Shown here one piece after another: positions 1 through 29,098 of a stretch of 29,098 nt of DNA (positions within the stretch are counted from its first letter, which is position 1; every line of letters begins with the position of its first letter). Source of the stretch: Candidatus Methylomirabilota bacterium (lineage in GTDB: Bacteria > Methylomirabilota > Methylomirabilia > Rokubacteriales > CSP1-6); contig JBKPAK010000194.1 in assembly GCA_046726415.1 (NCBI GenBank), forward strand, positions 1 through 29,098, read 5' to 3'. The notes beneath the pieces were generated by a model. That model had not been told where the DNA came from, did not search any database, and saw nothing but the letters and a program-made list of their open reading frames with translations. Both the position numbers and the translations under genes were made by a program.

Positions 1-1
1 A

Positions 2-133
2 CCGATGGGGCGGGAGCAGACCCCGGAGGACATCGGGGAACTCGCGGCGTTCCTGGCCAGCGACGCCGCCCGCAACATCACCGGCCAGTGGATCGCGGTG
101 GACGGCGGTATCACGCTGCGCCAGGCTCCGTGA
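2..133 (+). CDS. SDR family oxidoreductase, C-terminal end (5' part outside window)
   Basis: Frame 2 reads [47 protein letters not shown], the typical SDR C-terminal motif (P.GR...PEDI...FLAS......ITGQ.I.VDGG). Not in the supplied ORF track. Confidence 0.9.
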
Positions 134-266
134 GCCGCCAACGGGCTTGGTCGATGCCTGGCTCGGTGACAGGGGACAACCGCCGTTCGACTTCCTGCTG
201 TCCCCCTGACCTGCTGGCTGGCTCGTGGGCAGCGGTCCGGTCGGGTGAGACTCCCATCGGTGCGGA

Positions 267-1382
267 TCACCACTCCAGCGCGTCGGCCATCCGGCGCTTG
301 TGCCAGCGCGGGTCGCCCAAGTAGGCGAACAGGGTTCTCGACATCTGCGTGTGGGCGACGAGGCCGTACTCGGTGAGACTGCCCTGGCCCGCGTGGACTT
401 CGTGAGCGGCGTTGCACGCTTCGAGATAGGCCTCGCTGCTCACCGCTTTGGCCATGTGCACGGCGGCGGTGGCCGGGCGGCCAGTATCGAGCTTCCACAG
501 CGCCTCGGCCGTGGTCCAGCGCGCGGCATCGAGATGGTTCACCAGGCGGATGATGTGGTCCTGCACGCGCTGGAATTTTCCGATGGGAACGCCGAACTGC
601 ACGCGCTCCCGGCTGTGGGCCACCGACAGCTCGAACACGGCCTGGCATCCTCCCACCATGAATGAGCAGAGAACCGGCAGGGCCCGGAGGAGGGCTCGCT
701 CCAGAGCCGTCCAGCCCTGGTTCTCGCGGGTGCCGAGCAGGCGCGCCTGCGCGCCGTCGAACGTCACCTCACAGTGCCACGACAAGAAGCCGGGGAGGCG
801 GCGGACCCGCACACCCGGCGCCCGCGCATCGGCGAGCATCAGACTCACGTCCCCCGGCTTTTCACCGGTGCGAACGGCGACGATGAGATCGGTGGCGGCG
901 GTGGCGTCGCTCACGAACAACTTCGTGCCGTCTAGGCGGTAGTGATCGCCCAGCCGCTGCGGTCTGAGCGTGACGGCAACTGGACCCCACGACGCGTTCG
1001 GCTCGGTGATGGCCACCGACAGCACCGCCTCGCCGCGCGCAACGCGCGGGAGGATCGCTCGCCGCTGCTCCTCGCTGGCCGCCTCCATCGCGCTGAGCGC
1101 GCCGAGCACGCCCGAGCTGAAGAAGGGCCCGGGCAACGGCGCGCGTCCCAGCTCCTCGTAGAGGACCGCCGCGTCCGTGAGGGTCGACTCGCTGCCCCCG
1201 TATTCGGCCGGCACGAGGATACCGAGCCAGCCCAGCTTGGAGGCTTTCTGCCACAGCTCCGGCACCAGGCTGGACTCGGCGCGCTGGAGAGCGACAATGG
1301 CATGCCCCGGCGCCTCGCGCTCGATGAAGGTGCGGGCCGCCGAACGGAGCAGCTCCTGGGCGTCGGTCAGCGAGAGATCCAC
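267..1382 (-). CDS. Acyl-CoA dehydrogenase, short partner-type subunit (FadE27/FadE28-like), 371 aa
   Basis: Start placed at GTG 1382 (MDLSLTDAQELLR) after GAGGGG. ACAD motifs: LGWLGI..P.EYGG, GTKLFV, R.QFGVPIGKFQ, HEVHAG.G. Confidence 0.9.
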   Translation of the reverse strand: MDLSLTDAQELLRSAARTFIEREAPGHAIVALQRAESSLVPELWQKASKLGWLGILVPAEYGGSESTLTDAAVLYEELGRAPLPGPFFSSGVLGALSAMEAASEEQRRAILPRVARGEAVLSVAITEPNASWGPVAVTLRPQRLGDHYRLDGTKLFVSDATAATDLIVAVRTGEKPGDVSLMLADARAPGVRVRRLPGFLSWHCEVTFDGAQARLLGTRENQGWTALERALLRALPVLCSFMVGGCQAVFELSVAHSRERVQFGVPIGKFQRVQDHIIRLVNHLDAARWTTAEALWKLDTGRPATAAVHMAKAVSSEAYLEACNAAHEVHAGQGSLTEYGLVAHTQMSRTLFAYLGDPRWHKRRMADALEW

Positions 1383-1396
1383 GCCGAACGCGCCCC

Positions 1397-1792
1397 TCAG
1401 CCGGCCGGGGTCAGGGACTGCGGCCGAGCGTAGCTCACGGTGAGTATTTCCCACACGTGGCCATTCGCGTCATTCCAGTAGAGGTTGCGACCGCCCAGCC
1501 GCGTGTTGATCTGCATGTCGTCCGGGCCGTTCGGTCGGCTGCGATGGGCGATGCCGGCCGCCCTCAGGCGCCCGAAGATCGCGTCGAACTCGGCCTCGCC
1601 GACGCGGAAGCAGTAGTGGTGGCTTTCGAACCGATCGCGTTGCGCGAAGTCCAGGGTCAGCCCCTCGTTCACGTGCACCGGCGTGAAGTGACCGCCGGCT
1701 TCCCACGGAACGCCCAGGAGGCGCGCGAGTAGTTCGGCGGAAGCGACGGGATCGTGGGCTGGTACGATGAGGTGATCCAACGCAATGGCCAT
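1397..1792 (-). CDS. VOC/glyoxalase family protein, 131 aa
   Basis: AAGGAGG SD before ATG 1792. LDHLIVPAHD, HYCF.V, GGRNLYW.D.NGH.WEI motifs. Confidence 0.9.
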   Translation of the reverse strand: MAIALDHLIVPAHDPVASAELLARLLGVPWEAGGHFTPVHVNEGLTLDFAQRDRFESHHYCFRVGEAEFDAIFGRLRAAGIAHRSRPNGPDDMQINTRLGGRNLYWNDANGHVWEILTVSYARPQSLTPAG

Positions 1793-1900
1793 CGGGACCT
1801 CCTTGTGAAATAGGGAGCCCGCACACGACCCGCCAAGCCCGCTGCGCTCGTCGCGCCCCGGCACTGCCGTGGCGCTCCGCGATGATTGGCGGGGAGGGGA

Positions 1901-2695
1901 TTAGCGTCCACGGAAAACGGGCTTGCGCCTCTCGCGCCACGCCTGGTGGCCTTCCGCGTTGTCTTCAGTCAGCTCGAGCGTCGCGAAGCGGTAGAGATCA
2001 ACCAGCGAGGCATCGGAGAGGTTGGGAATGTCCAGTCCGCGGAGCAGCGATTCCTTGGCGAGCCGGGTAGCCATCGGTGGTAGGGACGCAACGTGTCCCG
2101 CCACCTCGAGCGCCTTGTCCATGAGCTGGTCGTGCGGCACCCGCCATTGGGCCAGTCCGATGCGGTAGGCCTCTTCGGCGGTGAGCGGGATGCCGAGGGC
2201 GAGTCGCATGGCGTGGCCTCTTCCGACCCAGCGGGCCAACCGCACCGCGCCTCCGTACGCGGGGAGGATGCCCAGCGCGACCTGGGGCAGCCGCCATTCC
2301 GCCCGCTCGGACGCGATCAGCACGTCGCAACAGAACGTCGCGATGCACCCGATTCCCACGGCGAAGCCGTTGACGGCCCCGATCAGCGGTTTGGGGAAAT
2401 TCGAGAGGATCTCGAACGGCCGGTCCCGTCGCCGGGCGATGCTCTTGATGAAGTCTGCGGCGGATTCCAGCGTGTGCGTCTTCGGATCCTTGAGATTGGC
2501 GGCCGCGGAAAAGGCGCCGCCGGCTTCGTCGCCGGTCAGGATGGCGCAGCGGATCTCGTCGTCGTCCTCCATGGCGGCAAAGTGGCGGGCGACGCCCTGG
2601 TTGAAGTCTGCTCCCCAGGCGTTGCGGGCGCCGGGACGACTCAGGGTGACGATACCGATCCGATCGCGCTTCTCATATGAAACGGGCATGGCCAT
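1901..2695 (-). CDS. Enoyl-CoA hydratase/isomerase (crotonase) family
   Basis: AFSAAANL, KPLIGAVNGFAVGIG, LGILPAYGG, AEEAYRIGL and C-terminal ERRKPVFRGR motifs. Confidence 0.93.
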   Translation of the reverse strand: MAMPVSYEKRDRIGIVTLSRPGARNAWGADFNQGVARHFAAMEDDDEIRCAILTGDEAGGAFSAAANLKDPKTHTLESAADFIKSIARRRDRPFEILSNFPKPLIGAVNGFAVGIGCIATFCCDVLIASERAEWRLPQVALGILPAYGGAVRLARWVGRGHAMRLALGIPLTAEEAYRIGLAQWRVPHDQLMDKALEVAGHVASLPPMATRLAKESLLRGLDIPNLSDASLVDLYRFATLELTEDNAEGHQAWRERRKPVFRGR

Positions 2696-2785
2696 GTCCT
2701 CGGACCGGGCGTCGGCCGGCGCGGACGGGCCGGGCGCAGGAATTCCGGCCCCACGCGCTCGGGCCAGGTCGCGGGCATTGTAACC

Positions 2786-3628
2786 TCAGGGGCCCTTCGG
2801 CTTGTCCCCGGCCAGCGTGATGCGGTGCAGGAGGCGGCGATGGCCGGGGTAGTCGTTGATCGCATTATGCTGCGCGCAGCGATTGTCCCAGACGGCGATC
2901 GAGCCGGCCCGCCAACGGAAACGGCAGGTGAACTCCGGCCGGACCTGGTGGCGGAACAGGTACTCGAGGATCGGCGCGCTCTCCTCCGGCGACATGTCCT
3001 GGAAACCCACCGTGTGCGCCACGTTGACGTAGAGTGCTCGGCGGCCCGTCTCGGGATGCACGCGGACGACGGGATGCGCCGCCAGATATTCCTTCTTGGC
3101 GTCCTCCCGCGCCGTGTCTTTGAGACGGTCCTCGCGCGTGCGCGACGCGTCGGCCTTTGCCGAGCTGTTGAGGGCCACCAGCCCGTCGAGCATCCGCTGC
3201 ATGCCCTCGGACAACGTCTCGTAGGCCAGATACATGTTGGCGAAGAGCGTGTCGCCGCCCGCCGGGGGGATCTCCCGCGCGATGAGCATGCTGGCCATCG
3301 GTGGCACGTCGAGATAGGCGGTGTCGGAGTGCCAGACGCCGCCGAAGTTGACGTGCTCGTGCTCGCGCTTCAGGACGGGGATGATCTCCGGGAAGTCGTC
3401 GAGCCCCTTCACGAAGGGGTATTCGATCGGTTCGCCGAAGCGCCGCGCGAAGGCCAGGAACCGCGCCGGTGAGAGGTGCTGGTCGCGGAGGAAGATCACG
3501 AGATGGTCGAGCCAGGCCCGGCGGAGGGCCGCGATGGTCTCGTCGTCGAGATCGTTCGCGAGGTCGACTCCGGAAATCTCGGCGCCGAGGGCGCCGGCGA
3601 CCGGGTGTACACCGATCGAGTGGCTCAT
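2786..3628 (-). CDS. TauD/TfdA family Fe(II)/2-oxoglutarate dioxygenase, 280 aa
   Basis: AAGGAG SD before ATG 3628. GALGAEISGVDL, WHSD (HxD), GGDTLFAN, HPVVRVHPETG, WDNRCAQH and HRIT motifs. Confidence 0.95.
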   Translation of the reverse strand: MSHSIGVHPVAGALGAEISGVDLANDLDDETIAALRRAWLDHLVIFLRDQHLSPARFLAFARRFGEPIEYPFVKGLDDFPEIIPVLKREHEHVNFGGVWHSDTAYLDVPPMASMLIAREIPPAGGDTLFANMYLAYETLSEGMQRMLDGLVALNSSAKADASRTREDRLKDTAREDAKKEYLAAHPVVRVHPETGRRALYVNVAHTVGFQDMSPEESAPILEYLFRHQVRPEFTCRFRWRAGSIAVWDNRCAQHNAINDYPGHRRLLHRITLAGDKPKGP

Positions 3629-3674
3629 CGAGCTGCTCCTTGTACGAGGAGGATCCGTGAAGCTTGGCCATCCT

Positions 3675-3751
3675 ATTGTAGTGCGGGAGGGCGAGGAGGG
3701 GCTGGGACCGATCCGCCGCTCGCCTCGGGTCCCTGAGGCACGTGGTACGAT
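3675..3751. promoter_or_regulatory. Candidate divergent sigma70 -10 elements between the TauD gene and the MmgE/PrpD gene
   Basis: TACAAT on the minus strand at 3675-3680 and extended -10 TGgTACGAT on the plus strand at 3743-3751, in a divergent intergenic region. No convincing -35 boxes. Confidence 0.35.
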
Positions 3752-3845
3752 CCCGCGCAACGGGCGATTCACGCGGTATCGTCGCGATGGGAGCAGTGGC
3801 GAGCGCACCCAGCGATGGGCGTGTGGTGACAAGAGAGGAGCGAAT

Positions 3846-5243
3846 ATGAGCGCGATCCAGGGGGCCGGGTCCTCGGTGATCGAGCAGCTCTCCGCGTACG
3901 TGGCGACGGAATCTTTCGACAAACTTCCCGACTCCGCCGTGCGAGCGGCTCGCCGGGCCATCCTCGACACCTTGGGGGTGACCCTGGCCGGCTCGGTGGA
4001 GGTGACCGCCGAGCGCGTCCGCGCCCTGCTCGCGCATCGACGGGGAAGCGAGGGCGCCACCGTCGTCGGCAGCGCGCGCCGCGGACCGGTCGAAGACGCC
4101 GCGCTCGCGAACGGCACGGCGGCGCACGCCCTGGACTACGACGACCTCCATCAATCGCTCTCAGGGCATCCATCGGTGCCGGTCCTGCCCGCGGCGCTGG
4201 CCCTGGCCGAGCGGCAGCACCTGTCCGGCGCCGCGCTCATCACCGCCTTCCTCGTCGGCATCGAGATCGAGGCCAAGCTCGGGCGAGCGCTGAACCCGGG
4301 CCTCTACGAAGCGGGCTGGCACGCCACGTCGGCCCTGGGTGTTTTCGGGGCGGCCGCGGCGGCGGCAAAACTCCTCGGCCTGTCGGTCGAGCGCATCGCG
4401 CAGGCACTGGCCATCGCCGCATCCCTGGCCAGCGGGATCAAGGCGAACTTCGGGACTGACTGCAAGCCGCTGCACGCCGGGCACGCCGCCCGCTGCGGGG
4501 TGGAGGCGGCCCTCCTGGCGGAGGGCGGCTTCACCGGGAATCCTCGCGCCCTCGAGCACGGCGACGGGTTCGGTGCCACCTATGGTGCCGGAAGCCCACC
4601 CGCCTGGGATGTGGCCACGGCCGGACTGGGCGCACCCCACGAGATCGTCGATCCGGGCATCGGCGTCAAGCGGTTCCCAGCCTGCGCCAGCACGCACCAG
4701 GCCCTCGACGCGACCTTGGCCCTGGCGGAAGAGCACGCGATCGACGCGGCCGCCGTCGAGGCCGTGGAGTGCGCGGTGCACTACCTGGCGCCCCACCAGC
4801 TCATCTACGATCGAGCCACCACGGCGCTTGAGGGCAAGTTCTCGATGCCCTATTGCGTGTCGGTGGCGCTCCTCGACCGCTCGGTCGGGTTCGCCCAGTT
4901 CACCGACGAGCGCGTCCGCCGCGCCGATGTGCAGGCGCTGATGCCGAGAGTCCGGATGGTCGTCCACCCCGAGCAGACGACGCGGGACTGTCTGCCCACG
5001 CGGTTCAGCGAGGTGACCATCGCGCTTCGCGACGGCCGGCGGCTTCAGCGACGCGTGCATCAGGCCAAGGGCCAGCCTCGAAACCCGCTGACCGACGGCG
5101 AGCTGATCGTCAAGTTCCGGGACTGCGCGGCGCGCGCCCTTCCCGTCGAGCGCGCGGAGTCGATCCTGACCGCCGTCCAGCAGCTGGAGACTCTGGCCGA
5201 CGTGAGCGCCCTTGCGCGCCTGCTCAGCGCCGACCCGCGCTGA
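3846..5243 (+). CDS. MmgE/PrpD family protein, 465 aa
   Basis: AGAGGAG SD before ATG 3846. NGTAAHALDYDD, GHPS, GWHATS, KPLHAG, KRFPACASTH, GKFSMPY and KG.PRNPL motifs. Confidence 0.95.
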   Translation: MSAIQGAGSSVIEQLSAYVATESFDKLPDSAVRAARRAILDTLGVTLAGSVEVTAERVRALLAHRRGSEGATVVGSARRGPVEDAALANGTAAHALDYDDLHQSLSGHPSVPVLPAALALAERQHLSGAALITAFLVGIEIEAKLGRALNPGLYEAGWHATSALGVFGAAAAAAKLLGLSVERIAQALAIAASLASGIKANFGTDCKPLHAGHAARCGVEAALLAEGGFTGNPRALEHGDGFGATYGAGSPPAWDVATAGLGAPHEIVDPGIGVKRFPACASTHQALDATLALAEEHAIDAAAVEAVECAVHYLAPHQLIYDRATTALEGKFSMPYCVSVALLDRSVGFAQFTDERVRRADVQALMPRVRMVVHPEQTTRDCLPTRFSEVTIALRDGRRLQRRVHQAKGQPRNPLTDGELIVKFRDCAARALPVERAESILTAVQQLETLADVSALARLLSADPR

Positions 5244-5330
5244 AGCGGAGCTTGCCGTTACGTCTTTTCCCCGGGGCGTGTCGTCCCGACCACGCGGCAG
5301 GAGCCGCGACCGTCACGGTACGATGAGGTC

Positions 5331-6209
5331 ATGGCGGATCTGAAGCGACGACTCCCCGGGAATGTCGCGGGCGACTTCTACGTCGACGCGACGTGCATCG
5401 ACTGCGACCAGTGCCGACGCATCGCGCCGGCGACCTTTCGCGCCCAGCGCGACAGGTCGATCGTGTTCCGCCAGCCGGCCACTCCAGGCGACGCGCAGCG
5501 GGCGGAGATGGCGCTGGTCACTTGCCCCACCGGTTCCATCGGCACGGTGGAGAAGCGCGATTTGTCGGAGGCGATCGCCGCCTACCCCGAGTCCCTGGGT
5601 GACCACGTGTACTTCTGCGGCTTCGCGTCGGAGGACACCTTCGGAGGCTCGAGCTATCTGCTCGTCCGTCCGGAAGGCAATGTGCTCGTCGACTCGCCGC
5701 GCTTTACGGCCCCCCTCGTCGAACGGATCGAGGCGATGGGCGGAGTGCGGTTCATGTTCCTGAGTCACATCGACGACGTCGCGGACCACGCGAAGTTCCG
5801 GCGCCACTTCGGGTGCGAGCGGGTGATGCACGCCCAGGACGCCGCGTTCGCGGTCGAGCGGCGTATCGAGGGTCGGCAGCCCGTCCGCCTCGCCCACGAT
5901 CTCGTGGTCATTCCCACGCCAGGCCATACCAGCGGCCATCAAGTGTTGCTCTACGCCGACACCGCGCTCTTCACCGGCGATCACCTGGCCTGGTCGCCCG
6001 AGCGCAGAACGCTGATCGCCTTCGACGATGCCTGTTGGTACTCCTGGCCGGAGCAGACGCGCTCGATGGCGGACCTCCTGGCGTATCGCTTCGAATGGGT
6101 ATTGCCCGGCCACGGGCATTCGCACCGCAGTTCCGCCGACGACATGCAGGGTCACCTCGAGCGTTGCCTGAGCTGGATGAAGCACACCAGAGCCCGTGCT
6201 CGCGCCTGA
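5331..6209 (+). CDS. MBL-fold metallo-hydrolase with N-terminal ferredoxin domain
   Basis: N-terminal CIDCDQC...CPTGSI, followed by MBL motifs SHIDDVADH, PGHTSGH, TGDH and LPGHG. Confidence 0.92.
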   Translation: MADLKRRLPGNVAGDFYVDATCIDCDQCRRIAPATFRAQRDRSIVFRQPATPGDAQRAEMALVTCPTGSIGTVEKRDLSEAIAAYPESLGDHVYFCGFASEDTFGGSSYLLVRPEGNVLVDSPRFTAPLVERIEAMGGVRFMFLSHIDDVADHAKFRRHFGCERVMHAQDAAFAVERRIEGRQPVRLAHDLVVIPTPGHTSGHQVLLYADTALFTGDHLAWSPERRTLIAFDDACWYSWPEQTRSMADLLAYRFEWVLPGHGHSHRSSADDMQGHLERCLSWMKHTRARARA

Positions 6210-6259
6210 CGTTTCTCGCGGATTCTCAGCGGGGACGGGGAATTGGGCACATGACACGA

Positions 6260-6439
6260 ATCGCCGAAGAGGAGTTGCCGAGGTCGGGCGGAGCGAACGC
6301 TCACCCGCCGTGGAGCGGCGATCGCCGAGGAGCAGTGGCTGAGGCCGGGTGGAGTGAGCGCTCCCCCGCCGTGGCGCGGAACATCGCCGACGAGGAGTTG
6401 ACGAGGCAGGGTGGAGCGAACGCTCCCCCTGCCGTCGCC
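6260..6439. repeat. Three tandem degenerate ~61-62 bp repeats, each with an internal hairpin (REP/BIME-like)
   Basis: Units start at 6260, 6321 and 6383 with ATCGCCGA. Shared consensus ATCGCCGAnGAGsAGTkG..GAGG..GGGyGGAGyGArCGCTCmCCC-GCCGT, with internal inverted repeat GAGCG-AA-CGCTC. Confidence 0.85.
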
Positions 6440-6457
6440 AAAATGGCGGTGGGGGGT

Positions 6458-6488
6458 GGCGGGGGGAGCGGCCCTCGCTCCCCCCGCC
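6458..6488. terminator. Perfect 13-bp GC stem-loop at the 3' end of a convergent gene (terminator-like or REP)
   Basis: GGCGGGGGGAGCG-gccct-CGCTCCCCCCGCC, overlapping the ACAD stop codon. No U-tract on either side. Confidence 0.55.
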
Positions 6489-7720
6489 TATTCAACAGTC
6501 CCGGCGGCCTCGCGCGCGGCGCGGCCGATGCCAATGCGGCGCGCCATGCTCACCCGCTGAATGTCGGCGGTGCCGCCCGGGTGCACGGCCACGATGCCGT
6601 TGCGCTGCTGCAGCTCCAGGAACCCCTCGGGGGAGCCCCAGGTCTCGTCGCTGGTGAGGGCGGCTGGCCCCACTGCCTCGAGGATGGCGCCGGTCATCCA
6701 CAGGCCGGTCATCTTGCGGTAGTAGGAAAGCTGTGGTCCTTCATAGGACCGCGGACGGCGCGCATAGGTCAGCCAGAAGTTGCGCAGGCCGAACAGCCGC
6801 ATGACCTCGGTCTTGACGTAGATGTCGGTCAAGATATCGCGGGTGTCGGGTCGCTGGCTGAGCGGCACCCCATCGCGCTTGGTCTCCTGGCAGTAGCGGA
6901 GTAGACGGTCCCACACGCGGTGGCGTCCGATGCGCCCCCCCGCGCCGTGCTCCAGTTCGAGATGTGTGCTGGCCGCCTTCCAGCCGTTGTTCTCGCCGCC
7001 GATGAGGGAAAGGGCCGGCACCCGCACGCCGTCGAAGAAGACGGTATTCTTCTGGACCGGATCAGTCCCGCCCTCGCCGCCCGTGCCCATGAGCTGCATC
7101 GGTTGCACGGTGATACCGGGCAGGTTGGCGTCGATCATGAACCAGGAGACGTTCTCGTGCCTGCGACCGCCCGGCTTGGTGCATGCGATCATCCAGATGC
7201 GGTCGGCGCCGTGATCGCTGCCGACGAAGATCTTCTGGCCATTGATCACGTACTCGTCGCCGTCGCGAATGGCCGAGGTGGTCACCCCTGCCAGGTCGGA
7301 ACCGGCCCCGGGTTCGGTGAGGAGCTGCCAGGTGCGCACTTCGCCCCGGTAGATCGGCGGCAGAAACGCCCCTCGCTGTTCCTCGGTGCCCCAGACGAGG
7401 ATCGTAGCCGCCCCGAGCCGCCCGCCGCTGTCGTAGTATGGCGGCAGCGAGAGGCCGAAGCGATCGACCTCCTCTTCGAGGATGATCGTCTGGTCGACCT
7501 CGAGCGCACCACCGCCGTACCGCTCGGGTGCACGCGGATACAGCCACCCCTTGTCGCCGAGCTTCCGCCCGAACGCGCGCAGTTCCCGGTAGCGCCGCAG
7601 GCTGTCCTCGTCAGACGTCGGGGTCCGCGTGATGCCTGGCGGCACGTTGGCCTCGAGCCAGGCGCGCACCTCACGCCGGAAGCGCTGCTGCTCGTCTGTG
7701 TAGGTGACCTCGAAGTCCAT
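6488..7720 (-). CDS. Acyl-CoA dehydrogenase (FadE26/FadE29-like subunit), 410 aa
   Basis: MDF..T.EQ..FR.EVRAWL start after AAGGAG. LTEPGAGSDLA, INGQKIF, IGGENNGW, LELEH and GGTADIQR motifs. Confidence 0.93.
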   Translation of the reverse strand: MDFEVTYTDEQQRFRREVRAWLEANVPPGITRTPTSDEDSLRRYRELRAFGRKLGDKGWLYPRAPERYGGGALEVDQTIILEEEVDRFGLSLPPYYDSGGRLGAATILVWGTEEQRGAFLPPIYRGEVRTWQLLTEPGAGSDLAGVTTSAIRDGDEYVINGQKIFVGSDHGADRIWMIACTKPGGRRHENVSWFMIDANLPGITVQPMQLMGTGGEGGTDPVQKNTVFFDGVRVPALSLIGGENNGWKAASTHLELEHGAGGRIGRHRVWDRLLRYCQETKRDGVPLSQRPDTRDILTDIYVKTEVMRLFGLRNFWLTYARRPRSYEGPQLSYYRKMTGLWMTGAILEAVGPAALTSDETWGSPEGFLELQQRNGIVAVHPGGTADIQRVSMARRIGIGRAAREAAGTVE

Positions 7721-7817
7721 CGGCGGCTCCTTCGTCCTGGTTCGCAGGTCCGATGCCCGTCACCGTCATCCCGATTCGATCGCGTTGTCGGAGCGAGTGG
7801 CCCGTCGGACCTCCGAG

Positions 7818-7846
7818 ATTATATGAGCATGATCTTCCACTGCCGA
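7818..7846 (-). promoter_or_regulatory. Candidate sigma70 promoter for the acyl-CoA dehydrogenase gene
   Basis: Perfect TATAAT (minus, 7818-7823) with TCGGCA 17 bp upstream (7841-7846), about 100 bp before the ATG at 7720. Confidence 0.5.
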
Positions 7847-7880
7847 ACACGCGACGGCCGGACGTTGCAACCCCGACCCA

Positions 7881-7910
7881 TTGACCCTCCGGCCCAGGGA
7901 CCTGTATACA
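7881..7910 (+). promoter_or_regulatory. Candidate promoter with overlapping TGTATACA palindrome (GntR-type operator core)
   Basis: TTGACC-18 bp-TATACA. The palindrome TGTATACA at 7903-7910 overlaps the -10. GGAGG SD follows at 7928. Confidence 0.4.
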
Positions 7911-7940
7911 TCGGCGAACGATACCCTGGAGGTCGCAACG

Positions 7941-8315
7941 ATGCGAGTGCCCGCCCCGCAGATCCGCCAGCAGCTAGTGTCCGTCCTTTGCGCCTGGGGC
8001 ATGTCCGACGCCCACGCCGAGACCACGGCCGAGATGATGCTCGAGACCGACTTGCGCGGCGTCGATTCCCACGGCATCTCGATGCTGCCCACCTACAACC
8101 GCGAGTTCCGCAGCGGTCGGCTGAATGTGCGCCCGCTGTTCAAGACCGTGCGCGAAGGGCCGGCCTTCGCCCTGATCGACGCCGACGCATCGCTTGGCCA
8201 TCCGGTGTCGGTGCACGCGATGAACCTCGCCGTCGACAAGTGCCGCGAGAGCGGCGTGGCCGTGGTGTCGGTGGTCAACTCGCATCCGGGTGCGGCGCCC
8301 TGGGTGTTGACATAG
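7941..8315 (+). pseudogene. 3'-truncated Ldh_2 family (malate/L-lactate/L-sulfolactate dehydrogenase) gene, 124 aa remain
   Basis: DLRGVDSHG, IDADASLG and GVAVVSVVNSH match the Ldh_2 N-terminus. Similarity stops right after NSH (family: NSHHFG), and full-length members are about 330-360 aa. Confidence 0.85.
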
Positions 8316-8365
8316 ACCGCGTACAGGGACTGCCGATTCTCTCGATTGCGCCCTTCCGGCTCCAT
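8283..8365 (-). pseudogene. Collapsed remnant of an SMP-30/gluconolactonase gene (start joined to extreme C-terminus)
   Basis: GAGGAGG SD, then ATG 8365: MEPEGRNRENR|QSLYAVYVNTQGAAPG. The second half matches my recollection of the C-terminal strand of bacterial SMP-30/gluconolactonases (RLFMTASQSLYAVYVxTQGA). Confidence 0.6.
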
Positions 8366-8482
8366 CACTGGCCTCCTCAGACGACGCGGGCGTGGATGAC
8401 GCCCGCGCGACCGTAGCAGACGATCGGCGGGACCGTCAATCGACGTCCATCTGGTACGCTCACGCATCGGAGGAGGACGGCG

Positions 8483-9271
8483 ATGAACGAGAACGCCTAT
8501 CGGGTACGCGCCGAGCGAGGCGAAGTGCAGATCGGCACGTGGGTGACGATGATCCGGACGCCCGCGGTGCTGACCTTGCTCCAGGCGGCTGGCCTGGACT
8601 TCGCCCGGGTGGACATGGAGCATTCCCCGTTCTCGATGGAGACCGTGGCCGATATGGCCACCGTGGCGCGCGCCCTCAATTTCCCGCTGGTGGTCCGCCC
8701 GCCCGAGGGCAATCGCGAGTGGATCACCCGGCTTCTCGACGCCGGCGTGTGGAATCTCCACGTGCCGCAGGTCGACACGCCGGAGCAGGCGGCGGCAGTG
8801 GCTTCGTGCGCGCGCTACACGCCGGCGGGCGAGCGGGGCATGTACGGCTTCGGCCCGCACACCGAATACCGGACGCTGTCGCCGAGCGAGCACATGGCCA
8901 CCGCGAACGCCCGCGTGCACGTGACGGCCATGCTGGAGACGAAGCGCGCCTTCGACCGGCTTGACGAGATCGCCTCGGTGCCCGGCATCGATGCGCTGAC
9001 GATCGGGCCCACCGACCTGGCGCAAGACCTCGGCGTGCTCGGCGCGCCCGCCCAACGCCAGGTGCTGGACGAGCACCGGCGGCGGCTGGTGGAGGCGGCG
9101 CGGAAGCACGGCAAGGCCGTGGCGATGCTGACCGACACCGTGGATGGCGTGCGCCACATGGTCGCCCTGGGAGCGTCCATCATCAACTACTCGTCGGATG
9201 CGGCGGTGCTGCGCTCGAGCTACGCGTCGGTCGTCGACGAGATCCGCCGGGCGGCCGCCGCGCGCGGCTGA
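8483..9271 (+). CDS. HpcH/HpaI aldolase/citrate lyase family
   Basis: GGAGGAGG SD. GLDFARVDMEH, VVRPP, LDAG, RYTPAGERG, MLET and IGPTDL motifs. Confidence 0.93.
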   Translation: MNENAYRVRAERGEVQIGTWVTMIRTPAVLTLLQAAGLDFARVDMEHSPFSMETVADMATVARALNFPLVVRPPEGNREWITRLLDAGVWNLHVPQVDTPEQAAAVASCARYTPAGERGMYGFGPHTEYRTLSPSEHMATANARVHVTAMLETKRAFDRLDEIASVPGIDALTIGPTDLAQDLGVLGAPAQRQVLDEHRRRLVEAARKHGKAVAMLTDTVDGVRHMVALGASIINYSSDAAVLRSSYASVVDEIRRAAAARG

Positions 9272-9749
9272 GGGTCTTCCCGCGGTCCGGAACCGATGTC
9301 GCGGCGCCACGGCGTTCCGAAGGTGTCCCGGAATTCGCGCGTCAACCGGAACAGCGCCTTCGCCCCGCGGGCGGCCTCGAGCGCGTCGCTCCTCAGCGGA
9401 GGGGGGGGACCGACCGCCGCTCGAAGTCCGCAAAGCGCGGCGCGTGAGGATGGCAGCGCGTGCATCAGGGTGGAGCGCGAGGCTGATCTGGGGCGACGAC
9501 GGAAGCCGTGCTTTCATCGCTCATGTGCCCGCCGGCCGGGCGTTACTCCGGCGGCTATCTGCGCCGAGGCCGCGAAGACCGTCCATCCTCGCCCTTGTGG
9601 CGGGCCTGCTCGGCTCAGCTTCACCCGGGATTCAGGTCCCGCGGCGGGCACCGCCATGATACGCGCCTGAAAGCGGCATAGTATAGAGCCTGGAGGGTAC
9701 CCCAAAACCTATGCATTTCGACAGGGACACCACGGACGGCGACAGCCGG

Positions 9750-11081
9750 ATGGCGAACGCAGAAGGGCGCGAGGTAGCATTCGTAGCGAGCCTCGAGGCG
9801 CGAGCAGGCGAGATCGTCGAACGGTGCTCGCGCTGCGGCCGCTGCGTCGAGGTCTGTCCCACCGCCGGCCCGGCCGGCGTCGACCGCACAGATCCGGCGA
9901 GCGTCGTCGCGCAGGTCCTCGACCTGCTGCAGGGCATGGGCGATCCAGCCAGCCCGGGGGGGCGCTGGGCCGAGACGTGCACGGGCTCCGGCGCTTGCCG
10001 CCAGGCATGCGACGACGGCGTGAACCCGCGATTCATGCTGTCCCTCACCCGCGTGCGGCTGAACGAGCGGCAGGCCGCGGCGGAGCGGCGCGCCACCGGG
10101 CAGAAGGCCTTCAACGCCATGTCGCGCGGCGTGAAGGTCCTCTCGCGCCTTCAGCTGCCGGCCGAATTCGTGGCGCGCGTGACCCGGACCGCCCGGGCCG
10201 CGGGCACCGAGCGCCCCGACGTCGTGATGTACCTCGGCTGTAACGTTCTCAAGACCCCGCACATCGCGGTGCTCTGCCTCGAGGTGCTCGACCGGATCGG
10301 CACGCGCTACGCGGTCTTCGGCGGCCCCGCCAACTGCTGCGGGGTGATCCAGTTCCGCGCGGGCGACACGGCCACGGCTGGACGCCTTGGCAGCCGCACC
10401 GCGCTGGGTTTCGCGGCGACGGGAGCGCCGCGCGTCCTCACGTGGTGTCCAACCTGTAACATCCAGCTCGGCGAGATCGCCATGCCGGCTTTTGATCCGG
10501 GCTTCGCCCTCGAGCACGTGGTCCCATACATTGCCGATCGACTCGATCGACTCTCCCCGCACTTCGTGCGCCCGGTGCGGCGCCGCGTGGCCCTCCACGA
10601 GCATCCCGGCGTCCCCGGCGTCACCGAGGGCGTCGTGAAGATCCTCGGCGCCATTCCCGGCATCGAACTGGTCGACCTCGCCCAGCCGCGGGTCGGCTAT
10701 ATGTGCAACTCGCTGGCGCCCGTCCCCGCATACAAGCGCGAGCTGCACGCGCGGGAGCTGGCGGCGGCCGAGGCGGCCGGCGTGGACGCGCTCGTCGGCA
10801 TCTATCACGCATGCCACCGCGAGCTGTGCGCCCACGAGGCGACATTGCCTTTCCGGATCGTGAATTTTTTGGAGCTGGTCGGCGAGGCCATGGGCGTCGA
10901 GCGCCCGGATCTCTTCAAGCAGTGGAAGATGATGCAGGACGTCGACCGGGTGCTGGCCGAGATCGGCGATCAGGTGGATCGCGACGGGCTCGACCCGGAG
11001 GCGGTGCGCGAGGTGATGGTTGCCAGCATCCTCGGCGAGCAGCCGCTGCCGCTCACCCCTCCGCGCTTCTTCTCCGAGTGA
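9750..11081 (+). CDS. (Fe-S)-binding oxidoreductase, GlpC/HdrD-like (ferredoxin plus CCG domains)
   Basis: CSRCGRCVEVCP, second motif CTGSGACRQAC, YLGC, NCCG, CPTC and YHACH. Start uncertain (9711 or 9750). Confidence 0.88.
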   Translation: MANAEGREVAFVASLEARAGEIVERCSRCGRCVEVCPTAGPAGVDRTDPASVVAQVLDLLQGMGDPASPGGRWAETCTGSGACRQACDDGVNPRFMLSLTRVRLNERQAAAERRATGQKAFNAMSRGVKVLSRLQLPAEFVARVTRTARAAGTERPDVVMYLGCNVLKTPHIAVLCLEVLDRIGTRYAVFGGPANCCGVIQFRAGDTATAGRLGSRTALGFAATGAPRVLTWCPTCNIQLGEIAMPAFDPGFALEHVVPYIADRLDRLSPHFVRPVRRRVALHEHPGVPGVTEGVVKILGAIPGIELVDLAQPRVGYMCNSLAPVPAYKRELHARELAAAEAAGVDALVGIYHACHRELCAHEATLPFRIVNFLELVGEAMGVERPDLFKQWKMMQDVDRVLAEIGDQVDRDGLDPEAVREVMVASILGEQPLPLTPPRFFSE

Positions 11082-11168
11082 GCCGCGGCTGAACTCCCGA
11101 CCGATCGGCGAGCGGCAGGACGATCGGCTCCATGCCGGCCGATGATGGCGCCGCCGGCGGCTTGCGCC

Positions 11169-12020
11169 TCAGGCTGGCGGAGTGTCCGATCGAGACGTGA
11201 GCAGCGCATATGCATCGGTGAGGCGTGGCGGTACGGGCCGGGCGTCCGGAGGCGGGCGGCCCACCAGCCGCACATGAAGGTGCTCCCCGTCGCGCTCGGC
11301 CGATACGATGTCCCAGCTCTTCTCGGACGGGATCATCTGCAGGCGGAGCGACGCCTCGAACACGTGTCCGGCGGCCCGTCGTGTGATCTCCGCCGGGCTC
11401 CCCGATGCCACGGCCCCACCCCGGACCAGAATGAGGATCTGATCACAGATCGCCGCCGCTTCCTCGGGGTGATGCGTCGAGAACACGATGGTGGTGAGAC
11501 TGCGCAGCCGGTCCAGCAGACGGAGCACACGGAAGCGCTCCCGGACGTCGAGGGCCGTCATCGGTTCGTCCAGCAGCAGGAGTCGGGGCGTGTGAACCAT
11601 GGCATACGCGATGCGCGCTTTCTGCTTCATTCCTGCGGAGTATCCGGTGGCGCTGCGATCGTCTTCTCCTAGGCCGAGTGCGTCCAGGAACCGTTGGGGA
11701 TAGTCGGACGGCGCGGCGCCCTTGAGCGCTAGAGCCAGCGACAGTGTGTCCTTTGGCCGCTGAAAGAAGGGGAAGGCGGCGGTGTCCTGCGGCACGTATG
11801 CGATATCCCGCTTTCGCCCGACCCGGACCAGCTCCCCGTCGATCCACATTTCGCCGGCGGACGGCGGCACGAGGCCCGCGATCACCTGCAGGAGCGAGGT
11901 CTTGCCCGACGCGGTGGCTCCGAGCACACCGATGACGCGCCCCTGCACATCGGCCGTGAGATCGCGCAAGGCGACGACGCGGCTGTAGCTGAGCGACAGA
12001 TGCCGCATTTCGATTCTCAC
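11169..12020 (-). CDS. ABC transporter ATP-binding protein (ABC-2/export type)
   Basis: Walker A GATASGKT, Q-loop YVPQ, signature YSAGMKQK, Walker B LLLLDEP and H-loop STHH. Confidence 0.9.
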   Translation of the reverse strand: MRIEMRHLSLSYSRVVALRDLTADVQGRVIGVLGATASGKTSLLQVIAGLVPPSAGEMWIDGELVRVGRKRDIAYVPQDTAAFPFFQRPKDTLSLALALKGAAPSDYPQRFLDALGLGEDDRSATGYSAGMKQKARIAYAMVHTPRLLLLDEPMTALDVRERFRVLRLLDRLRSLTTIVFSTHHPEEAAAICDQILILVRGGAVASGSPAEITRRAAGHVFEASLRLQMIPSEKSWDIVSAERDGEHLHVRLVGRPPPDARPVPPRLTDAYALLTSRSDTPPA

Positions 12021-12202
12021 GGGCAGCGCTCGGGGAGGGACCTGCGCCTCGCGGCCGTCTTGCCGAGGCCGTGCCTCTTCACCGCGCGTGGGAATCCCTC
12101 GCCTTGGTCACGCGCGCGCCTCCTGGGGTTCGGATGTAGCGCAATCGGTGAGCCCGAGCAAGCCCATTCTGCCGCGAGCCAACGTGGCGCCGGTCAAACG
12201 CC

Positions 12203-12219
12203 GGGGCCTTCGAGGCCCC
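12203..12219. repeat. Short GC palindrome/hairpin
   Basis: GGGGCCT-tcg-AGGCCCC in a divergent intergenic region. Confidence 0.4.
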
Positions 12220-12273
12220 CTTGTCCCCAGTAGTAGAATCCAGGCGCCGCCGCGGCGGCCCAGAGATGTCGAT

Positions 12274-12420
12274 ATGGCCAATCCGGTCCTGATCCTGTTT
12301 CGGATCTACGATCGCGCCGAGCCCCTGCGCAGGTGGGTCGAGACGGAACTCGCGGTGGCCGCCACCACGCCGATCGAGCGGACCGTTGGATGGCCCCGCC
12401 ACTGGCCCGGGACCGCGTGA
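12274..12420 (+). CDS. Small ORF (48 aa), hypothetical or gene remnant
   Basis: MANPVLILFRIYDRAEPLRRWVETELAVAATT..., GC3-rich codons in the first half, TAGAAT at 12234-12239 upstream, ends 24 bp before the monooxygenase gene. Confidence 0.35.
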   Translation: MANPVLILFRIYDRAEPLRRWVETELAVAATTPIERTVGWPRHWPGTA

Positions 12421-12444
12421 GACTCGCCAAGGGATAGCGCCGCG

Positions 12445-13758
12445 ATGCCTCGGAAGATGCACTTCGCGCAGTACCTGATGCACAGTCCGACGTATCACAG
12501 CATCGCCATGTGGCGCCATCCCCGCACCGACCGGAGCTACGACTGGCGGCACCCCGAGCTCTACCAGCACATCGCCCAGGTGTGCGAGCGGGGCAAGCTC
12601 GACATGGTCTTCTTCGCGGACTTCAACTACATCTTCGATCGCTACCAGGGCTCGCCGGACATGGCCCTCCGCTACGCCACCCAAACGCCCATGCACGATC
12701 CCGTGCCCCTGCTGTCCTGGATGGCGGCCGCCACCACTCGGATCGGCCTCGCCACCACGTTCGCGGTGAGCCACCAGCACCCGTTCTACGTGGCGCGCCT
12801 CTTCGCGACCCTCGATCACCTGACGCGGGGCCGGGTAGGCTGGAACATCGTCACCTTCGCCAACCGCCACGAGACGACGAAGGACTATCCCGAACCGGCG
12901 GAACACGATGCGCGGTACGAACGGGCGGACGAGTTCGTCGAAGTTTGCCACCGGCTGTGGCAGAGCTGGGATGATGACGCCCTGGTGATGGATCGCGGGG
13001 CGGGCATCTTCGCCGATCCCGAGCGAATCCACAAGGTCGACCATGACGGGCGCTTCTTCCGCTCGCGCGGACCTCTGCACGTGACGCCGTCACCGCAGCG
13101 CCGCCCGGTGATCATCCAGGCCGGCGCCTCCGGGCGCGGCCGCGATTTTGCCGCCAAGCACGCCGAGGTGATCTTTGCCATCCAGCCCTTCGTGGAGGGC
13201 GCCACGGCCTACTATCGCGACGTCAAGAACCGCATGGTCGAGCTGGGCCGCCGCCCGGGGGACTGCAAGATCCTCTTCGGAGTGCAGATCTTCGTGGCCG
13301 AGACCCCGCCGGCGGCCCGTGAGCAGCAAGAGCTCCACAACAGCCTGGTCCCGCTGGAGGGGGCGGTGGCTCACCTCTCGGGCGCGCTCGACACGGATCT
13401 CTCCACTCTTCCGCTCGACACGGTGATGAAGCCATTCGAAGCGACCCGGTCGCAGGGCGTGGTCGACATGTACACGCGGGTGGCCGGTCGAACGCTGACC
13501 CTCCGCGAGATGGCCCTGCGCCATGGTCAGAGCGTCGGGTTCCCTCAGCTCGTGGGCACGCCCGAGCAGGTGGCCGACCAGCTCGAGGCCTACTACGAGC
13601 GGGCCGGCGGCGACGGTTTCATGCTCACGATGGCCTACACGCCGGGCGCGGTCGAGGAGTTCGTCTCCCTGATCGTGCCAGTGCTCCAGGGCCGTGGCCG
13701 GCTGCGCACGGACTACCGCGGCGCGACGCTGCGAGATATCCTGCACGAGGACGACTGA
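12445..13758 (+). CDS. LLM-class FMN-dependent monooxygenase, NtaA/DmoA/DszA family
   Basis: WRHP, ERGKLDMVFFAD, ARLFATLDHLTRGRVGWNIVT, SPQRRPVIIQAGAS.RGRDFAA and Y.G.TLR motifs. Confidence 0.95.
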   Translation: MPRKMHFAQYLMHSPTYHSIAMWRHPRTDRSYDWRHPELYQHIAQVCERGKLDMVFFADFNYIFDRYQGSPDMALRYATQTPMHDPVPLLSWMAAATTRIGLATTFAVSHQHPFYVARLFATLDHLTRGRVGWNIVTFANRHETTKDYPEPAEHDARYERADEFVEVCHRLWQSWDDDALVMDRGAGIFADPERIHKVDHDGRFFRSRGPLHVTPSPQRRPVIIQAGASGRGRDFAAKHAEVIFAIQPFVEGATAYYRDVKNRMVELGRRPGDCKILFGVQIFVAETPPAAREQQELHNSLVPLEGAVAHLSGALDTDLSTLPLDTVMKPFEATRSQGVVDMYTRVAGRTLTLREMALRHGQSVGFPQLVGTPEQVADQLEAYYERAGGDGFMLTMAYTPGAVEEFVSLIVPVLQGRGRLRTDYRGATLRDILHEDD

Positions 13759-13792
13759 GAAGACGGAAGGAGCCCGCGATGAGGAGGGTGAC

Positions 13793-14701
13793 GTGGCGAC
13801 GATAGAGCCGACCGGCCCGATCCTGGGAGCGACCGTGCGGGGTGTGGACCTGTCGCAACCCCTAAGCCACGACAACTTCGGAACGATCCTCCTCGCCCTC
13901 GGCCGTCACGGCGTGCTGCGCTTCCCGGATCAGCGGCTCGACGCGATCGCGCTTCGGGACTTCTCGCAGCGCTTCGGCCGCATCCAGGCCATGCTCACCG
14001 GGTTTCACGAGCCGGGGATTCCCGAGGTCGGGATCCTCTCGAACGTCATCGAGAACGGAAGGCCGATCGGCCTGGCCGACGCCGGGCAGGACTGGCACAC
14101 GGACATGTCCTACAACCCGACCATCGGATTCCTCAACGTGCTGTATGCCGTGACGGTGCCCCGCCGCAACGGCGAGGTCCTCGGCGCGACGGCCTTCGTG
14201 AATACGCAGGCGGCATACGACGATCTGCCATCGCAGATCAAGGCCCGGCTCCGGGACGCGACGGCGACCCACGACTTCAACAAGTTTTGGGAAAACATGC
14301 GCCGCCGACCCGGCAGCCCGCGCCCGCCGTTGTCGGATGAGCGGCGCCGGGAGCGACCGCCCTCTGTCCACCCCCTCTTCCTGACCCACCCGATCACCGG
14401 GCGGACGGTCCTCTACTGCAATCCCGGCTACGCCATCCGCATCAACGAGGTCGACGAGGCGGAGAGCGATCGCTTGCTGGCCATGCTCTTCGAGCACCAG
14501 CTGCAGGCAAAGTACCAGTACCTCCACCGATGGACGGAGGGGGACGTGCTGGTCTGGGACCACATCGGGACGCTCCACAACGCCATCGCCGACTACGGAC
14601 CGGACGAGCATCGGCTCATGAAACGCTGCCAGGTGGTGGCCGACCGGATCTTCGACCCGGACTTCCTACGTGCGGCCCTGCCGGCGATGGCCACTCGCTA
14701 G
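13793..14701 (+). CDS. TauD/TfdA family dioxygenase (second paralog), 302 aa
   Basis: GAGGAGG SD before GTG 13793. LGATVRGVDL, WHTD, HPLFLTHPITG, WDHIGTLH and R motifs. Confidence 0.93.
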   Translation: MATIEPTGPILGATVRGVDLSQPLSHDNFGTILLALGRHGVLRFPDQRLDAIALRDFSQRFGRIQAMLTGFHEPGIPEVGILSNVIENGRPIGLADAGQDWHTDMSYNPTIGFLNVLYAVTVPRRNGEVLGATAFVNTQAAYDDLPSQIKARLRDATATHDFNKFWENMRRRPGSPRPPLSDERRRERPPSVHPLFLTHPITGRTVLYCNPGYAIRINEVDEAESDRLLAMLFEHQLQAKYQYLHRWTEGDVLVWDHIGTLHNAIADYGPDEHRLMKRCQVVADRIFDPDFLRAALPAMATR

Positions 14702-14762
14702 GGCTCACCACGGATGTCTGGCCGCCTCCCCGACCGATCATCGTTCCCATACTGAGCGTGGG

Positions 14763-15806
14763 ATGAAGATTCTGGCCAACGCCAGGAACCAGGCGCAGAG
14801 CTTTGAAAGCGAGCCCCGCGAGAAGATCCTCGACGCCGGGCTGCGCCGTGGCATCGCCCTCCCCTACGAGTGCGGGAGCGGGACGTGCGGCACCTGCCGG
14901 GCCCGGCTCATCAGCGGCGACATCGAAGACGAATGGCCGGAAGCGCCGGGGAGCCTCAAGCTCAAGCGCGACACGGGCGAGTTCCTCATGTGCCAGTGCG
15001 TGGCCCTGGGGGACTGCGTCCTGGACGTGCCGGCGAAGGTGGCGCTGATGCCAGAGGACGCCTGCCGGCCCGGCGATCTCACCGGGGTCGTGCGGGAATG
15101 GACGCCGCTCACCCACGACGTGGTGTGCATCGACCTCGACCTCGACCGCCCCCTTCACTTCGAGGCCGGTCAGTTCGTACTGATGGGGGTGGATGGCATC
15201 GGTGGCCGGCGGGCGTACTCGATGGTGAACTACGACCGCCCGGCATGGCGCCTTCGTTTCGTGGTCAAGAAGAAGCCCGGCGGGCGCGTGAGCGAGTGGC
15301 TCTTCGGCTCACGGATCTCCGGGACGACGGTGACCTTGTTCGGGCCCCTGGGTGGGGCGACCTTCACCCCCGACCTGGCCAAGCACCTCCTCTGCGTGGC
15401 CGGCGGCAGCGGCATCGCCGGGCTGATGTCGATCCTGGCCCGGGCGTGCGCGGAGAGGCACTTCGAGCGGTACCGCGGTGACGTTTTCTTCGGCGTGCGC
15501 ACGACCAAGGATCTCTTCTTCCTCGGCGAGCTGTCGGCCTTCAAGGCCCGGTTCCCCGACGCCCTGGAGATCACCCTCGCCCTGTCCGACGAGGATGTTC
15601 CGGAGGCGCTGCGGGCGCGCCACCCTGAATTCGCGTTTGACACGGGCCTCGTCCACGAGGTGGCGTCCCGCCACATGACGGGAAAGTTCAACGGGGTGCG
15701 AGCGTACGTGGCCGGGCCCCCGCCCATGGTCGATGGATCAATCCGGATGCTGCTCAAGGAAGCGCGACTGGCGCCGAGCGATATTCGCTACGACAAGTTC
15801 AGCTGA
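14763..15806 (+). CDS. 2Fe-2S/FAD/NAD(P)H oxidoreductase (TmoF/DmpP-like monooxygenase reductase), 347 aa
   Basis: C.SG.CG.C...C plant-type ferredoxin domain, RAYSM FAD motif, AGGSGIAG, AGPPPMV and terminal DKF. Confidence 0.92.
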   Translation: MKILANARNQAQSFESEPREKILDAGLRRGIALPYECGSGTCGTCRARLISGDIEDEWPEAPGSLKLKRDTGEFLMCQCVALGDCVLDVPAKVALMPEDACRPGDLTGVVREWTPLTHDVVCIDLDLDRPLHFEAGQFVLMGVDGIGGRRAYSMVNYDRPAWRLRFVVKKKPGGRVSEWLFGSRISGTTVTLFGPLGGATFTPDLAKHLLCVAGGSGIAGLMSILARACAERHFERYRGDVFFGVRTTKDLFFLGELSAFKARFPDALEITLALSDEDVPEALRARHPEFAFDTGLVHEVASRHMTGKFNGVRAYVAGPPPMVDGSIRMLLKEARLAPSDIRYDKFS

Positions 15807-15821
15807 AAGGTGGAGACGCCC

Positions 15822-16142
15822 ATGTGGAAGCGCGTCTGTCGGCCGGACGAGATTCCGGCGAATGGGTTGAAGCAAGTCGCGGTCGAAGGAGGACCGACGG
15901 TCGTGATCGCCAACGCGGGGGAGGAATTCTTCGCGTGCCAGGAGCTCTGTCCGCACGAGGCGGTTCCGCTGGCGGACGGGGTCCACGACGGCTCGGTGCT
16001 CACTTGTCTTGAGCACCTCTGGCAGTTCGATCTCCGCACCGGCGCCCCGATGGGGGACGCCGAGGCGCCGATGACGACGTACAAGCTCAAGCGCGAGGGC
16101 GGCGAGCTGTACGTATGGGTGGAGCCGGCACCAGAGCCGTAG
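15822..16142 (+). CDS. Rieske [2Fe-2S] ferredoxin (TmoC-like), 106 aa
   Basis: CPH...CLEHLWQFD Rieske ligands. GGAG SD before ATG 15822. Confidence 0.92.
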   Translation: MWKRVCRPDEIPANGLKQVAVEGGPTVVIANAGEEFFACQELCPHEAVPLADGVHDGSVLTCLEHLWQFDLRTGAPMGDAEAPMTTYKLKREGGELYVWVEPAPEP

Positions 16143-16212
16143 CGACCGGCCACAGGGTGGCCGTGCGAGCCGAGCACGGACTGGGGCGGGGACGCCAGCG
16201 CGCGAGGCGCGG

Positions 16213-16761
16213 CTATGAAACTTGGAGCACCTCCGCCCCCGGGCCGGCTTCCAGCTCGCAGGCGTTCACCGTCATGGCCAGCATGGTGTAGTAGCCGATG
16301 GCGCCCGTGAGTTCGATGAGCCCGCCGTCGCCGAATCGCTGCCGCAGCGCCTGGACGGTGGCATCGTCCACCCGGTGCTGGTGGATCAGGCGCCGGGTGA
16401 AGTCGATGATCTGCGCATCTTCGGCGGGAACGCCGCGCGTGTGCTTGTCTCGGATGGCCGCGATGGTGGAGTCCGGCACGCCCTGACGGCGGGCGTTGCC
16501 CGTCTGGGCGCCCCACACGTACACCGCGTCGAACTCACGCGCCACCGCCATGGCGGCCAGGACGCGCACCCGCATGTCGAGGCCGCCCTCGAAGCGGACG
16601 TAGGCCCCCAGGTGAGCGACGCGCCCCGCCAGCTCCGGGGCGTGGAGGAACATCGAAAAGGGGCCCTGCAGCGCGCCGCGGCTCTTGACGATGCCGTCGA
16701 CGATCGCCTGAGCCTCGGGTGCGACCTGACTCTTGCTGGTGATGGGGGTAAGCCTTGCCAT
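16213..16761 (-). CDS. Carboxymuconolactone decarboxylase/AhpD-like protein
   Basis: GAGGAGG SD. SRG...GPF...LHAPELA......LG.YVRF and LIEL...IGYY motifs. Confidence 0.88.
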   Translation of the reverse strand: MARLTPITSKSQVAPEAQAIVDGIVKSRGALQGPFSMFLHAPELAGRVAHLGAYVRFEGGLDMRVRVLAAMAVAREFDAVYVWGAQTGNARRQGVPDSTIAAIRDKHTRGVPAEDAQIIDFTRRLIHQHRVDDATVQALRQRFGDGGLIELTGAIGYYTMLAMTVNACELEAGPGAEVLQVS

Positions 16762-16827
16762 ATCCCGCCCTCCTCGCTGGGTCTCATCGTTTTCGCCCCG
16801 CCGCTCATCGACTGCGTCCAGGCGGAC

Positions 16828-17478
16828 TCACGGTCGCTTCAGTTTGAGGTCCTCGTAGGGCGCCGAGTAAGCATAGCCTCTGATCAGGTTGATGCCGGGC
16901 TCCTCCACGCGCGGACCGACGCCCCAGATGAACGCCAGCTCGTAGATCGGAATCTGCATCACTCGATCGTGGAGGATCTGCTGGATCTGGTAGAGCAACG
17001 CCTCGCGCTTCTTGGCATCCAGTTCACGCGCCTGGCGCTGGAAGAGATCCTCCACCTCGACGATGTGCACCTCCTTCACCCGCTCCTTCAGCAGCTTGGC
17101 CGCAGCGCCGCGGTAGCGCTCGAAGGAAAACTTCACGTCCTCGGCCGTCACCGGCTCCCCGTTGTGGAACTTCACGCCCTTGCGGAGCACGAACTCGAAG
17201 GTCAGCCCGTCCTTCGACTGGCTCCACGACTCGGCGAGGCTCGGGGTGTTCGCTCCTGCCGGCATCGGCTTCACCAGCGCGTCGTGGAGGGCGTAGAGGA
17301 CCATGAACGGCGTGATGATGCCCTCGGTCTCGGCGGGGTCGAGCCAGCGGGAGGCCAGCGTGATGTGGACGCCCCACGTCATCGTGCCCTCCGGCGCGGC
17401 TACCGCCGCGGCCGAGGGTTCGAGGAGCAGCAGGAACGCCAGAAACAGGACGCGGAGGCCCACGGTCAGTCGTCGCAT
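16828..17478 (-). pseudogene. Family-5 ABC substrate-binding protein with a large in-frame internal deletion (216 aa)
   Basis: Signal peptide plus LAESW.....GLTFEFVLRKGVKFHNGEPVTAEDVKFSF (N-terminal signature) joined directly at about 17058 to DLFQRQARELDAKKREALLYQIQQIL (C-terminal part). The family norm is about 500 aa. Confidence 0.85.
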
Positions 17479-17673
17479 CGGGTCGGCTCCTCTCCGGAGT
17501 TGGTGGTGGCAGCATTCCGACGCCACCACCCCATTGCTGTCAAGCGAAAGCGCTGACCGTGGCCGCACTACCCCCGCCCTCCGGATCGGTCTATGCTGAT
17601 CCGCATACCACCAGGCTGGGTCGAGGGCCCTGGCGTCGCGGGCAACCCGTCCCACTCGAGGAGGGCGCGAACG

Positions 17674-18894
17674 ATGGCATCGAACGGCAACCGTTATAAC
17701 GTCGGTGGCGTGCTGCTGCCGCGGCCATTCAAGATCCGACGCCTCGGCCACTTCGGATTCAATGCCCTGAAGATGGCCGAGGGAAAGGAGTTCTACACGG
17801 CCCTGCTCGGCTTCAAGCTATCTGACACTTTGGATTTCGGGAAGATGCCGTGGGCCCCGAAGGGCGCCGACCTCGGCGATACGCGCGGGTACTTCATGCG
17901 ATACGGGACGGACCATCACGCGTTCGTGCTCTTCAACCGGAACGTGCTCGACCACCGTCCCGACCGGACGTTCGCTTCCGACGTCACCGTCAACCAGATC
18001 ACATGGCAATGCGGCAGCCTGAAGGAGATCACCGACGCGCATACCTATTTTCATGACCGGGAGATCCCCATCCAGCGCGTGGGTCGCGACATGCCGGGGA
18101 GCAACTGGCACGTCTACGTGTACGATCCCGACGGTCACACCATCGAGCTCTACTATGGCATCGAGCAAATCGGATGGAATCAGCTGAGCAAGCCCACCGA
18201 CATGTACGACCGCGGCTTTCGCGAAAAGCCGACACTGCCCCAGATCTCGGAAATGGCCGAGGTGGCCGCGGCCCTCGACAAGGGCACCGACATCTCGTCC
18301 GGCCACCGCACTCGAGAGACGCTTCCCGAGAGCTACGAGGTGGAGGGAGTGCTGCTGCCGCGCCCCTTCAAGATCACCAAGATCGGCCCGGTGAGCCTCT
18401 TCGTGGCTGACGTGGGGCGCGCGGAGGCCTTTTACGTCGAGCACCTCGGGTTCGTCAAGAGCGAGGAGACCACCTACCAGGGCGCGCGCTGCGTGTTTCT
18501 CCGCTGCGGGACCGAGCATCACAGCGTGGGACTGTTCGCGAAGGAGCTCCGCCACCGGCTGGGACTGTCCGAGCACACCACGTGCATGTCATTCGGAGTG
18601 GAGGTAGGCAGCTACGCGCAGTTGCGGGAAGCCGTCGGATTTCTGAAATCGCACGGGGTGACCTTCGTCGACTCCATCCCGCCCGATCTCTATCCCGGCA
18701 TCGACTACGCGGCGTTCGCGCTGGACCCGGATGGGCACTGCATCCAGCTCTACTACTACATGGAGCAGGTCGGCTGGGACGGCAAGGTGAGACCCGCCAG
18801 TCAGCGGCGTACGGTGGGGCCGGGGTGGCCGGAGGCGCTGGAGCCGCTGTCCGACACCTATGTCGACCAGGTCTTCCAGGGCCCGCTGGGCTAG
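17674..18894 (+). CDS. Two-domain VOC protein, extradiol-dioxygenase-like, 406 aa
   Basis: GAGGAGG SD. Internal duplication: GVLLPRPFKI twice, DPDGH.I[EQ]LYY..EQ.GW twice. RLGHF and DHHAF motifs. Confidence 0.88.
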   Translation: MASNGNRYNVGGVLLPRPFKIRRLGHFGFNALKMAEGKEFYTALLGFKLSDTLDFGKMPWAPKGADLGDTRGYFMRYGTDHHAFVLFNRNVLDHRPDRTFASDVTVNQITWQCGSLKEITDAHTYFHDREIPIQRVGRDMPGSNWHVYVYDPDGHTIELYYGIEQIGWNQLSKPTDMYDRGFREKPTLPQISEMAEVAAALDKGTDISSGHRTRETLPESYEVEGVLLPRPFKITKIGPVSLFVADVGRAEAFYVEHLGFVKSEETTYQGARCVFLRCGTEHHSVGLFAKELRHRLGLSEHTTCMSFGVEVGSYAQLREAVGFLKSHGVTFVDSIPPDLYPGIDYAAFALDPDGHCIQLYYYMEQVGWDGKVRPASQRRTVGPGWPEALEPLSDTYVDQVFQGPLG

Positions 18895-18926
18895 GACCGC
18901 TTCCGAGTCTCGGGGAGCGCCGCAGC

Positions 18927-20024
18927 ATGTCAGCTTCGCCTGGCGTCGTCGACTCGATCGGCAACGTGCTGGCGCCGCTCCTGGGGACACTTGATCGAGT
19001 GGAGTGGGTGCAGCGACACCTCTATCCTCCCCTCGCCGAACGGCTCGCCGACGAGCTGGCGCCGAGGACGGATACCCTCGCCAGGCCGCTGCGCGCTCTG
19101 GAAACGCTCGACTGGCCGGAGCCGCTTCGCTTCGCGCGGGACCAGCTCATCGAGGGGACGCGGCAAACGCTTGACCTCGTCGAGGCATTCGTCGCCGCCG
19201 CGCGTTCGCCCGGCGATCCCATCGGCCTCTACCGGGCGCTGCGTCGCTTCGCCAGGATCCAGGCGACGCTCTACCCGCTGGCCCCGGCCTTCGAGGCGGT
19301 GAGTCGATGGTTCCTCGAGACGCCGCGCCGCGATGACGACGCCCTCGTTGCGCGGCTGCGCGCCGGCGCGCTCCGCGAGGACGATCTGCGCGTGGGGGTG
19401 CTGCACGCCGCGAACGAACGCGATGCCCGGGGCGGATTCTCCGTCTATGTCCCCGAATCGTGCGACGGGCAGACGCCGATGCCGCTGGTGGTCGCGCTGC
19501 ACGGGGGGCATGGCCATGGCCAGGACTTCCTGTGGAGCTGGCTCCGCGAGGCGCGCTCCCGCGGTGTCCTGCTGATCGCCCCGACGTCTCGCGAGCGCAC
19601 GTGGTCGATCATGGGCGGACCAGACGTCGATGCGGAGGGCCTGCGGCAGATGGTGGAGTCGGTGACCAGGCGCTACCCGGTCGACCGCGCGCGGATGCTG
19701 CTGACCGGGATGTCGGATGGCGCCACCTATGCGTTTCTCTGCGGTCTCCGCGACGACATGCCGTTCACGCACCTGGCGCCGGCGTGTGGCGTGCTGCATC
19801 CCTTCCTGTTCGGCAACGGCGGGATCGCGCGGGCGCGCGGCCGGCCGATCTACCTCATCCACGGCGCGCTCGACTGGATGTTTCCCGTGCATGCCGCGCG
19901 GATGGCCCAAGAGGCCCTGCTGGCCGTCGGCGCCCGGCTCGTGTACCGGGAAGTTGAAGACCTGTCGCACACGTACCCCCGGGACGAGAATCCGAGGATC
20001 CTCGACTGGCTGATGAACCCGTGA
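18927..20024 (+). CDS. Alpha/beta hydrolase (phospholipase/carboxylesterase) with N-terminal helical extension, 365 aa
   Basis: PLVVALHGG.G, GMSDG nucleophile elbow, HGALD and SHTY catalytic Asp/His. Confidence 0.9.
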   Translation: MSASPGVVDSIGNVLAPLLGTLDRVEWVQRHLYPPLAERLADELAPRTDTLARPLRALETLDWPEPLRFARDQLIEGTRQTLDLVEAFVAAARSPGDPIGLYRALRRFARIQATLYPLAPAFEAVSRWFLETPRRDDDALVARLRAGALREDDLRVGVLHAANERDARGGFSVYVPESCDGQTPMPLVVALHGGHGHGQDFLWSWLREARSRGVLLIAPTSRERTWSIMGGPDVDAEGLRQMVESVTRRYPVDRARMLLTGMSDGATYAFLCGLRDDMPFTHLAPACGVLHPFLFGNGGIARARGRPIYLIHGALDWMFPVHAARMAQEALLAVGARLVYREVEDLSHTYPRDENPRILDWLMNP

Positions 20025-20144
20025 ACGCGGCTCGCCGCGGGCCGCCGAGATCCGGGTCATGTGCACTCTGACGGGCAGTCAACATGCACCCGTCATTCGC
20101 TGTTGCGGCGGTGGGAGTGCTCTGCTAGTGTCGACCGCGTTGTC

Positions 20145-20304
20145 CGCGCCCAGGGTGCCCAGGAAGGGCCCCGGGAAGGCGGTGCGAATCCGCCGCGACC
20201 CCGTCACTGTAACCGGGGACGAAACCCGAGATCGCCACTGGCGACGAGCCGGGAAGGCACGGGGAGTAGGACGATCCGGAAGCCAGGAGACCGACCCGGG
20301 CGCG
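20145..20304 (+). ncRNA. Cobalamin (B12) riboswitch
   Basis: Conserved elements in order: GGT, GGGAA-GGCGGTGCGAATCCGCC, CCCCGTCACTGTAA, GCCACTG...GGGAAGG, and B12 box AGCCAGGAGACC. P1 is CGCGCCC (20145-20151) with GGGCGCG (20298-20304). Confidence 0.95.
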
Positions 20305-20306
20305 TA

Positions 20307-20336
20307 CCCTAACCGGTCTTCGCGGGAGGACCAGGG
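20307..20336 (+). promoter_or_regulatory. Riboswitch expression platform: SD-sequestering hairpin
   Basis: GGTCTTC (20315-20321), loop GCGG, GAGGACC (20326-20332), extendable by CCCT/AGGG. It buries GGAGG (20325-20329), 10 nt before ATG 20340. Confidence 0.7.
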
Positions 20337-20339
20337 ACG

Positions 20340-20405
20340 ATGGCTCGAGATTTCGTCGCTCACGTCAGGGAGCGGCCCCGCTTCATGCCGTCGGCCACGC
20401 TCTAG
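20340..20405 (+). CDS. 21-aa leader/micro-ORF under riboswitch control (MARDFVAHVRERPRFMPSATL)
   Basis: First ATG after the sequestered SD, ends in TAG, and is in frame with the downstream ORF at 20478. Confidence 0.45.
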   Translation: MARDFVAHVRERPRFMPSATL

Positions 20406-20477
20406 CTCGGTCCCCGCGCCTGGGATGCGTGCGCCGACGGTCCACGAATCCACCCTGCGCCGCCATGCGAGCGTCGC

Positions 20478-20822
20478 ATGATCGGCGTCCCGAGGCGCAT
20501 CAGCTCGCCGCGGGCCGCGGAGATTCTCCGCCAGGTCTTCGGTCACATCGCCACCGGCTGCGCGTTCCGCCTCTGGGATGGGACGTGCGTCCCGCTCGGC
20601 AGCGGAGCGCAGGTGTGCACAGCCGTCGTGCACCGGCCGGACACCTTCATCCGGCTCATGCGCGACCCGACTCCGCTCACCTTCGCCGAAGCCTATGTGG
20701 AGGGCGCCATCGACGTCGAGGGCGACCTGTTTGCGGCGATGGGCATCGCGAACTCGATCGAGGAGATGCGCCTCTCGTTCGCCGATCGGATGCGAATCTT
20801 TCTGGCCCTCTGGCGAGGCTGA
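20478..20822 (+). CDS. Stand-alone CFA-synthase N-terminal (lipid-binding) domain, 114 aa
   Basis: FRLWDG...TAVV.RP....RL.RDP..L.FAEAYVEG.IDVEGDL matches the N-terminal domain of long CFA synthases. The ORF stops at 20822. Confidence 0.82.
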   Translation: MIGVPRRISSPRAAEILRQVFGHIATGCAFRLWDGTCVPLGSGAQVCTAVVHRPDTFIRLMRDPTPLTFAEAYVEGAIDVEGDLFAAMGIANSIEEMRLSFADRMRIFLALWRG

Positions 20823-20823
20823 C

Positions 20824-21951
20824 GTGGCCGAGCACGACGTGATCGTGATCGGTGGTGGACCGGGGGGGAGCACTGCGGCCTGGCGACTCGTCCGGGCCGG
20901 CCTCCGGCCTCTCCTCCTTGACGCTGCGGTCTTTCCGAGGGTGAAAGTGTGCGCGGGCTGGGTCACTCCCGAGGCGCTGGCCGACGCCGAAGTGGACCCG
21001 GAAGAGTATCCGGCGACGATCCAGGCCTTCTCTGCCTGCCGCTTCGAGTTCGAGGGCGCGCTCCACGAAACGCGATGGCGGAGGCCGGCCAGCTACGGCA
21101 TCGTCAGGCGAGAGTTCGACCACTACCTTCTGGATCGCGCCCGCGCCGCTGGCGCTGACGTGCGCGAGGGGGCTCGCGTGACCGCGGTGATCCCGGGGGC
21201 GGGTGGGATCCAGGTCGCGAGCGAGCGCGGTGTCTTCTCGGCAGCCGTGGTCATCGGGGCGGGGGGCCATCGTTGCCCGGTGGCTCAGGCGCTTGGCGAG
21301 GTCTCCGGGCGGGAAGAGGTCGTGATCGCCCAGGAGAGCGAGACGCGGCTGCCGCCTGATCGCGTCCGGGTGCTCGGGCAGTTCTGGCAGACGCCGGAGC
21401 TCTACGTCGAGCCTGATCTGAAAGGCTACGGCTGGTACTTCCCCAAGGGCGACGTCCTCAACGTCGGCATCGGGTGCGTCTCCGGGCCGGCCTCGGATCT
21501 GCCCCGGCGGCGGGAGGCCCTCGTCGGGGCACTGCGCGCCTCCGGCCGCTTACCCACTGATCTCTCCATCGCGCCGTTTCGCGGCCACGCCTATGTCGTG
21601 CGGCGCCGGGCGCCGCGTCGGCTCGCCGGCGAGCGGTTCTGTCTCGTGGGCGACGCCGCGGGACTGGCGCGTGATCTCAGCGGCGAGGGCATCGGGCCAG
21701 CCATCCGCAGTGGAATCCTCGCCGCCGAAGCCGTCGAAGCTCATCTGCGGCGCGGCACCGCGCTCGAGTCGTACGCGCGCCAGATCGTTCGCCGCTACGG
21801 AGCGGGAGAGGTGGGCTGGCTCGGCCGGCGTCTGGCTCGGGTTCCTGACGCCATCGCGCGCGCCGCGGTGCGCGCCGTGCTGCGGACGGCGGCGACGCGG
21901 CGGCGCGTGGTCCTGGGGCGCATCTTCGGCATGCGGGAGGTGGCGTCATGA
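20824..21951 (+). CDS. Geranylgeranyl-reductase-like FAD-dependent oxidoreductase, 375 aa
   Basis: DVIVIGGGPGGS, FPRVKVCAG, RREFD..L...A, GYGWYFPKG (YxWxFP), LVGDAAG and GEGI motifs. GTG start 1 nt after the upstream stop. Confidence 0.9.
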   Translation: MAEHDVIVIGGGPGGSTAAWRLVRAGLRPLLLDAAVFPRVKVCAGWVTPEALADAEVDPEEYPATIQAFSACRFEFEGALHETRWRRPASYGIVRREFDHYLLDRARAAGADVREGARVTAVIPGAGGIQVASERGVFSAAVVIGAGGHRCPVAQALGEVSGREEVVIAQESETRLPPDRVRVLGQFWQTPELYVEPDLKGYGWYFPKGDVLNVGIGCVSGPASDLPRRREALVGALRASGRLPTDLSIAPFRGHAYVVRRRAPRRLAGERFCLVGDAAGLARDLSGEGIGPAIRSGILAAEAVEAHLRRGTALESYARQIVRRYGAGEVGWLGRRLARVPDAIARAAVRAVLRTAATRRRVVLGRIFGMREVAS

Positions 21952-22853
21952 AACCACGAAGCCGAAAGGCGGACGCTCAGGCGATCGCCCATCACTACGA
22001 CGTCTCCAACGAATTCTACGCGCTGTTCCTCGATCCGCTCATGGTGTACACCTGCGCGTACTATCGGGATCCCGACGGTAAGCTCGAGCAGGCGCAGCAG
22101 GACAAGCTCGACCTGGTGTGTCGCAAGCTCGAGCTCCAGCCGGGCGAGGCGCTGCTCGACATCGGCTGCGGCTGGGGCAGCCTGGCGATCTGGGCAGCCC
22201 AGCACTACGGCGTCCGCGCCCATGGGGTGACGCTGTCGCAGGCCCAGGCGTCCTACGCCGCCGAGCGGATCCGGCGCGAGGGAATTGAGGAGCGCTGCCG
22301 GGTCGACTACCTGGACTACCGAGACCTACCGGCGAGCGCCTCCTACGACAAGATCGCCGCGGTGGGCGTGATCGAGCACGTCGGGATCCCGCACTACCCG
22401 ACGTTCTTCAGCGCCGTGCGCGCCATGCTCAGGGACGGAGGCCTCTATCTCAACCACGGCATCGTCCACGAGTTCCACTGGAAGCCCACCAGCCAGACCG
22501 AATTCCTGTACCGGCATGTTTTTCCCAACGGCGACCTCGCGGGGCTCAGCGAGACGCTGACCGAGATGGAGCGCGCGGGCCTGGAGATCGTCGACGTCGA
22601 GGCCCTTCGCCTCCACTACGCCCGGACGTGCCGGCAGTGGGTCGAACGGCTGCGCGCGCGCGCCGACGAGGCTCGAGCCCTGGCTGGCGAGCGCACGTAC
22701 CGGACCTGGCTGCTGTACCTGACCTGTTCCACGGTCGCCTTCGAAAGCGGATCGATCGGTCTCTACCAGGTGCTCATGCAGAAGCACCAGGATCCCGCGG
22801 TGGGTCGCGCGCCCCGCACGCGCGAGCACCTCTATGACACAACGCCCCGATGA
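21948..22853 (+). CDS. cfa: Cyclopropane-fatty-acyl-phospholipid synthase family SAM methyltransferase, catalytic domain only
   Basis: IAHHYDVSNEFY, MVYTCAYY, AQQDKLD, LLDIGCGWG, GVTLS, EHVG and HYART motifs. ATGA overlap with the upstream gene. Confidence 0.93.
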   Translation: MKPRSRKADAQAIAHHYDVSNEFYALFLDPLMVYTCAYYRDPDGKLEQAQQDKLDLVCRKLELQPGEALLDIGCGWGSLAIWAAQHYGVRAHGVTLSQAQASYAAERIRREGIEERCRVDYLDYRDLPASASYDKIAAVGVIEHVGIPHYPTFFSAVRAMLRDGGLYLNHGIVHEFHWKPTSQTEFLYRHVFPNGDLAGLSETLTEMERAGLEIVDVEALRLHYARTCRQWVERLRARADEARALAGERTYRTWLLYLTCSTVAFESGSIGLYQVLMQKHQDPAVGRAPRTREHLYDTTPR

Positions 22854-22877
22854 CGGGGAGGTTGGAAAGGACACGGC

Positions 22878-23618
22878 TTGATTCATCAGATCCTCATCAT
22901 CGCGCTCGCCTCGTTCGCCCTGGCCCAGATCGCCACGGTGGCCACGTCGATCTACCTCCATCGCGCGCTCGCCCACCGATCACTGTCATTGCGACCGTTC
23001 GGGGCCATCGCGTTCCGCGCCGTCCTGTGGCTCCTGACCGGACAGAGCCGGCAGCAGTGGGTGGCGGTCCACCGGAAGCATCACACCTTCGCCGATCGCC
23101 AGGGTGATCCGCACAGCCCGTTGCTCCTGGGCTTCTGGAAAGTGCAGCTGTTGAACGTGTACTACTACATCCAGGAGGCGCGGAATCCCGAAACCGTGCA
23201 GAAATTCGCCCCGGACCTGGCGGCGGATTGGTGGGAGCGGTACGTGTTCTCCCGAGGATGGACGGGCCTGGGGCTCGGCACGGCGCTCCTGGGCCTGGCC
23301 CTGGGCTGGTGGCAAGGGGTGCTCGCCATGCTCGGGCAGGGGATCATCTACATGTTCGTGCTCGCCCCGCTCATCAACGGACTGGGGCACTGGCGGGGCG
23401 CCCAGAACTTCCGAAACACCGCGTACAACTCCCGCGTACTGGCCTGGCTGACGGGAGGCGAAAGCCTGCACAACAACCACCACGCCTTTCCGCGATCGCC
23501 GAAGTTCAGCCTGCGGAGATCAGAGCTCGATCCATCGTGGGTGGCCATACGGGTGTTGGCCGCCATGAGGCTGATCGTGGTCGTGGGCGCGCCACTCAAG
23601 GCCCGGCCGACGCGCTGA
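22878..23618 (+). CDS. Membrane fatty-acid desaturase (Delta-9-like)
   Basis: Three His boxes HRALAH, HRKHH and HNNHH, plus DPHSP and hydrophobic segments. TTG start. Confidence 0.92.
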   Translation: MIHQILIIALASFALAQIATVATSIYLHRALAHRSLSLRPFGAIAFRAVLWLLTGQSRQQWVAVHRKHHTFADRQGDPHSPLLLGFWKVQLLNVYYYIQEARNPETVQKFAPDLAADWWERYVFSRGWTGLGLGTALLGLALGWWQGVLAMLGQGIIYMFVLAPLINGLGHWRGAQNFRNTAYNSRVLAWLTGGESLHNNHHAFPRSPKFSLRRSELDPSWVAIRVLAAMRLIVVVGAPLKARPTR

Positions 23619-23728
23619 GCGCGTGTCGACGAATCGAAAGCGAAAGCGCCCGGGGTCGCGGGAGCCCGATCGGGCCCGCCATGTTTCCGGGCCGCGCCGC
23701 ATTCGACGCCACGGAAGGATGGAGGAAC

Positions 23729-24787
23729 ATGACCGAGCCACTCGATCTGACCCTCGCACTCTCTCCGAGAGCGCGCTTCGACGTGGTCGAGCTGAGGTCC
23801 CGTTTCTCGATCGAGCACCGCGACGCCCTGGCGCCGTACCCACACTGCCTCTACTGGTCGGCGCATACCACGGCCGGCTTCCTGGATCGCCGCCTGACCG
23901 CCCGCCTCGGCCCAGCGCGAGTGCCGACGTACGTCGACGTCCTGCGTCAGATCTTCCCGGAGGGCGCGGGCTACGCCCATGACCGGCTCGAGCGCCGCCT
24001 CGATCTCGACGCCGCTCAGCGCGCCGTCGAGCCGCGCAACGCGGATTCGCATCTGGCCTTCATCGCGGGTGGCCTCCGGTCGTGCGTGACCCACCCGAAC
24101 CGAATGGGCGAGGCGGTCTACTTCGTCGATCTCGATGGTGTCACCGAGGGCCGCCCGCGCCGCCGACTCACGCGGGTGATCGGTTTCCAGCGCGAGGCCA
24201 TCGCCGGCCGACTGCGAACCCAGGTGCCGGTGTCCATGCATCCCATCGATTCCATCAACCTCAAGGACCCCAAACTCGGCCTCTACGACCAGCTCTCCGA
24301 CTTCGTGATCAGGACCGGCGTGGGCAAGGGCCGACTGCACATCGCGCTCGATCCAAGCGAGCGACACGCCGCGCTGACCGTCAACGAGTTCGAGACGCTC
24401 CTGATGAAGTACGACCTGGCGGCGGTGTTGCGGAACCCACTGCGCTTCGTGGCCGAAGAGTATCGGCAGGCGCTGGCGAACCCGCGTGCCGTAGCCGGGA
24501 AGGCACTCGGCTACGCCAAGTACGACCTCGTCCGGGTGCTCAATTCCGGCCTCGACACGCTGGGGCTGCGGGGCTCGATCGTCGAGAAGGTGCTCGCGCG
24601 CACCCTGGCCGTTCCGGCCGCCCGGTTCTTCCGAATTCGGCGGTCCATCAACTTGCTGGTGGCCGAACGGGCCCGTGGCCTCCCCGGGCTCGTGGAGGGC
24701 GTTTATCAGAGTCCGATTCTCGTCCAGTGGCAACGCGCGCCTCGCCAGGCGCGCCTGCTCGACGTCACGTTGACCCGGCTGGAGTAG
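23729..24787 (+). CDS. Hypothetical protein, apparent tandem YjbQ/UPF0047-like domains, 352 aa
   Basis: GGAGG SD. N-half has HTTAG, YAHD, NADSH and DLDG..R.R. C-half has AALTVNE.E..L..DL and G.YQ..L..W.....R...V. Confidence 0.7.
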   Translation: MTEPLDLTLALSPRARFDVVELRSRFSIEHRDALAPYPHCLYWSAHTTAGFLDRRLTARLGPARVPTYVDVLRQIFPEGAGYAHDRLERRLDLDAAQRAVEPRNADSHLAFIAGGLRSCVTHPNRMGEAVYFVDLDGVTEGRPRRRLTRVIGFQREAIAGRLRTQVPVSMHPIDSINLKDPKLGLYDQLSDFVIRTGVGKGRLHIALDPSERHAALTVNEFETLLMKYDLAAVLRNPLRFVAEEYRQALANPRAVAGKALGYAKYDLVRVLNSGLDTLGLRGSIVEKVLARTLAVPAARFFRIRRSINLLVAERARGLPGLVEGVYQSPILVQWQRAPRQARLLDVTLTRLE

Positions 24788-24824
24788 CCCTCGGCGCTCG
24801 TTGCGTCGAGGACGACCTCGCCGG

Positions 24825-25838
24825 TCACGCCGGCCGGATAGGAGGACGAACCGTGGCGCGCCCGGCCCCGGCGAGGCCCGTCTTGGCGTACTTTAGATCG
24901 CGGTAGTCGCCGGAGAGCACGGGCGGGTGTTTGGCCACGCCCTGCGAGGGGAGGCACTCGATCACGACGTCGTAGTTCGGATGGTTGAAGAATGCGATGG
25001 ACAACCGCGGCCGACTCGGCCCAGCGCCGACCGGCGGGTTCACCACGCGGTGCATGGTCGAGAGCCACCGGTCGTTGGTCCAGCGCATGAGAAGATCGCC
25101 GATATTGACCACGAAGTGGGTCGGCGTCGTGGCCACGTCGATCCACTGCCCGCCGCGCGTCCTGACTTGAAGGCCCCCGGGGACGTCCTCGCCGCTCAGA
25201 ATGGTGAAGCCGCCGTAGTCCGTGTGGGCGCCCGCTCTGAGCTGGCCCGGGCTCGGGGGAAGAGGCTGGGCCGGATAGTAGTTCAGGCGCATGGTGCCGA
25301 TCGACCGGTCGACCTTGGCATCGAAGAAGGTCTCGTCCACTCCCAGCGCGAGGGCCGCCAACCGCATCAGAAAGGCGATCAACCGATCCATCGCGCGGTA
25401 GTACAAGGTGGCGGCATTCTCGAAGTCCGGGGGCACCAGCGGCCACACATTCGGCACGAAGTGACGGCGTCCCCGGAGGCCGGTGTAGTACGGATCAGAT
25501 GTCGTGTCGACGGGTCCGACGTGAAAGAACTCCTTCAGATCGGGCGGGGCCACCGCGTCGTTGGCGTTCGACAGCGCCTCGCCGCCGAGGGGATGGTAGC
25601 CGCGGTTGGTGCCGGCGACCGGATGGCGAGCCGCCAGCTTCTGGGCGGCTGACAGCGCGAAGAACTCGTGGCCCAGCCGCCGCAGGTCGTCGACGATGCG
25701 ATCCGGGACGCCGTGGCCGGTGATCGCGAAGAATCCGATCTCGCGGCACGCCCCGTCGATCGCGCCGGCCACGCGTTCGCGATCGACACGACCGCCGGAG
25801 CGCGCGGGGGCCAGGTCGATGAGGGGAACCTCGCTCAT
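24825..25838 (-). CDS. Isopenicillin N synthase family Fe(II)/2OG oxygenase, 337 aa
   Basis: VPLIDL, ACREIGFF..GHGV, RLNYYP, HTDYG, VNIGDL..RWTND, HRV and RLS motifs. Confidence 0.94.
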   Translation of the reverse strand: MSEVPLIDLAPARSGGRVDRERVAGAIDGACREIGFFAITGHGVPDRIVDDLRRLGHEFFALSAAQKLAARHPVAGTNRGYHPLGGEALSNANDAVAPPDLKEFFHVGPVDTTSDPYYTGLRGRRHFVPNVWPLVPPDFENAATLYYRAMDRLIAFLMRLAALALGVDETFFDAKVDRSIGTMRLNYYPAQPLPPSPGQLRAGAHTDYGGFTILSGEDVPGGLQVRTRGGQWIDVATTPTHFVVNIGDLLMRWTNDRWLSTMHRVVNPPVGAGPSRPRLSIAFFNHPNYDVVIECLPSQGVAKHPPVLSGDYRDLKYAKTGLAGAGRATVRPPIRPA

Positions 25839-25852
25839 GGCATGCGCGACGG

Positions 25853-26977
25853 CTACGGCTTGAGGATCACCCGAGTGGCGGCGGTCCCGCTGTGCTTCCC
25901 CTGCCACTCGGCCATCTCGAAGGCCTTGTTGACGTCGGCGAGCGCGAAGCTGTGCGAGACGAGTTTCGAGAGCGGATACCGGTCCTTAGTCCGGACCAGG
26001 AAATCGAGGGCCCCCGGCATGATCCAGGGGTTGTAGTGCATGAGCCCGCGCCACTTGATTTGCTGGGTGATGATCTTGGTGGCCGGCAGGGTCACCGTCT
26101 GCGGGACGATGTTGCCGATGTCGACGTAGGTGCCGTTGACGCGGACCATGTCGAGCCCCTCGGAGGTCGCCGCCGCGATCCCGACGACCTCGACCACCAC
26201 GTCGGCGCCGCGCCCGTCGGTCAGCTCCTTCACGCGCTGCACCCGCTCCGCCGGAGTCGCGTACTCGTTCATGTCGATGACGTCGGTGGCCCCGCACTTC
26301 CGGGCCAGCTCGAGCCGAGGAGTCTGACCGTCGATGGAGATGACCTTCGAGGCGCCCTTCTCGGCCGCGACGGCGGCGGCATAGATCCCGAGTCCACCCG
26401 CGCCCTGGATCGCGACGACGTCACCGAACTTCATGTCGGCGTACTCGATGCCGTGGAGCACCTGGCACAGGGCGCAGTTCACCGGCGGAACGGCCTCGTC
26501 GGGCAGGAGGTCAGGGACCTTGAAGACGTAATGCCCGGGGGGCAGATAGTAATATTCGGCGTAGCCGCCGTCGCAGTAGGGATACTGATCGAGGCTGAAC
26601 TGCATGCTCTTGCGCTGCCGGTGCGGGCACGCGTGGTATTCCCCGCGGATGCACCAATAGCAACGGTTGCAGGGGTTGAAGAACGGGAAGGCGACCCGAT
26701 CGCCTTCCTGCAAGGGCCGTCGCAGGGAGTCGGTGTGGACGCCGCGCCCCAGTGTGTGGACGACTCCGGTGAACTCGTGACCCGGTACGCGACGCAGATC
26801 GGGCCCCGCGTAGTTCCCGTCGTTGCGCCAGTAGTGAAGGTCGGAACCGCAGATCGCGGCCGCGGTGTTCTTGATGAGGATGCCGCCGGGCTCGACCTCG
26901 GGCGTCGGCAATGTCGCCAACTCGAGCGGCTTCCCTGGCTGGTTGAGAACCACCGTCAGTCCTTTGGGCACAGCCAT
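25853..26977 (-). CDS. Zinc-binding (MDR) alcohol dehydrogenase, 374 aa
   Basis: AAGGAG SD. ICGSD, GHEFTG, CNRCYWCIRGEYHAC and GAGGLG motifs. Confidence 0.95.
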   Translation of the reverse strand: MAVPKGLTVVLNQPGKPLELATLPTPEVEPGGILIKNTAAAICGSDLHYWRNDGNYAGPDLRRVPGHEFTGVVHTLGRGVHTDSLRRPLQEGDRVAFPFFNPCNRCYWCIRGEYHACPHRQRKSMQFSLDQYPYCDGGYAEYYYLPPGHYVFKVPDLLPDEAVPPVNCALCQVLHGIEYADMKFGDVVAIQGAGGLGIYAAAVAAEKGASKVISIDGQTPRLELARKCGATDVIDMNEYATPAERVQRVKELTDGRGADVVVEVVGIAAATSEGLDMVRVNGTYVDIGNIVPQTVTLPATKIITQQIKWRGLMHYNPWIMPGALDFLVRTKDRYPLSKLVSHSFALADVNKAFEMAEWQGKHSGTAATRVILKP

Positions 26978-27091
26978 CTCCTTCTCGGGCTCTGATACTC
27001 TGCGCCCGTCTTCGGCATCGGCCAGCCGAACCACCCGCCGATGGCTCGGCCCATCATCCGAGCGTGTCGATCGGCGCGATGACTGCTCGCC

Positions 27092-28804
27092 TCAGCGCCT
27101 CCGAGCTAGCGGGCCGCGCAGGAGTTGCCCCGGCAACGCCCCGGTGTGCTTGCCGTCACGCAGCAAGACCTCGCCGTTCACCACCGTGGCCGCCACCCCG
27201 CGGGTGCGCTGGATGAGGCGGCGCGCACCGGCGGGGAGATCGTCGACCACCTCCGGCATCTCGGCGGCGATCGTCTCGGGATCGAAGACGACGAGGTCGG
27301 CGGCCAGGCCTTCGCGGATGAGCCCGCGGTCGGCGAAGCCCCAGAGCGTGGCCGGCACCAGGGTGATCATGCGCACGGCCTGCTCGAGCGTGAACGCCTG
27401 CTTCGCGCGCACCCAGTGGCTGAGCAGGTGCGTCTGGAGCGAACTGTCCATGAGCTGGGAGACGTGCGCCCCCGAATCAGAGAACGTCGTGACGGTGCGC
27501 GGATGCCGCATCAGCTCCAGCGCGTAATCCTGATCCTCGTTGGCGATCGGTTGCAGGAAGAACAGATCCAGATCCCTCGCCAGCGCCAGATCGATCATGG
27601 TCTCGGCCGGATGCTGACCGCGCTCGCGCGCCACCTCGGCCACCGTGCGGTGCGGCCCCTCAACGGTGTCGAAGACGAGGATCGAGTCGTAATCGGCGTC
27701 CCGGGCTTCAGTGCCGAGGGCGCGGCGGTCGGAGCGCGAACCCGAGGCCTCGAGCAGCCGGCGGCGCACATCGGGATCGCGAAGTTTTCCCCGCTGCTCG
27801 GGCAGCGACAGCGCCCGCAGCTCCTTCCACACCGGCAAACGGTCGAACGGGAGCTGGGTCTTGAACGAAAGCAATGCGCTCAGCCATCGGCTGTGCACCT
27901 GGGCGAACATGCGCCCGCCGGCGGCCGCCGTCTCATCGAGGAGGGCCAGGTACCTGCGCCACACGTCCGGGACCCCGCGCCGGCTGAAGACGCCGAAGGT
28001 GATGGGCCGACCGGTTTCCACGGCCAGATCGCGCAGCCGGACGTGATACTCGCGCAGGGCCGGATCGCCGGGTGCGCGGTCGACGCCCTCCCCGGCCAGC
28101 TCGAAGATGCCGGCGTTCAGCTCGCCCATGACACCGACCAGCCGCCGCACCTCATCCCAGGTGGCGGCGCGGCTCGCCACGGGGCGGCCGTCGGGGGTCT
28201 CGTGAGCCGGCGAGCGCGAGGTGGTGAAGCCGATGGCCCCGGCGCGAAGGGCGTCGCGCAGCTCGCGCTTCATCGCTCGCAGATCGTCCTCGGTGGCGGG
28301 CTGCTCGAACGCGCGATCGCCCATGACGTAGGTGCGGAGCGCCGAGTGGCCGATGTAGCCGGAGTAGTTGATGCCCTTGGGCAATGACTCGAGCGTGTCG
28401 AGGAACTCGGGGAAGGTGGTCCACGCCCAATCAATCCCGGCCTCCATCGCCGCCGGGGGGATGTCCTCAGCGCGTTGAAGGTTGCGCACGACCATGTGCT
28501 TGTCGGCCGCCGGGCAGGGCGCCAGGGTGAAGCCGCAGTTGCCCATCACGACGCTCGTGATGCCGTGCCAGCAGGACGAGGTGCCGAGCGGATCCCAGAA
28601 GACCTGGGCGTCCATGTGGGTGTGCCCGTCCACGAAGCCGGGTGCCACCACGTGGCCGTCGGCGTCGATGACCTCGCGGGCCCGCTCGCGGATGCGCCCA
28701 ATCATCGCGATGCGGCCATGCCGCACGCCGACGTCGGCGCGATACCGGGGCAAGCCGGATCCATCGATCACCATGGCGTTCTTGATCACCAGGTCATAGG
28801 GCAT
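27092..28804 (-). CDS. Amidohydrolase, N-acyl-D-amino-acid deacylase family, 570 aa
   Basis: AAGGAG SD before ATG 28804. YDLVIKN..VIDGSG, PGFVDGHTHMD, GNCG, SDSGAH, ADLVVFDP and TGALPG motifs. Confidence 0.94.
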   Translation of the reverse strand: MPYDLVIKNAMVIDGSGLPRYRADVGVRHGRIAMIGRIRERAREVIDADGHVVAPGFVDGHTHMDAQVFWDPLGTSSCWHGITSVVMGNCGFTLAPCPAADKHMVVRNLQRAEDIPPAAMEAGIDWAWTTFPEFLDTLESLPKGINYSGYIGHSALRTYVMGDRAFEQPATEDDLRAMKRELRDALRAGAIGFTTSRSPAHETPDGRPVASRAATWDEVRRLVGVMGELNAGIFELAGEGVDRAPGDPALREYHVRLRDLAVETGRPITFGVFSRRGVPDVWRRYLALLDETAAAGGRMFAQVHSRWLSALLSFKTQLPFDRLPVWKELRALSLPEQRGKLRDPDVRRRLLEASGSRSDRRALGTEARDADYDSILVFDTVEGPHRTVAEVARERGQHPAETMIDLALARDLDLFFLQPIANEDQDYALELMRHPRTVTTFSDSGAHVSQLMDSSLQTHLLSHWVRAKQAFTLEQAVRMITLVPATLWGFADRGLIREGLAADLVVFDPETIAAEMPEVVDDLPAGARRLIQRTRGVAATVVNGEVLLRDGKHTGALPGQLLRGPLARRR

Positions 28805-29028
28805 CGTCCGCTCCTTCTGACGGTTGCACGATGGTGGCCGTCGCCGCCCATCATACTTCAGCTCTGCGGCGTCCAGCGGCGCGTCAACCCCGTGATGGCG
28901 TCGCGCGTGCCTATGGATGAATGGCCCGTTGAGATCGAGGACGATTGGCGCTTCATCGCACATCACCGCGGGCATACGCTCACCCAGAGGAGTGCCGACA
29001 GCCTCTGACGATGAACGGAGGGCACGCG

Positions 29029-29098
29029 ATGCCACGAATTCAGGGGATCGATCCGGCCAGTGCGGAAGGCGAGGTGAAGGCAACCTTCGCGGCCCAGA
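29029..29098 (+). CDS. 5' end of a gene running off the window, probably CMD/AhpD/peroxidase-related
   Basis: GGAGG SD at 29017-29021, then MPRIQGIDPASAEGEVKATFAAQ, resembling AhpD-like N-termini. Confidence 0.55.
   Translation, partial: MPRIQGIDPASAEGEVKATFAAQ

What the first reader, a model, noticed from the sequence alone, without database searches (positions are those of the whole stretch)
20145..24787. Cobalamin riboswitch heading a lipid-modification cluster: candidate B12-independent route to methyl-branched lipids
Seen: a canonical B12 riboswitch followed by five co-oriented genes, the first four tightly packed (gaps of 1 nt, an ATGA overlap, and 24 nt). They encode a CFA N-domain, a GGR-like flavin reductase, a CFA-type methyltransferase and a desaturase; a tandem-YjbQ protein follows 110 nt later. 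None is a B12 transporter or biosynthesis gene. Established: B12 riboswitches commonly repress B12-independent isofunctional enzymes (metE, nrdAB). Tuberculostearic acid is made by a CFA-like methyltransferase plus an FAD reductase (BfaB/BfaA, TmsB/TmsA) acting on an unsaturated chain. Class B radical-SAM enzymes need B12 to methylate unactivated carbons. Inference: desaturate, SAM-methylate the alkene, then reduce would give a saturated methyl-branched chain without B12, substituting for a B12-dependent radical-SAM lipid methylase. 10-methylhexadecanoate is a known signature lipid of Methylomirabilis, which would be relevant if the host is Methylomirabilota. I do not know of a described riboswitch-controlled operon of this kind.
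Basis: partly seen in the sequence, partly recalled or inferred. Interest (0 to 1): 0.9.

Follow-up and report, generated by a model that had tools for sequence, protein, structure and literature searches.

The report
B12 riboswitch on methyl-branched lipid operon
A soil Rokubacteria genome carries a vitamin-B12-sensing RNA switch in front of genes that most likely make 10-methyl-branched membrane fatty acids, an unusual target for such a switch, although close relatives have repeatedly deleted it.

Summary
A full-length cobalamin riboswitch (RF00174, 99.8 bits) lies at 20135-20313. Five co-oriented genes follow: a free-standing CFA-synthase N-domain, a GGR-family flavoprotein, a CMAS methyltransferase, a small three-His-box desaturase and a tandem-YjbQ-fold protein.

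Here tmpB is split and tmpA sits between its halves.

The host is a Rokubacteria (Methylomirabilota) soil bacterium. Its other three B12 riboswitches head metE, a cob salvage operon and a TonB-type receptor.

The switch is not an assembly artefact. It precedes the same cluster in five other genomes, and contigs from four soil metagenome runs bridge it. It arose by duplication of a cob-operon leader: promoter-like element, aptamer and SD-sequestering hairpin. It is intact in only 6 of 61 cluster-bearing genomes. Relatives keep the promoter-like element and carry internal deletions with different end points.

The idea that the operon replaces a B12-dependent lipid methylase is not excluded, since hpnR is present, but nothing tested here supports it.

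Verdict: a new regulatory and architectural variant of a known pathway, evolutionarily labile. Interest is moderate.

The parts
20103..20131 (+). Promoter-like element: -35 TTGCGG (20103-20108), 17-nt spacer, -10 TAGTGT (20126-20131) preceded by TGC
   Evidence: Conserved in the 6 riboswitch-bearing loci (invariant T..TG.TA.TGT). It is retained in loci that have lost the riboswitch, and the motif is present in 14 of 49 sampled upstream regions. The consensus scanner found no sigma-70 site, so its function is inferred.
20135..20313 (+). Cobalamin riboswitch aptamer (RF00174)
   Evidence: 99.8 bits, full model 1-189. Homologous aptamers of 93.5-108.8 bits lie before the same cluster in L012, L016, L025, L026 and L036.
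20312..20339 (+). Expression platform: hairpin GGUCUUC-GCGG-GAGGACC whose 3' strand holds the Shine-Dalgarno GGAGGA (20325-20330)
   Evidence: This segment is almost invariant in 6 of 6 loci. The consensus fold has 9 pairs, 3 of them with one-sided changes that keep pairing, and no compensatory change. The same hairpin is the MFE of the local sequence, but its z-score is not significant.
20340..20405 (+). Leader uORF of 21 codons (MARDFVAHVRERPRFMPSATL) started by the riboswitch-controlled SD; its stop TAG is at 20403-20405, in the same frame as g1
   Evidence: The equivalent start codon opens a 21-codon uORF in L025, 16 codons in L026, 12 codons in L012 and 8 codons in L016. In L012 and L016 the stop overlaps the g1 ATG as ATGA. 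In L036 the start codon is the start of g1 itself. Bases 20348-20360 match exactly the start of the cobU coding region behind the genome's cob riboswitch.
20478..20822 (+). g1: free-standing CFA-synthase N-terminal (lipid-binding) domain, 114 aa = N-half of a split TmpB
   Evidence: PF25371 at 31.9 bits; CfaB model positions 8-82. Present in all 23 Rokubacteria loci.
20824..21951 (+). g2: GGR-family FAD flavoprotein, TmpA-like putative methylene reductase, 375 aa
   Evidence: TIGR02032 at 175.8 bits. The best solved relative is 3oz2, a digeranylgeranylglycerophospholipid reductase, at E 7e-15. It is 37-44% identical to GGR-like genes that sit next to cfa in Marinobacter, Thiohalorhabdus, Phycisphaerales and others.
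21948..22853 (+). g3: CMAS/Cfa-type SAM methyltransferase catalytic domain, 301 aa = C-half of the split TmpB
   Evidence: PF02353 at 308.5 bits. CFA synthase structures 7qos, 5z9o and 6bqc match at E 3e-64 to 5e-46. It is the only true CMAS in the genome; the next hit scores 54 bits.
22878..23618 (+). g4: small membrane fatty-acid desaturase (SCD/DesA-like, three His boxes), 246 aa
   Evidence: PF00487 at 62.8 bits. NF049918 DesA-family scores 201.5 bits, below its cut-off of 400. The only solved relatives are acyl-CoA (delta-9) desaturases 4ymk and 4zyo at E 4e-4.
23729..24787 (+). g5: tandem YjbQ/UPF0047-fold protein, 352 aa, role unknown
   Evidence: Invariant residues H46, H84, D85 and H108 lie in the N-half. 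Its phylogenetic profile shows it is not an obligate partner of TmpA.

Best explanation
The locus is a cobalamin-repressed operon for mid-chain methyl-branched fatty acids, a Rokubacteria version of the tmpBA 'ten-methyl palmitate' pathway.

Shown: a canonical, full-length cobalamin aptamer is followed by a conserved hairpin that buries a Shine-Dalgarno sequence, with a start codon 7-9 nt after it.

Inferred: B12 binding stabilises that hairpin and blocks translation initiation. In L036 the blocked start is g1 itself. In the window it is a 21-codon leader ORF. The effect would then pass to the downstream genes by translational coupling or by Rho-type polarity. The operon would therefore be made when B12 is scarce.

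Inferred pathway: the desaturase g4 puts a cis double bond, probably delta-9, into an acyl chain. The split TmpB adds a methylene from SAM at C10; g1 is its lipid-binding half and g3 its catalytic half. The GGR-like flavoprotein g2 (TmpA) reduces the methylene to a methyl group. The role of g5 is unknown.

Origin: the promoter-like element, aptamer, platform and probably the first bases of cobU were copied from a cob salvage operon leader. The copy was placed before the cluster once, in the ancestor of one Rokubacteria subclade. Many descendants have since deleted the riboswitch and kept the promoter-like element.

Why B12 should govern this lipid is unresolved.
For: Riboswitch. Five further intact copies lie directly before g1, and 3 of them were found again in an independent sample.

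Platform: conserved SD and start codon, hairpin.

A working B12 regulon exists in the same genome. Its other 3 RF00174 copies head metE, a cobT/cbiA-type operon and a 688-aa TonB-type receptor. MetH is present. Only 3 TP_methylase genes were found, which suggests a salvager.

Pathway: domain. The Cfa + GGR-like pair is adjacent in 9 of 10 loci from other phyla. The tenth, L029, starts inside the reductase gene. TmpB from Marinobacter, Thiohalospira and Desulfobacter makes 10-methylene-16:0 in E. coli, and TmpA is described as GGR-like (PMC7791843, passages). A desaturase in the operon argues for acyl substrates. g3 is the genome's only Cfa-type enzyme.

Not an artefact: contigs of 4 soil metagenome runs from 4 studies run from inside the aptamer (20263 or 20306) to about 22180.

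Origin: 78% identity to the genome's own cob riboswitch, against 53-54% to its metE and btuB riboswitches. Five of 6 tmp-type riboswitches form one clade, sister to riboswitches that precede cbiA-like genes.
Against: No expression or ligand data exist, and no RNA run was listed. No product has been measured for any Rokubacteria. TmpA has never been shown to be active in any host (PMC7791843), so the reduction step is inferred.

I did not compare g2 and g3 with the exact proteins tested in that paper, because their accessions are in supplements I could not open. I used congeners instead.

The gene order differs from tmpBA, and TmpB is split. Splitting lowered the activity of E. coli CFA synthase (PMC11387697, passage).

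In the window the riboswitch-controlled start codon opens a uORF that ends 72 nt before g1, and g1 has no obvious SD. The coupling to g1 is therefore inferred.

The hairpin has no compensatory changes, and its folding energy is no better than that of shuffled sequence.

The riboswitch is intact in only 6 of 61 cluster-bearing genomes.
Confidence: 0.6

Rival explanations
1. Regulatory hitch-hiking. What was selected was the acquisition of a promoter and leader from the cob operon. The riboswitch came along as a passenger. B12 repression of the lipid operon is real where the aptamer survives, but it has no 'B12-independent isozyme' logic, and deletion is removing it.
For: The tmp leader is a paralogue of the cob and cbiA leaders of the same lineage, including the promoter-like element and platform. 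A 13-nt exact match to the cobU start lies at the corresponding place; 12 of 1000 shuffles score as well. Nine loci without the riboswitch keep the promoter-like element plus the first 10-90 nt of the aptamer and then join the g1 start, with at least 5 different end points. More distant genera run the cluster from unrelated upstream sequence. Intact copies number 6 of 61 genomes.
Against: The six intact aptamers still score 93-109 bits. Their platform is almost invariant although the cluster proteins have diverged to 74-84% identity. This implies purifying selection on the switch in those lineages. A B12 riboswitch before a fatty-acid desaturase was also seen elsewhere (PMC2211319), which hints at a recurring link.
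Confidence: 0.3
2. The operon is the B12-independent member of a functional pair. It supplies methylated membrane lipid when a B12-dependent route cannot work, and so is repressed by B12 as metE is. Candidate B12-dependent routes are a class B radical-SAM methylase such as HpnR, or branched units fed by an acyl-CoA mutase.
For: The same genome represses metE with a B12 riboswitch and has MetH. It encodes HpnR (TIGR04367, 861.9 bits against a cut-off of 650), HpnJ, an untyped 605-aa B12-radical-SAM protein and three acyl-CoA mutase large subunits. All 4 sampled genomes with an intact tmp riboswitch have HpnR. The genome looks like a B12 salvager.
Against: HpnR makes 3-methylhopanoids, not methyl-branched fatty acids, so this would be compensation rather than isofunction. 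HpnR is also present in 26 of the 49 other TmpA-bearing family-f1 genomes. Overall in f1 (94 genomes including G000) the counts are: both 30, TmpA only 23, HpnR only 15, neither 26. This is my cross-tabulation; the genomes are related and the association is weak. Repeated loss of the switch with HpnR retained (for example G117, G040, G100) argues against a tight pair. No B12-dependent fatty-acid methylase was identified.
Confidence: 0.18
3. The cluster modifies something other than fatty acyl chains, such as an isoprenoid, quinone or hopanoid side chain. Or it stops at a cyclopropane or methylene product because the GGR-like protein does another job.
For: g2 belongs to the geranylgeranyl reductase family, whose known members reduce isoprenoid double bonds. 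TmpA activity has never been demonstrated (PMC7791843). The motifs IEHVG, NHGI and LYL align identically with cyclopropane synthase structures.
Against: Homologous Cfa + GGR-like pairs are the tmpBA operons, whose methyltransferase acts on delta-9 fatty acids. The cluster holds an acyl-type desaturase and a CFA-type lipid-binding N-domain. No isoprenoid genes lie in the window.
Confidence: 0.1

Closest known systems
tmpBA (ten-methyl palmitate) operon of Marinobacter, Thiohalospira, Desulfobacter and Desulfobacula (Blitzblau et al. 2021, PMC7791843)
   Same: It pairs a Cfa-family SAM methyltransferase with a GGR-like flavoprotein. g3 is 38-48% and g2 37-44% identical to such adjacent pairs in Marinobacter daepoensis, Thiohalorhabdus, Phycisphaerales and others.
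   Different: Here TmpB is split into an N-domain ORF and a catalytic ORF, with tmpA inserted between them (N | A | MT instead of B then A). A desaturase and a tandem-YjbQ gene are attached. The cluster lies in another phylum. A cobalamin riboswitch precedes it, whereas 0 of 10 tmpBA-like loci from other phyla have one.
bfaAB / tmsAB 10-methylstearate (tuberculostearic acid) pathway of Actinobacteria (PMC5660069, search listing only; PMC7791843, passages)
   Same: The same two-step chemistry: SAM methylenation of a delta-9 acyl chain, then reduction.
   Different: BfaA is an unrelated FAD oxidase-type protein. The gene order is opposite. No riboswitch is described in the passages I read.
B12-riboswitch-repressed B12-independent isozymes (metE versus metH; nrdAB versus nrdJ)
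   Same: An OFF-type cobalamin riboswitch sits before genes that need no B12. The same genome controls metE in this way.
   Different: No B12-dependent enzyme that makes the same product is known or was found here.
B12 riboswitch upstream of fatty-acid desaturase ole1 (COG1398) in metagenomes (Kazanov, Vitreschak, Gelfand 2007, PMC2211319)
   Same: A cobalamin riboswitch governs a fatty-acid-modifying gene, and the same isozyme hypothesis was voiced.
   Different: Only a desaturase was reported. No methyltransferase/reductase module is mentioned in the passages read. The loci themselves are in a supplement I could not open.
[quoted passage not shown]
   Same: It has a two-domain design: a small N-terminal lipid-binding domain plus a SAM-binding catalytic domain (PMC11387697, passages). 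g1 and g3 match the two parts.
   Different: Here the two domains are separate genes, and the expected product is a methylene or methyl branch rather than a cyclopropane ring.

Membership tests
Cobalamin riboswitch (Rfam RF00174) | Covariance-model score above the gathering threshold over the whole aptamer | tested here: met
   99.8 bits against 31.5, model positions 1-189 of 189.
Cobalamin riboswitch (Rfam RF00174) | Binds a cobalamin and represses the downstream gene | not testable with these tools
   Only the anatomy is available: the SD lies in the 3' strand of a conserved hairpin. No RNA run was listed.
tmpBA ten-methyl-palmitate operon | A Cfa-family methyltransferase adjacent to a GGR-like flavoprotein, homologous to the pairs of Marinobacter and relatives | tested here: met
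   The comparison was with congeners (M. daepoensis L034, Thiohalorhabdus L027), not with the exact proteins assayed in PMC7791843.
tmpBA ten-methyl-palmitate operon | Gene order tmpB then tmpA, with a single-polypeptide TmpB | tested here: not met
   The order is N-domain | tmpA | catalytic domain in all 23 Rokubacteria loci. Thiohalorhabdus also has a 296-aa TmpB without an N-domain.
tmpBA ten-methyl-palmitate operon | Makes 10-methylene or 10-methyl C16 fatty acid | not testable with these tools
   No lipid data exist for this organism.
Geranylgeranyl reductase family (TIGR02032) | Score above the curated cut-off | tested here: met
   175.8 bits against 158.8. The motif YGWYFPx8GIG and an invariant Cys43 are seen in alignment A4. 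That these are the GGR signature motifs is recalled, not tested.
CFA synthase / CMAS (PF02353 plus N-domain PF25371) | Both domains present | tested here: met
   308.5 bits (g3) and 31.9 bits (g1), on two polypeptides.
DesA-family / delta-9 acyl desaturase | Equivalog score, three His boxes, delta-9 regiospecificity | tested here: inconclusive
   PF00487 is met and the three His boxes are seen. NF049918 scores 201.5 bits, below its cut-off of 400, and covers only positions 10-240 of 385. Regiospecificity cannot be tested.
YjbQ / UPF0047 | Sequence-family match | tested here: not met
   No Pfam family at E<=10 for the whole protein or for either half.
YjbQ / UPF0047 | YjbQ fold, present twice | tested here: met
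   Z 13.6 for residues 1-154 and Z 13.5 for residues 159-351; unrelated folds score 5.8 or less.
B12-independent isozyme under riboswitch control (metE paradigm) | The genome also encodes a B12-dependent enzyme giving the same product | tested here: inconclusive
   HpnR, HpnJ, an untyped B12-radical-SAM protein and three acyl-CoA mutases are present. None is known to make 10-methyl fatty acids.

The most novel reading that the evidence does not exclude
Membrane-lipid methylation in Methylomirabilota is organised as a B12-dependent / B12-independent pair. When cobalamin is available the cell relies on class B radical-SAM chemistry, either HpnR 3-methylhopanoids or a still unidentified B12-dependent fatty-acid methylase. 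When it is scarce the riboswitch releases a SAM-only desaturase/TmpB/TmpA route to 10-methyl fatty acids. The pmoA-bearing Methylomirabilis-like genomes are reported to make 10MeC16:0, yet they lack any Cfa or TmpA. They would then hold the unknown alternative route.
Probability: 0.15. Interest if true: 0.85.

Novelty: new variant of a known kind. Interest (0 to 1): 0.55.

Why it matters
If B12 really gates this operon, vitamin availability would shape the membrane lipid composition of an abundant, uncultured soil phylum. It would also shape a lipid class (10-methyl C16) that geochemists use as a biomarker.

The Rokubacteria cluster offers a natural, compact gene set for settling how TmpA works: split TmpB, TmpA, desaturase and a YjbQ-like protein. 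TmpA has never been active in a heterologous host.

The nested deletions give a clear case of a riboswitch being captured with a duplicated leader and then shed again and again. This bears on how riboswitch regulons grow and shrink.

The finding also shows that Methylomirabilis-like methanotrophs must make their signature 10-methyl fatty acid by a route that is neither Bfa nor Tmp.

Tried and rejected
- **Misassembly or chimera:** rejected. Five other genomes show the same junction, and contigs of four soil runs bridge from the aptamer to g3. The short Logan contigs break inside the conserved aptamer core (20171-20292), where k-mers are shared with other riboswitches. I do not read that as a gap.
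- **RNA evidence:** no RNA holder was listed, so nothing can be said on expression.
- **Promoter and terminator scan:** 0 promoter-like sites, and 2 terminator-like sites inside genes, no more than in shuffles. Uninformative in this GC-rich phylum.
- **Folding energies of the platform:** no better than shuffles (z -0.81, z 0.05).
- **Anti-sequestor pairing:** by eye, GGUCUUC could also pair with the B12-box GGAGACC. The MFE does not predict this, and I leave it as an idea.
- **g5 as an obligate partner of TmpA:** rejected by its profile. Only 17 of 53 TmpA-bearing f1 genomes have it. Seven genomes have it without TmpA. In 5 genomes it lies elsewhere in the genome.
- **Complex prediction for g2 + g5:** I then dropped it, so no result exists.
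- **Sequence-family search for g5:** nothing in Pfam or NCBIfam.
- **HpnR co-occurrence as a test of the isozyme idea:** no discrimination.
- **B12-dependent fatty-acid methylase in a Methylomirabilis-like genome (G008):** it has only four B12-binding proteins. The one untyped radical-SAM gene sits between exosortase-like and glycosyltransferase genes. No candidate emerged.
- **Literature:** no paper holds 'cobalamin riboswitch' with 'cyclopropane' or 'Rokubacteria' with 'riboswitch'. 'B12 riboswitch' with 'fatty acid desaturase' gave one paper. Supplements of PMC7791843 (accessions of the tmp genes) and PMC2211319 (the ole1 loci) were closed and may bear on the comparisons.
- **Earlier notes of this scan:** nothing found.
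- **Other:** one Pfam call failed on a wrong frame and was repeated without that ORF. The careful tree search did not finish in time, so the tree is the quick one.

Full report
**1. The observation**

Rfam finds exactly one family match in the 29-kb window. It is a cobalamin riboswitch at 20135-20313 (+), scoring 99.8 bits against a gathering score of 31.5 and covering the whole model.

GC3 frame statistics and ORF listing give five co-oriented genes behind it:
- g1, 20478-20822, 114 aa: DUF7884, the N-terminal domain of CFA synthases. It matches CfaB model positions 8-82.
- g2, 20824-21951, 375 aa: geranylgeranyl-reductase family, TIGR02032 at 175.8 bits (cut-off 158.8).
- g3, 21948-22853, 301 aa: CMAS at 308.5 bits, matching CfaB positions 99-393.
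- g4, 22878-23618, 246 aa: FA_desaturase with three His boxes.
- g5, 23729-24787, 352 aa.

g5 has no Pfam or NCBIfam match, even at E<=10. An AlphaFold model built on 27 homologues has pLDDT 86. It contains two YjbQ/UPF0047 folds: residues 1-154 at Z 13.6 and residues 159-351 at Z 13.5, with unrelated folds at 5.8 or less. 'Tandem YjbQ' therefore stands.

The next gene downstream, a 2OG-Fe(II) oxygenase, converges on the minus strand. The rest of the window holds unrelated catabolic genes.

**2. Host and regulon**

Relatives of g2 at 74-84% identity are all Rokubacteria or Methylomirabilota MAGs.

The window's genome is 7.6 Mb and 98% complete. It has four RF00174 copies. The other three head a 793-aa MetE, a cobT/cbiA-type salvage operon and a 688-aa TonB-type receptor.

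It also encodes the following B12-related proteins:
- MetH;
- a corrinoid protein;
- three acyl-CoA mutase large subunits with two small B12 subunits;
- HpnR, the hopanoid C-3 methylase (861.9 bits against a cut-off of 650);
- HpnJ;
- further B12-radical-SAM proteins.

Only three TP_methylase genes were found. I infer that it salvages corrinoids rather than making them.

**3. What the genes are**

A Cfa-like methyltransferase next to a GGR-like flavoprotein is the published tmpBA operon. TmpB from Marinobacter hydrocarbonoclasticus, Thiohalospira halophila, Desulfobacter postgatei and Desulfobacula toluolica converts 16:1-delta-9 to 10-methylene-16:0 in E. coli. TmpA 'has similarity to archaeal geranylgeranyl reductases' but was inactive in E. 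coli and in yeast (PMC7791843, passages).

In 9 of 10 loci from other phyla that g2 retrieved, a full-length Cfa gene lies directly upstream of the GGR-like gene. These loci come from Marinobacter daepoensis, Thiohalorhabdus, a zetaproteobacterium, Phycisphaerales, Lentisphaeria and three gammaproteobacterial MAGs. The tenth locus starts inside the reductase gene.

In all 23 Rokubacteria loci the order is N-domain | reductase | catalytic domain. TmpB is thus split, with tmpA inserted between its halves. Seventeen of the 23 loci continue with g4 and g5. Two lack both (L009, L016). One has g5 without g4. Three end too early.

Splitting E. coli CFA synthase into its two domains lowers activity (PMC11387697, passage). 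The natural split is therefore notable.

g3 is the only true CMAS in the genome, and g4 is one of three desaturase-family genes.

g5 is not an obligate partner. Only 17 of 53 TmpA-bearing genomes of family f1 have it. Seven genomes have it without TmpA. In five genomes it is unlinked.

**4. How widespread the riboswitch is**

Among the 23 Rokubacteria loci, an intact RF00174 lies directly before g1 in 5 (L012, L016, L025, L026, L036, at 93.5-108.8 bits). One further locus, L006, has a marginal partial match. None of the 10 loci from other phyla has one.

I then took a systematic sample of 151 genomes of the phylum. Of these, 55 have a TmpA-like gene at E<=1e-40, including 52 of 93 in family f1 and 0 of 18 in family f5.

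I fetched the upstream regions of 50 of the 55. I left out:
- G000 itself;
- the two unpublished genomes;
- G135, which has too little upstream sequence;
- G026, whose hit is a 37% paralogue.

A permissive Rfam scan of the 50 gave 3 intact riboswitches (G110, G052, G132), 2 weak remnants (G025, G015) and 45 with none.

Six of them have an intact riboswitch.

Contigs of four soil-metagenome runs from four studies run from inside the aptamer to g3. One of those runs may be the source sample.

**5. Expression platform**

Behind the aptamer all six loci share ACCGGTCTTCG(A/C)GGG(A/G)GG(A/G)CC. A start codon follows 7-9 nt after the GGAGG.

The segment folds into a hairpin, GGUCUUC/GAGGACC, whose 3' strand is the Shine-Dalgarno. 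The consensus has nine pairs. Three show one-sided changes that keep pairing, and none is compensatory.

The controlled start codon differs between loci:
- in L036 it is g1's own start;
- in L012 and L016 it opens uORFs of 12 and 8 codons whose stop overlaps the g1 ATG;
- in the window and L025 it opens a 21-codon uORF, and in L026 a 16-codon uORF, each ending 72-100 nt before g1.

I infer a translational OFF switch. Its effect would reach the operon directly, by coupling, or by polarity. That a kissing loop between L5 and the hairpin loop mediates this, as in solved cobalamin riboswitches, is recalled knowledge and was not tested here.

**6. Origin and decay**

The window's leader is 78% identical to the riboswitch of the same genome's cob operon. 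It is only 53-54% identical to the metE and btuB riboswitches. The similarity covers the promoter-like element, the aptamer and the platform.

Thirteen bases after the SD match the start of the cobU coding region exactly. Twelve of 1000 shuffles score as well, so this is suggestive only.

In L036 the cob riboswitch, with cobU and cobT behind it, lies 3 kb away on the other strand.

A tree of 22 riboswitches puts 5 of the 6 tmp-type copies in one clade (support 0.898). That clade is sister to copies preceding cbiA-like genes. The L026 copy sits on a long branch.

On the g2+g3 protein tree the riboswitch-bearing loci are scattered over the whole subclade of at least 74% identity (quick tree).

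Alignments of the leaders explain this. Loci without the switch (L005, L008, L006, L021, L020, L023, L024, L014, L010) keep the promoter-like element and the first 10-90 nt of the aptamer. They then join the g1 start, with at least five different deletion end points.

The promoter-like motif occurs upstream of g1 in 14 of 49 sampled regions, all in that subclade. The other genera use unrelated upstream sequence: TTGACA-type elements, or direct coupling to an upstream gene.

So the cob leader was captured once, and the riboswitch has been excised many times.

**7. Why B12?**

The riboswitch anatomy implies that the operon is expressed when B12 is scarce.

But HpnR makes a different lipid. In family f1 the counts are: both genes 30, TmpA only 23, HpnR only 15, neither 26. 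All 4 sampled genomes with the switch have HpnR, and so do 26 of the 49 other TmpA-bearing genomes. These counts include the unpublished G058 and G101, and related genomes are not independent.

Repeated deletion of the switch argues that the link is dispensable. The long conservation of six intact copies argues that it is used where it is kept.

A 2007 metagenome survey had already seen a B12 riboswitch before a fatty-acid desaturase and proposed the same isozyme idea (PMC2211319, passages).

**8. A side result**

The four f5 genomes tested are small (2.5-3.0 Mb) and carry pmoA. They have no real Cfa (best PF02353 score 38.9 bits), and TmpA was found in 0 of 18 f5 genomes. Yet 10MeC16:0 is called the typical lipid of Methylomirabilis (PMC6581649, passage citing Kool 2012). 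That lipid must therefore have another route in this group.

**9. Verdict**

The pathway reading is right but already known as tmpBA.

What is new:
- the cobalamin riboswitch on this pathway;
- the split and interleaved gene order;
- the attached desaturase and tandem-YjbQ genes;
- the history of capture followed by repeated loss.

The B12-substitution hypothesis remains open and unsupported.

Noticed in passing
G-handle genomes of family f5 / genus g46 (G004, G005, G007, G008): These pmoA-bearing, 2.5-3.0 Mb Methylomirabilis-like genomes have no Cfa-type methyltransferase (best PF02353 score 38.9 bits in 4 of 4) and no TmpA (0 of 18 in f5). Yet 10MeC16:0 is reported as the typical Methylomirabilis lipid. 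Its biosynthetic route is therefore neither Bfa nor Tmp. G008 has only four B12-binding proteins: an MCM small subunit, HpnR, MetH and one untyped radical-SAM protein beside exosortase-like and glycosyltransferase genes.
   Followed up: partly
G000:C111:23899-24084; L118-L129 (G132, G052, G025, G100, G040, G015): This Rokubacteria lineage holds a family of paralogous cobalamin riboswitches. They share one promoter-like element and one platform (ACCGGTCTTCGCGGGAGG). They precede cobU, cbiA/cobB-like, periplasmic-binding-protein and other genes, with up to 5 copies per genome.
   Followed up: partly
G000:C256:35-1543 and G000:C179: The window's genome encodes HpnR (hopanoid C-3 methylase, 861.9 bits) and HpnJ (770.7 bits). 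HpnR is found in 63 of 151 sampled genomes of the phylum, so 3-methylhopanoids are likely widespread in Rokubacteria.
   Followed up: partly
L027:4423-5765 (Thiohalorhabdus MAG): Here too the TmpB-like gene is only 296 aa, without the N-domain. A 133-aa ORF with no Pfam match precedes it. This may be a second, independent split of TmpB.
   Followed up: no
L026 and L036 (two Rokubacteria MAGs of one project): g2 and g3 are broken into several tblastn segments. These are either frameshifts or sequencing errors of long-read assemblies. The riboswitches in both loci are intact.
   Followed up: no
window 7881-8315: A 144-aa ORF matches only positions 3-113 of the 333-position Ldh_2 (malate/L-lactate dehydrogenase) model. 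It may be a truncated gene or a fragment.
   Followed up: no
window 18891-20024: The gene directly upstream of the riboswitch has only a weak alpha/beta-hydrolase (Abhydrolase_2) match at E 1.5e-4, below cut-off. It has no counterpart upstream of the cluster in any related locus, so the cluster with its leader moves independently of its neighbours.
   Followed up: partly
G000:C294:4047-4511: An ORF just upstream of the metE riboswitch reads like a fragment of a ribonucleotide-reductase beta-subunit-like protein. This is judged by eye from the translation and was not tested.
   Followed up: no
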